A stretch of DNA of 64,000 nt from Gammaproteobacteria bacterium (GTDB lineage Bacteria; Pseudomonadota; Gammaproteobacteria; Ga0077536), in assembly GCA_963662545.2 (NCBI GenBank), contig CAXXLL010000003.1, positions 1,568,001 to 1,632,000 of the forward strand, given 5' to 3'. The notes below the pieces were generated by a model. That model worked only from the letters and a program-made list of their open reading frames with translations. It was not told the origin of the DNA and ran no database searches. The translations under genes and the position numbers were made by a program. Of this stretch, positions 1-64,000 are shown in pieces (the first letter of the stretch is position 1; every line of letters starts with the position of its first letter).

Positions 1-2401
1 GGAAAGATTCAAAAATGGCGTCGGGATGATCCGCGCCCGCGAGCAGACCGGTATCCGGATCTATGCGCACGGTAATCAGTCCCGCTGGCTGTATCATTCG
101 CGTCTCGGGTATACGGTCGAGCGCGACCCGCATGTAGTCCATCCAGGCTGGCAGCGCCGCACGTGCGCCAGTTTCACGTTTACCGAGCGGCGCTACGCGA
201 TCGAATCCAACCCAAACGGTGGTCACCACGCGTCCGTTGAAACCGGAAAACCACGCATCTTTCTGGTCGTTCGTCGTGCCGGTCTTACCGGCCAGATCCT
301 TGCGTCCCAACCTACGTGCGCGCCTGCCGGTACCGCGTTTAATGACATCCAGCATCATCGAATTCATGATCCACGCATTTTCGGCGTCGAGGACACGGGC
401 GGCGGAATTGCTCGGCGGCAAGCGATCCATATCCAGCAGAGCGGCAATATCGACCGGTTCACCGTCGTCATCGAGCGCGACGTTCTCACACACTTCGCAC
501 ACCGTCGCAGGATCGGCCTCATAGAGAACTTCGCCGTCGCCGGATTCGATGGTCTGAACGAAATACGGATCGATCTTGTAACCGCCGTTAGCCAGGACTG
601 CATAACCGGTTACGATTTCCATCGGCGTGAGTTCGCCGCTGCCTAATGCCATCGAAAGGTTCGCCGGCAGTCTGTTCGAATCAAATCCGAAGCGGCTGAT
701 ATGCTTGAGTGCATATTCCACGCCGATCGCGCGCAACAATCGAATCGATACGAGATTGCGTGACTTCGTCAAAGCTTCGCGCAGGCGCGTCGGCCCGAAG
801 TACTTGCCGCTGTAATTTTCCGGCCGCCAGGCGCTTTCAAGCCCGGGCGCGTCGAAAACGATCGGCGCGTCATTAATGAAGCTTGCTGCGGTAAAGCCTT
901 TCTGCAAGGCTGCGGAATAGATGAACGGCTTGAAATTTGATCCGGGCTGTCTTAGCGCCTGCGTCACGCGATTGAACTTGCTGCGGTAATAGTCGAGTCC
1001 TCCCACCAGGGCCTGCACGCTGCCATCCTTGGGGTCCAGAGACACCAGCGCGCCTTCGATCTTTGGAATTTGCTCGAGTCGCCAAAAGCCGGCCGTTACC
1101 GCGCCGCCTTGCCCAGCGTCGCCTTCCGCGGATGCCGGCCGGTGCCAGCGGACTCTTATTATGTCCCCCTCGTTGACGATATCTGTGGTGGTTTTCGGCG
1201 CGCGGCCCAACGCGTCCTGAGAAAGGTGCTTACGCGCCCACTTAATGCCGTCCCAGGGAATCGTGATCGCGCCGAATTCCTTCGTATAAGCAACGATTTT
1301 CTGCGCCTCAAGGGCGATGATCAGGGCCGGGTAGAAACCCCCGACTTCATGAAAATCGCGCAGCGCCTTAGCCCAATCCTCGGCCGTCGTATCAGGCGTC
1401 GATGGACTTGACGCTTCCGCTCCCCGGTAGCCATGCCTGCGGTCGTAATCGGACAAGCCTTTGCGTATGGCCTCTCTCGCCGCATCCTGCAAATGGCTCC
1501 GCACGGTCGTTCGAACCTTGTAGCCCGAGGTGTAAGCTGCTTTAGCGTAACGATCGACCATGTAATCGCGAACGAGTTCAGCGAGGTGCGGCGCCCGTGT
1601 TTCAACCGCCTGACCGTGACGCCGGGCGGTTATCGGCGCGGTGACCGTGGCATTAAATTGCTGCTGTTCGATCAGGCCCACCTTCAACATGCGCCTGAGC
1701 ACATACTCACGCCGTTCTCGCGCCATTTCAGGATTACTGATCGGATTCGTTCGTGAAGGTGCTTTCGGAAGTCCGGCAATCATCGCCATCTGGGCCAGGC
1801 TCAGTTGATCGAGTGTCGCTCCGTAGTAGACCTGCGCGGCAGCCCCTACGCCGTAAGCACGATGACCCAGGAAAATTTTGTTTAAGTACAGTTCCAGGAT
1901 ATCGTCTTTGGATAACTCGCGTTCGATGATGATGGCCAGTACGATTTCTTTCAGCTTACGTTCGTAGGTTTTTTCAGGTGACAGGAAAAAGTTTCTCGCG
2001 ACCTGCATGGTGATCGTAGAACCGCCGCGCTTTTTCTCGCGCGTCTGCAACAGCTCGAGGGCCGCCCGGGTGATCGCCATCCAATCGACTCCGGGATGGT
2101 CGTAGAAACGATCGTCTTCAGCAGCGATGAATGCCTGCTTCATCAGCGCAGGTACATCTTCGATCGCTACTGGATCGCGGCGTTTCTCGCCGAATTCCGC
2201 AATAAGTTTGCCGTCCGCGGTGTAGACTTTTAGAGGCGTCTGCAGATGGACGTCTTTGAGGGATTCGACCGGTGGGAGTTGCGGAATGACGTACCACAGC
2301 ACGCCGGCCGTGCCGGCGACGCCGAGGGCGAAAAGCAGAAGCAGAGAATAGAAGGCAAATCGCAACATCTTGTGCTTTAGTTGAGAGTGAGACGCCAACA
2401 T
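1..2401 (-). CDS. mrcA: Penicillin-binding protein 1A (3' end runs off window)
   Basis: Manual minus-strand translation from ATG 2401 (alt 2368): N-terminal TM, then LQTPLKVYTADGKLIAEFGEKRR, AAEDDRFYDHPGVD, GGSTITMQVARNFF, ELYLNKIFLGHRAYG; divergent from pilM as is typical. Confidence 0.95.
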   Translation of the reverse strand, partial: MLASHSQLKHKMLRFAFYSLLLLFALGVAGTAGVLWYVIPQLPPVESLKDVHLQTPLKVYTADGKLIAEFGEKRRDPVAIEDVPALMKQAFIAAEDDRFYDHPGVDWMAITRAALELLQTREKKRGGSTITMQVARNFFLSPEKTYERKLKEIVLAIIIERELSKDDILELYLNKIFLGHRAYGVGAAAQVYYGATLDQLSLAQMAMIAGLPKAPSRTNPISNPEMARERREYVLRRMLKVGLIEQQQFNATVTAPITARRHGQAVETRAPHLAELVRDYMVDRYAKAAYTSGYKVRTTVRSHLQDAAREAIRKGLSDYDRRHGYRGAEASSPSTPDTTAEDWAKALRDFHEVGGFYPALIIALEAQKIVAYTKEFGAITIPWDGIKWARKHLSQDALGRAPKTTTDIVNEGDIIRVRWHRPASAEGDAGQGGAVTAGFWRLEQIPKIEGALVSLDPKDGSVQALVGGLDYYRSKFNRVTQALRQPGSNFKPFIYSAALQKGFTAASFINDAPIVFDAPGLESAWRPENYSGKYFGPTRLREALTKSRNLVSIRLLRAIGVEYALKHISRFGFDSNRLPANLSMALGSGELTPMEIVTGYAVLANGGYKIDPYFVQTIESGDGEVLYEADPATVCEVCENVALDDDGEPVDIAALLDMDRLPPSNSAARVLDAENAWIMNSMMLDVIKRGTGRRARRLGRKDLAGKTGTTNDQKDAWFSGFNGRVVTTVWVGFDRVAPLGKRETGARAALPAWMDYMRVALDRIPETRMIQPAGLITVRIDPDTGLLAGADHPDAIFESF

Positions 2402-2432
2402 ATGATGTTTTATTACTTTAGATATCCGCTGT

Positions 2433-3629
<1,197 letters not shown>

Positions 3630-3630
<1 letters not shown>

Positions 3631-4202
3631 TGCCACGCGTTAATCTACTTCCATGGCGCGAAGAATTGCGCGTGCAGAAACGCACCGAATATTTGGTGAC
3701 GCTCGGAATCTGCGCCGTCTTCGCGACCGCCGTATGGTTCAGTATGCATCTCTATGTCAACGAAAAGATAAAACAGCAGGAACGGCGCAATGCCTATCTC
3801 AACGAACAAATCGTATTCCTCGACAAAAAAATTGAGGAAATCAAACGGCTCGAGAAAGAAAAGGAAAGTCTGATCGCGCGAATGAAAGCAATTGAAACGC
3901 TGCAAACCAGCCGCCCGATCATCGTTCATCTATTCGACGAACTCGTAAGCACCTTGCCAGACGGCGTGTATCTCAAGGAGGTCTCGCAAAAGGGCGATGC
4001 TGTCACGATTAAGGGCGTCGCGCAGTCTAACGCCCGTGTCTCTAATTACATGCGTAATGTTGAGGCCTCGGAGTGGGTTAAGGAACCGAAGCTGAACATT
4101 ATTCAATCGAAGACCGAAGACGGGCGCCGCATCGCAGATTTTACGCTAACGCTTAAACAAACCGCACTCAAGACCAGCAGCGAAGAAGAGGACGAAATCT
4201 GA
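3630..4202 (+). CDS. pilN: Type IV pilus assembly protein PilN
   Basis: RVNLLPWREE motif, single TM, GVAQSNARVSNYMRN; operon position. Confidence 0.95.
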
Positions 4203-4822
4203 TGGCAATGTCAATGTCAGATCTCAATAATCTCAGCCTGGACAACCTAGGCAGTTGGCCAATGCCGGTAAAGATCGCCGGTGGCATTCTGGTAATCGCC
4301 GCCATCGTGATCGGCGGCTGGTACTACGATATTACGGAACTTAACGTTAAATTCGATAACGTCGAAAAGGAAGAAATAGATCTTAAGCTGGCTTTCGAAG
4401 CGAAGCAGAAAAAGGCTGCCAATCTCCCTGCTCTAAAGCAACAGCTCGAGGATATCAAGGAAACGTTTGGTGACCTGCTCAAACGATTGCCTAACAAGAC
4501 GGAAGTCGCCGAATTGCTGGTCGACATCTCACAACAAGGTCTTGGCGCGGGACTCGAGTTCGACCTGTTCAAGCCGGGTAGCGAGAAACCCGCAGATTTC
4601 TATGTTGAACTGCCGATCCAGATCCGCGTAGTCGGCGACTATCACGAATTCGGCAATTTCATCAGTGGTATATCCGATCTGCCGCGAATCGTGACGAGCC
4701 ACGACATCAAAATTACTCCGAACCCCGGGACCGGCGGTAAGCCCGGTACCGGACTTGTCCTCGAAACAACCGCAAAAACGTATCGGTATATCGACGAAGA
4801 AGAAGAAGGTGAGGGATCCTGA
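4202..4822 (+). CDS. pilO: Type IV pilus assembly protein PilO
   Basis: LGSWP, LPNKTEVAELLVDIS, FYVELPI, LPRIV, AKTYRY motifs. Confidence 0.95.
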   Translation: MAMSMSDLNNLSLDNLGSWPMPVKIAGGILVIAAIVIGGWYYDITELNVKFDNVEKEEIDLKLAFEAKQKKAANLPALKQQLEDIKETFGDLLKRLPNKTEVAELLVDISQQGLGAGLEFDLFKPGSEKPADFYVELPIQIRVVGDYHEFGNFISGISDLPRIVTSHDIKITPNPGTGGKPGTGLVLETTAKTYRYIDEEEEGEGS

Positions 4823-4824
4823 TC

Positions 4825-5394
4825 ATGAATGCCGGGCTCAAATCTAAGCTTCTTCGTGCATGGGCGCTCGCCGCGCTCGCGATACTGGCAAGCGGCTGCG
4901 TCTCCAAGGATATTTCGGACCTGGAGCGGTATACGGGAGAAGTTCTCGACCGCGCCGGCGGCACAATCGAACCGCTGCCACCGATCAAACCGTACGAAAG
5001 ATATTTGTACCAGGCCGAAAAACTGGGATCGCGCAATCCGTTCCGCTCCTTCTTCGATATACGGCCGGAAAAAGAGGATCTCGTTAAAGCTTTAGATCCC
5101 GCGCAACAAAAACTCATAGACGAAACCGTCATTCATAAACCGGAAGAACTCGAAAATTTCGAACTGGACGCGCTCCGCATGGTGGGCTTGCTGGAAAATC
5201 CAGAAGCCTTGTGGGCGATTATTCGTGACCAGGAAGGAATCGTGCACCGCGTTCAGGTCGGCGATTACCTCGGCCGAAACTTCGGCAAGATCATTAACAT
5301 TCAGGAAAGTCGAATTGACGTTCGAGAAATCATCAAGGATTCGACGGGACGCTATGAAGAACGTGAAGCGTCTTTGGCCTTATCCGACGAATAA
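4825..5394 (+). CDS. pilP: Type IV pilus assembly lipoprotein PilP
   Basis: Lipobox ASGC, IEPLP, RNPF, LENFELDALRMVG, VGDYLGRNFGKI. Confidence 0.95.
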   Translation: MNAGLKSKLLRAWALAALAILASGCVSKDISDLERYTGEVLDRAGGTIEPLPPIKPYERYLYQAEKLGSRNPFRSFFDIRPEKEDLVKALDPAQQKLIDETVIHKPEELENFELDALRMVGLLENPEALWAIIRDQEGIVHRVQVGDYLGRNFGKIINIQESRIDVREIIKDSTGRYEEREASLALSDE

Positions 5395-5413
5395 CCCGAA
5401 AAGGTGTAAGAAG

Positions 5414-7576
5414 ATGAGCATTGTAAAGAGCTTCGACATCCTCGCCTCCAAGCGAAACCAAAACCGCCCGCAGTGGAAATCGCCGCTTGCGGTATGTCTG
5501 GCGGCCGGACTGATGATCTTTAATTCTTACTGCTGCGTCGTAGTCGCGGCAACCTTGGATGACATCAGCTTTAGCTCGCTGCCGGGTGACCGCGTGCAGA
5601 TAAAGATTAGGCTTTCGGATCCGGTTGACGGCGATCCCCTGAGTTTCACGATTGACAACCCGGCACGGATTGCAATTGATCTTCCAGGTACGACGCTCAA
5701 TCTCGCTAACCGCACGCAGACGATTGGCGTTGGAAATGCAGAATCTGTAACCGCGGTCCAAGCCGAAGGTAGAACCCGAGTCGTCGTCAATCTCGCACAA
5801 CTCGTTCCCTACGAGATTGCAACGAGCGACAACACGATCGCCATCACGCTCGAGGGTACAACAGCCAACCTGGACGCCGATGGCGGCGCAGGAGCGGCGA
5901 CGATGCCGGGATCTGCCGCGGGCGCGAAGATTACGGACATCGATTTTCGTCGGGGTCCCGCCGGTGAAGCTCAGATCGTAGTCGACCTGTCAGTTCCGGA
6001 TATCGCCATCAATATCACCGAGCAGGGTGAGAATGTGATTGTCGATTTCGCCAATACCATGCTGCCTGACGCGCTCGACCGCAAATTAGATGTCATGGAT
6101 TTCGCCACCCCGGCGCGCGAAATCGACACTTTTCGCCAAGGCAACGGCACCCGGATGATCATTCGCCCGACGGGTTCGTTCGAACATCTTGCTTATCAGT
6201 CGGGTAACGTCTTTACCCTGGAACTCAGACCCTTGACGTCTGCCGAGGAAGAGGCAATTAAGAAAGCCAAATTCGGTTATACCGTTGAACGCCTGTCCCT
6301 GAACTTTCAGAACATCGAAGTGCGCGCCGTACTTCAGCTGATCGCCGACTTCACTGAAAAGAATCTCGTCGCCAGCGATACCGTAGGTGGCAACGTCACC
6401 CTGCGCCTGAAGAACGTTCCCTGGGATCAGGCACTGGATATCATTCTCAAGTCCAGAGGACTGGGTAAGCGGGATATCGGTAACGTGATGATGGTCGCCC
6501 CCCAGGAAGAAATCGCAGCGCGTGAAAAACTCGAACTCGAATCCATGCAGCAGATTCAGGATCTCGCGCCGCTACGAACGGAGTTCATTCAGGTGAACTA
6601 TGCCAAGGCGGCCACCATTTCCGACCTCATCAGGGACGAAGCTACCAACCTCTTGTCGGACCGTGGCAATGTTACGGTCGACGAGCGAACGAACACGCTT
6701 CTCGTCCAGGACACCAGCGACAAACTGTCGGAAATTCGAAAGATCGTCGAGACGCTTGATGTTCCCGTTAGACAGGTGTTGATCGAATCAGGCATCGTCA
6801 TCGCTAATGAAGATTTTTCGAAAGACCTCGGCGTGAGGTTCGGGTATAGCCACGAAGCGAACAGGAAGGCCCTAGCCATCAATCCGTTGAACTTCAAATC
6901 CGGATTTCAGTCATCGATCGGCGGCGGTCTTCCGGGCAACACTAACTACGGCGACACGACTACGTTCAACGTGGATGGACTTGAAAACTACCTCGTCGAC
7001 CTGGCGGTAGCAGGTGCCGTGGGCAATTTTAAATACTCCGTGGGTAAGGTCGGCAGCTATTTGCTGCAACTGGAACTGACGGCGCTGCAGATCGAAGGCC
7101 GCGGCGAAGTGATCTCGGCGCCTCGCGTGATCACTGCGAATCAGCGCGAAGCGGTCATCGAGTCAGGTACGGAAATCCCGTTCCTGGAAGCGTCTTCGAG
7201 TGGCGCGACCTCGATTTCGTTCAAGAAAGCGGTATTGAGTCTTCGTGTCACGCCCCAGATCACACCGGATGACCGAATCATTATGGATCTGGCGGTTAAC
7301 CAGGACTCGGTAGGGCAGGTGTTCTCGGGAATCCCGAGCATTGACACCAATGAACTCCGCACCCAGGTGCTGGTGGATAATGGTGAAACGGTCGTGCTCG
7401 GTGGTATTTACGAATCGACTAACCGCGACGACAGAAGCAGCGTCCCGTTCTTCGGCGACCTGCCGTACCTCGGCAAGCTGTTTCAGCGGACCGCGGTCGA
7501 AGCCACCAAGCAGGAGTTGCTCATCTTCGTTACTCCGAAGATCATCAAGGAAACCCTTTCTCTCTCGTCGCGATAA
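5414..7576 (+). CDS. pilQ: Type IV pilus secretin PilQ
   Basis: AMIN-like N-terminal domains, LSLNFQNIEVRAVLQLIADFT, NVPWDQALD, secretin C-terminus VDNGETVVLGG...ELLIFVTP; start placed at ATG 5414 after pilP stop. Confidence 0.95.
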   Translation: MSIVKSFDILASKRNQNRPQWKSPLAVCLAAGLMIFNSYCCVVVAATLDDISFSSLPGDRVQIKIRLSDPVDGDPLSFTIDNPARIAIDLPGTTLNLANRTQTIGVGNAESVTAVQAEGRTRVVVNLAQLVPYEIATSDNTIAITLEGTTANLDADGGAGAATMPGSAAGAKITDIDFRRGPAGEAQIVVDLSVPDIAINITEQGENVIVDFANTMLPDALDRKLDVMDFATPAREIDTFRQGNGTRMIIRPTGSFEHLAYQSGNVFTLELRPLTSAEEEAIKKAKFGYTVERLSLNFQNIEVRAVLQLIADFTEKNLVASDTVGGNVTLRLKNVPWDQALDIILKSRGLGKRDIGNVMMVAPQEEIAAREKLELESMQQIQDLAPLRTEFIQVNYAKAATISDLIRDEATNLLSDRGNVTVDERTNTLLVQDTSDKLSEIRKIVETLDVPVRQVLIESGIVIANEDFSKDLGVRFGYSHEANRKALAINPLNFKSGFQSSIGGGLPGNTNYGDTTTFNVDGLENYLVDLAVAGAVGNFKYSVGKVGSYLLQLELTALQIEGRGEVISAPRVITANQREAVIESGTEIPFLEASSSGATSISFKKAVLSLRVTPQITPDDRIIMDLAVNQDSVGQVFSGIPSIDTNELRTQVLVDNGETVVLGGIYESTNRDDRSSVPFFGDLPYLGKLFQRTAVEATKQELLIFVTPKIIKETLSLSSR

Positions 7577-7599
7577 CGGAATATCGAGAGTGCCATCAC

Positions 7600-7627
7600 A
7601 AGCGGGAGCCTGGCTCCCGCTTTTTTT
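7600..7627 (+). terminator. Rho-independent terminator after pilQ
   Basis: GCGGGAGC-CTG-GCTCCCGC hairpin followed by T7. Confidence 0.85.
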
Positions 7628-7701
7628 GCCTGCTTGGATCTTCCTGCCTAGTTTCTAGGCTCCTCGGCGGAGTATATGGCTATCCCCGGATGATAAATGC
7701 C

Positions 7702-7793
7702 CTCGCCAAGCCGCCACGTACGCTAAGGAATCATTGACCTTCTTCGACAAGCGCTCGCGCCTTCTTCTTGGCGTGCTTTGCGTCTCCGCGAGA
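7702..7793. repeat. Degenerate inverted repeat with ~9-nt periodic arms
   Basis: Left arm CTCGCCAAGCCGCCACGTACGCTAAG vs right-arm revcomp CTCGCGGAGACGCAAAGCACGCCAAG; right arm recurs at 53116-53142. Confidence 0.55.
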
Positions 7794-7905
7794 GTATCAT
7801 CAAGGATCGCTTGGTAACGCGCTGCGGAGAATTCGCGATCGTCATGGCCTTGAGTACAAAATCCTACCAGGGTCCGAATCGAGTTCAGTAGAACAATGGT
7901 GAGAA

Positions 7906-8424
7906 ATGCGGGCTAGAGACGAATCACGCATATTTCTCGTCGGTCCGATGGGCGCCGGTAAAACGACGATCGGAAACCAGTTGGCGCGCAGCCTGAATTT
8001 GGATTTCATTGATCTCGACCAGGAACTCGAACGCCGCACTGGCGCAAGCGTGTCTTTGATTTTCGATATCGAGGGCGAATCGGGCTTCAGAGAGCGGGAA
8101 AAAAAACTGATCAACGAATTGACGCAGCGCGATCGTACGGTGCTGGCGACCGGCGGCGGTGCGGTGCTCGCCGCGGATAATCGGCAGCGTTTGAGCCGGC
8201 GTGGCTTCGTCGTTTATCTTAAAACGCCTCTTGAGACGCTCGTCGAGCGAACTCGTTATGATACGTCCCGGCCACTACTACATAGCGGCGATCCGGCGGC
8301 AACGCTCGGCGAAATACTGCAGGTACGCGAGCCCCTTTATGCGGAAGTAGCTGACCTCGTCGTAGATTCGGGTACATTGTCTGTGAAGCAAGTTCTCAAG
8401 ATGATTTCGGAAGAACTGCAATGA
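7906..8424 (+). CDS. aroK: Shikimate kinase
   Basis: IFLVGPMGAGKTTIG P-loop, EGESGFRERE, LATGGG, RPLL. Confidence 0.97.
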   Translation: MRARDESRIFLVGPMGAGKTTIGNQLARSLNLDFIDLDQELERRTGASVSLIFDIEGESGFREREKKLINELTQRDRTVLATGGGAVLAADNRQRLSRRGFVVYLKTPLETLVERTRYDTSRPLLHSGDPAATLGEILQVREPLYAEVADLVVDSGTLSVKQVLKMISEELQ

Positions 8425-9506
8425 ATCCAGAACTTCACGTCGAACTCGGCGATCGCAGCTATCCGATTCACATAGGTCCGGGCTTGCTCGCCGACGAAGA
8501 ACTGTTCCGGGCGGCCGTGCCCTCAGATCAAGTAATGATTCTTACCGACGAGAATGTTGCACCCTTATATCTGGACCGTATACGCCGCCATTTCCAGGAT
8601 CGCTCCTGTGAGGCCCTGATCCTTCCCGACGGCGAGATTCATAAATCGCTCGGTCGCTTCGAAGACATCGTCACTTTCATGCTCGAACGCGGCTTCGAAA
8701 GAAGCGCTACGCTCGTCGCGCTCGGCGGCGGTGTCATCGGCGACCTCGGCGGATTTGCCGCAGCGTGTTATCAGCGCGGAATCGCCTATGTGCAGGTGCC
8801 CACGACCTTACTGGCACAGGTCGATTCCTCAGTCGGAGGCAAAACCGCCGTCAATCATCCCTTGGGCAAGAACATGGTCGGTGCTTTTCATCAGCCGCAA
8901 GCGGTGATCGCGGATACCGAATCGCTCGCCACTTTGCCGGACCGCGAGTATCGTTCGGGGATCGCTGAAGTGATCAAGTATGGATTGATACGTGATCGCA
9001 ATTTTTTCGAATGGCTCGAAGCCAATCTCAGCGGAATCCTGGCGCGCTCCCCTGAAATAATCGATCATGCGATACGGCGATCGTGCGAGAACAAGGCCGA
9101 AATTGTCGCTGCAGACGAAACAGAGACTGGCATCCGCGCGATGCTCAATTTTGGCCACACATTCGGCCACGCCATTGAAACAGGGACGGGCTATGGTCGT
9201 TGGCTGCATGGAGAAGCCGTCGCCGCGGGGATGTGTATGGCGGCGCGCTTGTCCGCATTGTCGGGATCGCTAGACGTAAACGACGTCGCCCGGATAGAGT
9301 CGCTGATACGGAGTGCGGGACTTCCGACGACGGCGCCGCAAGAGATCTCTTGCGAGGTGTTTCTGGAATTGATGAAACGCGATAAAAAGAGCGTCAAAGG
9401 CCGCATTCGACTGGTGTTGCTGGAGGCCATCGGCGAGGCGAAGCTTACGACTGATTACTCCGATAAAATGCTCCTCGATACGATTGCTTCCCGGATGGTC
9501 GGCTGA
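8421..9506 (+). CDS. aroB: 3-dehydroquinate synthase
   Basis: ALGGGVIGD, VPTTLLAQVDSSVGGKT, LNFGHTFGHAIE, LHGEAV. Confidence 0.97.
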   Translation: MNPELHVELGDRSYPIHIGPGLLADEELFRAAVPSDQVMILTDENVAPLYLDRIRRHFQDRSCEALILPDGEIHKSLGRFEDIVTFMLERGFERSATLVALGGGVIGDLGGFAAACYQRGIAYVQVPTTLLAQVDSSVGGKTAVNHPLGKNMVGAFHQPQAVIADTESLATLPDREYRSGIAEVIKYGLIRDRNFFEWLEANLSGILARSPEIIDHAIRRSCENKAEIVAADETETGIRAMLNFGHTFGHAIETGTGYGRWLHGEAVAAGMCMAARLSALSGSLDVNDVARIESLIRSAGLPTTAPQEISCEVFLELMKRDKKSVKGRIRLVLLEAIGEAKLTTDYSDKMLLDTIASRMVG

Positions 9507-9525
9507 CTGGGAGCTTTGGCAAGAC

Positions 9526-11106
9526 ATGCGCCCGGAAGTACAGCCAGACGCCGACGGGAGCCTGGAGCTTCCCTACCTCATCGCCCCCAACCATCGTCAA
9601 CGCCTCGATCTGATCCATCATTTGCTGGAATTCGGGAATCAGATCGTCCTCATTCAAGGTGCCCCGGGATCGGGCCGCACGAGGATGCTGGAGTGCGTCT
9701 GTGCGGAAGCGGAGTCAAGCTGGAACATCCGGCAAATAGAAGGTGCGATCGAGTCGCCCGATGCACTGCTGCGATTTCTCGCGGACGGGCTGTCGGGTGA
9801 AGAATGGGCCGCGGACACCGACCGCGAAGAACTCATCTCGGCAATTGACGACGCCTTGGCCCACATGGCCGACGACCGCAGTTTGTGCGTCCTCGTGGTC
9901 GATGATGCCGATGATCTCGACGAAGAAATCTACACGCTTTTGTTCGGGTTGGCGCGATCGAACGGCCCGGGCGGCGAACTCCGCGTGCTGCTTGCGGGCA
10001 GGTCCGAATCGGATCTGGAGGAGCGCCTGCAACGCGCGGCACCCGGTCCGGCACTCGTACATGTCATCGACATCCCGGAACTCGATTCCGGTCAGGTTCG
10101 TGAAATCATCGAGAGTTTCGCGCGCGAATTTAGCGGCGAGAATCGGCTCCTGGAAATTGATCCCGAACGACTTGCGCGCGATACCGGCGGCAATCCCGGT
10201 AAGGTGATCGCCGAATTGAACGCCCTCAGCGACGCCCCGCCGGGTTCGACAACGGTTGGGCGTGCAACGCGTCACAAGCAACATCAGATTTACGCCGCAA
10301 TGTTCGCGGTCGTGGTCATCGCTGGAGCCGCATATGCGCTATTCGGAACATCCGAGCGCAAGGGCAAGATCGAAACGGTCGCGCTGGCGCTGCCTGAGAA
10401 AAACGTATCCGAAATGCCGACAGCACCTTCCGCCAAGCGCCATGCGGCCAATCCTTTGGAGGAGACGGCCGTGGTGGTCGAAACGGCTGATACCGCCACG
10501 GGTGACGCGGTTGATACGGTCGATGTCGACGCAGGTGACGCGATCGAGCCGGGCGATTCGATGGGTGAAGGGTTCGGCGCGGACGCGGCGGATCCCACCT
10601 TGAAGGAACTCGCCACCGCCCTGAACGGCGGCGGCGTCTCCGAGCCCGCAGCCGGATCGCCGGCGGATCTGGACGAGCAAGACCTCACCGAAGACGCCGC
10701 CGCCGGTGTGCCGGGCGACGCAGTCGTGACGGAAACGGTCGCGCCGCCAACGGAAACCCCATCCGCAAACCTCCCGTCAACCGTTGTCGACCTTGAGCCT
10801 ACGCCCGAATCTCCCGAACAGAAGACCTATTCAAGTAAGTGGGTACTCACTCAAGATCCCCAGAGCTACGTCATCCAACTGTTCGGCGTACGCGATCGGA
10901 ACGCGGCGGTCCGCTTCGTCAAGGCCAACGACCTCGGCTTGCTGAGCGCCGTCATCGCCATCACCCATGAGGGTACGCCCTGGTACGTATTAGTCCTTGG
11001 CCATTACCCCGACCGCGACAGCGCCAGGGCCGCGATCGATGGTTTGAGCCCGCCCCTTGCGACGCTAAAACCGTGGGCCCGGCCTATCCACTCGCTTACA
11101 GAATAA
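9526..11106 (+). CDS. AAA-ATPase plus TM plus C-terminal SPOR domain protein (DamX-like)
   Basis: Degenerate Walker A GAPGSGRT, Walker B LVVDDAD, TM helix, acidic linker, SPOR YVIQLFG...WYVLVLGHY...PWARP; follows aroB. Start uncertain (TTG 9484 or ATG 9526). Confidence 0.8.
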   Translation: MRPEVQPDADGSLELPYLIAPNHRQRLDLIHHLLEFGNQIVLIQGAPGSGRTRMLECVCAEAESSWNIRQIEGAIESPDALLRFLADGLSGEEWAADTDREELISAIDDALAHMADDRSLCVLVVDDADDLDEEIYTLLFGLARSNGPGGELRVLLAGRSESDLEERLQRAAPGPALVHVIDIPELDSGQVREIIESFAREFSGENRLLEIDPERLARDTGGNPGKVIAELNALSDAPPGSTTVGRATRHKQHQIYAAMFAVVVIAGAAYALFGTSERKGKIETVALALPEKNVSEMPTAPSAKRHAANPLEETAVVVETADTATGDAVDTVDVDAGDAIEPGDSMGEGFGADAADPTLKELATALNGGGVSEPAAGSPADLDEQDLTEDAAAGVPGDAVVTETVAPPTETPSANLPSTVVDLEPTPESPEQKTYSSKWVLTQDPQSYVIQLFGVRDRNAAVRFVKANDLGLLSAVIAITHEGTPWYVLVLGHYPDRDSARAAIDGLSPPLATLKPWARPIHSLTE

Positions 11107-11127
11107 TCCTTTAAATATAATAAGTTA
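11107..11127 (+). promoter_or_regulatory. IHF-like motif upstream of gltB
   Basis: TCCTTTAAATATAATAAGTTA, nearly identical to revcomp of 2539-2560. Confidence 0.4.
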
Positions 11128-11186
11128 AAAGCGCCTACACCGCTCTATACGAACCTTCCCCGCGCCGTCTGTAGCCGCATCGCGTG

Positions 11187-11216
11187 ATGACAGTTTCGCG
11201 TAGCTCGGCATATAAT
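11187..11216 (+). promoter_or_regulatory. Putative sigma70 promoter of gltBD
   Basis: ATGACA-N18-TATAAT about 65 nt upstream of the gltB start. Confidence 0.5.
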
Positions 11217-11281
11217 CGGCGTCCTTTTTCGCGCAATTCATCACTGTATTCACGAACCAAGCCCCGGAGGCAAGCTGAGGG

Positions 11282-14200
11282 ATGGACCCAGTTCGCACGC
11301 GATTTCCGCTAGCGCCTAGATCCGAAGGGGGTCTCTATGACGCCCGCAACGAACATGATTCCTGTGGAGTCGGGTTCGTCGTGGACATGAAGGGCCGGAA
11401 ATCGCACCAGATCATTGTCCAGGCGCTAACCGTGCTCCGGAACTTGATGCATCGCGGCGCCTGCGGCTCTGAAGAGAATACCGGCGACGGTGCCGGGATT
11501 CTTATACAAATGCCCGACCGGTTTCTGCGCGAACGGTGTGGGGAACTCGGTCTGACATTGCCTCAATTCGGCCACTACGGCGCCGGCATGGTATTTCTGC
11601 CGCGGGACGCTGACCAGGCTGGGCATTGTATGGAGGCTTTTCGCCGCGTCGTAGAGGAAGAAGGCCAGGATTTCATCGGCTGGCGCGAGGTGCCGAGCGA
11701 AGACTCCATGATCGGGCCGACCGCCCGATCAGCGAAACCGGAGTTTCGCCAGGTTTTCATCGGCCGCAGCAACACGATAACGAATGACGACGCCTTTGAG
11801 CGCAAGCTCTACGTCATTCGTAAACGCATTGAACACATCATATGGAACGGCGATCTCGCCGAAAAATCGCTGTTTTATCTGCCGAGCCTGTCGCACCGCA
11901 CCCTGGTGTACAAAGGCATGTTGATGGCGACACAACTCGAGCAGCTGTTTGTCGATTTGAGCGACACCTCGATGGAAAGCGCGCTTGCGCTGGTCCATCA
12001 GCGCTTTTCGACGAATACTTTTCCGTCCTGGCCGCTCGCTCACCCCTTTCGTTACGTCGCGCACAACGGGGAAATAAATACATTGCGCGGCAATATCAAC
12101 TGGATGCGCGCGCGCGAAGCCCTGTGTGATTCCGATTTGCTTGGAGACGATCTGGAGAAGCTGTTTCCAATCGTTGTGGAGGGTAATTCGGATTCGGCGA
12201 ATTTCGACGAGGTCCTCGAGTTCTTGCACATGGCGGGTCGCCCCCTGCCGCTGGCGGTACTCATGATGATTCCGGAAGCCTGGAGCGGACACCAATCGAT
12301 GGACCCCGCGCGCAAGGCCTTCTACGAGTATCACGGCTGCCTGATGGAGCCCTGGGACGGCCCGGCCTCCATCGCATTCACCGACGGCACGGTGATCGGG
12401 GCCGTGCTCGATCGTAACGGCCTAAGGCCATCACGGTACTACGTGACCAAGGACGACCTCGTCGTCATGGCGTCCGAGGTCGGTGTGCTCGACATCCCAC
12501 CCGAGAACATCAAGATCAAGGAACGCCTGCACCCGGGACGGATCTTTCTCGTCGACACCGAGCGGGGTCGGATTGTCGACGACGCTGAACTGAAGCAGCG
12601 CTACATCGATCAGTATCCCTTCGCGGAATGGCTCGAAAAAAATCACGTTTCGGTGGATGCACTACCCGAACCGCCGCACATTCATGAACCGGATCATCAA
12701 ACGGTGCTGCAGCGCCAGCAGGTCTTCGGCTATACGCACGAAGATCTGCGGCTGCTCATGCAGCCAATGGCCCGGGACGGCGCCGAGGCCATCGGGTCGA
12801 TGGGCACGGACGCGGCGCTGGCCGTGCTGTCGAACCGCTCGCGTCTGCTTTACGACTATTTCAAGCAGCTCTTCGCTCAGGTAACAAACCCACCGCTGGA
12901 CGGCATCAGAGAGCAGCTCGTCACGCAGATATCCACACCGATCGGACCGGAAGGCAACCTGCTCAAACCCGGTCCGGAGTCCTGCCGGCAGATCAAGCTC
13001 AATTCGCCGATCGTGGAGAACCGGGACCTGGAGAAAATACGCAACGTCAATACACTCGGCTTGCGCAGCAAAACGATCGATGCGACCTACCCCGTCGCAG
13101 AAGGCGTACTGGGTCTCGAAGCAGCCATGGACCGTATCCGCGAGGAGGCCGATACCGCCATCGACAACGGTTACGCCTTCCTCATCCTTTCCGACCGCGA
13201 GATGGACAAGGACAACGCGCCCATACCGGCCGCACTCGCGACCGCAGGCATTCACCACCATCTCGTGCGCAACGGGCGCCGAACCCGTGCCAGCCTCGTT
13301 GTCGAATCGGGAGAGCCGCGCGAGGTGCATCACTTTGCCGTGCTACTCGGCTACGGCGCCAGCGTAATCAATCCCTACCTTGCGTTTGAAACCCTGGACG
13401 ACATGCTGCGTCAGGGCATTCTGAACGAGATCGCCGATCACAAATCCGGCGAATCACTGCACGACGCGGCCATTCGCAATTTCATCAATGCGCTGAACAA
13501 GGGATTGCTCAAAGTCATGTCCAAAATGGGCATCTCCTCAGTGCAATCCTACCGGGGCGCCCAAATTTTCGAGGCGGTTGGTCTCGATTCCGACTTCGTC
13601 GAGGAGTACTTCACCTGGACCGCTTCGCGCATTGGCGGCATTGGGCTCAATGTCGTCGAAAAAGAAGTCAGCATGCGGCATTACGAAGCGCATCCGAACC
13701 GCCTAGTCAAAAAGCCCGATCTCAATTCGGGTGGAGAGTACCAGTGGCGGCGCGATGGTGAATATCACCTGTTCAATCCGGAAACGGTTTTCAAGCTGCA
13801 GCATGCGACCCGATCAGGGCGATACGAGATTTTCAAGGAATACACCCAAGCGGTCGACGATCAGAGCGTGAACCGCGCGACCTTGCGCGGCCTGTTGCGC
13901 TTCAAGCCCCGCGTCAAATCGATTCCTCTCGACGAAGTCGAGTCCGTTGAATCGATCATGAAGCGTTTCCATACCGGCGCCATGTCATACGGCTCGATCA
14001 GCAGCGAGGCGCATGAAACGCTCGCGATCGCTCTGAATCGCATCGGTGGCCGTTCGAACACGGGTGAAGGCGGCGAAGATCCGGCGCGCTATACGCCCGA
14101 TGCAAATGGCGATCTGCGCCGCAGCGCAATCAAGCAAATCGCGTCGGGGCGCTTCGGCGTGACCAGCGAATACCTGGTAAATGCCACCGACCTGCAGATC

Positions 14201-15889
14201 AAGATGGCCCAGGGCGCCAAACCGGGAGAAGGCGGCCAGTTACCCGGAACCAAAGTCTATCCCTGGATTGCTAAAGTACGGCACTCGACCCCGGGCGTCG
14301 GGCTCATTTCGCCGCCGCCTCATCACGACATCTATTCGATCGAGGATCTGGCGCAGCTGATCCATGACTTAAAGAATTCGAATCCCGAAGCACGCGTGCA
14401 GGTCAAGCTGGTTGCCGAAGTCGGTGTTGGAACCGTCGCCGCTGGCGTCGCGAAAGCGCATTCTGACGTCGTCCTGATCTCGGGCTACGATGGAGGCACA
14501 GGCGCCTCGCCGGTGTCCTCGCTCAAACATGCGGGCGTGCCGTGGGAACTGGGGCTGGCCGAAACCCAGCAGGTGCTGGTCGAGAATAATTTGCGCGATC
14601 GCATCATCGTACAGGTCGACGGCCAGATGAAATCCGGTCGGGACTGCATCATCGCGGCCATGCTCGGCGCTGAGGAATACGGTTTTTCGACCGCGCCACT
14701 GGTCGTGATGGGCTGCATCATGATGCGCGTGTGCCACCTGAACACCTGCCCAGTCGGGATCGCGACTCAGAACCCGGCTCTGCGCGAAAAATTTGACGGC
14801 GACCCGGCGTTCGTCGAGACCTTCTTTCGCTTCATTGCCGACGAAATGCGCGAATATCTGGCCGAACTCGGCGTGCGAAAAATCGATGATTTGATCGGCC
14901 GCGCCGATTTGCTCGATGTCGAGAACGCGGTCGATCACTGGAAAGCCGCCGGCTTGGATCTTTCGCAAATTCTGTATCGACCCGAGGTCGGGCCGGAGGT
15001 CGCCATTCGGCGTGTACGCGAACAGGACCACGGCCTCGAAAAATCCCTCGACCGCACTACCATCGTACCGCTCTGCGAGAAAGCGCTGGAGAACCGTGAA
15101 CCCGTAGTCGCCATTCTGCCTATCAGAAACACCAACCGCACGGTCGGCACGATACTTGGTTTTGAGATCACGCGGCGGTACGGCGCAGCGGGCTTGCCCG
15201 AAGATACGATCAAACTGCGCTTCAACGGATCGGCAGGACAAAGTTTCGGCGCGTTCGTCCCGAAAGGGGTGACGATGACTCTCGAGGGAGACGCCAACGA
15301 TTACATCGGCAAGGGTCTGTCGGGTGGGAAAATCGTCGTATACCCGCCGCGTCATTCGACCTTCGTACCGGAGAAGAACATTCTCATCGGTAACGTCGCA
15401 CTCTACGGCGCGACCGACGGAGAAGCGTATTTCCGGGGTATCGCGGGCGAGCGCTTCGGTGTCAGAAATAGCGGCGCGGATACCGTTGTCGAAAGCGTGG
15501 GCGATCACGGCTGCGAATACATGACCGGAGGCCGCGTCGTGATCATCGGCGGGACCGGCCGCAATTTCGCGGCGGGCATGTCAGGAGGCATCGCTTACGT
15601 CTTCGACCCCGAAGGCGTGTTTCCCCCGCTTTGCAACACGCAAATGGTCGATCTTGACACGCTCGATTCCGACGACGACGAGGAGACGGTGCGGCGCCTG
15701 TTGAAGAATCACGTGCGTTACACGCAAAGTACGGTCGCGCAGCGAATACTGGAGCGTTGGGACCTCAAGCGTGAAAAATTCGTCAAGGTCATGCCGAAAG
15801 ACTACAAGCGCATTCTCGAGGCGATGGAGAAAGCCCGGCGCACCGGCATATCGGAAGACGAGGCCGTCATGGAAGCCGCCCATGGCTAA
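11282..15889 (+). CDS. gltB: Glutamate synthase large subunit
   Basis: HDSCGVGF Ntn cysteine, [54 protein letters not shown] Fe-S motif. Confidence 0.98.
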
Positions 15890-17327
15890 AGTCACCGGAT
15901 TTCTAGAGGCCGAACGCGAGGCTCAGCCCTACCGACCGGTCGAAAAACGACTGCTCGATTGGAACCAGGTAATGGCGGCCTATGAGCCGGATCACGTCAA
16001 CGTCCAGGCTGCACGCTGCATGGACTGCGGCATCCCGTTTTGTCTCCAGGGGTGTCCGCTGGGAAACCTGATTCCGGACTGGAACGACCTGGTTTATCGC
16101 GAACGCTGGAGCGACGCGATCGATCGCCTGCATGCGACCAATAATTTCCCCGAGTTCACCGGTACTTTGTGCCCCGCTCCCTGCGAAGGATCCTGCGTTC
16201 TGGGAATCAATGATGACCCCGTCACGATCAAGGCCGTCGAGCTCGCGCTTATCGATCGTGCATTCGACGAAGGCTGGGTCGTTCCGGAACCACCGCAAAC
16301 GGAGACTGGAAAATCCGTTGCGATCGTGGGCTCCGGTCCCGCGGGCCTCGCCGCCGCCCAGCAACTGCGCCGTGCGGGACATGCGGTAACGGTTTTTGAA
16401 AGAGACGATCGCATCGGCGGCCTGCTGCGCTACGGCATCCCGGAATTCAAGATGGAAAAGCACGTGCTCGACCGCCGCGTGCAGCAGATGAGCGACGAAG
16501 GCGTACGGTTCCAGGTCAATGCCAACATCGGTGTAGATGTCGCGGTGGAAGATTTACGCAACAAATTCGACGTCATCCTGCTTGCCGGCGGCGCCACCGC
16601 GTCGCGGGATTTACCCATCCCCGGCCGCGAACTCGACGGCGTGCATTTCGCAATGACATTTCTGCCACTGCAAAACCGCCGGTGCGAAGGCGACGATATC
16701 CCGGACAGCGCGTTCATCACCGCAAAAGACAAGCACGTGATCATCATCGGCGGCGGCGACACGGGCGCAGATTGCCTGGGTACGGTACACCGGCAGGGGG
16801 CGAAATCCGTTCGCAGCCTCGAGATCATGCCCAAACCGCCGGAGCAGCGGGCCACCGACAATCCATGGCCGGAATGGCCGCAGATTTACCGGGTCGCTGC
16901 CGCGCACGAGGAAGGCGGCGAGCGCATTTACGCCGTATCGACGAAACGATTTATTGGCGATGAGCAGGGCCGCGTCACGGCGCTGGAACTCGTCGAAGTG
17001 GAGATGAAACTGAGCAATGGCCGCCCGTCATTCGAACCGGTTCCCGGATCGGAACACGAACTCCCCTGCGATCTGGCGCTGCTGGCCATGGGATTCACGG
17101 GCCCTGAAACCGACGGTGTGATCGAGCAACTCGGCGTCGAGCTCGACCAGCGAAACAACGTTAAGCGTGACCCCGATTGGATGACTTCTGTCGAGGGCGT
17201 GTTTACGGCAGGGGATATGCAACACGGACAGTCACTTATCGTATGGGCCATTGCGGAAGGTCGTTCCGCGGCACGCGGGATCGATGAGTTTCTAATCGGC
17301 TCATCGAACTTACCGGCACCCGTATAA
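15882..17327 (+). CDS. gltD: Glutamate synthase small subunit
   Basis: Starts MAKVTGF (ATG 15882); [35 protein letters not shown]. Confidence 0.97.
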
Positions 17328-17334
17328 ACAAATA

Positions 17335-18719
17335 GGGTCTACGCGGAAACGTGTGGGTTGATATTGGCATTTCTGGGTAGTGGCGGAAGAAATGCCGCAA
17401 TGATTTTCAGTTTGAGGAATTCCTCATCACGATAGCCATAGGCGCGTCGTTGCAGGACCCGGATTTTGTTGTTGACCCCTTCGACCAATCCAAGACTGAC
17501 TTTATTCTTAGCATCACAATAGGAAGCAATGCCATCCCAATGGGATTCAATCAGCTCAGCAAACTTGCGATACGGCGCCAATCGCTGCCATTTCAGACTG
17601 TCCTTCCAGCGCTCGAAAAAGGCACGCGCGCCGCGCTCGGTACGGTAGTCCCAGAGTTGGCCGAAGGTTTCCTTGAGGACGTAGGCGGTGTTCAGACGCC
17701 GGTTGGCCTGGAGCAGTTTTTTCAGGGCTCGTCTGCCATCCAGATTCAGGTTCTCGCGTCGCGAGAGCAAGGTATATCGCTGGCCTTTGATGTAACTCCT
17801 GTCCTTGCCGCGGAGACGTTTGTATTCACGGCGCCGGACTTCATCGAGAGCCTTTGAGAGGTGGCGCATGATATGGAACTTGTCATAGATGATCCGCGCC
17901 TGCGGTGCGTTGTTCATGACCGAGTTACGGAACGGCTTCCACATGTCCATCGCCGCCAGTTCGATGCGAGCGCTCTTGTTCTCGCCCAATGCCTGGAAAA
18001 ACAGGTCGATGTCAGCCTCTTTGCGACCTTCACCACCGACCCAGATAGGACGCCCCCGATCCAGGTCACTGACGATGACCCGGTAGTTATGTCCTTTGCG
18101 GATGGAGATCTCATCAATACCGATGGCCCGGGGTGCTGGCATGCCCGCCAGCTCAACCTGCTTTTGCATGTACAGCTTATCGAGGTCTTTCACCGTGCTG
18201 TGGTGCAGGCGTTCCCTCTCGGCGACAGCCTGGTTCGGCATGTCCCGGCACAGCTTGCCCACCTGCATGGCAAAGCGCTGCGTATAGCGAGGGTTCTTTG
18301 CCAGCCAGTCAAGATGTTCTACCTGCACGCCGCCGCACCTCCGGCAACTGACACGCCAGCGTTCGAACTCCAGGTAGATTCGCCATCCGGCAACTGACAG
18401 GTCTCGTACTCGCAGCACCTTCTTGTCGTAACGCCCGCGGCACCGGTGAGCACAGTGAGAACAGATCGCTGTTTTTTTCGCCTCTTGAGTTGGATCACAC
18501 GGGCATACCGATCACCAAACATGCCCACCAATTTCGATGCGGCGGTAAAACCAGGGAACGCAAACAGCGCTCGGATCGACTTGGGATTCTTCATGGCCTT
18601 AGCCTACCCACAAAATGAAACCACTTTCACCCCATACGAAATCTCTGAATGTCTACATGATTTCAATGGTTTACACTTGGTCTAATTCAGAATTTACCCA
18701 CATGAATCCGCGTAGACCC
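17335..18719 (-). mobile_element. Complete ISL3-family insertion sequence, 1385 bp
   Basis: 24-bp terminal IRs GGGTCTACGCGGAAACGTGTGGGT / GGGTCTACGCGGATTCATGTGGGT (3 mismatches); 8-bp TSD AACAAATA at 17327-17334 and 18720-18727. Confidence 0.97.
17339..18594 (-). CDS. ISL3 transposase split over two frames by a -1 shift at an A7 run (418 aa when joined)
   Basis: IGIDE, AMDMW, YDKFH, VEGVNNKIRVLQRRAYGYRD motifs; the -1 shift at 18472-18478 joins MKNPK...KRRKK to TAICSHCAHRC zinc finger. Confidence 0.9.
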
Positions 18720-18837
18720 AACAAATAAGACCTATTTCAAAATTGTCCACATGTGCACCGGTACACCCCCGTACCGACGACGGACCGGCGAAAAACGGGG
18801 TTATTCACCAGCCTGTTAATTTCGACGGCAGCCCGAA

Positions 18838-18963
18838 GGAACCGATGCATAAGTCATGGTGCGTCTGAATGGTTCATGCAATGGTGCAGTTCAAGGCACG
18901 AATCGCCGACCATAGCGGGGACTATGGGCAAGGCAGATGGGCCATGACTTATTCAGAGGTTCC
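18838..18963 (+). mobile_element. 162-bp MITE family copy A (36-bp internal deletion)
   Basis: GGAACCGATGCATAAGTCATGGTGCGTCTG...CCATGACTTATTCAGAGGTTCC followed by CTAA; colinear with copies at 29421, 44610, 54996. Confidence 0.85.
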
Positions 18964-18979
18964 CTAACCCCCAACCCGA

Positions 18980-20026
18980 ATGAACGATCGATTTTTACGC
19001 GCCTTGGCTCGACAACCCGTCGACTGCACGCCGGTCTGGATCATGCGCCAGGCGGGCCGTTATCTTCCAGAGTATCGCAAAATCCGCGAACGCGCCGGAG
19101 ATTTTCTAACGCTCTGTAAAACGCCGGATCTCGCTTGTGAAGTAAGCTTGCAACCGATGCAGCGCTTCGATCTCGACGCCGCGATCCTGTTTTCAGACAT
19201 CTTGACCATCCCCGACGCCATGGGCCTCGGTTTGACGATCGAAGAGGGTTTCGGACCCCGTTTCGAACGCCCCGTCGTGAGCATCGCGGACATCGACGCC
19301 CTGCCCCTGCCCGATCCCACCGACGAACTGCGCTACGTGCTCGACGCCGTGGCGTTAACGCGGCGTGAACTCGATGGGCGCCGCCCGCTCATCGGGTTTG
19401 CCGGCAGTCCCTGGACGCTTGCGACCTACATGGTCGAAGGACAGAGCAGCCGCGAATTCGCCAAGATCAAACGCCTCGCCTATGAAAGCCCCGAGGCGAT
19501 CCACCGGCTGCTGGAAAAGCTCTCGCGCGCCGTTGCGGATTACTTGATCGCGCAGATTCACGCCGGCGTGGACGCGGTCATGGTGTTCGACACCTGGGGC
19601 GGCACGCTTTCGACCGCTGCCTACCTCGAATTCTCACTCGAATACTTACGGCGCATTGTCTCTGCTTTACCGGCAGAAACACCCAGTATCATCTTTACGA
19701 AAGGCGGCGGCGGATGGATCGAGGCGATAGCAGAGATCGGCTGCACTGCTGTTGGCCTGGACTGGACGGTCGAGATCGGCGACGCGCGCAAACGGATCGG
19801 CCATCAGGTCGCGTTGCAGGGCAACCTCGATCCCGCCGTGATGCTGGCCAGCCCTGCCACCATCGAGCGCGAAGCAAAGCGGGTACTCGATGCTTACGGA
19901 CCAGGCAGCGGCCACGTTTTCAATCTCGGCCACGGCATCACGCCTGCCGTTCCCCCCGAACACGTCCAGCAACTGGTCGACACCGTACACAGCTACAGCC
20001 GTCGATATCATGAACCAACGGATTAA
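18980..20026 (+). CDS. hemE: Uroporphyrinogen decarboxylase
   Basis: [42 protein letters not shown]. Confidence 0.98.
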
Positions 20027-20936
20027 GACCGGTGCCATCATCGTGCTCAAGGGATTCTGCATGGGCGCGGCCGACGTCGTGCCCGGCGTCTCGGGTGGCA
20101 CGATGGCTTTTATCCTAGGGATCTATACCCGCTTCATCGATGCGATTAAGTCGTTCGATACCGCCTGGTTGAAAGCCTTCGTTCGTTTCGATAGTTCTAC
20201 CTTACTGACGCGGCCCGACTTTCCGTTCATCGTGCCGCTCGTCGTCGGTATTTTCTGCGCGATTTTGTTTTTCACGCACGTCATCCCCCTGCCGCGCTTG
20301 CTGGAGACCCATCCTCAGTACGTCTACGGCCTGTTCTTCGGGTTGATCGTCGGCTCGATCGTCGTTCTGATAAAGGGCCTGGGCGGTTTGCGTGCCGTTG
20401 ACGTTCCACCGTTGATCGCCGGATTGCTATTGGGCATCGTCCTCGTCACGGCCGTTCCCGCCGAGACACCCGATACGTGGTGGTTCGTCATGCTGTGTGG
20501 CGCCTTGTCGATCTGCGCGATGGTGGTACCCGGCATCTCAGGTTCATTCGTGCTGCTTTTACTGGGCAAATACGCCTACGTGCTCGACGCGGTCGGGCAT
20601 TTTCGGATGGCGGTGGTCGCGCCGTTCGCGCTCGGCGCCTTAGCCGGTCTGTTTTCCTTCACCCGGCTGCTGTCGTGGTTGCTTCATCGCTACGAACGCG
20701 CGGCCCTGCTCGCCATCTCCGGCATACTCGTGGCCTCCCTGTGGGTCGTGTGGCCCTTTCAGCAACGTCGCTACGTCGAGATCCGCGGCGCGCTCAAATG
20801 GGTTGAATCCTCTCCTTTGCTGCCCGAGTTCTCCGCGACCGCGTTCGCCGTCGGGGTGTTGGCGGCCGCGGGATTCGTCATCGTTGTTGCGATGCAGCGA
20901 ATGGCATCAACCCCCGTGATATCGCCAGATCCGTAG
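20010..20936 (+). CDS. DUF368 membrane protein (undecaprenyl-phosphate translocase family)
   Basis: [26 protein letters not shown] and [20 protein letters not shown]; start ATG 20010. Confidence 0.9.
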
Positions 20937-21152
20937 ACGCGGAGCACGATCAAATCGGCGATCTCGACGGATTTTCCGTCTCGCGGGCAAGCACCAGGAC
21001 GCTGAGAATTCCCGTTGCCAGGATTGTCGACGCGACCCCGTGAAAGCGGTCCGATCCCGGCGTCCAGCCCTTATTTCGGCAGGTACGATCTCCAGTACTA
21101 TTCTTTAGGAATTAGCGGTTTAAAAGTATATACTTAGCGAAATTCTAAAGTC

Positions 21153-22462
21153 ATGGGTGGTAAGGGCGTGGCCGTTTATTTAGCCAGGGGTTTACTCTGT
21201 TTCTTTCTGCTTGCGTGGGCAGGCGTCCTCTACGCTGACGCCGTGCTCGACGAAGCACGCGGCTTGCTTTCGAACTGCTTATACCCCTCGAAGCCGAGCG
21301 TTCGGGTGACACGGAGTTCGATTATCTGCTCGGCGTCGCCGCGATCGATGCCGGGTTCGTGACCCAAGGTGTGTTCGCGCTCGAACGCGTACTCGCCGTC
21401 GAACCCACCAACGACCTCGCACGCGCCGAGATCGCGCGTGCGTATTTTATCCTTGGCGAGCGTGAGACGGCGCGCCAGGAATTCACTACCGTGCAACAGA
21501 GCGGGCAGGCCCCGGACGAGGCCATCGACACGATCAACAAATATTTGGCCTTGCTCGACCAGGCCCGCGTCGAAGAAGGCCGAAGGATCAGTGGCTACAT
21601 CGAAATGAGTCTCGGCTACGACACCAACATCAATTCGGCTACCGACCAGAGTCAGATCATCTTGCCGCTTCTTCCCGGCATTCAATTCCAGCTCGACGGT
21701 AACGCCCAGGAGCAGGAGAGCGAATATATGCGGGTTGCGGGTACGGTCAACGCATCACACCCGATCTCCGAACACTGGGACGTGGTCGCCGGCGCACGCG
21801 GTTATTACCGCCTGACCGACAAACCGTTCAGCACACAGGACGCGTACGGATACGTCGGGGTCGCCGCAGAATACGGTAAGCATCGTATGACTGCCGCCGG
21901 CACGGCGGAGAACTTCGAAATCGATGGCAACACCTTGCGCAATATCTACGGCGGCTTCGCGCAATGGATTTATGCGATCGACGATCAGAGTCGTTTCAAC
22001 CTCTCGGTGCAGGGTTCAAATATTCAGTTCGCTGCTATTGGAGCCCGCAACGTCGACCGGTATACCTTTGCGGCTGGCTATATCCGCGCCTTGAGGCACG
22101 CTCGCCGGCCGGTCATCTACGGCAGTGTCTACGGCGGCATGGAAGACGAGAACGACAAGGCGTTTCCCCAGTTCGGACACGATTTCTACGGCGGCAGCAT
22201 CGGTGGTAGCCTGCAAATATTAGGAAATGCACGGGCTTTTGCCAATTTCGCGCTCGAACACCGCGATTATAACGGTCCGGATGCCCTTTTTTTCACGGTT
22301 CGCGACGATACCCAGTTTATCGTGACCACCGGTATAGAGTTTGAATTAGTTCACGGTTGGAAGATTATCCCCGAGGTAAGCTATATCAATAACGACTCGA
22401 ATATCGTGCTCTCCGACTACGATCGAGTCGTCGCCGGCGTGCGGGCGCGTTTTTCGTTTTAG
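21153..22462 (+). pseudogene. TPR plus outer-membrane beta-barrel protein (DUF560/Slam-like), frameshifted near 21270
   Basis: Signal peptide in one frame; other frame ELLIPLEAERSGDTEFDYLLGVAAIDAG..ALERVL..ARAEIARAYF (TPR), GYDTNIN barrel start, C-terminal F (ARFSF). Confidence 0.75.
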
Positions 22463-22484
22463 GCACGCCGCGAGGAGAAGAATC

Positions 22485-24059
22485 ATGAAAGATACGCTCA
22501 ACTTCCGACGAAAACCGCTCGCCCTGGCGGTCGCCATCGCCACCGGCGCGACGCCTGTTCTCGCCAATGCCGCGGCCGGGCGCATCGAGTTCGCCTACGG
22601 GCAGGTCGCGATAGAAAACGCGAGCGGCACCGATGAATCCATCAGAAAAGGCAAGAAGGTGAACGCCGGCGATACCGTGGTCACCGAGCGTGGTCGCGCG
22701 CAGATCCGTTTTACCGATGGGTCCTTCGTGTCGCTGCAGCCGAAGACGAGCTTCAAGATCGACGACTACAACTACGCAGGCAAGGAAGACGGCAGCGAGC
22801 GCAGCGTCTTCAGCCTGTTTCGCGGTGGGTTGCGGACGATCACCGGTCTCATCGGCCGCCGTAACAAGTCGAACTACCGATTGAACACACCGGTCGCCAC
22901 CATCGGCATCCGCGGCACAGCGTATCGGCTTCTAATTCAAACCGATGGGTCGCTCATTCTCGGATGCAATTTCGGTGGTTGCAGTGCCACCAATGACGGC
23001 GGCTCGACTAGTACCGACGCACCCGGCGTCATCCTCGTACTCAATCAATTCACTCAACCGACAATAGTAAACGGCGAGGCGGGTGAGTCGCTCCTCGTAC
23101 TGCGACCACCGTCGCGGATGATCGACCCCTTAACCGAGGCCGACGAGTTCATCTTCGACATTACCGATCTCGATCCGCAGCAGATCTGCGACCTGCTGAT
23201 CGACGCCGGATTTACGTTCGAAGAAGCCCAGGCGCTCGTGGTGCAGCTCTTCCCCGATTTCGTCAAACTCGGGGCGATCCTCGATGATGGACCGGGTTTT
23301 GCTGTGGCCTTCACATTTGACGGCGGTGAGGGCGGCGCCGGGCACGTCGCCGATTTCGAGGTGCCCGTGACCGCTGATTTCACAGAGGGGGAGCTCGAAG
23401 GCTGGGCCAGCGAATCCGCCAACCGCGGGGAGCTCACCTTGGTCGAGGCCGAGGCCGATGCCATCATCGGCTGGGGCCGTTGGGTAGATCAGACCGAGGG
23501 CGGCGAGGGTGTATTCGATCCGCCTGGTGCGACGGGCGCCGACATCTTTGACGGACCGGAAGGCCACAGCCTCCACTACGTCATTGGCCGGCCGACGGAC
23601 CTTGCGTCATTGATGACGGCGCCGCACAACGGACGCTTCAAGGTCCTTGGCTTTACCACGCCGACCAACACGGGAGGCGATTTGGGCACCTTTAACGGCG
23701 GCGCGTTCCAGGTCGATTTTGCTGCTAATTCCGTCGACGGCGCGGTCGCCTTTACCTTCGACAACCAATACGTGCTCGGTTTCACATCTCTAGGAGCACC
23801 CGCGGGTACGTTTAAGGCAACTGGACCCGGGCCAAACCTCAACGGGACGGTCTTTGGCGGCGGCTGCTGTTTCAGCTGCGAAGGAAAGATCGCGGGCCTC
23901 GTCGCCGGCCCCGGGGCCGAACGCGCTGGATTCGTCTATCACGTCAGCGATTTCTCCGAAAACGAACACATGTTCGGATCGGTCGTCTTCGAGCAGAATC
24001 CGATCGGACCGACAGTTCAAGATTTCCTTGGTCAATTTGCAGGAGGGGAAGGGTTCTGA
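22485..24059 (+). CDS. Secreted protein with N-terminal FecR-type domain and C-terminal TbpB/HphA-like barrel
   Basis: Sec signal peptide; GDTVVT..GRAQIRFTDGS..TPVATIGIRGT (FecR-type); Gly-rich beta C-terminus GKIAGLVAGPGAERAGFVY..GSVVF. Confidence 0.7.
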   Translation: MKDTLNFRRKPLALAVAIATGATPVLANAAAGRIEFAYGQVAIENASGTDESIRKGKKVNAGDTVVTERGRAQIRFTDGSFVSLQPKTSFKIDDYNYAGKEDGSERSVFSLFRGGLRTITGLIGRRNKSNYRLNTPVATIGIRGTAYRLLIQTDGSLILGCNFGGCSATNDGGSTSTDAPGVILVLNQFTQPTIVNGEAGESLLVLRPPSRMIDPLTEADEFIFDITDLDPQQICDLLIDAGFTFEEAQALVVQLFPDFVKLGAILDDGPGFAVAFTFDGGEGGAGHVADFEVPVTADFTEGELEGWASESANRGELTLVEAEADAIIGWGRWVDQTEGGEGVFDPPGATGADIFDGPEGHSLHYVIGRPTDLASLMTAPHNGRFKVLGFTTPTNTGGDLGTFNGGAFQVDFAANSVDGAVAFTFDNQYVLGFTSLGAPAGTFKATGPGPNLNGTVFGGGCCFSCEGKIAGLVAGPGAERAGFVYHVSDFSENEHMFGSVVFEQNPIGPTVQDFLGQFAGGEGF

Positions 24060-24095
24060 CCCTAATCCGCACGACCAAACGAAAACGAGCGCCGC

Positions 24096-26249
24096 TTGCC
24101 ACCCTCGGACCGTGCTGAAGACCGGCGACGCGTAGAAGTTCTCGTCGAAGAACGGCGCCTGGAAGAAGCGGCGAGGGCACTCGAACCGATCTGCGAGAGT
24201 GCCTCCGCCACCGCGCGCGATTGGCTGATACTGGGCCAGCTGCGGCTACAGCTGAACCAGACCGCGGCCGCGCTAACTGCGCTCGAACGGGCCGATACCG
24301 AGAGTCCTGGCCAGGCATCGATCGTCAACGCCCTCGCCCATGCATTGTTTTCGCTCGGCCGTGCAGAGGATGCTTATGCGCGCCTCCAAGGCCAGATCGC
24401 ATGGACGCCCGGCGATCCCGAAATACACTTCAACCTCGGCTATATCGGCGAACAGCTGCAGAAACGAGACGAGGCTTGCGCCCATTACGGCGCAGCCTTA
24501 AATCTAGACGCCGACCATTATCGTGCGCGGCTGAACCGCGGCGCCTTGCTGAGCGATCTCGGAACCTTGGATGACGCGCTCGCGGATTACGAAGTCCTGG
24601 TCGAGGCCTATCCCGAGGACGCCGCGGCCTGGTTCAGCCGGGCTGAATGCCTCGTCAAATGCCGCCGATTCGTCGACGCAGCCGCTTCGGCCGAGCGCGC
24701 CCTGGCGATCGACCCAAGCTACGTCAAGGCCATGTTGTGTAAGGCCGTAGCGTTGGCGTCGTGCGGCGAAGTTCGCCCGGCACAGGACTTGTTCAATGCC
24801 GCCTGGGCGCAGAACCGCGATGCCGCGTCACGCTACGGCCACGCGGATGATCCGATGAGCTCGGTACCGGATGCCCGGGCGATCCACGTCTACCAGGAAT
24901 TCCAGTGCCTCTACCGGGCCGACTGGAGCGGCTACGCGGAATTCGCCGCGTCGTTCGAGAAATATATCGCGAGCGCAGAAGGTTCACCAAGCGACGTTTC
25001 AATGGCCTTTCCCGCGATGTACGCACCCCTTCCGGCGCAGAGCCGTGCAAAAGTTCATGTAGCGATTACCAGCGCGATCGCGTCGGTTGCCGGCGCGCCG
25101 ATGCCGCCGGTCTTGCCGTCGGGCAAACAACGATTACGCGTGGCCTACCTGTCGTCGAAGTTTCGGGCCAGCCCGTCTTTCGTCCTGGTCAACGGACTAC
25201 TCGAAGCGCACGATCGCGGCCGCTTCGAGATCTTCGGCTATGCCTTGAACCCGGACGATGGCAGCGTCGAACGCGTACAATCCGCAGACGCCGTCGACGT
25301 GTTCGTCGATCTCTCTGCGACGAACGACGAAGAAGCCGCCCGGCGGATCCGCGGCGACGGCATCGATATTCTGATCGATCTCAACGGCTACAGTAACGAA
25401 GCCCGTCCCGGGATCCTCGCGCGCCGCCCGGCGCCCCTGCAGGTCAATTATCTCGGCCACATGCACTCTCTCTACGCACCGTGGATCGATTACCGTTTCA
25501 CCGACGCGGTCGCGGAACCCGAGGCGGCCGGCTACTCACCGCCGGAAGCCCGCGTTTTTTTACCGCCCAGTTATTACGTCTACGACGAACGCCGCCGGCC
25601 TTCAAGCTTGGCCCCGGAGCGCACCGCACTGGGGCTGCCACAGGATGCTTTCGTGTTCTGTGCTTTCAGCGGCGTCGCGAAGATTGAACCCGTGGTTTTC
25701 GCGGCATGGATGGCGATACTCGAGCGTGTGCCGGACTCGGTCCTCTGGTTGCAGGATCCGGGTGACCCGGCAAAGGCCAATCTTCGCGGCGCGGCCGAGT
25801 GCGCCGGGATCGCGCCGGCGAGGCTCTGTTTCGTCGGGCGCATCGAGCATGTAAAACACCTCGAACGTCAACAGGCGGCCGATCTATTTCTCGACACCTT
25901 CACTCACGGCGCCCACGCGACCGGTCTGGATGCGCTCCATGCCTGCGTCCCCCTGGTAACCCGTCAGGGCGACAGTTTGGCTGCGCGCGTCGGTGCAAGC
26001 CTGCTCACCGCAGTCGGATTACCGGAACTCATAAGCTGCACAACACAGGCGTACATCGAATGCGCCTGTGAGCTGGCGCACGACCTCGACCGCCTGGCAG
26101 GGATCAGACGGCGCCTCAGCGCTACGATCGAGAACGACAACCCGTTTGCCTCGGCATCAGTCGCGACAAAAATCGAAGCCGCGTTCGAGCTGATGTGGGA
26201 GCACCATTGTGCAGGCGAATCGCCTGCCGACCTGCACACGGACGTTTAG
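24096..26249 (+). CDS. TPR-containing GT41 family glycosyltransferase (O-GlcNAc transferase/SPINDLY-like)
   Basis: Multiple TPRs, then LRVAYLS, IDILIDLNGYS, RPAPLQVNYLG, ADLFLDTF, ARVGASLL. Confidence 0.9.
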   Translation: MPPSDRAEDRRRVEVLVEERRLEEAARALEPICESASATARDWLILGQLRLQLNQTAAALTALERADTESPGQASIVNALAHALFSLGRAEDAYARLQGQIAWTPGDPEIHFNLGYIGEQLQKRDEACAHYGAALNLDADHYRARLNRGALLSDLGTLDDALADYEVLVEAYPEDAAAWFSRAECLVKCRRFVDAAASAERALAIDPSYVKAMLCKAVALASCGEVRPAQDLFNAAWAQNRDAASRYGHADDPMSSVPDARAIHVYQEFQCLYRADWSGYAEFAASFEKYIASAEGSPSDVSMAFPAMYAPLPAQSRAKVHVAITSAIASVAGAPMPPVLPSGKQRLRVAYLSSKFRASPSFVLVNGLLEAHDRGRFEIFGYALNPDDGSVERVQSADAVDVFVDLSATNDEEAARRIRGDGIDILIDLNGYSNEARPGILARRPAPLQVNYLGHMHSLYAPWIDYRFTDAVAEPEAAGYSPPEARVFLPPSYYVYDERRRPSSLAPERTALGLPQDAFVFCAFSGVAKIEPVVFAAWMAILERVPDSVLWLQDPGDPAKANLRGAAECAGIAPARLCFVGRIEHVKHLERQQAADLFLDTFTHGAHATGLDALHACVPLVTRQGDSLAARVGASLLTAVGLPELISCTTQAYIECACELAHDLDRLAGIRRRLSATIENDNPFASASVATKIEAAFELMWEHHCAGESPADLHTDV

Positions 26250-26256
26250 CCGTCAC

Positions 26257-27738
26257 TCATTGCGCGCCGTGGCGCCGCGATTTGATAGCGGCGAGCACGA
26301 CGACCAGGAGCAGAACGGCCAACAAGGGGCGATCCCCCAACCGCGTGTAGGGCGTGACGCCGGTACGCGGGATCAAGCCGGCACGCAGGCTGTTCGGTTC
26401 GAACTGCGCCGACTTAGCGACGATTTTTCCTCGATGATCGATCACCGCCGTGATGCCCGTGTTCGTTCCGCGCAGCAGGTACCGCCCTGTCTCCAGCGCC
26501 CGCATGCGCGCGATTTCCAGATGCTGGTGCGGCGCGATCGTGTCGCCAAACCACGCGTCGTTACTAACGTTAACCAGAAAAGCCGCGCCCGGCAGCGCGC
26601 GCGCGATCTCGCGGGGAAAGGCATCTTCGTAGCAAATCGAAAGACCCGCCGCATACCCGGCGACGGTGACCGTGGTCTGATCCTCCCGGCCGGGCGTGAA
26701 ATCGGACATCGGAATATTCAACAGGCGCGAGAGATCGCGCATGAAACCTTTTAAGGGGAAGACCTCCCCGAACGGGACCAGATGCCGTTTGTCGTAGCGG
26801 CCCGGCGTGGAACCCAGGTCGATGATGCTGTTGAAATAACGCTTGTTCCACGGCTCACCGGACAAGATGCCAATCAGGAGATCCGTGTTCGTTTCGCTGG
26901 CCCGGTCCTGCAGCGCTTGAATAGTCTCCGGCACTTCAAAGGGAAAAGCCGGGATCGCAGTCTCCGGCCAGATCACGATATCCGCGTCCCAATGCGGTTC
27001 CGTCAGGGATTGATAAAGTTCGAGTGTCGGTTGACGCACGTCATCGTGCCACTTAATGGCCTGTGGGACGGCGCCTTGCACGAGGACGACTGTGAGTTTC
27101 GGACCCGCGGCCCGAGTCCAGTTTATATGTGTCAGCCGCTCACCACCTATCACGATCGCCCCGATAGCGATTGCGAACGCGACGCGAACCTTCAAAGTGC
27201 TGAAAACGAAGGCAACGACGGCGGCGGCGATTACGACGACCACCAGCGAGCAGCCGTAAATGCCGACGATCGGCACGAACCCGGCCAAGGGAGAATCGAT
27301 CTGACTGTATCCCAAGGACAACCATGGAAATCCGCTGAAAAGGGTCGCGCGAAGCCACTCCGCGAGGACCCACAACGCAGGCGCTGAAAAAATCAAGCGA
27401 CCGGTCTCCTGGCGCGGCGAGTGAGCGTTCATCACGCCTGCGAACAGGGCCGGATAACAGGCCATACCCGCGATCAATACGGCTGTAACGCTTACCGAGA
27501 ACGCGTAGTACGGGACGCCGAATTGATGAATACTGACCTGCACCCACCAGACGCCGCAACCGAACATACCAAGCCCGTATAGCCACCCTGCGAGGGCCGC
27601 GCGCGACATACTGATTCCGCGGATGACGAGCAACAGCACGACCGGGGAAACAATCGCTACCGGCCATATGCCGAACGGCGCGAACGCAAGCGGCAAAATC
27701 GCACCGCCCGCTATGGCTGCCAGATAACGCTGCCACAT
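26257..27738 (-). CDS. lnt: Apolipoprotein N-acyltransferase
   Basis: LAFAPF, GFPWLSLGYSQ, IWPETA, YDKRHLVPFGE, SICYE, NVSNDAWFG, RMRALE. Confidence 0.97.
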   Translation of the reverse strand: MWQRYLAAIAGGAILPLAFAPFGIWPVAIVSPVVLLLVIRGISMSRAALAGWLYGLGMFGCGVWWVQVSIHQFGVPYYAFSVSVTAVLIAGMACYPALFAGVMNAHSPRQETGRLIFSAPALWVLAEWLRATLFSGFPWLSLGYSQIDSPLAGFVPIVGIYGCSLVVVVIAAAVVAFVFSTLKVRVAFAIAIGAIVIGGERLTHINWTRAAGPKLTVVLVQGAVPQAIKWHDDVRQPTLELYQSLTEPHWDADIVIWPETAIPAFPFEVPETIQALQDRASETNTDLLIGILSGEPWNKRYFNSIIDLGSTPGRYDKRHLVPFGEVFPLKGFMRDLSRLLNIPMSDFTPGREDQTTVTVAGYAAGLSICYEDAFPREIARALPGAAFLVNVSNDAWFGDTIAPHQHLEIARMRALETGRYLLRGTNTGITAVIDHRGKIVAKSAQFEPNSLRAGLIPRTGVTPYTRLGDRPLLAVLLLVVVLAAIKSRRHGAQ

Positions 27739-27788
27739 ATTTTGATCCGACTCTTATCGCGGCCGCGACTGTCGATGCCAGCCGCCGC

Positions 27789-28002
27789 TCATAGGTAGGA
27801 ATTTAGAGCTAGCACGGATACGCAAACGGTTTACGGGGCGACACAATAAAATGAAACCACAGAGATCACAGAACACACAGAGAAATACATTATGATTATT
27901 ATCTGTAAGCGGTCTTTTTTTCCTTTTCTCTGTGTCCTCTGTGATCTCTGTGGTTCATTGTGACCGTGTTTGGGGGCTTGGGGGATAAGAACTAACCTAT
28001 GA
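27789..28002. repeat. ~212-bp composite palindromic element, copy 1 (core inverted relative to copies 2 and 3)
   Basis: Outer IR TCATAGGT...ACCTATGA; inner arms AACCACAGAGATCACAGAACACACAGAGAAA / TTTCTCTGTGTCCTCTGTGATCTCTGTGGTT (27855-27955); flanks colinear with 36661-36871. Confidence 0.85.
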
Positions 28003-28009
28003 TCCTCGG

Positions 28010-28882
28010 CTAATTCGAGCCGGCGAGCGGCTCCTTCGGAACCGGTTCTTTACGGATGACTCGTAGGAGGCGAACCCGACGCCTGTCGGCGCGCAAGATC
28101 TTGAATTCGAAATTTGAGAATTCCAGCTCCTCTCCGCGATGGGGAAGATGTCCGAGTTCGTGAATGATGAATCCACCGACCGTTTCGTAATCCTTCGCCT
28201 CCCAGTTTGTTTGGAAATATTCGTTGAATTCTTCTATCGGTGTACGCGCTTTCACCGTGTAACGGTCGTCGCGGTGGCGCTTGATGTTGTCCTCTTCCGC
28301 CGGATCGTGTTCGTCATCGATCTCACCGACGATTTGCTCGATCACGTCCTCGATGGTAACAAGACCTGAAATACTGCCGTATTCGTCGACAACTATCGCG
28401 AGGTGATTTCTCCGTTCGCGGAATTCCCGCAGGAGAATGTTCAAGCGTTTGCTTTCCGGCACGAAAACGACTGGGCGGATCATATCTCGAATAACAAATT
28501 TGTTTTGCGTATCGGCAGCCAGGGACAACAGGTCCTTGGCAAGCAATATACCGAGAACATGCTCGCGCTTGTCATCATAGACAGGGAATCGTGAATGCCC
28601 GGAATCGATAATTTCCGGAAGAAATTCGGCGGGCTTCGAGTCTTCCTCGATAAATACAATCTCGGATCGGGGAACCATGATGTCGCGTACCTGAATTTCC
28701 GACACCAGCAGCGCGCCTTCCATCATCGCAACGGTATCCGTGTCGATGACGTGCCTTTCTTCGGCGTCATGCAGCTTGTCAACGAGCTGCATTCGATTAT
28801 CGCGCCTGACTCTGACGGCGCTCAGAAGGCGTCGAAATAACGCCTGTATCCGCCGGGGTCCCCTCGATTGACCGTCGGTCAT
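28010..28882 (-). CDS. corC: CBS/CorC domain Mg/Co transport-associated protein
   Basis: VRDIMVPR, SGHSRFPV, HLAIVVDEYG, TIEDVIEQIVGEI. Confidence 0.93.
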   Translation of the reverse strand: MTDGQSRGPRRIQALFRRLLSAVRVRRDNRMQLVDKLHDAEERHVIDTDTVAMMEGALLVSEIQVRDIMVPRSEIVFIEEDSKPAEFLPEIIDSGHSRFPVYDDKREHVLGILLAKDLLSLAADTQNKFVIRDMIRPVVFVPESKRLNILLREFRERRNHLAIVVDEYGSISGLVTIEDVIEQIVGEIDDEHDPAEEDNIKRHRDDRYTVKARTPIEEFNEYFQTNWEAKDYETVGGFIIHELGHLPHRGEELEFSNFEFKILRADRRRVRLLRVIRKEPVPKEPLAGSN

Positions 28883-28891
28883 TGATTCAAC

Positions 28892-29413
28892 TTACGCAAA
28901 TTTCGGATCCGGATATCCCATATCCGAGAGAATCGCGCGTTCTTTGTCCTCCATTTCACGAGCTTGAGATTCTTTTTCGTGATCGAACCCCAAAAGATGC
29001 AGAATTCCATGCACGATCAAATGCGCCCAGTGCGCCTTGCGCGCAATGCCGTTCGCGTCGGCTTCAGCATTCGCTAGCGCGATGCAAATGACGACGTCGC
29101 CCAGCAGGTCAGGCACGGCATGTTCCAGCCCCTCAACGGGAAACGATAACACATTGGTCGGCTTGTTTATTCCGCGCCAACGCCTGTTGAGTTCGCATGA
29201 TTCTTCGGTGTCTACAAGGCGAATGGTCAATTCCGCGTGATTGCGGAACGATGACAAAACACGCCTCGCGCAATCCTCGAAAAAGATCGTCTCGGGAATA
29301 TCCAGTGCAGTCGATCCGATTTGCAGATCAAGATCGACCGTGCAGGGCGGCTCGTGACTCACTTTCGATGGCGGTGGTCCGGTGTTTTGCTCATCGTTCG
29401 CCGTCTTCTTCAT
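28892..29413 (-). CDS. ybeY: rRNA maturation endoribonuclease YbeY
   Basis: PTNVLSF, LGDVVIC, HLIVHGILHLLGFDH zinc motif. Confidence 0.97.
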   Translation of the reverse strand: MKKTANDEQNTGPPPSKVSHEPPCTVDLDLQIGSTALDIPETIFFEDCARRVLSSFRNHAELTIRLVDTEESCELNRRWRGINKPTNVLSFPVEGLEHAVPDLLGDVVICIALANAEADANGIARKAHWAHLIVHGILHLLGFDHEKESQAREMEDKERAILSDMGYPDPKFA

Positions 29414-29420
29414 GGCCTAG

Positions 29421-29582
29421 GGCACCTCTGAATAAGTTAAGGTGCGGGTGAATGGTGCATGAAATCGCGCAGATCAAGGCACGAATCGCAGCCCCTAGCG
29501 GGGACTATTGGCAAGATTCGTAACGTTAGGCTCCGCGATTTCAAGCGCAAGGCAAGTGTGCCATAACTTATTCAAAGGTTTC
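29421..29582 (+). mobile_element. 162-bp MITE family copy B
   Basis: CTAG|GGCACCTCTGAATAAG...CTTATTCAAAGGTTTC|CCAG; overlaps the phoH stop. Confidence 0.85.
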
Positions 29583-30540
29583 CCAGATCTTCCGATTTTT
29601 CATGCGCAGCGTATGCATCTAGAATGCGGGCCACCAACGTATGCCGGACCACATCTCGAGAATGGAAAAATGTAAAGCTGATTCCCTGCACATTATTCAG
29701 GATGTCGATTATGTGCTTCAATCCAGAAGTCCGGCCGCGTGGCAGGTCAATTTGAGTGACATCTCCAGTAACGACCGTTTTTGAGCCGAACCCGAGGCGT
29801 GTAAGAAACATTTTCATTTGCTCAATGGTCGTATTTTGAGCTTCATCCAATATGATGAATGATTCATTCAGTGTCCGGCCGCGCATAAAAGCCAGCGGTG
29901 TAACTTCGATGACGTTTCGCTCGATCAGCTTTGCAACGCGCTCGAATCCCAACATCTCATAGAGCGCGTCGTATAACGGGCGCAGGTATGGATCGACTTT
30001 CTGTGCCATGTCCCCAGGTAAGAACCCGAGGCGTTCGCCGGCCTCTACGGCGGGCCTGACCAGACAGACGCGCCTCACGGTTTCGGCCTCGAGGGCGGCG
30101 ACCGCGCAAGCCACTGCAAGATAGGTTTTACCAGTACCTGCCGGCCCCACGCCAAAGCTGATGTCATTCATCCGGATAGCTTCGAGATATCGGCGCTGGT
30201 TTTCGCCTCGCGGTCGGATCAGTGCCCGCCGGGTTCGAATCGATTCGTCGCCCTCACCCGCTGGTTGATCTTCATTTTCGGAACTTCGTAGTTCGAGGTG
30301 TACATCTGTCGGGGAGAGCGTTTTCGTTTCGGTCAACGAATATAGTTGTCGAATGACGTGCTCGGTTGCGACGACGTCGTCGTCGGTACCCGTCAACTTG
30401 AATTGATTTCCCCGGTTCCCGATTTCCACGCCGGTGCGGCGCTCGAGAAGTCGCAAATGCTCGTCGAATTGGCCGCACAGGTTGGCCAAGCGCTCATTGT
30501 CGGCCGGCTCGAGGGTAACTTCGATTGCTAAGATGCTCAC
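29572..30540 (-). CDS. ybeZ: PhoH-family ATPase (YbeZ)
   Basis: GPAGTGKTYLA, RPAVEAGERLGFLPGD, FMRGRTL, LDEAQN. Confidence 0.95.
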   Translation of the reverse strand: MSILAIEVTLEPADNERLANLCGQFDEHLRLLERRTGVEIGNRGNQFKLTGTDDDVVATEHVIRQLYSLTETKTLSPTDVHLELRSSENEDQPAGEGDESIRTRRALIRPRGENQRRYLEAIRMNDISFGVGPAGTGKTYLAVACAVAALEAETVRRVCLVRPAVEAGERLGFLPGDMAQKVDPYLRPLYDALYEMLGFERVAKLIERNVIEVTPLAFMRGRTLNESFIILDEAQNTTIEQMKMFLTRLGFGSKTVVTGDVTQIDLPRGRTSGLKHIIDILNNVQGISFTFFHSRDVVRHTLVARILDAYAAHEKSEDLGNL

Positions 30541-31884
30541 TTATGCCGTTTCGTCACAAAGCGCGAGAATATTACCGCGCAATGAGTTCGGCAGAGCTTC
30601 GGCAATTTCTATATCGACGAATTCGCCGATAAGCGAAGACTCTCCTGGGAAATTTACGACGCGGTTGTTCTCAGTCCTCCCGCTGAGTTCTTCGGGATTC
30701 TTTTTGGATATTCCCGTTACGAGTACCTGCTCGACATTACCAATCATTTTTTCGCTGTAACAATCGGCTAATTCGGTAATACGGCGTTGAAGAATCGCAA
30801 GTCGATGCTGCTTCTCTTCGGTCCTTACGCCGTCGGGAAGGGCCGCCGCTGGCGTTCCCGGGCGAGGGCTGTAAATGAAACTGAAAGACTGATCGAATTC
30901 GACTTCATTGATCAAATCCATCGTGGCGTCGAAATCTTCCTGGTTTTCTCCGGGAAACCCAATGATGAAATCCGAGGACACTGAAATACCAGGTCGCGCG
31001 AGCTTGAGCCGCTTAATGATCGATTTGTACTCCAATGCGGTATGTCCACGCTTCATTAACGACAGAATTCGATCGGAACCCGATTGCACCGGAAGATGTA
31101 CATGGCTCACCAGTTTTGGCACGTCTTTGTAAACTTCGATCAAACGATCCGTGAATTCGATCGGATGCGAAGTGGTGTATCGAATCCTCGCCACCCCGTC
31201 GATGCTGGCGACGTAGCGAATCAAGGCCGCCAAATCCATGACCCGACCGTCGTGGGTGATCCCTCGGTAAGCATTGACGTTTTGCCCGAGTAATACGATT
31301 TCGCGGACGCCTTTTCCGGCTAGTTCATAGATCTCGGTGATTACATCGTCGAAAGGGCGGCTGAATTCTTCGCCTCGCGTATAGGGAACGACGCAAAAAC
31401 TGCAATATTTACTGCATCCCTCCATGACGGACACATAAGCGCCTGGTCCTTTGACCTTCGCTTCGGGAAGATTGTCGAATTTTTCAATTTCTGGAAAACT
31501 GACATCGATTACCTGCTCGGCGCCGTTTTCGATTTTCGCAATGAGCGCGGGTAAGCGGTGTAGTGTCTGTGGCCCGAACACAATGTCGACATAGGGCGCG
31601 CGGGCCCATATCTGATCCCCTTCCTGACTCGCAACGCACCCACCGACCCCGATGATTACCTTACGCCCGTTCTCTTTGAGCGGGCGCCACCTGCCGAGTT
31701 CTGAGAACAGCTTTTCCTGAGCCTTTTCTCTCACTGAACAGGTGTTCATCAAAAGAACCTGCGCATGTTCGGGTGCAGACACCCGCACCAGGCCGTGGGT
31801 TCGCTCCAATATGGCTGCCATTTTGTCCGAATCGTATTCGTTCATCTGGCAACCGAACGTCTTTATATACAGTCCCTCAGCCAT
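30541..31884 (-). CDS. miaB: tRNA-2-methylthio-N6-dimethylallyladenosine synthase
   Basis: [37 protein letters not shown] radical-SAM motif, TRAM domain. Confidence 0.98.
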
Positions 31885-32052
31885 CGCGGTTTTTCATCAA
31901 AGCGTCTCTTGATACGGGTTTATTCAATCTGAAAATTCCATCACGTACACTAAGCTACACTTTATCTTGCACTATTTGAATATCTTCGCGACGCGCGATG
32001 CACCGCCGATCAGGTGCCATATTATCCGCAAAACGGTCGTTTGAGAGCCTAA

Positions 32053-32086
32053 CAGGATATTGAAAAACGTGTTTTTCGACACGCCG
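32053..32086. repeat. Minimal hairpin of the CAGG(A/C)TGTTGAAAAA-ended element family
   Basis: CTAA|CAGGATATTGAAAAAC-GT-GTTTTTCGACACGCCG|CTA (panC stop); ends resemble 56449-56581. Confidence 0.5.
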
Positions 32087-32962
32087 CTATAAGGACGCCC
32101 CGCGCAAAGGTTCCTCGAGTAAAACCTGCACGTTGTCTATGAGTCGGGCTTTCCCAAGCCATACCGCCATAAGAATGATCAATTCCCGGTCGCCGGTCCC
32201 TGCTGGAGTGAGATCTTCGCTTCGCCGCACCGAGACATACTCGAGGCGCATGCCTTTTTCTTCGACGGCCTCACGACAAGCCGCTTCCAAAATTGTAATC
32301 GTCGTCCTTTGTAATTTCAGATTTTCCGCCGCCGTACTCAGAGATTCGTAGATTACGGCAGCATACTGACGGAATTCTGACGTCAGATAATTGTTGCGTG
32401 AACTCATAGCAAGCCCATTGTCTTCGCGGATGATCGGCAGAGCGATGATCTCCACTGGAATCAAAAGGTCCTGCACCATCCGCCGAATGACGAGAACCTG
32501 TTGAAAATCCTTCTCACCGAACAGGGCGAAATCCGGCTGTACGTTGTTCAATAGTTTGATTACGACGGTGGCGACACCGGTGAAATGCCCGGGCCGGGAT
32601 TCGCCGCACAATATCTCTGAGATAGCAGGAACGGTCACCCTCGTGTCTTCCGTGATTCCACCGGGATACAATTCCTTCAGATTGGGCGTGAAAACGAGAT
32701 CGACTCCGGCCCGCTCCAGCTTTTCGTTGTCTGAATCCAGCGTGCTCGGATAATGCTCGTAATCCTCGCCCCGGCCGAACTGTATCGGATTGACGAAAAT
32801 ACTGACCACGGTCCTTTTGGCAATCCCCCGCGCATGGCTTAGAAGGGAAAGATGACCTTCATGCAAGTTCCCCATGGTCGGGACGAGCGCGATCTTGTCA
32901 TCCGTTCTCTTCCACTCGCGAATTAACCGCCGAAGAGATTTTATGTCGTGGATCGTATTCAT
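32087..32962 (-). CDS. panC: Pantoate--beta-alanine ligase
   Basis: VPTMGNLHEGH, SIFVNPIQF, RPGHFTGV, FGEKDFQQ, GLAMSSRN, RLIDN. Confidence 0.98.
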   Translation of the reverse strand: MNTIHDIKSLRRLIREWKRTDDKIALVPTMGNLHEGHLSLLSHARGIAKRTVVSIFVNPIQFGRGEDYEHYPSTLDSDNEKLERAGVDLVFTPNLKELYPGGITEDTRVTVPAISEILCGESRPGHFTGVATVVIKLLNNVQPDFALFGEKDFQQVLVIRRMVQDLLIPVEIIALPIIREDNGLAMSSRNNYLTSEFRQYAAVIYESLSTAAENLKLQRTTITILEAACREAVEEKGMRLEYVSVRRSEDLTPAGTGDRELIILMAVWLGKARLIDNVQVLLEEPLRGASL

Positions 32963-33063
32963 TACTCAAGGCACGTTGTTTCGCTACATTGCCGGTTGGA
33001 ACGTAAAGGACCGCAAGTCATTCCCGCAATGCCCTAGCAGCCTGCAGGCATCACCAAACGCCA

Positions 33064-33573
33064 TCACGCTGGCGTGAGAGGTTCCTCTATTCTTATCACT
33101 TCTGTCGTATCGATCATCCCGAGAAGTTCACTGATGGAGGCGTGCCCCGGTATCGATAAGTCCGGGTCTATTTCGGCCATGGGAACGAGAACGAACGCGC
33201 GTTCTGGAATCCCCGGGTGTGGAACGCGCAGTCCGGGTTGGTCGATGATTTCATCGCCATAGATGAGCAGATCGAGATCAATCGTCCTCGGCCCCCAACG
33301 AATTCCGTCCCGTATCCGGCCCTGAGCACACTCTATCGATTGCAAATGTTTCAACAAGGCATGGGGCTCGAGGCGGGTGGCGAGCCGAACCACGGCATTG
33401 ACGTAGTCCGGTTGATCCGGCGGACCCATGGGTGGAGTTTGATAAAGCGACGAACAACTATCGATTCTGCTGGACGGGATCGACGCCAATCGATCGGTGG
33501 CGTTATGGATCTGCTTGACCGGATCGCCAAGATTGCTGCCGAAGCCGATAAAACTCGCTACTTCAATTCGCAT
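33064..33573 (-). CDS. folK: HPPK folate pyrophosphokinase
   Basis: GSNLG, QPDYVNAV, WGPRTIDLDLL, VPHP..RAFVL. Confidence 0.97.
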   Translation of the reverse strand: MRIEVASFIGFGSNLGDPVKQIHNATDRLASIPSSRIDSCSSLYQTPPMGPPDQPDYVNAVVRLATRLEPHALLKHLQSIECAQGRIRDGIRWGPRTIDLDLLIYGDEIIDQPGLRVPHPGIPERAFVLVPMAEIDPDLSIPGHASISELLGMIDTTEVIRIEEPLTPA

Positions 33574-34889
33574 CAAACCTGGGGGCGTCTTCGGCGGCGG
33601 TGCTTTTTTTTACGTTCAGACTGATTCTTGACCTTATCGAGCAATACCTCGCGTTCCGTATCGTCGGCATCCTGATACTCAGTCCACCATTCATAGAGTT
33701 CCTGAACAGGCTCTCCGGACTCTGCTCGCAACTCGAGAAAATCGTATGCGGCCCTGAAGCGGGGATGTTCGATCAATTTGGCTACCCGCTTGCGCGTGCG
33801 CTTGGGCAGCCGCAGCTGCAGCGCCCAGATTTCACGAGTGACCTGAGTAAATCGCCGGGGAACCGCGAGGCGGGCTACTTGTTCCGACAATAACTTATCC
33901 GCCGCAATCGACAACGCGTCCGTCGCATCCACGCCCCCTGCTTCCAACTTTTGGCGTTCATTGTCGACGGTGTCCCAAAGCAATGCGGCGATAAGAAAGG
34001 CTGGCGTTACGGATTTTGACTCAGCGATGCGGGTGTCGGTATTCGCTAGTGCGTGGCCAACCAGCGTGCCAGGAAAGCCGCCATGTTGATGTTCGAGCTC
34101 CGCGTCGGTCAAGGGGAATAATTTCGAAAACAGATCGTAATGCCTCAACGCTTCGAAGGTCTGCAGAGCCGCACCGCCATGAAACAGTTTCAAGGTTTCA
34201 TCGAAAAGTCGCGCCGGTGAAATTTCGATCAGTAAGTCGCCAAGCTCACTAAGCGGTTCCGCCGTGCGATCGTCCAGCTTGAAGCCTAGTTTTACGGCGA
34301 AACGAACCGCCCGCAGCATGCGAACCGGATCCTCACGATATCGCTGATAGGGGTCGCCGATTACTTTCAGTATGCCCCTTTTGAGGTCCTCGACACCGCC
34401 GACGTAATCGATCACGCTGAAATCACGAATGTCATAATAAAGTGCATTCACCGTGAAATCGCGCCGCCACACATCGTCATCGACCTCACCGTAGACGTTG
34501 TCCCGTAGAATACGGCCTTCCTCGCTGACCTCGGCGGAATCGTCATCAGCACGATGGGCCGCGCGGAAGGTGGCCACTTCGATGACTTCGCGCCCGAAGC
34601 GGATGTGCGCCAGGCGAAATCGCCGTCCGATCAACCTGCAATTGCGAAACAGCTCGCGTACCTGCTCCGGTATCGCATCAGTAGCGATGTCGAAATCCTT
34701 GGGTTCCCGACCGAGCAGTAGATCCCGTACACCTCCGCCGACAAGGCAAGCCTTGAAACCGGCGTTGTTGAGCCGGTAGAGCACTTTCAGCGCGCTCGGC
34801 GAAATGTATTTCCGCGATATCGAGTGTTCGTCCCGCGAATAAATTCGCGGCGGGCGGGGAATGCTTGCTACTTTTCGTTCGGCGCGCAT
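33573..34889 (-). CDS. pcnB: Poly(A) polymerase I
   Basis: LVGGGVRDLLLGREPKDFD, LIGRRFRLAH, RRDFTVNALYY, EDPVRMLRA, basic C-terminal tail. Confidence 0.97.
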   Translation of the reverse strand: MRAERKVASIPRPPRIYSRDEHSISRKYISPSALKVLYRLNNAGFKACLVGGGVRDLLLGREPKDFDIATDAIPEQVRELFRNCRLIGRRFRLAHIRFGREVIEVATFRAAHRADDDSAEVSEEGRILRDNVYGEVDDDVWRRDFTVNALYYDIRDFSVIDYVGGVEDLKRGILKVIGDPYQRYREDPVRMLRAVRFAVKLGFKLDDRTAEPLSELGDLLIEISPARLFDETLKLFHGGAALQTFEALRHYDLFSKLFPLTDAELEHQHGGFPGTLVGHALANTDTRIAESKSVTPAFLIAALLWDTVDNERQKLEAGGVDATDALSIAADKLLSEQVARLAVPRRFTQVTREIWALQLRLPKRTRKRVAKLIEHPRFRAAYDFLELRAESGEPVQELYEWWTEYQDADDTEREVLLDKVKNQSERKKKHRRRRRPQV

Positions 34890-34969
34890 GAACGCATGAG
34901 AGGAAGGATAAGGGTGGTGAAAAATCCGGGCAGGTCGGGCCTTATGATAGCATCCGATGCCGACGCGCC

Positions 34970-35045
34970 GCTCCCTTCGTCTAGTGGCCCAGGACGTCGG
35001 CCTCTCACGCCGAAAACAGGGGTTCGAGTCCCCTAGGGAGCGCCA
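34970..35045 (+). tRNA. tRNA-Glu (anticodon CTC), CCA encoded
   Basis: 76-nt cloverleaf GCTCCCT...AGGGAGC-GCCA; anticodon arm TCGGC-CTCTCAC-GCCGA; T arm AGGGG-TTCGAGT-CCCCT. Confidence 0.95.
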
Positions 35046-36151
35046 TCTTCACCGGACCTGCAGTCCTCCCCCCAAGTGCCCTCACAAACATGCGAATCGG
35101 CGATCACGACCGCGGGGGCCGGATACAAAGTCAAATCGTCTTTCAGCCATGCAGCATTATCTAATTTAAAACGATTGCGCAGCTTTGACTCGAACGGCGC
35201 CGCCGCTAGTCCTACGCTGTGACCGCTACGATGCCGATCGATCAGCATTGCGATCGCGAAGGCAACGAGATCCGGCTGTTCGATATGAACGTAATGACCG
35301 CTGATCCCCGCCACAAGATGGGCTGACACTGGGCTAGAGGCCGCCAGATCTACCTGGAGTTCGAGCCAGAGCTTCTCGATAAGAAACCGCTTGGCGCTAT
35401 GTTCTCCTTCGATCCTTCCGCGGGTAATTACGATCAGGGGTAAATCGCGCAATGGCTTTGAAGTCCTTATCTGACGCCCACTGTCACGGAAATTTAATAG
35501 TTCGCTCGCCAGCGTGCGGCGCATTTTCCAGTGTCCGGACCGCTGGATCACCCTTCGTTTAAGGTCGTCGGGCAAGCGAACGTGCGGCGGCGGCGGTTCG
35601 CGAAACTGAACAATGCCATAACGGGTACTCGGCGCGGTGGTCATGTTCAGAGGCGGAGCAAGAAAGCGTTCGACCTGATCCGGATGCGATGCGTCGATTA
35701 ACACGAGGCCGGCACTTAGATAGGGATATCTGCGCGCGAACAACTGCATGTTGTATCCGCCGAATGAATGTCCGACGAGGATGAACGGAGGCGACACCGA
35801 AGCTTCGTTCAAAAGGAGAAACAGTTCGTTTGCGATCCGTGAACTGGTGCGCGGCATGGGTCCCATATCACTCTTGCCGTAGCCCGCACGATCGTAGGTG
35901 CAGACTTTAGTAATTTCACGTAATCGCTGGCTCACGAAAATCCATTCGAGAGACGAACCACCGAGGCCGGAGTCCATAATCACCGTCGGCGTGTCGTATC
36001 CTTCGCAAGAAATCTGCAGACGATAATTGTCAATGAAGATATGATCGACGTCGGCCGTGCTTGCAGAGGTAGCAATCAGTGCCAGCGCCGCAGTGACAAG
36101 TGAGCGCTCCGGGCTTTTGGCAAGGCGCATATTCGAGCTCTCTAATGCCAT
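35033..36151 (-). CDS. Alpha/beta hydrolase, probably exported
   Basis: YDRAGYG, nucleophile elbow GHSFGG, GHYVH; hydrophobic leader; start uncertain (36151 or 36130). Confidence 0.85.
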   Translation of the reverse strand: MALESSNMRLAKSPERSLVTAALALIATSASTADVDHIFIDNYRLQISCEGYDTPTVIMDSGLGGSSLEWIFVSQRLREITKVCTYDRAGYGKSDMGPMPRTSSRIANELFLLLNEASVSPPFILVGHSFGGYNMQLFARRYPYLSAGLVLIDASHPDQVERFLAPPLNMTTAPSTRYGIVQFREPPPPHVRLPDDLKRRVIQRSGHWKMRRTLASELLNFRDSGRQIRTSKPLRDLPLIVITRGRIEGEHSAKRFLIEKLWLELQVDLAASSPVSAHLVAGISGHYVHIEQPDLVAFAIAMLIDRHRSGHSVGLAAAPFESKLRNRFKLDNAAWLKDDLTLYPAPAVVIADSHVCEGTWGEDCRSGEDGAP

Positions 36152-36217
36152 GCGCAAGGTAGATCCATTTCCGCTTATACCACTCTGGGAACATAGCACA
36201 ATAGTGGTCTCGCAATC

Positions 36218-36640
36218 GTGAATTCCGACCATGAATTCGTGTCTTTCCCGCGTCGCCTCGCGGCTTTGCTTTATGACATCGTCGCCGTTTTCACCGTGCT
36301 CTATTTCGCATCTTTCGTGCCGGTATTAGCCGCCGGCGGAGACGCCATCACCCCTGGGAATCCATTATTCGTTATTTACCTCCTGGTGATTGCGTTCGGC
36401 TATTTCGGCCTCTCCTGGACGCGCGGCCGAACGCTCGGCATGCAAGCCTGGAAGCTCGAAATACGCGCGTGCGCAGATACGCGGCGTTTGACCTGGAAGC
36501 AAGCCTTGATTCGCTTCGCGGGCGCCGCACTCTCGATCGCGATTTTTGGTATTGGATATTTCTCTGCATTGACCGATGCTGAAAATCGTACCTGGCATGA
36601 CCGATTATCGAAATCTCGCCTGGTCCGGAAGGATCCGTGA
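36218..36640 (+). CDS. RDD family membrane protein
   Basis: RRLAALLYD, GRTLGMQAW, ALIRF, WHDRLS; usual neighbour of lptG. Confidence 0.9.
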   Translation: MNSDHEFVSFPRRLAALLYDIVAVFTVLYFASFVPVLAAGGDAITPGNPLFVIYLLVIAFGYFGLSWTRGRTLGMQAWKLEIRACADTRRLTWKQALIRFAGAALSIAIFGIGYFSALTDAENRTWHDRLSKSRLVRKDP

Positions 36641-36660
36641 AACACGCAGCTAGTCCCCCT

Positions 36661-36871
36661 ACATAGGTCGGATCTTAGGGATTGAACTGACACGCAGACG
36701 CACGACGGAGCGACAAAAAAATATAACCACGGAGAACACTAAGAACACGGAGTAAAGTAATAAATGACCGTCTACATACCTTATTTTACTGTTTAGCTTC
36801 GTGTTCTTTGTGTTCTTCGTGGTTCATTGCGATTGCATTGCGGAACTGTGAGCTTAAGAACTAACCCATGA
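36661..36871. repeat. ~212-bp composite palindromic element, copy 2
   Basis: Outer CATAGGTCGGATCTTA...TAAGAACTAACCCATG; inner arms AACCACGGAGAACACTAAGAACACGGAG / CTTCGTGTTCTTTGTGTTCTTCGTGGTT (36725-36824). Confidence 0.85.
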
Positions 36872-36932
36872 GCGCGCCTATTGCACGAAGGCGGGCTAGC
36901 CCATTGGTGAGCAAGTCCAGACCGCGAACGCG

Positions 36933-37997
36933 CTATAGCGTTCGATAATTCAGTACGACGCCGATCGTGAACATCGCCAGGGTCGGGCCCATGGCGCTGA
37001 CGACGGCGGGTGTGTTGAATACGATGCCTAGATGTCCCGATGCCTGATTGAGAACGTGAAAGGTAAGGCCGATCAATGCGCCGACCATGATGCGCCGACC
37101 GATGGAAACCGAACGCGAACCGCCTAATACCAATGGAATGGCCAGGAATACCATGACGGCCGTTGCCAGTGGATATCCCATCTTGACCCAAAGTGCATGC
37201 TCATAACGCTGCGCGCTCTGTCCGCTATCACGAATAAAACCGACATAACGAACGAGGTCAATGAGTGACAGGCTGTCGGGGTTGATCGCCACCATGCCAA
37301 TCAATTCCGGATCGAGAAGTGAGTCCCAGATCGCTTTCTCGATATGGCGTGATTCTGTCGCCACTTCCTTGAACGAGGTTTGCATGATGTTCCGGAGCTC
37401 CCAGCGCCCTCGCTGATAATGTGCGGACTCCGCGTGAGTCGCCGTTCTGAGCCGATTATCGGCATCGTACTCGTAAATATTTATGTCGCGGAATTGGTCA
37501 TTAGGCAGCACTTCTCGGATGTTGATATAGCTGTTCCCATCCCGTGCCCAAAATCCTTTTTCCGACCGCTGCGTTATCCGGCCATCGATGGCTGAGGAAC
37601 GATATTCGCGCGCATAACGTTCCGCTGGCGGGAAGAGCAACTCCCCGATGATCACGGCAAGTACGGCAAAGAACAGCCCGGCTTTCATGACCGACCAGAT
37701 GATTCGAAGTTTGGAAACACCCGCGCAGCGAACCACTGGTATCTCATTGGTCTCCATCATCGAACCGAGTCCAAGCAGTGCGCCGATCAGCGCCGCAATC
37801 GGAAAAAGTTCATAGGCCAATCCGGGGGCGCGTAAGAGAACAACCGTACATACCTGCCCGAGACCATATGAACCACGGCCAATCTCTTCGAGTTCATCGA
37901 TGAACGTGAAGAATAGGAAGATCGCCAGCAGAACAAACATCACCGTAAGCGTCGCCGAGATCACAGCGTGACCTATATAGCGATCTAAGATCTTCAT
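36933..37997 (-). CDS. lptG: LPS export ABC transporter permease LptG
   Basis: MKILDRYIG, FFTFIDEL..IGRGSYG, FPIAALIGALLGLG, GFWARDG; 6 TMs plus periplasmic domain. Confidence 0.9.
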   Translation of the reverse strand: MKILDRYIGHAVISATLTVMFVLLAIFLFFTFIDELEEIGRGSYGLGQVCTVVLLRAPGLAYELFPIAALIGALLGLGSMMETNEIPVVRCAGVSKLRIIWSVMKAGLFFAVLAVIIGELLFPPAERYAREYRSSAIDGRITQRSEKGFWARDGNSYINIREVLPNDQFRDINIYEYDADNRLRTATHAESAHYQRGRWELRNIMQTSFKEVATESRHIEKAIWDSLLDPELIGMVAINPDSLSLIDLVRYVGFIRDSGQSAQRYEHALWVKMGYPLATAVMVFLAIPLVLGGSRSVSIGRRIMVGALIGLTFHVLNQASGHLGIVFNTPAVVSAMGPTLAMFTIGVVLNYRTL

Positions 37998-38156
37998 TTG
38001 CACCATGGGCGTGCACCGTGATGAGTCAATTCATGCGGCTCTTTGCGCCTCAAGACGCAAAAGAATACACTGCGATCCGGTCGGGCGCAGCCTCTACCTA
38101 TTGCGCCGGCCTCCCTTTTCAGTTGTTGAAATGGACTACTCACGGCGAGGAAAGCT

Positions 38157-39644
38157 ATGGAATTTTCCGTGAAGCGCGGCGCGCCCCGTAAACAAAAGAC
38201 TGCATGCATCATCGTCGGTGTCCATACCGGCAAGATCCTGAGCAGGAGTGCGGAAGACCTGGATAAGGCGAGCCGCGGCGCACTGCGACGCATCGTCGAA
38301 CGAGGCGATATCGGCGGCAAGCCCGGTGAAACTATTCTCCTGCCGGACGTATCAGGAATAAGCGGCGACCGGGTTCTCCTCGTCGGTGTCGGTAAACGCG
38401 AAGGCGCGACGGCGGCGGATTTCCGCAAACTCGTCGGCAATGCCGCGAGCGCCTTAAATCGGATGAAAATCCGCAATGCGGTAAGTACGTTGATTGAAGT
38501 CGAAGTGCAGGAGCACGACATCAATTGGAAGCTGGATCAGCATTTAACGGCTTTCGCCGCCTCGTCTTATCGGTTCAATGAACTCAAGTCCAAACGCGAA
38601 CCCGCGCGACTGGGCCGTACGGGTTTTCTCCTCAAAGATGAAGAAGTTTCGGCGGCGCGTGCAGGGATGAAAGTGGCCCGCGCCAAAGCTGCCGGCATCG
38701 AACTCATGAAGGACCTCGCTAATCGTCCGGCCAATTTATGCACGCCTACCTACCTCGCGGAACAGGCAGCGGGACTTTCGGAGCAAGCGGATTCGCTAAA
38801 ACTGACCGTCCTCGACGAAGCGAAAATGGAAGAACTCGGTATGGGCGCACTCCTGTCCGTCTCGATGGGATCCCGACAGCCAGCAAAGCTGATTACTCTT
38901 GAATATAGCGGTACCGGCGACAACTCGGCTCCGATCGTACTCGTTGGCAAAGGGGTGACCTTCGACTCCGGCGGTATTTCAATCAAACCGTCTCCTGCGA
39001 TGGACGAGATGAAGTTCGACATGTCCGGCGCGGCCAGCGTGCTCGGTACTATGGCGGCGGTCGCGATGATCGGTCCGTCCGTCAATGTCGTCGGCGTTAT
39101 ACCCGCGACCGAGAATCTGCCCGACGGAAATGCCAGCAAACCCGGCGATGTCGTAACCAGCATGTCAGGGCAAACGATAGAAGTGTTGAACACCGACGCC
39201 GAGGGACGACTGATCTTGTGTGACGCCTTGACCTATAGCGCACGATTCAATCCCGAGGTCGTCATCGATATTGCAACCCTCACGGGCGCCTGCGTCGTTG
39301 CGCTTGGCGCGCATGCCAGCGGTCTGATGAGCAATGACGAGGAACTCGCCGACGACCTGCTCGCCAGCGGACAACGCACCGGGGATCGTGTCTGGCGCTT
39401 GCCGATTTGGAGTGAGTATCAGAAGCAGATTGACAGTCCTTTCGCCGATATGGCCAACGTCGGTGGACGCGCCGCGGGAACTATTACTGCCGCCTGTTTT
39501 CTATCACGATTCACCGGCGATTACCGTTGGGCTCATATCGACATCGCAGGAACCGCGTGGATTTCGGGCAAGTCAAAAGGTTCGACCGGCCGCCCCGTAC
39601 CACTGCTGCTCGATTACATCCTGACTCGCGCGAACGTCGATTGA
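38157..39644 (+). CDS. pepA: Leucyl aminopeptidase
   Basis: VGKGVTFDSGGISIK, MKFDMSG, NTDAEGRL, HIDIAG. Confidence 0.97.
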   Translation: MEFSVKRGAPRKQKTACIIVGVHTGKILSRSAEDLDKASRGALRRIVERGDIGGKPGETILLPDVSGISGDRVLLVGVGKREGATAADFRKLVGNAASALNRMKIRNAVSTLIEVEVQEHDINWKLDQHLTAFAASSYRFNELKSKREPARLGRTGFLLKDEEVSAARAGMKVARAKAAGIELMKDLANRPANLCTPTYLAEQAAGLSEQADSLKLTVLDEAKMEELGMGALLSVSMGSRQPAKLITLEYSGTGDNSAPIVLVGKGVTFDSGGISIKPSPAMDEMKFDMSGAASVLGTMAAVAMIGPSVNVVGVIPATENLPDGNASKPGDVVTSMSGQTIEVLNTDAEGRLILCDALTYSARFNPEVVIDIATLTGACVVALGAHASGLMSNDEELADDLLASGQRTGDRVWRLPIWSEYQKQIDSPFADMANVGGRAAGTITAACFLSRFTGDYRWAHIDIAGTAWISGKSKGSTGRPVPLLLDYILTRANVD

Positions 39645-39647
39645 GCA

Positions 39648-40076
39648 ATGACGCGAATCGATTTTTACGTCCTCGATTCGCCTACCACTGACCGTCACGA
39701 TCGAATGATCTGCCGGATCGTGGAAAAGGCGTGGCAGCGCGGCCACTCCGTTTACATACAGTGCCAGGACCTGGCCTCCGCCAGGTCATTCGATCAAATG
39801 CTTTGGCAGTTCACGGATACTAGCTTCGTCCCGCATGCCATCGATGGCAGCGACGCGGAAGATTCGCCCGTCGCCATCGGTATTCAATCGGATGCGGTAT
39901 CCAGTCCGGATGTACTCGTAAACTTAGCCATGGATGTTCCCGGTTCAGCTAGCCGCTTTGTCCGTGTCATCGAATCGGCGGGTTACGACGCTACATCGCG
40001 TACCGCGGCCCGCACGCGTTACCGTTATTATCAGGATCGAGGATTTCCGCTGAATACCCACAAACTCAATCTTTGA
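39648..40076 (+). CDS. holC: DNA polymerase III chi subunit
   Basis: MTRIDFY, LWQFTDTSFVPH, AARTRYRYY; pepA-holC-valS synteny. Confidence 0.95.
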   Translation: MTRIDFYVLDSPTTDRHDRMICRIVEKAWQRGHSVYIQCQDLASARSFDQMLWQFTDTSFVPHAIDGSDAEDSPVAIGIQSDAVSSPDVLVNLAMDVPGSASRFVRVIESAGYDATSRTAARTRYRYYQDRGFPLNTHKLNL

Positions 40077-40081
40077 GATAT

Positions 40082-40347
40082 ATGAACCTAGCTCAGAATT
40101 ATCCGCATGTGAGCCGGGAGCAATTTTCGCGCAGTTCAAGGCGCGAGGAGCGTGGTTTAGCACCGCTAAATGAGCGACGAGTAACGCCGAAATGCACGAA
40201 AGTCGCCTTAGGCCCCGGGTTGCGCCCTGAAAGCGCGCTGGTTTCGTTGCAGCGCTTGTACATAGCGGAACTCAGCCCTGCGCACTGCGCCTCGCCATCG
40301 CGCGCCCACGCACAACGCACAAGCGGATAATTCTGAGCTAGGTTCAT
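40082..40347. mobile_element. 266-bp MITE-like element with perfect 25-bp terminal IR
   Basis: ATGAACCTAGCTCAGAATTATCCGC (40082-40106) / GCGGATAATTCTGAGCTAGGTTCAT (40323-40347). Confidence 0.85.
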
Positions 40348-40763
40348 TGGCAGATTCAGGTTCGGATCCGGCAAAAGAAGCTTCCGCTCCGGGCGGAGAA
40401 GGCGGGCCGAAACCTCCCCGCTTGACGCAAAAGATCGACCGCGGTACGCCACCACGGCTTAGTGCGCGCATCGACGACTCCATTTCGGAGCCGGATCCCG
40501 CGCCCGCACCGGAAGAGGTGCACGCTGCGGAATCGATGGCCCGGTCCATGCCGCCGAATGGTCGAGCAGAGACCGCCGACCTGTCGGAGACCTTGAAGCA
40601 ACTCGTCGTGGAAAGCATGTCGAGCGCGATTGCGGAACTAAAGGAGGAGCTCACGCGCGAAATTTCACGCACGCTCGACAACGCGTACAAGCCCGGAGTC
40701 GAGGCCGCAAAAGAACGCGAAGATCATCACCCCATTCCCGCCGGTTCAAAGAAGCGATTAGTG
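40347..40763 (+). other. 139-codon Pro/Ala/Glu-rich open frame contiguous and in frame with valS
   Basis: No stop between TTG 40347 and valS ATG 40764; coding-like composition with a helical [20 protein letters not shown] segment. Confidence 0.5.
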
Positions 40764-43517
40764 ATGGAAAAAACCTTCGACCCCCATGACATAGAAATTC
40801 AACGCTACGAGCAGTGGGAGAGATCCGAGGTGTTTCGACCGTCTGGTTCGGGCCCGCCCTACTGCATCATGCTGCCGCCGCCCAATGTGACCGGCAGTCT
40901 GCACATGGGGCACGCTTTCCAGGATACCTTGATGGATACACTCATCCGCTATCACCGCATGTGCGGGGACAATACCCTGTGGCAGTGCGGCACTGATCAC
41001 GCGGGTATCGCGACCCAGATCGTGGTGGAACGGCAGCTTGCGGCGGAAGGCCTGTCCAGGCACGAACTCGGGCGCGAGCGATTCATAGAGGCCGTATGGA
41101 ACTGGAAAAAGGAATCGGGCGGCACCATAACCAGACAGCTGCGGCGGATGGGCGCGTCAATGGACTGGAGCCGGGAGCGGTTCACTCTCGATTCGGATCT
41201 GTCCCGCGCGGTGCGCGAAGTATTCGTCACTCTATATGACGAAGGCCTGATTTACCGAGGCAAACGGCTTGTCAACTGGGATCCGGTACTGCGCACGGCA
41301 ATATCGGATTTAGAAGTCGTTTCTGAGGAAGAGACCGGCAAGCTCTGGCACATGCGCTATCCCTTAGCCGACGGCACTGGGCACGTGGTCGTCGCCACGA
41401 CCCGACCCGAAACCATGCTTGGCGATGCCGCCGTCGCGGTCCATCCGGAAGACGACCGCTATCGGCGCTTCATCGGGAAAACGGTCGAACTCCCGCTTAC
41501 CGAACGTCTCATCCCGATCATCTCCGATGAATACGTCGACCCCGCTTTCGGTTCTGGCTGCGTGAAAATTACCCCGGCCCACGATTTCAACGATTATGAG
41601 GTCGGTCAGAGACACGGCTTGCCCCTGATCAACGTGTTTAGCGACGACGCGACGATGAATGAGAACGCGCCGGAACGCTTCCGCGGCCTTGATCGATACG
41701 AAGCGCGAAAACGGATCGTCGCTGAGATGCAAGAACGAGGCCTCATGGCGCGCATCGACGAGCATAAGTTGATGGTGCCACGGGGAGACCGCTCGCATAC
41801 CGTCGTCGAGCCTTATCTCACCGACCAATGGTTCGTCAAGATCCAGCCGCTGGCGGACCCGGCGATCGCTGCGGTCGAAGACGGGCGGATCCGATTCAAA
41901 CCGGACAACTGGTCGAAAACCTATTTCGAATGGATGCGAAACATCGAGGATTGGTGCATCAGCCGCCAGCTCTGGTGGGGCCATCGCATACCGGCATGGT
42001 ACGACGACGCGGGAAACATCTATGTAGGGCGCGACGAAACCGAAGCCCGGGTGAAAAGCGGCATCGCTTCCTCCGTGGTCCTGCGCCAGGACCCCGATGT
42101 TCTCGATACCTGGTTTTCGTCCTCGCTATGGCCTTTCTCAACGCTAGGCTGGCCCGAAAAAACGCCGGAACTAGAGACGTTTTACCCCACCAGCGTACTG
42201 GTGACCGGTTTCGACATTATTTTCTTCTGGGTCGCACGCATGATCATGATGGGCCTGAAGTTCATGGGCGATGTTCCGTTTCGCGAAGTCTACATTCATG
42301 GACTGGTGCGCGACGCAGATGGCAATAAGATGTCGAAGTCCAAAGGCAATGCCCTCGACCCGATCGATTTGATCGACGGCGTGAGCTTGGAATCGCTGGT
42401 GAAGAAGCGTACAGCGGATTTGATGCGTCCGGAGGACGCTCCGAAAATCGAAGCCGCGACCCGCCGGCAGTTTGAGGACGGCATTGCGTCCCATGGTGCG
42501 GACGCGCTGCGCTTCACCTTTGCCGTGATGGCTACTCAGGGCCGCGACATCCGATTTGATCTAGGCCGTATCGGAGGCTACCGCAATTTTTGTAACAAAA
42601 TCTGGAATGCGTCGCGCTTCGCATTGACCGTATGTGAACAACATCGCGGAGATACCCCGGTGAGCGACATCGTTCTGGGAATGCCGGAACGATGGATCAG
42701 AAGCCGATTTGGCGACGCGATTGAACGGGTTAGCACTGCCTTCGATAGCTATCGTTTCGACCTTGGAGCACAGGCACTTTACGAATTCATGTGGGACGAG
42801 TACTGCGATTGGTACATCGAGATGGCCAAAGTAAACCTCTATGATGATGATTCGCCCCAGGCGGTAAAGGACGGTGTCTGCATGGTGCTGATCGACATTC
42901 TCGATGGCCTGCTCAGGGCGCTCCATCCTATGATGCCTTTCATCACCGAAGAGATCTGGCTTCGCTTGATGCAACTCGAGGGCGGTACGGCGGCAACCAT
43001 CATGACACAGGATTTTCCACGGGCGTCGGACTATGAACGCAGTAGTTCCGACGAAACCTCATTTGCGTGGCTGCAAGAATTTGTGCTGGGCGTGCGGCGA
43101 ATTCGGGCGGAATACGACATCGAGCCGGCGAAGCGCCTTCCAACGTACGTCAAAGGCGGCTTAGCAAATGAACGCGAATGGTTTGTCGAGTATCAACCGA
43201 TCATTGCGCAACTCGCACGTGCGGACCTCTCTGCGGGCGAACCGGAGAAACTGGGCAATGTTGCCACGGCCCTGGCCGGCGAGATGACCATACTCATCCC
43301 TTTTACCGATTTGATCGACCGCGACGCCGAATTGGCGCGCCTGCAAAGGGAACTCGAACGCCTCGTAGCCGAGATCGAACGCGCGAACAAGAAACTCTCC
43401 AATGAGAAATTCATCGAGCGCGCACCTGAAAACATCGTTGAAAAAGAGCGGACTCGGCTGCAAGAAGCAAGCAATGATGCCGACAAACTTCGATCGCAGA
43501 TAGCGCAGTTACAGTGA
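40764..43517 (+). CDS. valS: Valine--tRNA ligase
   Basis: MEKTFDP start, [30 protein letters not shown]-terminal coiled coil. Confidence 0.97.
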
Positions 43518-43537
43518 ATGTCCGCTAGCTTGAAAAC

Positions 43538-43753
43538 TCAACTGGCGGCGTAGGCAAGTATGATTTTAACGAGTGTGAAAATCACCCCTACGACGATGAA
43601 CTGCGTCGCCAACCCACACGCGAAGTCACGCTCCCGGTTACGCGGGCTCTGTACGCCGAAGCCAGCGGCCATGACACTTCCAATCACCTCACTCAGGGTC
43701 ATGCGTTCATCGTCGTGAACCTCGTCCGACTGGTCGGGGGAATCGTTATTCAT
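43538..43753 (-). CDS. DUF2970-like small membrane protein
   Basis: SVMAAGFGVQSPRNRERDF motif followed by hydrophobic helix. Confidence 0.75.
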   Translation of the reverse strand: MNNDSPDQSDEVHDDERMTLSEVIGSVMAAGFGVQSPRNRERDFACGLATQFIVVGVIFTLVKIILAYAAS

Positions 43754-43877
43754 ATTCGCGCCGTTTAAACTTTTGATCGAGTCGGATTATGATCCATCCG
43801 AATGACCGCTCGCTATGAAACTTAACTGTACTTCCGAGATCTATTAACTAATAGAAGCCCGCACCTGGAGCTGGACC

Positions 43878-44609
43878 ATGTTTGAGCGTATTAAAGAAGA
43901 TATCAACTGTGTATTCGACCGAGACCCAGCGGCGCGTCACGCACTCGAGATACTCACCGCGTATCCCGGAATCCATGCTATTTTGATACACCGATTCAGC
44001 CACTGGCTTTGGCAGATGGGACTGAAATGGGCTGCCCGGCTCAGCTCTCACCTGGGGCGGTTTTTAACAGGCATCGAAATTCACCCCGGCGTAACGATAG
44101 GGCGGCGATTTTTTATCGATCATGGTATGGGTGTCGTGATTGGCGAGACGGCCGAAATCGGCGACGACTGCACGCTCTATCATGGGGTCACACTGGGCGG
44201 GACTACCTGGGAGAAGGGCAAACGCCATCCGACACTAGAGGATGGCGTCGTCGTGGGCGCCGGCGCCAAGGTGCTCGGCCCGATTACAATCGGAAGTAAC
44301 GCTCGCGTCGGTTCCAACGCCGTCGTAGTCCATGACGTGCCCGCTGAGGCGACCGTCGTCGGCATTCCGGGACGAGTTACGCAAGCCGTTACGGAAAAAT
44401 TCCGGCAGCGGGCGGAAACCGCGAAAAAGATTGGATTTGACGCCTACGGCCAGGTTCGAGACATGCCTGATCCCGTCACTCAGGCGATCGATTCCCTGCT
44501 CGACCACGCCCGCGACATCGAGAAGGAAATCGCAAGCCTCAAGCGCAAACTCGATGCATCCGAAGCTGCCGCGCGAGACGACGAGCCGATTTCCGGCAAT
44601 TCTGCTTAA
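43878..44609 (+). CDS. cysE: Serine O-acetyltransferase
   Basis: [35 protein letters not shown]. Confidence 0.97.
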
Positions 44610-44771
44610 GGAGCCTCTGAATAAGTCATGGTGCGTCTGAAATGTTCATGAAATTGTGCAGATCAAGGCACGAATCGCAGGCCATAGCGGGGACTATGGG
44701 CAAGGTTCGTAACGCCGAGCTGCGCAATTTCATGGGCATTTCAGACGCACCATGACTTATTCAGAGGTTCC
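44610..44771 (+). mobile_element. 162-bp MITE family copy C (near-perfect palindrome)
   Basis: TTAA|GGAGCCTCTGAATAAGTCATGGTGCGTCTGAAATG...CATTTCAGACGCACCATGACTTATTCAGAGGTTCC|TTAG; begins directly after the cysE stop. Confidence 0.92.
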
Positions 44772-44800
44772 TTAGCGCCGGCCGCCATCCTGCGGATCGT

Positions 44801-44857
44801 ATACTTGACTATTTTAGTGGGTTTCTGTCAGAATACCTGAGTATTTCACTCGGATTA
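44801..44857 (+). promoter_or_regulatory. Two tandem IscR type-1-like operators overlapping the iscR promoter
   Basis: ATACTTGACTATTTTAGTGGGTTTC (44801-44825) and ATACCTGAGTATTTCACTCGGATTA (44833-44857); -35 TTGACT at 44805. Confidence 0.8.
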
Positions 44858-44890
44858 GCGCCCGCTCGGTGCTGCAGGAGGTAGATATCG

Positions 44891-45358
44891 ATGAGACTTA
44901 CGACTCGGGGGCGGTACGCGGTCACAGCAATGCTCGACCTTGCGCTGCACTATGAACATGGTCCGGTGTCACTTGCTGAAATCGCCAAGCGCCAGGGCAT
45001 ATCGCAATCCTACCTGGAGCAATTGTTTGCCAGACTGCGCCGGAACAGGCTCGTAGACGGGCTGAGGGGGCCGGGCGGAGGATACAAACTCGGACGACCC
45101 GGCGATACCATCTCCGTGGCGGACGTTATCGACGCCGTCAATGAATCCGTCGATGCGACACGATGCGGCGGCCAGCGCAATTGCCAGGACGAGCATCGAT
45201 GCCTAACCCACGACCTGTGGGAAGATTTAAGTACCCAGATCCGGGATTTCCTGAGTGGGGTCAGCCTCGACCAGTTGGTAAAGCGTCAGAGCGTCCAAAC
45301 TGTTCACCGCTTTCAGGAAAAGCGAGTTTCCGATTTGCAGACTGAAGCGTCGATCTAA
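44891..45358 (+). CDS. iscR: Fe-S cluster transcriptional regulator IscR
   Basis: [33 protein letters not shown]-x5-C-x5-CLTH. Confidence 0.97.
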
Positions 45359-45392
45359 GGGTCGGCACACTGGGCGCCCGGAGGATTCTTTC

Positions 45393-45716
45393 ATGGCCAT
45401 TACATTGACTGAACGTGCGGCGGAACACGTCAAGAATTTCATCATCGAGGACGATATGTCGGCCGGCCTCCGCCTCGCGGTCAAACCGACCGGTTGCTCC
45501 GGCTACATGTACGTCGTCGAGTTGGCCGAAAATATACTCGAACACGACCAGGTATTCGAGTCGCACGGCGTACAGATCGTCGTCGACGCGGAAAGCCTCA
45601 AGTACCTCCAGGGTACTAATGTCGATTTCGCGCGCGAAGGCCTGAACGAGGGATTCCGCTTCGAGAATCCGAACGTAAGCGCAACCTGCGGTTGCGGTGA
45701 AAGCTTCAGTCTTTAA
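45393..45716 (+). CDS. A-type Fe-S carrier (IscA/SufA)
   Basis: TGCSG and CGCGESF motifs. Confidence 0.95.
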   Translation: MAITLTERAAEHVKNFIIEDDMSAGLRLAVKPTGCSGYMYVVELAENILEHDQVFESHGVQIVVDAESLKYLQGTNVDFAREGLNEGFRFENPNVSATCGCGESFSL

Positions 45717-45746
45717 GGCGATCAAAGACCCGAGGATTTGAAGCAA

Positions 45747-47195
45747 ATGGCAAGCAAGGCCCAAGAAGTCAATGAATTTGTCAACCGGCAGTACGATGCC
45801 GGGTTCTACACCGATATCGAACAGGACACTGCACCCGCGGGGCTGAACGAGGACACCATCCGCCTGATCTCGTCGAAAAAAGAAGAACCGGAATGGATGC
45901 TCGAATGGCGCCTCAAGGCTTTTGCCCGCTGGCGCGGGATGCGGGAACCGGTATGGGCCCACGTCAGCTATCCGCCGATCGATTTTCAGGCGATATCCTA
46001 TTACTCGGCACCGAAGTCGGACAAAGACCGCCCCAAAAGCCTTGACGAGATCGACCCCAAACTGCTGGAAACCTACGAGAAGCTGGGGATCCCACTCGAA
46101 GAGCAGAAAATGCTCGCAGGAATCGCGGTCGATGTGGTATTCGATAGCGTATCGGTGCACACGACATTCCGCGAAAAACTGGCCGAAGCCGGTGTCATTT
46201 TCTGCTCTTTTTCAGATGCGGTGAAGGAACATCCTGATCTCGTCAGACAATACCTCGGTTCAGTCGTCCCCGTTGCAGACAACTATTACGCAGCACTCAA
46301 TTCCGCCGTTTTCTCGGACGGTTCGTTCGCCTACATTCCAAAAAACACGCGCTGCCCAATGGAGTTATCTACCTATTTCCGTATCAACGCCATGAACACG
46401 GGGCAATTCGAACGAACCCTGATCGTGGCCGAAGAAGGCAGCTACGTCAGCTATCTCGAAGGCTGTACTGCGCCGATGCGTGACGAAAATCAGCTGCACG
46501 CCGCGGTGGTTGAGTTAATTGTTCTAGACGATGCAGAAATCAAATATTCGACCGTGCAGAACTGGTATCCAGGCGACGAGAAAGGCCGGGGCGGAATTTA
46601 CAATTTCGTCACGAAGCGCGGCGATTGTCGCGGCGATCGATCGAAAATTTCATGGACCCAGGTCGAAACCGGTTCCGCTATCACGTGGAAATACCCAAGC
46701 TGTGTACTCAAGGGCGAGCACTCGGTTGGAGAATTCTATTCGGTTGCACTGACCAACAATCTGCAACAGGCGGACACCGGAACCAAGATGATTCATCTCG
46801 GGCGAGGGACGACGAGTACCATTATTTCGAAGGGGATCTCTGCCGGACACAGCCAGAATGTCTATCGCGGCCTGGTCCGCATAGCCGCCGGTGCCGAGGG
46901 CGCGCGAAATTACACACAATGCGACTCCCTGTTGCTGGGTGATCGGTGCGGCGCACATACCTTTCCCTACATCGAGTGCAAGAATCCTAGCGCGCGAGTA
47001 GAGCACGAAGCGTCGACCTCGAAGATCAGCGACGACCAGCTGTTCTATCTGCGGCAGCGCGGAATAGGCCAAGAAGATGCCGTCAATATGATCGTCAACG
47101 GCTTCTGCAAACAGGTATTCAAGGAACTGCCGATGGAATTCGCGGTAGAGGCGCAGAAGCTGCTCGGCATTAGCCTCGAAGGTGCCATCGGTTAG
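45747..47195 (+). CDS. sufB: Fe-S assembly scaffold SufB
   Basis: [42 protein letters not shown]. Confidence 0.97.
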
Positions 47196-47219
47196 CATTC
47201 GACACCAGTGGAATAATAC

Positions 47220-47972
47220 ATGCTGGAAATAAAGAAACTCTGTGCGGAAGTCGACGGCACCGAGATCTTGAAGGGTATCGATTTACGCGTGTGCGCCGGT
47301 GAAGTCCACGCGATCATGGGCCCAAATGGATCGGGGAAAAGTACGCTAGCGCATGTACTCGCGGGGCGTGAGGGTTATACGGTTACGTCGGGTAGCGCCC
47401 AATTCAACGGCAAGTCACTACTCGATCTCGCGCCCGAAGAGCGCGCGGGTGAGGGCGTTTTTCTAGCGTTCCAGTATCCCGTCGAAATTCCCGGGGTCAA
47501 TAATGTTTACATGTTGAAGGCCGCGCTCAATGGGATTCGAGTGTATCGCGGTGAACGGGAATTGAATGCCGTCGAATTTCTAAAGCTCGTCAAGTCCCGG
47601 GTGAAAACGATCGGCATGGATGAAAAGCTACTCAACCGTCCGGTCAATGAAGGATTTTCGGGTGGAGAGAAAAAGCGTAACGAAATATTTCAAATGAGCG
47701 TCCTCGAGCCTCGGCTCGCCATCCTTGATGAAACCGACTCGGGCCTGGATATTGACGCACTCAAGACTGTCGCCAACGGAGTCAATGCGCTGCGAGATGG
47801 CCAAAGATCATTCGTCATCGTGACTCACTACCAGCGCATGCTCGATTACATCGTGCCGGACTACGTTCACGTCTTGTCGAAAGGCCGGATCGTGAAGACC
47901 GGTGGCAAGGAGCTCGCGCTTGAGTTGGAGGCGCGCGGATACGATTGGGTTAACGACGAGGTCGCCGCCTGA
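47220..47972 (+). CDS. sufC: Fe-S assembly ATPase SufC
   Basis: MGPNGSGKST, FQYPVEIPGV, GFSGGEKKRNE, LDETDSGLDIDAL. Confidence 0.97.
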   Translation: MLEIKKLCAEVDGTEILKGIDLRVCAGEVHAIMGPNGSGKSTLAHVLAGREGYTVTSGSAQFNGKSLLDLAPEERAGEGVFLAFQYPVEIPGVNNVYMLKAALNGIRVYRGERELNAVEFLKLVKSRVKTIGMDEKLLNRPVNEGFSGGEKKRNEIFQMSVLEPRLAILDETDSGLDIDALKTVANGVNALRDGQRSFVIVTHYQRMLDYIVPDYVHVLSKGRIVKTGGKELALELEARGYDWVNDEVAA

Positions 47973-49312
47973 TGGATCTTTTCAGCGAGTCATTTGGCCA
48001 GGCGCTGCTGCTGCTCGAGGAAAACGGCAGCGATGGTATGCCGCCCTTGCTGCGACCGGTGCAGCAGGACGCGGCGAGTCGTTTCATGGCGCAGGGACTG
48101 CCGACGATCCGGCACGAAGATTGGAAATACACCAACCTCGTGCCCTTATCGAAACGGTTGTTTCACGTCACCGCGCACGATGATCGCGAAATGCTTAGCC
48201 ACGATGTTTTTCGAGAGATACGATTCTCCGCACGATGCAAATACCGCGCCGTGATGGTCAACGGCGGCTTCCGGCCCGATCTGTCGAACCTCGAATCGCT
48301 TGCCCACGGCCTCAAGGTGTACAGCATTCGCGCCGCCTCCGCAGCCGGCCACGACGACGTCGCCAATACCCTGGAATGCTCAATAAATAGAGAATCGGCG
48401 TTGACCGATTTGAACACGGCGTTCCTCCATGATGCCGTGGTCGTGGAGCTTGGCGAAGGCATTACCGTGCCAGAACCGCTGCACCTCATATTCATCGGAT
48501 CTGGCGACGCTTCTAATTTCCTGCGACTACCGCGCGTGATCATTCACGCGAGCCGCAACTGCTCGATACGCATCATAGAAGAATACGTGAGCGTGGGTCA
48601 CGACCAGGGACTGACCAACGCTGTGACGGAAATAACGCTGGACGAAGGCGCGACCGTTCATCATCACCGCCTCCAGGTCGAATCCAGGGAGGCGTCGCAC
48701 ATCGGCCGAATTTACGCCACGGCTGCCGGAAACAGCCGCTTCCTTTCCGATTCCGTATCCTTTGGCGCCAGCCTGGCTCGGATCGATATCGACGTTGCGC
48801 TCGCCGAGCAGGGCGCTTCCTGTCGGCTCAACGGTCTGTTTGTCGCTGGCGGCAATCAGCATGTCGATCACCACACGCTTATCGACCACGTTGTCGGAAA
48901 CACCCACAGCGATGAACTGTACCGGGGCATCATCGACGAGCGTGGGCGCGGCGTGTTCAACGGCAAGGTCATCGTTCGCAAGGACGCCCAAAAGATCAGC
49001 GCGCGGCAGACAAGCAACAATCTGTTGCTTTCCAGGTACGCCGAGATCGATACCAAGCCGCAGTTGGAGATCTACGCCGATGATGTCATCTGTGCCCACG
49101 GGGCTACTGTCGGTGAACTCGATGCCGACGCTTCGTTCTACCTGCGCTCGCGTGGCATGAGCGAAGAGGACGCGAGGGCCTTGCTGACCTATGCGTTCGC
49201 CGAGCGCGTAGTCGAGGATATTCCAGTCGAAGGGATTCGAAGATGGATAGAGAACCGCTTTATCCGCGGTGGCGGTTACCGTGATTTCATGGAGGCGTTG
49301 GCAACTGCATGA
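47972..49312 (+). CDS. sufD: Fe-S assembly protein SufD
   Basis: EDWKYT, GVFNGKV, KPQLEIYADDVICAHGATVG, FYLRSRG. Confidence 0.95.
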   Translation: MDLFSESFGQALLLLEENGSDGMPPLLRPVQQDAASRFMAQGLPTIRHEDWKYTNLVPLSKRLFHVTAHDDREMLSHDVFREIRFSARCKYRAVMVNGGFRPDLSNLESLAHGLKVYSIRAASAAGHDDVANTLECSINRESALTDLNTAFLHDAVVVELGEGITVPEPLHLIFIGSGDASNFLRLPRVIIHASRNCSIRIIEEYVSVGHDQGLTNAVTEITLDEGATVHHHRLQVESREASHIGRIYATAAGNSRFLSDSVSFGASLARIDIDVALAEQGASCRLNGLFVAGGNQHVDHHTLIDHVVGNTHSDELYRGIIDERGRGVFNGKVIVRKDAQKISARQTSNNLLLSRYAEIDTKPQLEIYADDVICAHGATVGELDADASFYLRSRGMSEEDARALLTYAFAERVVEDIPVEGIRRWIENRFIRGGGYRDFMEALATA

Positions 49313-50577
49313 ACTCTTCGACGGCGGCAGTATCTTCACCGGTAGCGGATTACCGGCGTTTCGACGTCGCACGCGTGCGTGAAGATTTTCCCATCCTCAC
49401 GCGAGAAGTCAACGGCAAACTATTGGTGTATGCCGATAACGCGGCGACGACCCAGAAACCAACTGCGGTCATCGAACGCTTGCGCCATTATTACGAGCAC
49501 GAGAACGCGAATATTCACCGGGGCGTACATACGCTGAGCGAGGAGGCAACAGAGGCGTACGAAGCCGCACGGTCGACCGTACGGTGGTTTCTGAACGCGA
49601 AAGAAGACCGGGAAATCATATTTACCCGCGGAACGACTGAGGCGATCAATCTCGTAGCGCAATCTTACGGGCGCGCATCGTTGTCGGCCGGTGACGAAAT
49701 ACTGATCTCCGAGTTGGAACATCATTCGAACATTGTTCCCTGGCAAATTCTGTGCGAGCAAACTGGCGCGCGCCTGCAGGTTGCTCCGATCTCGGACGAT
49801 GGGGAAATCGACATGGTCCGGTTCGATGAACTGCTGTCCTCACGTACAAAGATCGTCGCCATCGGACACATATCAAACGCGCTCGGTACGATTAATCCAG
49901 TCCACGACATCGTCGAACGCGCCCATGTTGCGGGCGCAGTCGTGTTGATAGACGGAGCGCAGGCCGCCATCCACACAAAACTCGATGTACAGGCCATGGG
50001 TTGCGATTTTTACGCATTTTCCGGACACAAGGCGCTGGGACCGACCGGCATCGGCGTCCTGTATGGGCGCGAGGACCTGCTGAATGGCATGCCTCCATAC
50101 CAGGGCGGCGGTGACATGATCAAGGTGGTCAGCTTCTCCGGCACCCAATACAACGACATCCCCTATAAGTTCGAAGCAGGAACACCGAATATCGCCGGCA
50201 CCCTGGGTCTTGCATCGGCGCTGGAATACTTCAGCGCACTCGATATCGGCGGCGTCATTGCGCATGAAAACGAACTACTTGCCGTCGCCACAGACCGAGC
50301 ACTTGGCATCCCCGGCCTGCGGATAATCGGCACGGCCCAGCACAAGGCTGCCGTCATCTCGCTTACCATTGAAGGTATTCACCCACACGATCTCGGAACC
50401 CTTCTCGATCACCAGGGCGTTGCGATCCGCACCGGTCACCACTGCGCAATGCCCGTCATGGAACGTTACAAACTCAGTGGAACAGCGCGAGCCTCGTTCG
50501 CGCTGTACAACACCCTCGATGAAGTCCACGCCCTTTTTGACGCAGTTGAAAAGGTTCGCCCCATGTTGCTGGGCTAA
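49309..50577 (+). CDS. sufS: Cysteine desulfurase SufS
   Basis: DNAATTQKP, ANIHRG, FSGHK PLP lysine, RTGHHCA (class II). Confidence 0.97.
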   Translation: MNSSTAAVSSPVADYRRFDVARVREDFPILTREVNGKLLVYADNAATTQKPTAVIERLRHYYEHENANIHRGVHTLSEEATEAYEAARSTVRWFLNAKEDREIIFTRGTTEAINLVAQSYGRASLSAGDEILISELEHHSNIVPWQILCEQTGARLQVAPISDDGEIDMVRFDELLSSRTKIVAIGHISNALGTINPVHDIVERAHVAGAVVLIDGAQAAIHTKLDVQAMGCDFYAFSGHKALGPTGIGVLYGREDLLNGMPPYQGGGDMIKVVSFSGTQYNDIPYKFEAGTPNIAGTLGLASALEYFSALDIGGVIAHENELLAVATDRALGIPGLRIIGTAQHKAAVISLTIEGIHPHDLGTLLDHQGVAIRTGHHCAMPVMERYKLSGTARASFALYNTLDEVHALFDAVEKVRPMLLG

Positions 50578-50589
50578 AGGCGAACGGTA

Positions 50590-51150
50590 ATGGATCAACC
50601 AAACGATTTCAGCCGTCCAATCTCCTTGACGCGCGATTGTGAGGCCGTGCTCATACCCGAAGGTTCGTCGATCACGTTGAAAGCCGGCGTCGAGGTCTAT
50701 CTAACGCAGGCGCTCGGTGGCTCGGTGACAATCAACGTTAACGGCAATCTAGCTCGTATCAGCCCTGAGAACGTCGACGCCCTAGGTATGGAGCCGGAGA
50801 CCCTGCCTGCTGATCGCGCGAATGACAAAGGTGACGGGTCCGTCGATATCGATCTCGTATGGGAACAGCTGGCAACGTGCTACGACCCGGAGATTCCAAT
50901 CAGTATCGTAGAACTCGGACTGATCTATCGGTGCGAGATTGTTCCTGGTGCGACCGGTAATCGTGTCGAAATCGACATGACGCTGACCGCGCCCGGTTGT
51001 GGGATGGGCCCGTTTCTGGTCGACGACGTACGCGCCAAAGTGGTCCAGGTACCCAACGTGAGCGACGTCGAGGTCGACCTGGTTTTCGATCCACCCTGGA
51101 ATCCTGAGATGATGTCGGAAGCCGCGCGTTTAGAGAGCGGCATGTACTAG
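50590..51150 (+). CDS. sufT: Fe-S assembly protein SufT (DUF59)
   Basis: TQALGGS, CYDPEIP, MTLTAPGCGMG, FDPPW. Confidence 0.93.
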   Translation: MDQPNDFSRPISLTRDCEAVLIPEGSSITLKAGVEVYLTQALGGSVTINVNGNLARISPENVDALGMEPETLPADRANDKGDGSVDIDLVWEQLATCYDPEIPISIVELGLIYRCEIVPGATGNRVEIDMTLTAPGCGMGPFLVDDVRAKVVQVPNVSDVEVDLVFDPPWNPEMMSEAARLESGMY

Positions 51151-51350
51151 TACCCCGTCACAGAGAGTTCGGCGTGTTCAAAGCCCCGCATCGGCACCCA
51201 TGCAAGGCGCCGGCCCGCAGGCAATGTTGAGGGGCGTCCGTCTGTGTTCTTGCAATCGCTAGAATTTACTTTGGCCAGTCCGTTGCTCGCGCGCCTTGCA
51301 ACTGTTGTTCTTCGACGCACTGAAACCGCCAGTATTTCTATGACGGGGTA
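51151..51350. mobile_element. 200-bp MITE-like element with ERIC-like termini
   Basis: CTAG|TACCCCGTCACAGAGA...TTTCTATGACGGGGTA|CCAG; starts immediately after the sufT TAG. Confidence 0.75.
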
Positions 51351-51507
51351 CCAGCCCGCGCCAATTCGCCGCCCGCAACGCCCGATGGCAATGTGCATGT
51401 CTGGCCATCGACGCGACCGGCCAGACACCTGGTTTTACGTCCAGCAGACAGTATAATGTCGCCCGGTTTTCGACGCCTTATCAAGAAGTTAGGGGTAGTA
51501 CGTAAAC

Positions 51508-51936
51508 ATGGCAATTGAACGCACGCTGTCCATCATCAAACCGAGCGCAGTGCGTGAAAATCACATCGGCGCGATACTCGCCATGTTCGAGGCCACCGGG
51601 CTCAAGATCATCGCGGCAAAAATGCTGCGCCTGACCCGCGATCAAGCGGAAGGGTTCTACGGTGTTCACCGCAGCAAGCCGTTCTTCGACGAACTCGTGG
51701 AATTCATGACTTCGGGAGCGGTCATGGTGCAGGTGCTAGAGGGTGAACACGCGATCCAGCGCAATCGCGACACCATGGGCGCGACCAACCCTGCTGAAGC
51801 GGCACCCGGTACCATTCGCGCGGAATTCGCCACAAGTATCACGGAAAATGCCGTCCATGGCTCCGATGGCCCAGAAACGGCCGCAACGGAGATCAAATTT
51901 TTCTTCGACGAATCGAAATTGTCTGCCCGCGGCTGA
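51508..51936 (+). CDS. ndk: Nucleoside diphosphate kinase
   Basis: [25 protein letters not shown]. Confidence 0.97.
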
Positions 51937-51939
51937 GTC

Positions 51940-53025
51940 ATGTTGCCCGATGCGCCTGTCAATCTGTTGAATTTCGATACTCGAGGTTTAGCAAAATACT
52001 TCGAGAAAATCGGCGAGCACGGGTATCGCGCCACGCAGATCATCAAATGGATACACCAAAAAGGCGTGACGGATTTCGGTGCGATGACCAACCTCAGCAA
52101 GTTGCTAAGGGAGCGGTTGGCAAACGACACTGAAATCAGAACGCCGCGTGTAATATCCGAAAAAATATCGAGCGACGGAACCCGTAAGTGGCTTCTCGCG
52201 CTCGAAAACAATAACGCCATAGAAACGGTATACATTCCGGAAGGTAACCGAGGGACTCTGTGCGTATCGTCTCAGGTCGGCTGTCCGCTGGATTGCAAAT
52301 TCTGCGCAACCGCGCGGCAGGGCTTCAACCGAAACCTGCTCGTCGGCGAAATAATCGGCCAGGTCTGGCTGGCAGCCAGGCTGCTCGGCCAATCCCCCAA
52401 GTCCGGGCGCCGGATTACCAACGTGGTCATGATGGGAATGGGAGAACCCCTGTTGAATTTCGAAAACGTCGTTTCTGCCATGCACCTCATGCTCGACGAT
52501 AATGCCTATAACCTGAGCCGCAGGCGCGTTACCTTGAGCACGGCGGGTGTGGTCCCCGCGATCGACAAGCTCGCATCGACATTGCCCGTCAGTCTCGCCG
52601 TCTCGCTGCATGCACCGACAGACGAACTCCGGGACGCCCTGGTACCGTTAAACCGCAAATATCCGGTTCAGATTCTCATTGCTGCGTGCAAACGATATGC
52701 GCGCGCTAATCCGCATGGAGAAATAACCTTCGAGTACGTCATGCTGAAAGGCATAAATGATAGCCCGACAGAAGCACGCGCGCTGGTTCGCCTGCTGCAG
52801 GAAGTCCCTGCCAAGGTGAACCTTATTCCGTTTAATTCTTTTAGCGACAGCGGCTTCGAATGCTCCAGCCAAACGGTCATCGATGCCTTTAGAGAAAAGC
52901 TGACGGCGGCTGGAATCGTTACGATTACTCGGAAGACGCGCGGAGATGACATCGCGGCGGCCTGCGGACAACTCGTCGGTGAAGTACAGGCAAAAGCGCG
53001 ACGCCATTTTGCACGTGCGCACTGA
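51940..53025 (+). CDS. rlmN: 23S rRNA/tRNA methyltransferase RlmN
   Basis: [34 protein letters not shown]. Confidence 0.97.
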
Positions 53026-53115
53026 TTTGCGGGCATCCCAGAAATGCAGCAGATCCCCCGAGCTCCTTTCCCAACGGCGCAGCTAAGTACTGTGCCTAAC
53101 CGCGCCCATTTTTCC

Positions 53116-53142
53116 CTTGGCGTTCTTTATGTCTCTGCGAGA
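53116..53142. repeat. Isolated arm of the 7702-7793 repeat
   Basis: CTTGGCGTTCTTTATGTCTCTGCGAGA vs 7767-7793 CTTGGCGTGCTTTGCGTCTCCGCGAGA (23/27). Confidence 0.55.
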
Positions 53143-53347
53143 GGCTCTTCGAGGGTCGCCTTGCTGCACGGCAGTGCCGTTTCTCGACACTATGATGAAA
53201 CTTCATGTCGGTAACCCGTCCCGGCCTTTGGCCCTTTCATGCCGCGAAACTTGCCTCGCATCATCCACTTGGCACTCTCCCCGAGTTAAACTTCGCCCAA
53301 AGATTCCGCGGAAGAGTCGATTTTCTGAAATTCATGGAGAAGACTGA

Positions 53348-54112
53348 ATGCCGATTTTTCGAAGAATCCTGTTTCAACTTGCAATAGCGGCACTATTGAT
53401 GGGATGCCAATCGGCTAAGGTGGTCAAGCCCTCTGCAGCGAACCGCGAAAAGCTCGCGGAAATCAGTACTCAACTCGGCGTTGAGTATATTCAAAAAGGT
53501 GATTTGGAAGCTGGCTTCGAGCGGCTAAAACGAGCCCTGGAAGTCGATCCGAATTACGTCGACGCTCACAATACCTTGGGTTTGCTTTACGGCAATCTCG
53601 GCCAATACGAAAAAGCCGAGCGTAGCTTCAAGCGTGCGCTTGCGATCGAACCGAACAACTCTTCCGCGCTCAATAATTACGGACAGTATTTGTGCCAGTT
53701 GAAGCGCTACGACGAAGGGCGAAAATTGTTATTGAAGGCAATCGAGAACCCGCTGTATAAGAATTCGGGTGCTGCGCTGAGCAATGCGGGGATCTGTGCT
53801 TTGAATGCAGGGGATGTTGATATAGCGGAGAAGCACTTCCGGGCGGCGCTTCGAACCAACCCGACGCTTGCCCCGGCCTTGTACCAGATGGTCAATGTGA
53901 GCTATCGGAACGGCCGCTATCTGCCGGCACGCGGATACCTGCAGCGGTATATGGCGGTTGGGCGCCATACTGCAAAGTCGCTCTGGTTGGGCGTTCAAAT
54001 CGAGCACGAACTCGGCGACAAGGATGCGGAAGCAAGCTACGAATTACAGCTCGAGAAGAATTTCCCTGATTCGGAAGAAACGCGGCTATTGGGAGAATCA
54101 AAGGCGCAGTGA
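53348..54112 (+). CDS. pilW: Type IV pilus pilotin PilW/PilF (TPR lipoprotein)
   Basis: Lipobox LMGC, TPRs, NNYGQYLC, NPLY; rlmN-pilW-rodZ synteny. Confidence 0.93.
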   Translation: MPIFRRILFQLAIAALLMGCQSAKVVKPSAANREKLAEISTQLGVEYIQKGDLEAGFERLKRALEVDPNYVDAHNTLGLLYGNLGQYEKAERSFKRALAIEPNNSSALNNYGQYLCQLKRYDEGRKLLLKAIENPLYKNSGAALSNAGICALNAGDVDIAEKHFRAALRTNPTLAPALYQMVNVSYRNGRYLPARGYLQRYMAVGRHTAKSLWLGVQIEHELGDKDAEASYELQLEKNFPDSEETRLLGESKAQ

Positions 54113-54990
54113 CTGACCCCGACGATAAAGAGTTCGCTTGGGAGCAAGAGGACGCCGGCAAAGCAAATCTCGGCGCGAAACTTCGCGAAGCACGTGAACA
54201 GCGTAACCTCAGTATCGTGGACCTGGCTCGCTGTCTTCGGCTAAATCCTCGCGTCATCGAATGTCTGGAAGCAAATCAGGTCGATCAACTACCGGCGCCG
54301 GCATACGTGAGGGGCTATATTCGTTCAATTGCCAAAGAAATCGAAATCGACAGCGCTTCTTTGATTGCTATCTATGACCTCCAGTTTCGAAGTGAACCAC
54401 CTTCACTTGCGGATTTCGCGTCCCGCGCGCCAGAACAAATTACCAGCGACAGCAATATTATTCGCTATACCACAATCGCGCTGTGCATTGTCATGGTCCT
54501 GATGGTAGCGCTGTGGTGGCGCGCACATGACATCGAGATCCCTTCATTCGTAAGCGGCACTGGCACGACCCCCGCCAGTGATAAAGCAATCGTTCCGGCT
54601 ACGGACCCGCTTTCCTACTCGTTCGAATTGGTCGTGCATCCGGATAGTCCTTTTTACCGCGCTACCATTTCCGCGGCCGCAAATACTGGGGACGCAATAG
54701 ATGAAGTCGATGCCCCATCCGACCTTGTCACGCCGCCTCTCGACACGGGTCTTTCAATTTCAACAACCGAGGAGGTTTGGGTGGAAGTCTCCGACGCCCG
54801 CGGCAACCGTCTCTATTACAGCCTGGCCAAACCGGGGAACGATATCAGGATCACCGGTGAACGACCGTATTCCTTAGTGATTGGCAATTCCGCAGTCGTT
54901 ACGGTGACCTTCGACGGAGAACGGGTCGACATCACCCCTTATGCCGAATCCGGAGTCGCTCGATTACGGCTCGGAGATCGCGCTGAATAA
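54109..54990 (+). CDS. rodZ: Cytoskeleton protein RodZ
   Basis: N-terminal HTH (LREARE..YVRGYIR), single TM, C-terminal WVEVSDA..LVIGN domain. Confidence 0.9.
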   Translation: MTDPDDKEFAWEQEDAGKANLGAKLREAREQRNLSIVDLARCLRLNPRVIECLEANQVDQLPAPAYVRGYIRSIAKEIEIDSASLIAIYDLQFRSEPPSLADFASRAPEQITSDSNIIRYTTIALCIVMVLMVALWWRAHDIEIPSFVSGTGTTPASDKAIVPATDPLSYSFELVVHPDSPFYRATISAAANTGDAIDEVDAPSDLVTPPLDTGLSISTTEEVWVEVSDARGNRLYYSLAKPGNDIRITGERPYSLVIGNSAVVTVTFDGERVDITPYAESGVARLRLGDRAE

Positions 54991-54995
54991 CATAA

Positions 54996-55157
54996 GCAAC
55001 CTCTGAATAAGTGATGGCCCATCGGTCTTGCCTATGAAATCGCGGAGCCTTACGTTACGAACCTTGTCCTTAGTCCCCGCTATGGCCTGCGATTCGTGCC
55101 TTGCTCTGCACCATTGCATGAACAAGTCAGACGCACCATGACTTATTCAGAGGTTCC
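54996..55157 (-). mobile_element. 162-bp MITE family copy D (opposite orientation)
   Basis: ATAA|GCAACCTCTGAATAAG...CTTATTCAGAGGTTCC|TTAA; interior is the reverse complement of copies A-C. Confidence 0.88.
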
Positions 55158-55176
55158 TTAACGGACAAACGGCAGC

Positions 55177-56448
55177 ATGGGCCAGCAACTTCAATCGGTT
55201 CGCGGGATGAATGACATTCTTCCACAGGATTGCTCCGCATGGCGCGAGCTGGAAGACCAAATCATCAGCATATTGGCGAGCTACGGCTACCGGGAAATCC
55301 GTCTGCCCATCGTCGAACAATCCGGCGTATTCGAAAGATCCATCGGGGAGGCGACCGATATCGTGCAGAAGGAAATGTACACTTTCGAGGGTAGAAATGG
55401 CGAGAGCCTGACACTGCGCCCGGAAGGCACGGCCGGGTGCGTACGTGCAGTGCTACAACATGGATTATTGCAGCATCTTCCCGCACGGCTTTGGTATCTA
55501 GGGCCGATGTTTCGTCATGAGCGGCCCCAACGCGGACGGCATCGCCAATTCCACCAGTTCGGCGTGGAAGCCTTCGGCGCCCCGGGTCCTGACGTCGATG
55601 CTGAGCTCATTTTGATGACGGCTCGCATATGGCACGCGATTGGCCTCGATAATTTGCGCCTCGAATTGAATTCGCTCGGCACCGCCGTCGCTCGGTCGGC
55701 CTACCGGAGCATCTTGACGAAGTATTTCGGATCCCGTGTTGACGAACTAGACCGCGACAGTCGCGACCGCCTGGGGCGTAATCCCCTACGAATTCTGGAC
55801 AGCAAGAACCCCCAAATGAGTGCGATTATCGCCGAAGCTCCGTCCATTGCCGAACACCTCGACGAGGAATCCCAGCTTCATTTCGACCAGCTGTGTGAAT
55901 TGCTCACCACAAACAATATCGATTTCGAACTCAATCCCACGCTAGTGCGCGGCCTGGATTACTATTCACGCACCGTATTCGAATGGATCACCTCGGATCT
56001 TGGCGCACAGGGCACTGTTTGCGCTGGCGGTCGCTATGACGATTTGATTAAACTATTCGGCGGCAAGCCCATGCCGGCCGTGGGCTTCGCGATGGGGATC
56101 GAGCGCGTGATCGAACTGAAAAGGGCAGAAGGTGCAAGCAAGCCCGTCGCGCCTGACCTTTACGTCATGGCCACTAGTTTGGAACTCGACATCCACGCCG
56201 CGTCCCTCGCCGAATCGCTCAGAACGAGTTTCCCTCAATGGCGGATTTCATTCCACGTCGGTGGTGGAAGTCTGAAATCCCGCATGAAAAAGGCCGATCG
56301 CTCCGGTGCCCGATTAGCGTTGATACTCGGTGAAGACGAACATGCCAATGACGAGGTCACCGTCAAACCGCTGAGGACGGAAGATCGGCAAAGCGTGTAT
56401 CCGCGGCACGCACTCGCCGCCGAATTGCCGCGACTGCTTTCGCCTTAA
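55177..56448 (+). CDS. hisS: Histidine--tRNA ligase
   Basis: RGMND, KEMYTF, LRPEGTA, FRHERPQRGR, RGLDYY, GGRYD. Confidence 0.98.
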   Translation: MGQQLQSVRGMNDILPQDCSAWRELEDQIISILASYGYREIRLPIVEQSGVFERSIGEATDIVQKEMYTFEGRNGESLTLRPEGTAGCVRAVLQHGLLQHLPARLWYLGPMFRHERPQRGRHRQFHQFGVEAFGAPGPDVDAELILMTARIWHAIGLDNLRLELNSLGTAVARSAYRSILTKYFGSRVDELDRDSRDRLGRNPLRILDSKNPQMSAIIAEAPSIAEHLDEESQLHFDQLCELLTTNNIDFELNPTLVRGLDYYSRTVFEWITSDLGAQGTVCAGGRYDDLIKLFGGKPMPAVGFAMGIERVIELKRAEGASKPVAPDLYVMATSLELDIHAASLAESLRTSFPQWRISFHVGGGSLKSRMKKADRSGARLALILGEDEHANDEVTVKPLRTEDRQSVYPRHALAAELPRLLSP

Positions 56449-56581
56449 CAGGCTGTTTCCGGTAACAAGGACGTACCGGCATCGATTTGGCGATCAAATG
56501 CTGATAGGTGGAGCTCAGCCGAAACTGCGTTTTCGGGTGAGTCGAATTGAAAGACATAGGACATCGTATCTCAACATCCTG
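56449..56581. mobile_element. 133-bp MITE-like element with TTAA on both sides
   Basis: TTAA|CAGGCTGTT...AACATCCTG|TTAA; the left TTAA contains the hisS stop. Confidence 0.7.
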
Positions 56582-56780
56582 TTAATTCCCGACCGCGTAC
56601 GGCGCAAACCCGCCCAATATCGTTATAATTCGCTGTTTTAATCGCCAGGTCGGTCTGTCTTCCGTGCGTGAACGGAGCAAAACGTAAACGCCATGCCGAA
56701 TACGGCAAGGTACGAAATGTCAGGAAGACTATTTTCACCGTCTTATGAATTGTACCGGAGCCTTCCGAGCGGAGAATTCA

Positions 56781-57425
56781 GTGGTAGATCACTACCTTTC
56801 CGAAAAAGAACAGATTGAACAGCTAAAACGCTGGTGGAACGAAAACGGGAAATCGTTGGTTGCGGGCCTGGTTATCGGCATTGGTGGGCTTGCGGGCTAC
56901 GGCTATTGGGATAACGTGCAGACCGTCCGGTCCGAAAATGCGTCAATCAACTACGAACACTTTCTTCAGATGTTGGCCGAAGGCCGCAGCGATGACGCTG
57001 TCGATGCTGGACTCGCCATCCGCGACAATTATTCCGGTACGGCGTATGCAAATCTGGGCACTTTGCTACTCGCCAAGATCGCTGTCGATGGCGGCGAATA
57101 TGAGCAAGCCAAGCAGTATCTCCGCAATCTGATCGACGGATCTGGCGACGGTGAGATCGGACATGTAGCCCGCGCGCGTCTTGCCCGGATTCTCCTGGCA
57201 GAAGGTTCGGTGGATGAGGCGAGCGTACTGGTTGCGAAGATTCCACAGATTAACGACCAGGAACGTTTCGCCGAGTTGCGCGGCGACATCCTAACGGCAC
57301 GCGGCGAACTTCAAAGTGCTAAAACCATGTATCTACAGGCACTCGCGAAAGCCCGTGAATTGGGACTTGAGCGAAGCACGGTTCAGTTCAAACTCGACAA
57401 TTTGCACTTCAACGCCGTGGATTAG
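56781..57425 (+). CDS. yfgM: YfgM ancillary SecYEG subunit (TPR)
   Basis: EKEQIEQLKRWWNENG, TM, ELRGDIL; GTG start after GGAG. Confidence 0.9.
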   Translation: MVDHYLSEKEQIEQLKRWWNENGKSLVAGLVIGIGGLAGYGYWDNVQTVRSENASINYEHFLQMLAEGRSDDAVDAGLAIRDNYSGTAYANLGTLLLAKIAVDGGEYEQAKQYLRNLIDGSGDGEIGHVARARLARILLAEGSVDEASVLVAKIPQINDQERFAELRGDILTARGELQSAKTMYLQALAKARELGLERSTVQFKLDNLHFNAVD

Positions 57426-58624
57426 TGATTGTGACCCGCCGTGTAGCGCATTTCGCGATGATCGTTGGCCTGTCGTTAATGACAGCTGGTTGCGGCACCT
57501 TTAAGTCCGTTGCGAACACCTTCTCCGATGTCCTCGGCAGCGAAGAAAGTAACGCCATGAACCCGATGAAGCTCGAGGATTTCGAGCCGCGTATTTCGGT
57601 AGATGATCTTTGGTCGAAGCGCGTTGGTAAGGGAGCCGACGACCACTACCTGAAACTGACCCCAACGGTTCTGGGAAGTAGTCTCTTTGTGGCCGATCGT
57701 TACGGCAGGCTCGCCGCCACCGATCTCGAATCCGGTGAAATCATATGGGAAGTTCGTGACAAGAATGTGCAATACACCGGCGGGCCGGGCGCCGGCGACG
57801 GCCTCGTGTTGATTGGTACCGGCGACGCCCGCGTAATTGCACGGGAAGTGGATAGCGGTAAGCTGCGCTGGGTAGCCAAAGTGTCGAGCGAAGTTCTGAG
57901 TTCACCGCGTGCCGCGAACGGCGTGGTCGTGGTTCGCACGGGTGACGGCAGGCTGTACGGTCTCAATTCTCAGTCCGGCGCTCAGATATGGGTCTATGAT
58001 CGGACCGTTCCAACCTTGACCTTACGCGGAAACGCAACACCTGCCATCGATGGTGATCTCGTGCTGGCCGGCTTCGATAACGGCCGGGTGGTGGCCTTGA
58101 AACTAAAAACCGGCAAATTAATCTGGGAGAGCCGGCTTGCGATCCCGAGAGGTCGATCTGACCTGGAACGCATGGTGGATGTCGACGGCGAACCCGTCGT
58201 CGTCGGCGGAACCGTATACGTTTCGAGCTTTCAAGGCGCCGTCGCAGCGATATCAGTGCTCGACGGGCAAATCGAATGGACGCGCGATATTTCATCGTAT
58301 GCTGAGCTCGCTGCCGGAGATGAACGCATATACATCACCGACGCGACCGGATTGGTCTGGGCACTCGACCGGCATTCCGGCAATTCGATATGGAAGCAGG
58401 AGAAACTCGCTCACCGTCTGGTCAGCGGACCGAGTTATTTTAAGGGCTACATCATTGTCGGTGACTTCGAAGGCTATATGCACTGGCTTGACGCCAGCAC
58501 GGGTGATTTTGCTTTCCGCGCAAAAATTGATAAAAACCGGATCATCTCGCCGGCCATCACCGCTGGAAACGTCCTTTTGAGCTACTCTTCCGCTGGCCGC
58601 CTGCTGGCCATGCGGATCCAGTAG
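57425..58624 (+). CDS. bamB: Outer membrane assembly lipoprotein BamB
   Basis: Lipobox TAGC, PQQ-like propeller repeats, PTLTLRG, DLERMVDVD. Confidence 0.95.
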   Translation: MIVTRRVAHFAMIVGLSLMTAGCGTFKSVANTFSDVLGSEESNAMNPMKLEDFEPRISVDDLWSKRVGKGADDHYLKLTPTVLGSSLFVADRYGRLAATDLESGEIIWEVRDKNVQYTGGPGAGDGLVLIGTGDARVIAREVDSGKLRWVAKVSSEVLSSPRAANGVVVVRTGDGRLYGLNSQSGAQIWVYDRTVPTLTLRGNATPAIDGDLVLAGFDNGRVVALKLKTGKLIWESRLAIPRGRSDLERMVDVDGEPVVVGGTVYVSSFQGAVAAISVLDGQIEWTRDISSYAELAAGDERIYITDATGLVWALDRHSGNSIWKQEKLAHRLVSGPSYFKGYIIVGDFEGYMHWLDASTGDFAFRAKIDKNRIISPAITAGNVLLSYSSAGRLLAMRIQ

Positions 58625-58653
58625 TCCGTGCCGGGCTCCGCCGGGTCCCGGTC

Positions 58654-60075
58654 ATGACCGTTCAAAGCCAAACATCGAATAAGCCCACGATTGCCATCGT
58701 CGGGCGTCCCAACGTCGGTAAATCAACCTTGTACAACCGCCTAACGCGATCGAGAGATGCGCTCGTTGCAGACGTGCCTGGATTAACGCGTGACCCCAAG
58801 GTCGGAGTCGGACGCCTCGGAGAGGCAGGATATATCGCCGTTGATACCGGCGGCATCGACGATGCAGCGTCTGATGAACTGAGTCATATCGTTGCCCGAC
58901 ATGCGCTGGACATTGCACGTGACTGCGACGCCGCCATTCTGATGGTCGACGGTCGCGCCGGAATGAATGCAAGCGACCAGCAGCTGGCGCGTAATATGCG
59001 CAAGGCAGGCGTGGAAATCTTTCTCGCGGTGAACAAAACCGAAGGTCAGGATCCGGACATTGCCGTGTCCGAGTTTGCCGCAATGGGAATCCCGCACATC
59101 CATGCCATCTCCGCTACACACGGAGACGGCGTTGCCTCGCTGATCGCTGAGATCACGACTGATTGGCCGACGGCCGATATCGATGTCGACGACGCTCCGA
59201 ACGATCGTATCCGCGTAGCGGTCATCGGGCGTCCGAACGTCGGAAAATCGACGCTGGTCAACCGATTATTGGGGCAGGATCGCATGATAACCTGCGATGT
59301 TCCTGGTACGACGCGTGACAGTATCGATTCTGATTTCGAACGCGACGGCCAGGCATATACTGTGATCGATACGGCTGGGCTGAGACGCAAGCGCCGCGCG
59401 CGGGGCGTCGCCGAAAAGTTCAGCGCGATTCAGGCCCTTCAGGCGCTCGAGCGGGCTCAAATCGCGTTGCTCGTACTCGACGCGCGAGAGTCGGTCACTG
59501 ATCAGGATCTCAACTTGCTTGGCATGATCATCGATGCCGGGCGCGCGCTGGTCGTCGCGGTTAACAAGTGGGACGGGTTGAGCGCAGATGTACGTTTACA
59601 GATCCGCCGTGATCTCGACCGCCGGCTTCGATTTGCTGATTACGCGGAAATCCGCTGCATCTCCGCCCTGCATGGGAGCGGCGTCGGTGAACTATTCCCG
59701 TTGATCGTCGCAGCCTGGCGGTCGGCTTTCGTTGCGCCCAAAACCAGCGACCTTTCCAGTATGCTCGAACAGGCGACGGCATCGCATCAACCGCCACTGG
59801 TGCGTGGCAGGAGAATCAAGCTCAGATTTGCCCATCTCGGCGGAAAGAATCCACCGAGAATCGTGATCCACGGCAACCAGATCGATGCGATACCTGGTTC
59901 TTACAAGCGCTATCTCGCCAACTTTTTTCGCGAAAATCTGAGGCTCGTCGGTACGCCTGTTCACCTGGAATTCCGACAAGGGGAAAATCCGTTTGCCGGC
60001 AGGCGAAACAAACTTAACAAACGGCAAATCAACAAACGCCGGCGCCTGATGAGCCACGTCAAACGCAGAAAATAG
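58654..60075 (+). CDS. der: Ribosome biogenesis GTPase Der (EngA)
   Basis: Two GRPNVGKSTL G1 motifs, DTGG/DTAG, NKWD. Confidence 0.97.
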   Translation: MTVQSQTSNKPTIAIVGRPNVGKSTLYNRLTRSRDALVADVPGLTRDPKVGVGRLGEAGYIAVDTGGIDDAASDELSHIVARHALDIARDCDAAILMVDGRAGMNASDQQLARNMRKAGVEIFLAVNKTEGQDPDIAVSEFAAMGIPHIHAISATHGDGVASLIAEITTDWPTADIDVDDAPNDRIRVAVIGRPNVGKSTLVNRLLGQDRMITCDVPGTTRDSIDSDFERDGQAYTVIDTAGLRRKRRARGVAEKFSAIQALQALERAQIALLVLDARESVTDQDLNLLGMIIDAGRALVVAVNKWDGLSADVRLQIRRDLDRRLRFADYAEIRCISALHGSGVGELFPLIVAAWRSAFVAPKTSDLSSMLEQATASHQPPLVRGRRIKLRFAHLGGKNPPRIVIHGNQIDAIPGSYKRYLANFFRENLRLVGTPVHLEFRQGENPFAGRRNKLNKRQINKRRRLMSHVKRRK

Positions 60076-60204
60076 AACCACAGAGGTCGCGGATTAAAAC
60101 AATATAAATATGACCGCTACACGGCCATCTTTTTGTCCCTCTATATTCTCTGTGCTTAATAGCAATTGTATTTGGGAGCTGCGGGATTAAGAATCAGCCT
60201 AGGA
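60076..60204. repeat. Composite palindromic element, copy 3 (left flank missing, degenerate)
   Basis: AACCACAGAG...ATGACCGCTACA...CTCTGTGCTT, then AATAGCAATTGTATTTGGGAGCTGCGGGATTAAGAATCAGCCTAGGA, which aligns with the right flanks of copies 1 and 2; begins right after the der stop. Confidence 0.75.
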
Positions 60205-60295
60205 CTCGACCCCACGTCGAGCATTCCGGCCGAGCAATCGCTAATCAGGGCGTGCCGTTGGGCCGCGATAGTAGAAGCTTGGTGCGTGTTGCGGG

Positions 60296-61057
60296 CTAGA
60301 TATCGCACCACGGTAACACCATGTGCTGCGATGCAATTCGCCACGAAGCGTGCTCAGGCGTATGCCTTCCTAGACAGGGTTTTACCCGTTCGGGTGAATT
60401 CGTTTTTTCGCTCAGGTGAGCCGCGACCAGATGGGTCAGTCTGGTCAAATCCAGTTGCGTGAGCATGCGCTCGGCCTGATCGTTGCTCAGGTGCCCGAAC
60501 TGCCCTCCGATCCGGGCCCGCAGACTCGCCGGGTACGGACTCGAGGACAACAGATCCTCGTCGTGATTGAATTCCAGGATGAGCGCGTCAAGACGCTGGA
60601 AATGCCGGAGAAGGTGTGGCGTCACCGTGCCCAAATCGGTCAAGATCCCGAGGCGCCGATCGTTTGCGGCGACGACGAACTGGCACGGCTCATACGCATC
60701 GTGCGGAACAATGGCAGGCGCCAGGGAAAATACGCCGATCTCGAGTTCGCTTTCCGGCGCGAATTCAATGACAGAATAAGCGTTGGCCAATCGCCCGTCG
60801 GCGCCGCGATGTGTGCCCGAGGTCGCATAAATGGGGACTCGGTGCTTGCGAGAAAACGAGGCGGCGCCCGCAATATGGTCGTCGTGTTCGTGGGTCAAAA
60901 CGATCGCCAGCAGCGTCTGCGGTGTAATTTCGAGAAGATTGAGCCGCTTTTCGATCTGGCGCACGCTGAGGCCGCAATCGATCATGATGGCCTCGGCGTC
61001 TTGGTGGACGACCGTGGCGTTGCCGGCACTGCCGCTGCCTAATGTCGAGAACCTCAC
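60296..61057 (-). CDS. MBL-fold metallo-hydrolase (YycJ/WalJ-like)
   Basis: LGSGSAGNA, IDCG, THEHDDH, PHDA, GHLSN, HLSEKTN. Confidence 0.93.
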   Translation of the reverse strand: MRFSTLGSGSAGNATVVHQDAEAIMIDCGLSVRQIEKRLNLLEITPQTLLAIVLTHEHDDHIAGAASFSRKHRVPIYATSGTHRGADGRLANAYSVIEFAPESELEIGVFSLAPAIVPHDAYEPCQFVVAANDRRLGILTDLGTVTPHLLRHFQRLDALILEFNHDEDLLSSSPYPASLRARIGGQFGHLSNDQAERMLTQLDLTRLTHLVAAHLSEKTNSPERVKPCLGRHTPEHASWRIASQHMVLPWCDI

Positions 61058-61058
61058 A

Positions 61059-62249
61059 CTACTCGATACGGCTGCTGTTCAACGCGTCATGCAACATAGT
61101 CAGCAATTGTCCCGCCTGATCCCCCGTTTCCCAACGTCCATCCTTGTCCAGTACGACGACTTCCGTCTTGTCTCCGACGCCCGTCAGGCTCAGTTGGAAT
61201 TCCTCGCCTTTTTCACGATCCCAAAATTTGAGCTTGTTCCATACACCCGTTTCCTCGTCCGCGGCAGCCGCTCGCGCCATCTCCACCAGGTACACGCCAC
61301 GCCCCTTATCGGAATCCTTGACGTCAACACCCGCTTTCTCGAGCGCCCGGCCTGTCGTCTTCCAGGCCGTGGGAAAATCCTCGGCAACCGTCAGGTAAAT
61401 CTTGCCGCCGCCGACACTGACAATTTCAGCGTGGCGCGGTCCGACGGTGTCGGGCATGGAAGTGCCGATGCTGCGGGGCTCCAGCACGGTTGCCGCGATA
61501 TCATCAGCTGGCGCTTTCGCTTCAGGACTTGTATCGAAAGAAGGTTCGTCCGTGCTCGCCACCACCGCGGATTCACCCGTCATGTACTCCTGCAGACGCT
61601 CGACGACTTTGCGCACGTCATCGGCATTATGCGGTTTACGTTGCCACACTAGATCTTCGCCCTGCGGCGCCAACTCCTCCCTCTCGTGGGATATGTACAA
61701 TACCGTCGTCCCAGGTTCTTCGCCCGGGTCCGCAAAAACCTTGAACTTCTCGCGAGACAATTCACTCTCGTCTTCGATCCAGGCGGTCTCAATCACGCCG
61801 AGCTCGACATCATCAAGGTCGAGGGTATAGCCCAGATCTTGCCAGAATTCCTGTATTTTCGGCCATATTTGCACGGCCATACCCTCAACGGCGAGGACGT
61901 ATTCGTCCTCTAGTACGCGGATCGCGGAGGTTTGCGTTTTTTCCAACTGTTCCGCGCGTTGCCGCACGGCACGTCGTTCTTGATACGCCGAATACCGGGC
62001 AACTTTACCTCCCTCCGGTATAGCCATGCGGTCACGGATTGCTTCGGTACTCAGGTCCGGTGGTACTTCGAGATCCGGAAGAGTCTCGGCCTTTTGATAT
62101 TCCTTACGGGTGTCGGGAATTACTTCGCCCAACTTGGGAATGAGTTTACTGCAAGCGCTCGTGGAAATGATGATTGTAATACCGACGATCACAACCCTGA
62201 TCGTGTACGGAAATCTTTGTCTCAACTCGACCAACTCCCTCGAGTTCAT
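61059..62249 (-). CDS. bamC: Outer membrane assembly lipoprotein BamC (NlpB/DapX)
   Basis: Lipobox TSAC, LEVPPDL, GVIETAW, DKGRGVY; ATGA overlap with the dapA stop. Confidence 0.88.
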   Translation of the reverse strand: MNSRELVELRQRFPYTIRVVIVGITIIISTSACSKLIPKLGEVIPDTRKEYQKAETLPDLEVPPDLSTEAIRDRMAIPEGGKVARYSAYQERRAVRQRAEQLEKTQTSAIRVLEDEYVLAVEGMAVQIWPKIQEFWQDLGYTLDLDDVELGVIETAWIEDESELSREKFKVFADPGEEPGTTVLYISHEREELAPQGEDLVWQRKPHNADDVRKVVERLQEYMTGESAVVASTDEPSFDTSPEAKAPADDIAATVLEPRSIGTSMPDTVGPRHAEIVSVGGGKIYLTVAEDFPTAWKTTGRALEKAGVDVKDSDKGRGVYLVEMARAAAADEETGVWNKLKFWDREKGEEFQLSLTGVGDKTEVVVLDKDGRWETGDQAGQLLTMLHDALNSSRIE

Positions 62250-63148
62250 GCGTGGATCGTTACTTCTGCACAATTCATGGCATTCTTAACCCTCTCCCGA
62301 TACTGTTCCGACAACCAAGTCAAAGGCAAGCGGATACCGGCTTTCACCAATCCCAATTCATGGACCGCCCACTTGACGGGAATCGGGTTCGCCTCGAGAA
62401 AGAGATCACGGTGCAGGGCTTGGAGCCGGCTGTCGATGTCTCTAGCGGTTTCCTCATCTCTCTGCAGCACGGCGGTACACAATTCATGCATGAGCCGGGG
62501 CGCAACGTTGGCGGTTACTGAAATGACACCATGCCCTCCTGCCATGAGGAAATCACAAGCCGTGGCGTCGTCGCCGCTCAGCAGCAGGAAATCTTCGCCG
62601 GCGCGTTCCCGAATTTCTGCAACCCGATTGACTTCGGCCGTCGCTTCCTTGATGCCGATGATGTTGTCCACAGCCGCCAGTCTTCCGACCGTTTCCGGCA
62701 CCATGTCGCAAGCCGTACGTCCGGGAACGTTGTACAGAATCTGAGGAATATCGACGGCTTCGGCAACTGCCTCGAAATGCAGATACAGTCCTTCCTGGGT
62801 TGGCTTGTTGTAATACGGCGTAACCAGCAGACACGCGTCCGCGCCCGCCGTCTTCGCGCACTGCGTCAGGCGGATCGCTTCGTGCGTGGAGTTGGCTCCC
62901 GTTCCGGCGACCACCGGTATGCGGCCGGAAACGAGATCAACTACCATGCGAATGGCCTCACAGTGCTCTTCTTCGCTAAGGGTTGCTGACTCCCCGGTCG
63001 TGCCGACGGCGACGATGCCATCGCTGCCTTGATCGATATGAAACTCGACGAGCTCGGCGAAACCGTTCTCATCGAGCGGGGTTTCCGGACCGACTCCCGC
63101 CATCATGGGGGATACCAGAGCGACCAGGCTGCCGCTGAGCGAGTGCAT
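62246..63148 (-). CDS. dapA: 4-hydroxy-tetrahydrodipicolinate synthase
   Basis: GTTGES, TPYYNKP, LYNVPGRT, GIKEA, NPIPVK. Confidence 0.98.
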   Translation of the reverse strand: MHSLSGSLVALVSPMMAGVGPETPLDENGFAELVEFHIDQGSDGIVAVGTTGESATLSEEEHCEAIRMVVDLVSGRIPVVAGTGANSTHEAIRLTQCAKTAGADACLLVTPYYNKPTQEGLYLHFEAVAEAVDIPQILYNVPGRTACDMVPETVGRLAAVDNIIGIKEATAEVNRVAEIRERAGEDFLLLSGDDATACDFLMAGGHGVISVTANVAPRLMHELCTAVLQRDEETARDIDSRLQALHRDLFLEANPIPVKWAVHELGLVKAGIRLPLTWLSEQYRERVKNAMNCAEVTIHA

Positions 63149-63155
63149 AGTAATA

Positions 63156-63175
63156 TCCTTTAAAACAATCGCTTA
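63156..63175 (+). promoter_or_regulatory. IHF-like motif in the dapA/gcvR divergent region
   Basis: TCCTTTAAAACAATCGCTTA resembles the motifs at 2539-2560 and 11107-11127. Confidence 0.35.
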
Positions 63176-63332
63176 TATTAACTACTAGGCGCTATCAGGA
63201 CAAGATGGGAGGGTTTTATAGGGTCGTTGGCATCTGGCCGGGATTCGACCCGGACTTGCGGCTTACCGCGAACTCCAAGACAATCCCCGGTCCCCCGGAC
63301 GACTCGAACCACCACCACGACGCCCCTTCTAA

Positions 63333-63860
63333 ATGAAGAATTTCATTGCCATATCAGCTATCGGTGCAAATCGCCCGGGACTAATAGAACCGCTCGTTAA
63401 AACGATCAGTGAGTGCGGCTGCAATATTGTAGAATCTCGCATGTCCGTTCTGGGCGATCGCATTGCGATCATAATGCTCCTGTCGGGTACCTGGGACGCT
63501 ATTGCCAAGATTGAAAACCTGCTTGCGAGGCTTGAATCGGATCTTGAAATCACCCTTATCGCGCAGCGGGCGAAGACGCGCGAACCGGAACATGACTTGA
63601 TGCCCTACGCAGTAGAGGTGGTAGCGGTCGACCAGACTGGAATCGTTCACCAAATCGCGCAATTCTTCGCCCGGAGGCACATCAATATCGAGGATCTATA
63701 TTCTGGAAATTATGCTGCCGCACACACCGGAACGCCGATGTTTTCATTGCATATGACCGTCAGTATTCCAACCGACATCTCAATTGCCGCGCTGCGCAAT
63801 GAATTCATGGATTTTTGTGACCAGCTCAACCTGGATGCCATTATGGAGCCGGTCAAATAG
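63333..63860 (+). CDS. gcvR: Glycine cleavage system regulator GcvR (tandem ACT domains)
   Basis: [32 protein letters not shown]; divergent from dapA. Confidence 0.92.
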
Positions 63861-64000
63861 CAGCGGCTTCGATGTCGACCCGGCTGGGCCAGGCTTTCAA
63901 CAAGGATTTTACGAGTGTGGCGAGCGGAATCGCGAAAAAAACGCCCCAGAAACCCCATAAGCCGCCAAATACCAGCACTGCGACGATAATCGCTACGGGG
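63853..64000 (-). CDS. AI-2E family transporter PerM/YfgO, C-terminal part
   Basis: Manual translation [38 protein letters not shown]...AAAI-stop at 63853-63855. Confidence 0.9.

Follow-up and report, generated by a model that had tools for sequence, protein, structure and literature searches.

A MITE of about 210 bp with ends of an IS4-family IS and a hairpin centre found in both orientations

The window analysed here, a stretch of 64,000 nucleotides of gammaproteobacterial DNA, holds three copies of a repeat of about 210 bp, and in one of them the AT-rich centre appears to be turned around between its flanks. Is such a repeat a small switch that can still be inverted, a mobile hairpin that landed in one outer element both ways round, or the product of older accidents that have since been inherited? 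The first two possibilities were put forward in a preliminary description based on the letters of the window. The positions of all three copies were confirmed, and they are listed here with the parts of copy 1. A and B denote the outer modules, H the hairpin between them, and R and F the two orientations of the hairpin centre relative to the flanks.

Copy 1, 27789-28002, plus strand: full-length composite MITE, A-H-B; hairpin centre R (TGTAAGCGGTC, then T-rich)
Module A of copy 1, 27789-27854, plus strand: first ~30 nt match the left end of a 1443-bp IS4-family IS (TCATAGGTCGGATCTTA...GTTGAA)
Module H of copy 1, 27855-27955, plus strand: long hairpin with arms 27855-27885 and 27925-27955
Module B of copy 1, 27952-28002, plus strand: from the IS right end (GCGATTGCATT..GGGAC.., then CTTAAGAACTAACCTATGA)
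Target-site duplication of copy 1, decayed, 8 bp: left GCCGCCGC at 27781-27788, right TCCTCGGC at 28003-28010, 5/8 bases identical
Copy 2, 36661-36871, plus strand: full-length MITE; centre F (A-rich, then GACCGTCTACA at 36766-36776)
Copy 3, 60020-60204, plus strand: old, left-truncated, with decayed arms; hairpin at about 60076-60157; centre F

Outer modules from an IS4-family IS

Copies 1 and 2 are alignable over their whole length, at 67%. Copy 1 lies between lnt (26257-27738, minus strand) and corC/ybeX (28010-28882, minus strand). It is present in the same orientation at the orthologous site of the sister species G002, which was assembled independently; G001 is without it. Copy 2, whose core is of type II and whose arm units are CACGGAG/CACTAAG, stands between a hydrolase gene (35033-36232, minus strand) and lptG (36933-38006, minus strand), and its site in G002 has no element. 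Copy 3 overlaps the end of an open reading frame (58654-60075), and its G002 ortholog is better preserved and has the same orientation. It had been proposed that copy 3 shares the right flank of the others, and the B profile indeed matches it at 60159-60201 (E 2.9e-5). By BLAST the repeat family has about 30 loci in the genome.

The genome also contains a 1443-bp IS4-family IS, and it is the two ends of this IS that make up the outer modules of the repeat, a non-autonomous MITE of composite build. Module A shares its first 17 nt (TCATAGGTCGGATCTTA) exactly with the IS left end. The terminus of B, GCTTAAGAACTAACCTATGA, recurs unchanged at 12 IS right ends matched by the B profile, a 13th departing from it at the last base. 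For copy 1 the A profile matches at C3:1595789-1595852 (E 4e-15) and the B profile at C3:1595952-1596002 (E 1.8e-11); compared with the IS right end, its module B has an internal deletion that we estimate by eye at ~35 bp. The element also has the outer inverted repeat of its own that had been described: in copy 1 this is 17 nt long at 82% (27780-27796 and 27995-28011). The transposase of the IS, a 434-aa frame, matches PF01609 (DDE_Tnp_1) with 86.3 bits and NF033592 (IS4 family) with 197.8 bits, the cut-off being 115.

There are ten full-length copies of the IS. Nine have a perfect 8-bp duplication and one has a duplication with 7/8 bases, and TA is found on both sides in 9/10. Among the 11 MITE copies with recognisable termini, seven have flanks that are at least 6/8 identical, and in three of these the match is 8/8. 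IS and MITE have the same target, TA-N8-TA, of which 8 bp are duplicated on insertion, and the distance to a stop codon is often 8 nt. The parent IS and the matching 8-bp target duplications bear out the suggestion that the carrier is a MITE. So sharp a target at this distance from stop codons, with the hairpin and T-tract usually toward the upstream gene, could affect operon read-through, for instance between corC and lnt.

MITE copies were gained after the split from the sister species. Five G002 copies (L020, L021, L028, L038 and L039) have counterpart sites in this genome at which the flanks meet to within 10 bp, and at six further G002 copies this genome is 100-320 bp shorter; the species-specific copies include both F and R forms. 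Despite the many species-specific copies, no IS4 transposase was found in G002, an assembly of 150 contigs, and multi-copy IS often fail to assemble.

The hairpin centre and its two orientations

The arms of the hairpin are inverted arrays of the heptamer CACNGAG at 9-nt spacing, with the pattern AACC-CACAGAG-AT-CACAGAG-NA-CACAGAG and its complement. In copy 1 each arm has three CACAGAG-type units with this spacing; the arms are 31 nt long, 94% complementary and 39 nt apart, and the AT-rich core of ~39 nt between them has the family motif as TGTAAGCGGTC at 27904-27914. A search for tandem arm units gave 40 matches at about 25 loci, nearly all within the MITE family. The core motif GACCGTTTACA, allowing up to two mismatches and with arm units beside it, is found at 15 loci in the genome, in one or the other direction with respect to the flanks, and is more conserved than might be expected of a neutral loop. 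The whole element folds with -70.3 kcal/mol (z -7.3; 0 of 200 shuffles as good). A consensus structure made by script has 17 pairs, of which five are changed on both sides, a count of little weight since periodic arms permit shifted registers. Rfam searches returned a single tRNA for the window and, for the element, generic miRNA-precursor hairpin matches far below gathering.

Is the centre of copy 1 truly turned? Aligned with the core of copy 2 as the reverse complement it scores 21 (18/23 identical over AAAGGAAAAAAAGACCGCTTACA; 27 of 2000 shuffles as good, p 0.0135), whereas the forward alignment scores 13 (p 0.59). The cores of copies 2 and 3 align in the forward direction with a score of 20 (p 0.009), and those of copies 1 and 3 score 17 in either orientation, which is uninformative. 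The preliminary description was thus right that the core of copy 1 is flipped between colinear flanks. When core orientation was tabulated against the flanks across the family, several copies of each kind were found: 6 R and 9 F (one F ambiguous) in this genome, and 4 R and 7 F in G002. Calls in this census were based on the motif, apart from that of L022, which was taken from an alignment.

No direct repeat surrounds the hairpin, and the palindrome runs on into A and B. That rearrangements do occur at the hairpin is evident from two symmetric chimeras, rcB-H-B (C3:44733-44908) and A'-H-rcA (C2:2196600-2196750). In a check for concerted evolution of the two arms, the mean similarity of arms was 15.55/19 within the same copy, hardly above the 14.9 between different copies, a comparison blurred by trimming errors. 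Arm-unit number differs between orthologs. By unit counts and alignment, the longer arm is on the A-rich side in 12 copies and on the opposite side in 6, the arms being equal in 7; in one orthologous pair an extra arm unit has swapped sides and the core is unflipped. Asymmetry of arm length was considered as a marker of the flipped part and set aside, as it cannot locate any crossover.

Inheritance and origin of the two forms

Is the orientation inherited or still switching? Between this genome and G002, which are ~10% diverged, it is the same in all five orthologous pairs. A tree of 25 elements, built from flanks plus hairpin, has three orientation changes (bootstrap range 2-4), and 0 of 500 label shuffles gave so low a number; without two ambiguous chimeras there are two changes, and monophyly of the R form is not rejected (AU p 0.132). 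The element trees have about 217 short gappy columns and three strongly supported branches, and one-change trees occurred in 0 of 200 bootstraps, so that the estimate of 1 to 4 flips is an uncertain one. A tree from the flanks alone is poorly resolved, with 3 of 14 branches starred. Among orthologous and near-identical pairs, none was found whose members point in opposite directions. One candidate for a flipped pair, C3:586738 with L022 of G002, resolved into insertions that had occurred independently, 8 bp from each other. In each of three isolate runs a single Logan contig crosses positions 27500-28300 with 0 differences, and neither a second orientation nor its joints occur in the contigs of these runs, contigs being a form of data that drops rare variants. 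The flanks were matched in metagenome run X2 only by fragments of relatives, at 90-95% likeness, which is uninformative as to orientation at this locus.

The explanation that we hold to be probable is that of an IS4-type MITE with a passenger hairpin, in which rare and presumably passive flips mediated by the inverted repeats were followed by multiplication, with no programmed switch. Orientation would have changed once or a few times in the history of the family. The flip itself may have been an accident typical of long inverted repeats, brought about by polymerase template switching; alternatively, recombination between both arms of one element could have inverted the spacer, or repair from another copy aligned in inverse register might have had the same result. 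The abstract of PMC8604942 describes template switching between inverted repeats as homogenising the arms and inverting the spacer. Inversions flanked by inverted repeats in chloroplast non-coding DNA are described in part of PMC2903610 (citing Kelchner and Wendel 1996) as having stems and loops that suggest a hairpin, and those of Paeonia are interpreted there as highly homoplasious. Both isomers of the MITE would later have been multiplied by the IS4 transposase. The conservation of the core motif counts against this explanation. Core orientation seems to be without evident function, and the likeliest effect on the host would be a terminator-like one, from a hairpin and then a T-rich tract behind genes. 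A terminator scan gave 0 sites with a loop limit of 3-8 nt that is blind to the MITE hairpin; because this limit excludes the hairpin, the case for a terminator is confined to the T-tract and the bias in orientation.

The arrangement invites a quite different reading, namely a programmed element in which a site-specific recombinase inverts the segment between the arms and so sets two functional states, as in phase variation. Inverted repeats do surround an asymmetric segment, both orientations are frequent among the copies, one copy (C3:1054955) is ~2 kb from a tyrosine recombinase gene, and inversion of a MITE is reported for Correia elements in a passage of PMC10969869. That said, the orthologs are unchanged over their divergence, orientation clusters on the tree, and the contigs of the three runs have one form and no joints. 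The sole resolvase match genome-wide (PF00239, C2:2551529) has an internal stop and is distant from all copies; integrase-family matches (PF00589) number 35, and the copy at C3:1054955 is the only one of about 29 loci within 5 kb of such a match. A simple consensus scan, which is a weak test, found 0 promoter-like sites in copies 1 and 2. The invertible segment would moreover span only about 40-100 bp, and this is short for recombinase synapsis, judged by the Hin/Gin and Fim systems. We accordingly regard a programmed switch as very improbable here, and the small invertible switch of the preliminary description is not supported. It is harder still to believe that the flipped form is an assembly artefact. 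Inverted arms of ~30 nt can confuse short-word assemblers, but contigs from three runs cross the locus without a difference, the independent assembly of the sister species agrees at 5/5 shared loci, and the two arms of copy 1, at 94%, differ enough to be resolved in assembly.

Could the isomers have come from recombination between different MITE copies at their arms, via A-H-rcA and rcB-H-B intermediates, and not from inversion within an element? Both kinds of symmetric chimera are present, and both group in the element tree with an R copy (C2:526486; support 94/87). To restore an A...B element by this route, however, two successive exchanges are needed, and the same data fit inversion within an element. 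We consider exchange between copies improbable.

The inner hairpin can be separated from the rest of the element as a module. Outside the MITE, the same arms form hairpins at four loci of this genome (C2:1256473, C2:1523831, C2:2068709 and C3:178123), and in other genera there are same-arm hairpins with unrelated loops (L181, L183, L184, L188 and L189). Inspection of the sole PF13366 gene of the genome (C3:188660-188947) showed that it is flanked by ..CACTAAGAACACGGAG and CTCCGTGCTCTTCGCGGTT, the same arm units as in the MITE, and its cassette shares a 20-nt exact match with the type II arms (0 of 300 shuffles as good). Both arrays box 7 of the 10 PF13366 genes in the bacterial family, and of the genomes that have the arm motif 6 of 9 carry a gene of this kind, versus 5 of 72 among those lacking the motif. 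In a sediment metagenome the arm motif has a summed contig depth of 1476 and many different continuations. Because the same kind of arm boxes GxxExxY/PDDEXK_3 genes, the MITE centre is a gene-less passenger hairpin of the nuclease-boxing class. That the loop is what an internal deletion left of a nuclease gene was also considered, and was rejected since alignments of the loop alone with the nuclease cassette do not outscore shuffled sequence (p 0.25-0.97, six copies). In the PDDEXK_3 protein of this genome two residues conserved in 7 of 8 aligned relatives are missing and the C-terminus has diverged; no PDDEXK_3 gene was found in G002. A literature search found no paper on heptamer-array cassettes that box GxxExxY/PDDEXK_3 genes, and the inspected matches of a search with arm 10-mers had, going by their titles and abstracts, no bearing on the subject and seem to stem from oligonucleotides or other sequences given in the text.

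These associations bear on a further alternative, that the inner hairpin is itself mobile or 'homing', a gene-less derivative of a GxxExxY cassette that entered the MITE centre, or was re-copied into it, more than once and in either orientation; a break in the arms would then be repaired from another hairpin copy in inverse register. The same-arm hairpins outside the MITE, their unrelated loops in other genera, the boxing of PDDEXK_3 genes, the co-occurrence of motif and gene, and the depth and diverse continuations of the motif in the sediment metagenome all speak for it. Against it, the loop is homologous in both orientations and family-wide, and therefore one hairpin lineage is involved; direct repeats are absent around the hairpin, orientation is inherited, and the only PDDEXK_3 gene here is without the two conserved residues, G002 having none that could be found. 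Outer A-B elements without the hairpin, which had been suggested as something to look for, were found in neither genome, and loci with A only or B only are truncations that keep arm stubs. We therefore think repeated entry unlikely. What survives of the inner mobile hairpin first proposed is that the hairpin is separable, since it also stands by itself and flanks a nuclease gene; there is no sign of a second entry into the MITE. Copies next to a nuclease or recombinase gene had also been suggested as something to look for: the arms box the sole PF13366 gene, and a tyrosine recombinase gene is within 5 kb of just the one locus already mentioned. There is also a low probability, in our view, that the hairpin is a substrate of an undescribed GxxExxY/PDDEXK_3 nuclease-and-repeat system, which would cut the arms and let repair re-insert the centre in either register, and that it was captured and spread by the IS4 MITE. 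If this were true, the repeat would be a nested two-system mobile element, and its centre could be inverted or exchanged in any place where such a nuclease is active.

Locally, the repeat is ordinary selfish DNA. Its interest lies mainly in a caution, since two internal orientations can mimic a phase-variation switch and yet be, as here, a rarely changing inherited character. It also indicates that a structured module of foreign origin can travel as cargo in a MITE, the cargo here being a hairpin of the kind that boxes genes of the orphan GxxExxY nuclease family.

Comparison with known systems

Two known kinds of repeat resemble the element in outline. REP/REPIN sequences with RAYT, and BIME mosaics, are likewise intergenic palindromic units behind genes and form modular mosaics; the arms here, however, are periodic heptamer arrays and not REP-type palindromes. 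A link to REP/REPIN-RAYT was sought and discarded, arm units being found at 0 of the 7 Y1_Tnp (PF01797) loci of the genome. Invertons of the Hin, Gin and FimB/E type share the inverted repeats around a segment seen both ways, whereas the element has no recombinase nearby, no promoter-like site in the two copies scanned, a far shorter segment and an orientation that stays fixed at each locus in the course of evolution.

The GxxExxY/PDDEXK_3 cassettes have the same inverted heptamer arrays, with 2-4 units at 9-nt spacing. Unlike them, the MITE hairpin has a conserved non-coding loop of 40-45 nt and sits inside an IS4 MITE that spreads it. Another possible cargo of the arms, the 23S_rRNA_IVP four-helix-bundle gene, was rejected, as the single gene of this kind (C2:313692-313994) is without arms. 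When the pattern CACAGAGN{3,33}GACCGTTTACA was run against a public genome collection it gave 115 stretches from all phyla, of which 0 of 80 inspected had the hairpin; the pattern is too loose to show a distribution.

Among MITEs, those derived from IS4 (NF033592; DDE_Tnp_1) are the plain counterpart. They agree with the element in having termini identical to those of an autonomous IS and the same 8-bp duplication, and in being non-coding, ~200 bp long, placed between genes, present in dozens of copies and polymorphic in insertion between species. The difference is in the centre, which here is a foreign heptamer-array hairpin in both orientations and not an IS remnant. The Correia repeat-enclosed elements, MITEs of Neisseria, are also small and intergenic, with a segment bounded by inverted repeats that can be inverted. 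The inversion reported in the passage of PMC10969869 (citing Elbeyioglu 2017) is of the element between its terminal repeats, whereas here the terminal modules stay and the internal hairpin is turned, and there is no sequence relationship between the two.

The inversion itself has parallels in spacer inversion by template switching and in the 'minute inversions' of chloroplasts, in which, according to parts of PMC8604942 and PMC2903610, a short loop flanked by a stem is reverse-complemented among relatives without a recombinase. Compared with the chloroplast cases as given there, orthologous loci are here unflipped over ~10% divergence. And the inversions described in those parts are of single loci in a phylogeny, whereas here a transposable element multiplies the inverted form.

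Structure and origin of the repeat

The preliminary description singled out three related stretches in the window (copy 1, 27789-28002; copy 2, 36661-36871; and the left-truncated copy 3, 60076-60204), and its coordinates, inverted arms, AT-rich core, outer inverted repeat and colinear flanks are all confirmed. In copy 1 an inner inverted repeat (27855-27885 and 27925-27955; 31 nt, 94% complementarity) encloses a 39-nt AT-rich core, and the termini form the outer inverted repeat. Both flanks of copy 1 are colinear with those of copy 2 (67% over 218 columns). BLAST searches with the three window copies as queries found 30 loci of the repeat in the 5.58-Mb genome (G000), and every full copy has three modules, in which the hairpin loop comes in two subtypes:

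Module A, ~65 nt: left module, TCATAGGTCGGATCTTAGG ... GAGCGACAAAATAAAACC
Module H, 85-100 nt: central hairpin
Module B, ~51 nt: right module, GGTTCATTGCGAT ... GCTTAAGAACTAACCTATGA
Type I loop of H: ..AAAAAGACCGTTTACAGGTCACAAGATAATGG.., arms CACAGAG
Type II loop of H: ..AAAATGACCGTTTACATGCCATATTTTAC.., arms CACGGAG/CACTAAG

The arms of H consist of 2-3 heptamer units at 9-nt spacing (AACC-CACAGAG-AT-CACAGAG-GA-CACAGAG) around a loop of 40-45 nt, and with the core motif as the guide to orientation all hairpins align end to end. Folding of the complete element gives a single long hairpin (-70.3 kcal/mol, z -7.3). Rfam has no family for it; within the window only a tRNA gene at 34970-35042 (62.6 bits) reaches the Rfam gathering score.

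There is good support for the outer element being a standard MITE of the IS4 family. A profile of module B gave 13 weak matches, of which 12 score identically. All 13 proved to be right ends of an insertion sequence (IS) of 1443 bp, present in 10 full-length and several partial copies, for example:

G000:C2:440381-441823: copy of the 1443-bp IS
G000:C3:1525516-1526940: copy of the same IS, ~41 kb ahead of the window start

The left end of the IS starts with TCATAGGTCGGATCTTA, the first 17 nt of module A. Its right end has the GCGATTGCATT..GGGAC stretch as well as GCTTAAGAACTAACCTATGA, the terminus of module B, which makes B an internally deleted IS right end. The IS has a 434-aa frame with matches to DDE_Tnp_1 and to NF033592, the IS4 model of NCBIfam (197.8 bits; cut-off 115). 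A perfect 8-bp target duplication is found in 9 of the 10 IS copies, as is TA immediately outside both ends, which defines the target as TA-N8-TA. Among the MITE copies with recognisable termini, the 8-nt flanks are at least 6/8 identical in 7 of 11 and perfect in three; those of copy 1 are 5/8 identical. A frameshifted relative of the IS (72% identity) occurs in G001, a third member of the genus, and the IS was not found in the sister species G002. A second, unrelated repeated element of ~1.33-1.36 kb, presumably another IS, adjoins the query IS4 copy (G000:C2:438427-439783) and recurs in at least 7 other places, making at least 8 near-identical copies.

Comparison with G002 (flanks ~90% identical) and with G001 indicates how the MITE has moved and decayed. 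The site orthologous to copy 1 is occupied in G002 and empty in G001; copy 2 is absent from G002, and copy 3 is common to G000 and G002. At 5 of the 28 G002 loci mapped to G000, the flanks meet to within 10 bp in G000, and at six more G000 is shorter by 100-320 bp. The species-specific copies include both core orientations. In one intergenic spacer, G000:C3:586738-586939 and the G002 locus L022 (G002:C139) are independent MITE insertions 8 bp apart that differ in target duplication (ACAGCCCT and TTAGCGCA) and in core subtype and have their cores in opposite orientation, suggesting a hot spot for insertion. Copies also decay by internal deletion, since G000:C3:1914086-1914148 is reduced to module A and an arm stub and its ortholog L034 (G002:C23) retains the hairpin.

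The inner hairpin and a PDDEXK_3 gene

The centre of the MITE is a passenger hairpin of a heptamer-array class. Four G000 sites outside the MITE have hairpins in which the same arms enclose other loops, and in other genera of the bacterial family such hairpins stand alone, directly behind genes. A 19-nt arm motif (up to 2 mismatches) occurs 27 times in G000, 30 times in G002 and 1-4 times in seven other genomes among 81 searched; the reversed control had no occurrences. In a sediment metagenome (run X2), the depth of the arm motif within window 27905-27958, summed over contigs, comes to 250-1476, and many different sequences continue from the motif, so hairpins bearing such arms are plentiful in this habitat and extend far beyond G000.

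The preliminary description suggested looking for copies next to a nuclease or recombinase gene. The only PF13366 (GxxExxY/PDDEXK_3 nuclease family) gene of G000, C3:188660-188947, is boxed by ..CACTAAGAACACGGAG and CTCCGTGCTCTTCGCGGTT, that is, by the same arms:

G000:C3:188552-189013: boxed GxxExxY/PDDEXK_3 cassette (outside the window)

Type II arms have a 20-nt exact match to the left arm of this cassette (0 of 300 shuffles were as good), and the MITE loops have no similarity to its interior. PF13366 genes are present in 11 of the 81 genomes of the family, in 6/9 with the arm motif against 5/72 without it, related genomes in these counts not being independent. Ten of the genes were examined; by the search pattern, seven have both arrays, one has one and two have none. 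The G000 protein lacks two residues kept in 7 of 8 aligned relatives and its C-terminus has diverged, so this copy is probably an inactive, dead cassette. No PF13366 gene was found in G002. A four-helix-bundle (23S_rRNA_IVP) gene was also considered as cargo of the arms and rejected, the gene of this genome having no such arms.

Orientation of the core

Is the centre of the element a switch? A centre that reads, from module A towards module B, as an A-rich stretch followed by GACCGTTTACA is called F, and its reverse complement R. The core of copy 1 is reversed relative to copy 2: with one core reverse-complemented their alignment has a score of 21 (p 0.0135, 2000 shuffles), compared with 13 forward (p 0.59). 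Copies 2 and 3 are alike in the forward direction, as had been proposed (20, p 0.009); between copies 1 and 3 the alignment does not discriminate, the score being 17 in either orientation. The family-level evidence for a flipped core is stronger than these pairwise alignments. At 15 G000 loci the motif GACCGTTTACA (up to 2 mismatches) lies between arm units, in one or the other strand with respect to the flanks, six being R (copy 1 among them) and nine F (copy 2 among them), one F label being arbitrary because it belongs to the symmetric chimera rcB-H-B (rc, reverse complement of a module). In G002 the same script gave 3 R and 7 F, to which L022 is added as R by alignment. Type II elements are all F, and type I elements have both orientations. 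The flipped core is thus common and not a single aberrant copy.

Orientation is equal in all five G000-G002 orthologous pairs (copy 1, copy 3, C3:453219, C2:2370914 and C3:140214). The arms of these pairs gain or lose whole 9-nt units (G000:C3:453219-453417 versus L025; C2:2370914 versus L041, both partners being G002 loci), and in one pair an extra 9-nt unit lies on opposite arms with the core unchanged. An ML tree built on the flanks together with the core-oriented hairpins of 25 elements (217 columns) requires three orientation changes (bootstrap range 2-4; 0 of 500 label shuffles as low), or two when the two symmetric chimeras are left out; with these left out, a tree uniting all R elements is not rejected (AU p 0.132). 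The flank tree also took in four decayed G000 copies and the G002 locus L030, all F by eye; flanks by themselves gave a tree too weak to add information on orientation. The flipped state is more than a one-off copy, yet it is inherited. Of the proposed invertible switch carried by a MITE, then, the MITE stands, and the switch is not supported in view of the unchanged orthologs and the clustering of orientation on the tree.

The second orientation sought at one locus did not appear in assembled contigs: in each of three runs (three organism labels, three studies) a single Logan contig spans 27500-28300 and has neither differences nor joints, which argues against an abundant second form, while a rare one, which such contigs can miss, may still exist. 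Tyrosine recombinases have 35 matches in the genome, only one within 5 kb of any of ~29 loci. The one resolvase-family match in the genome has an internal stop and is far from every copy. Arm units are found at none of the seven Y1-transposase loci of the genome, and a simple consensus scan of copies 1 and 2 found no promoter-like site.

Genomic setting and source of the two isomers

Copy 1 lies between corC/ybeX and lnt, downstream of ybeY, and copy 2 between lptG and a hydrolase gene. In a survey of 23 loci with a crude ORF finder, 21 had a gene on the B side, and at 17 of these the B end abuts the 3' end of the gene, in many cases with exactly 8 nt to the stop codon. The corresponding positions in the window are:

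28003-28012: B end beside a stop codon, copy 1
36872-36882: B end beside a stop codon, copy 2

Of 11 tandem gene pairs, 9 are transcribed in the B-to-A direction, in which the hairpin comes before TTTTATTTTATTG, the T-rich beginning of module A in reverse. Hairpin and T-rich tract together resemble a terminator, a loop this large being beyond what a simple terminator scanner can score. The 9/11 bias is only suggestive, and terminator-like placement may be selected. Core orientation among the nine B-to-A loci is mixed (5 F, 3 R and one remnant without a core).

The two isomers most likely arose from one or a few inversions of the spacer between the long inverted arms, after which both forms would have spread by transposition. 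The inversion could have occurred within one element, by exchange between elements or by inverse-register repair from another copy. That rearrangement at the hairpin occurs is evident from the symmetric chimeras, rcB-H-B (G000:C3:44733-44908) and A'-H-rcA (with a short left end; G000:C2:2196600-2196750), whose structure suggests strand switching or element-element exchange at the hairpin. The loop motif GACCGTTTACA is strongly conserved across the aligned hairpins, more so than would be anticipated for a neutral loop.

A full-text literature search (supplements not covered) found no description of the composite element. Parallels exist for its parts. A review of prokaryotic MITEs mentions, in one passage, inversion of the Correia element (PMC10969869), and template switching between inverted repeats is described in PMC8604942 as a source of both arm homogenisation and spacer inversion. 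In non-coding chloroplast DNA, according to PMC2903610, loops between inverted-repeat stems invert, and in Paeonia such inversions are there interpreted as highly homoplasious.
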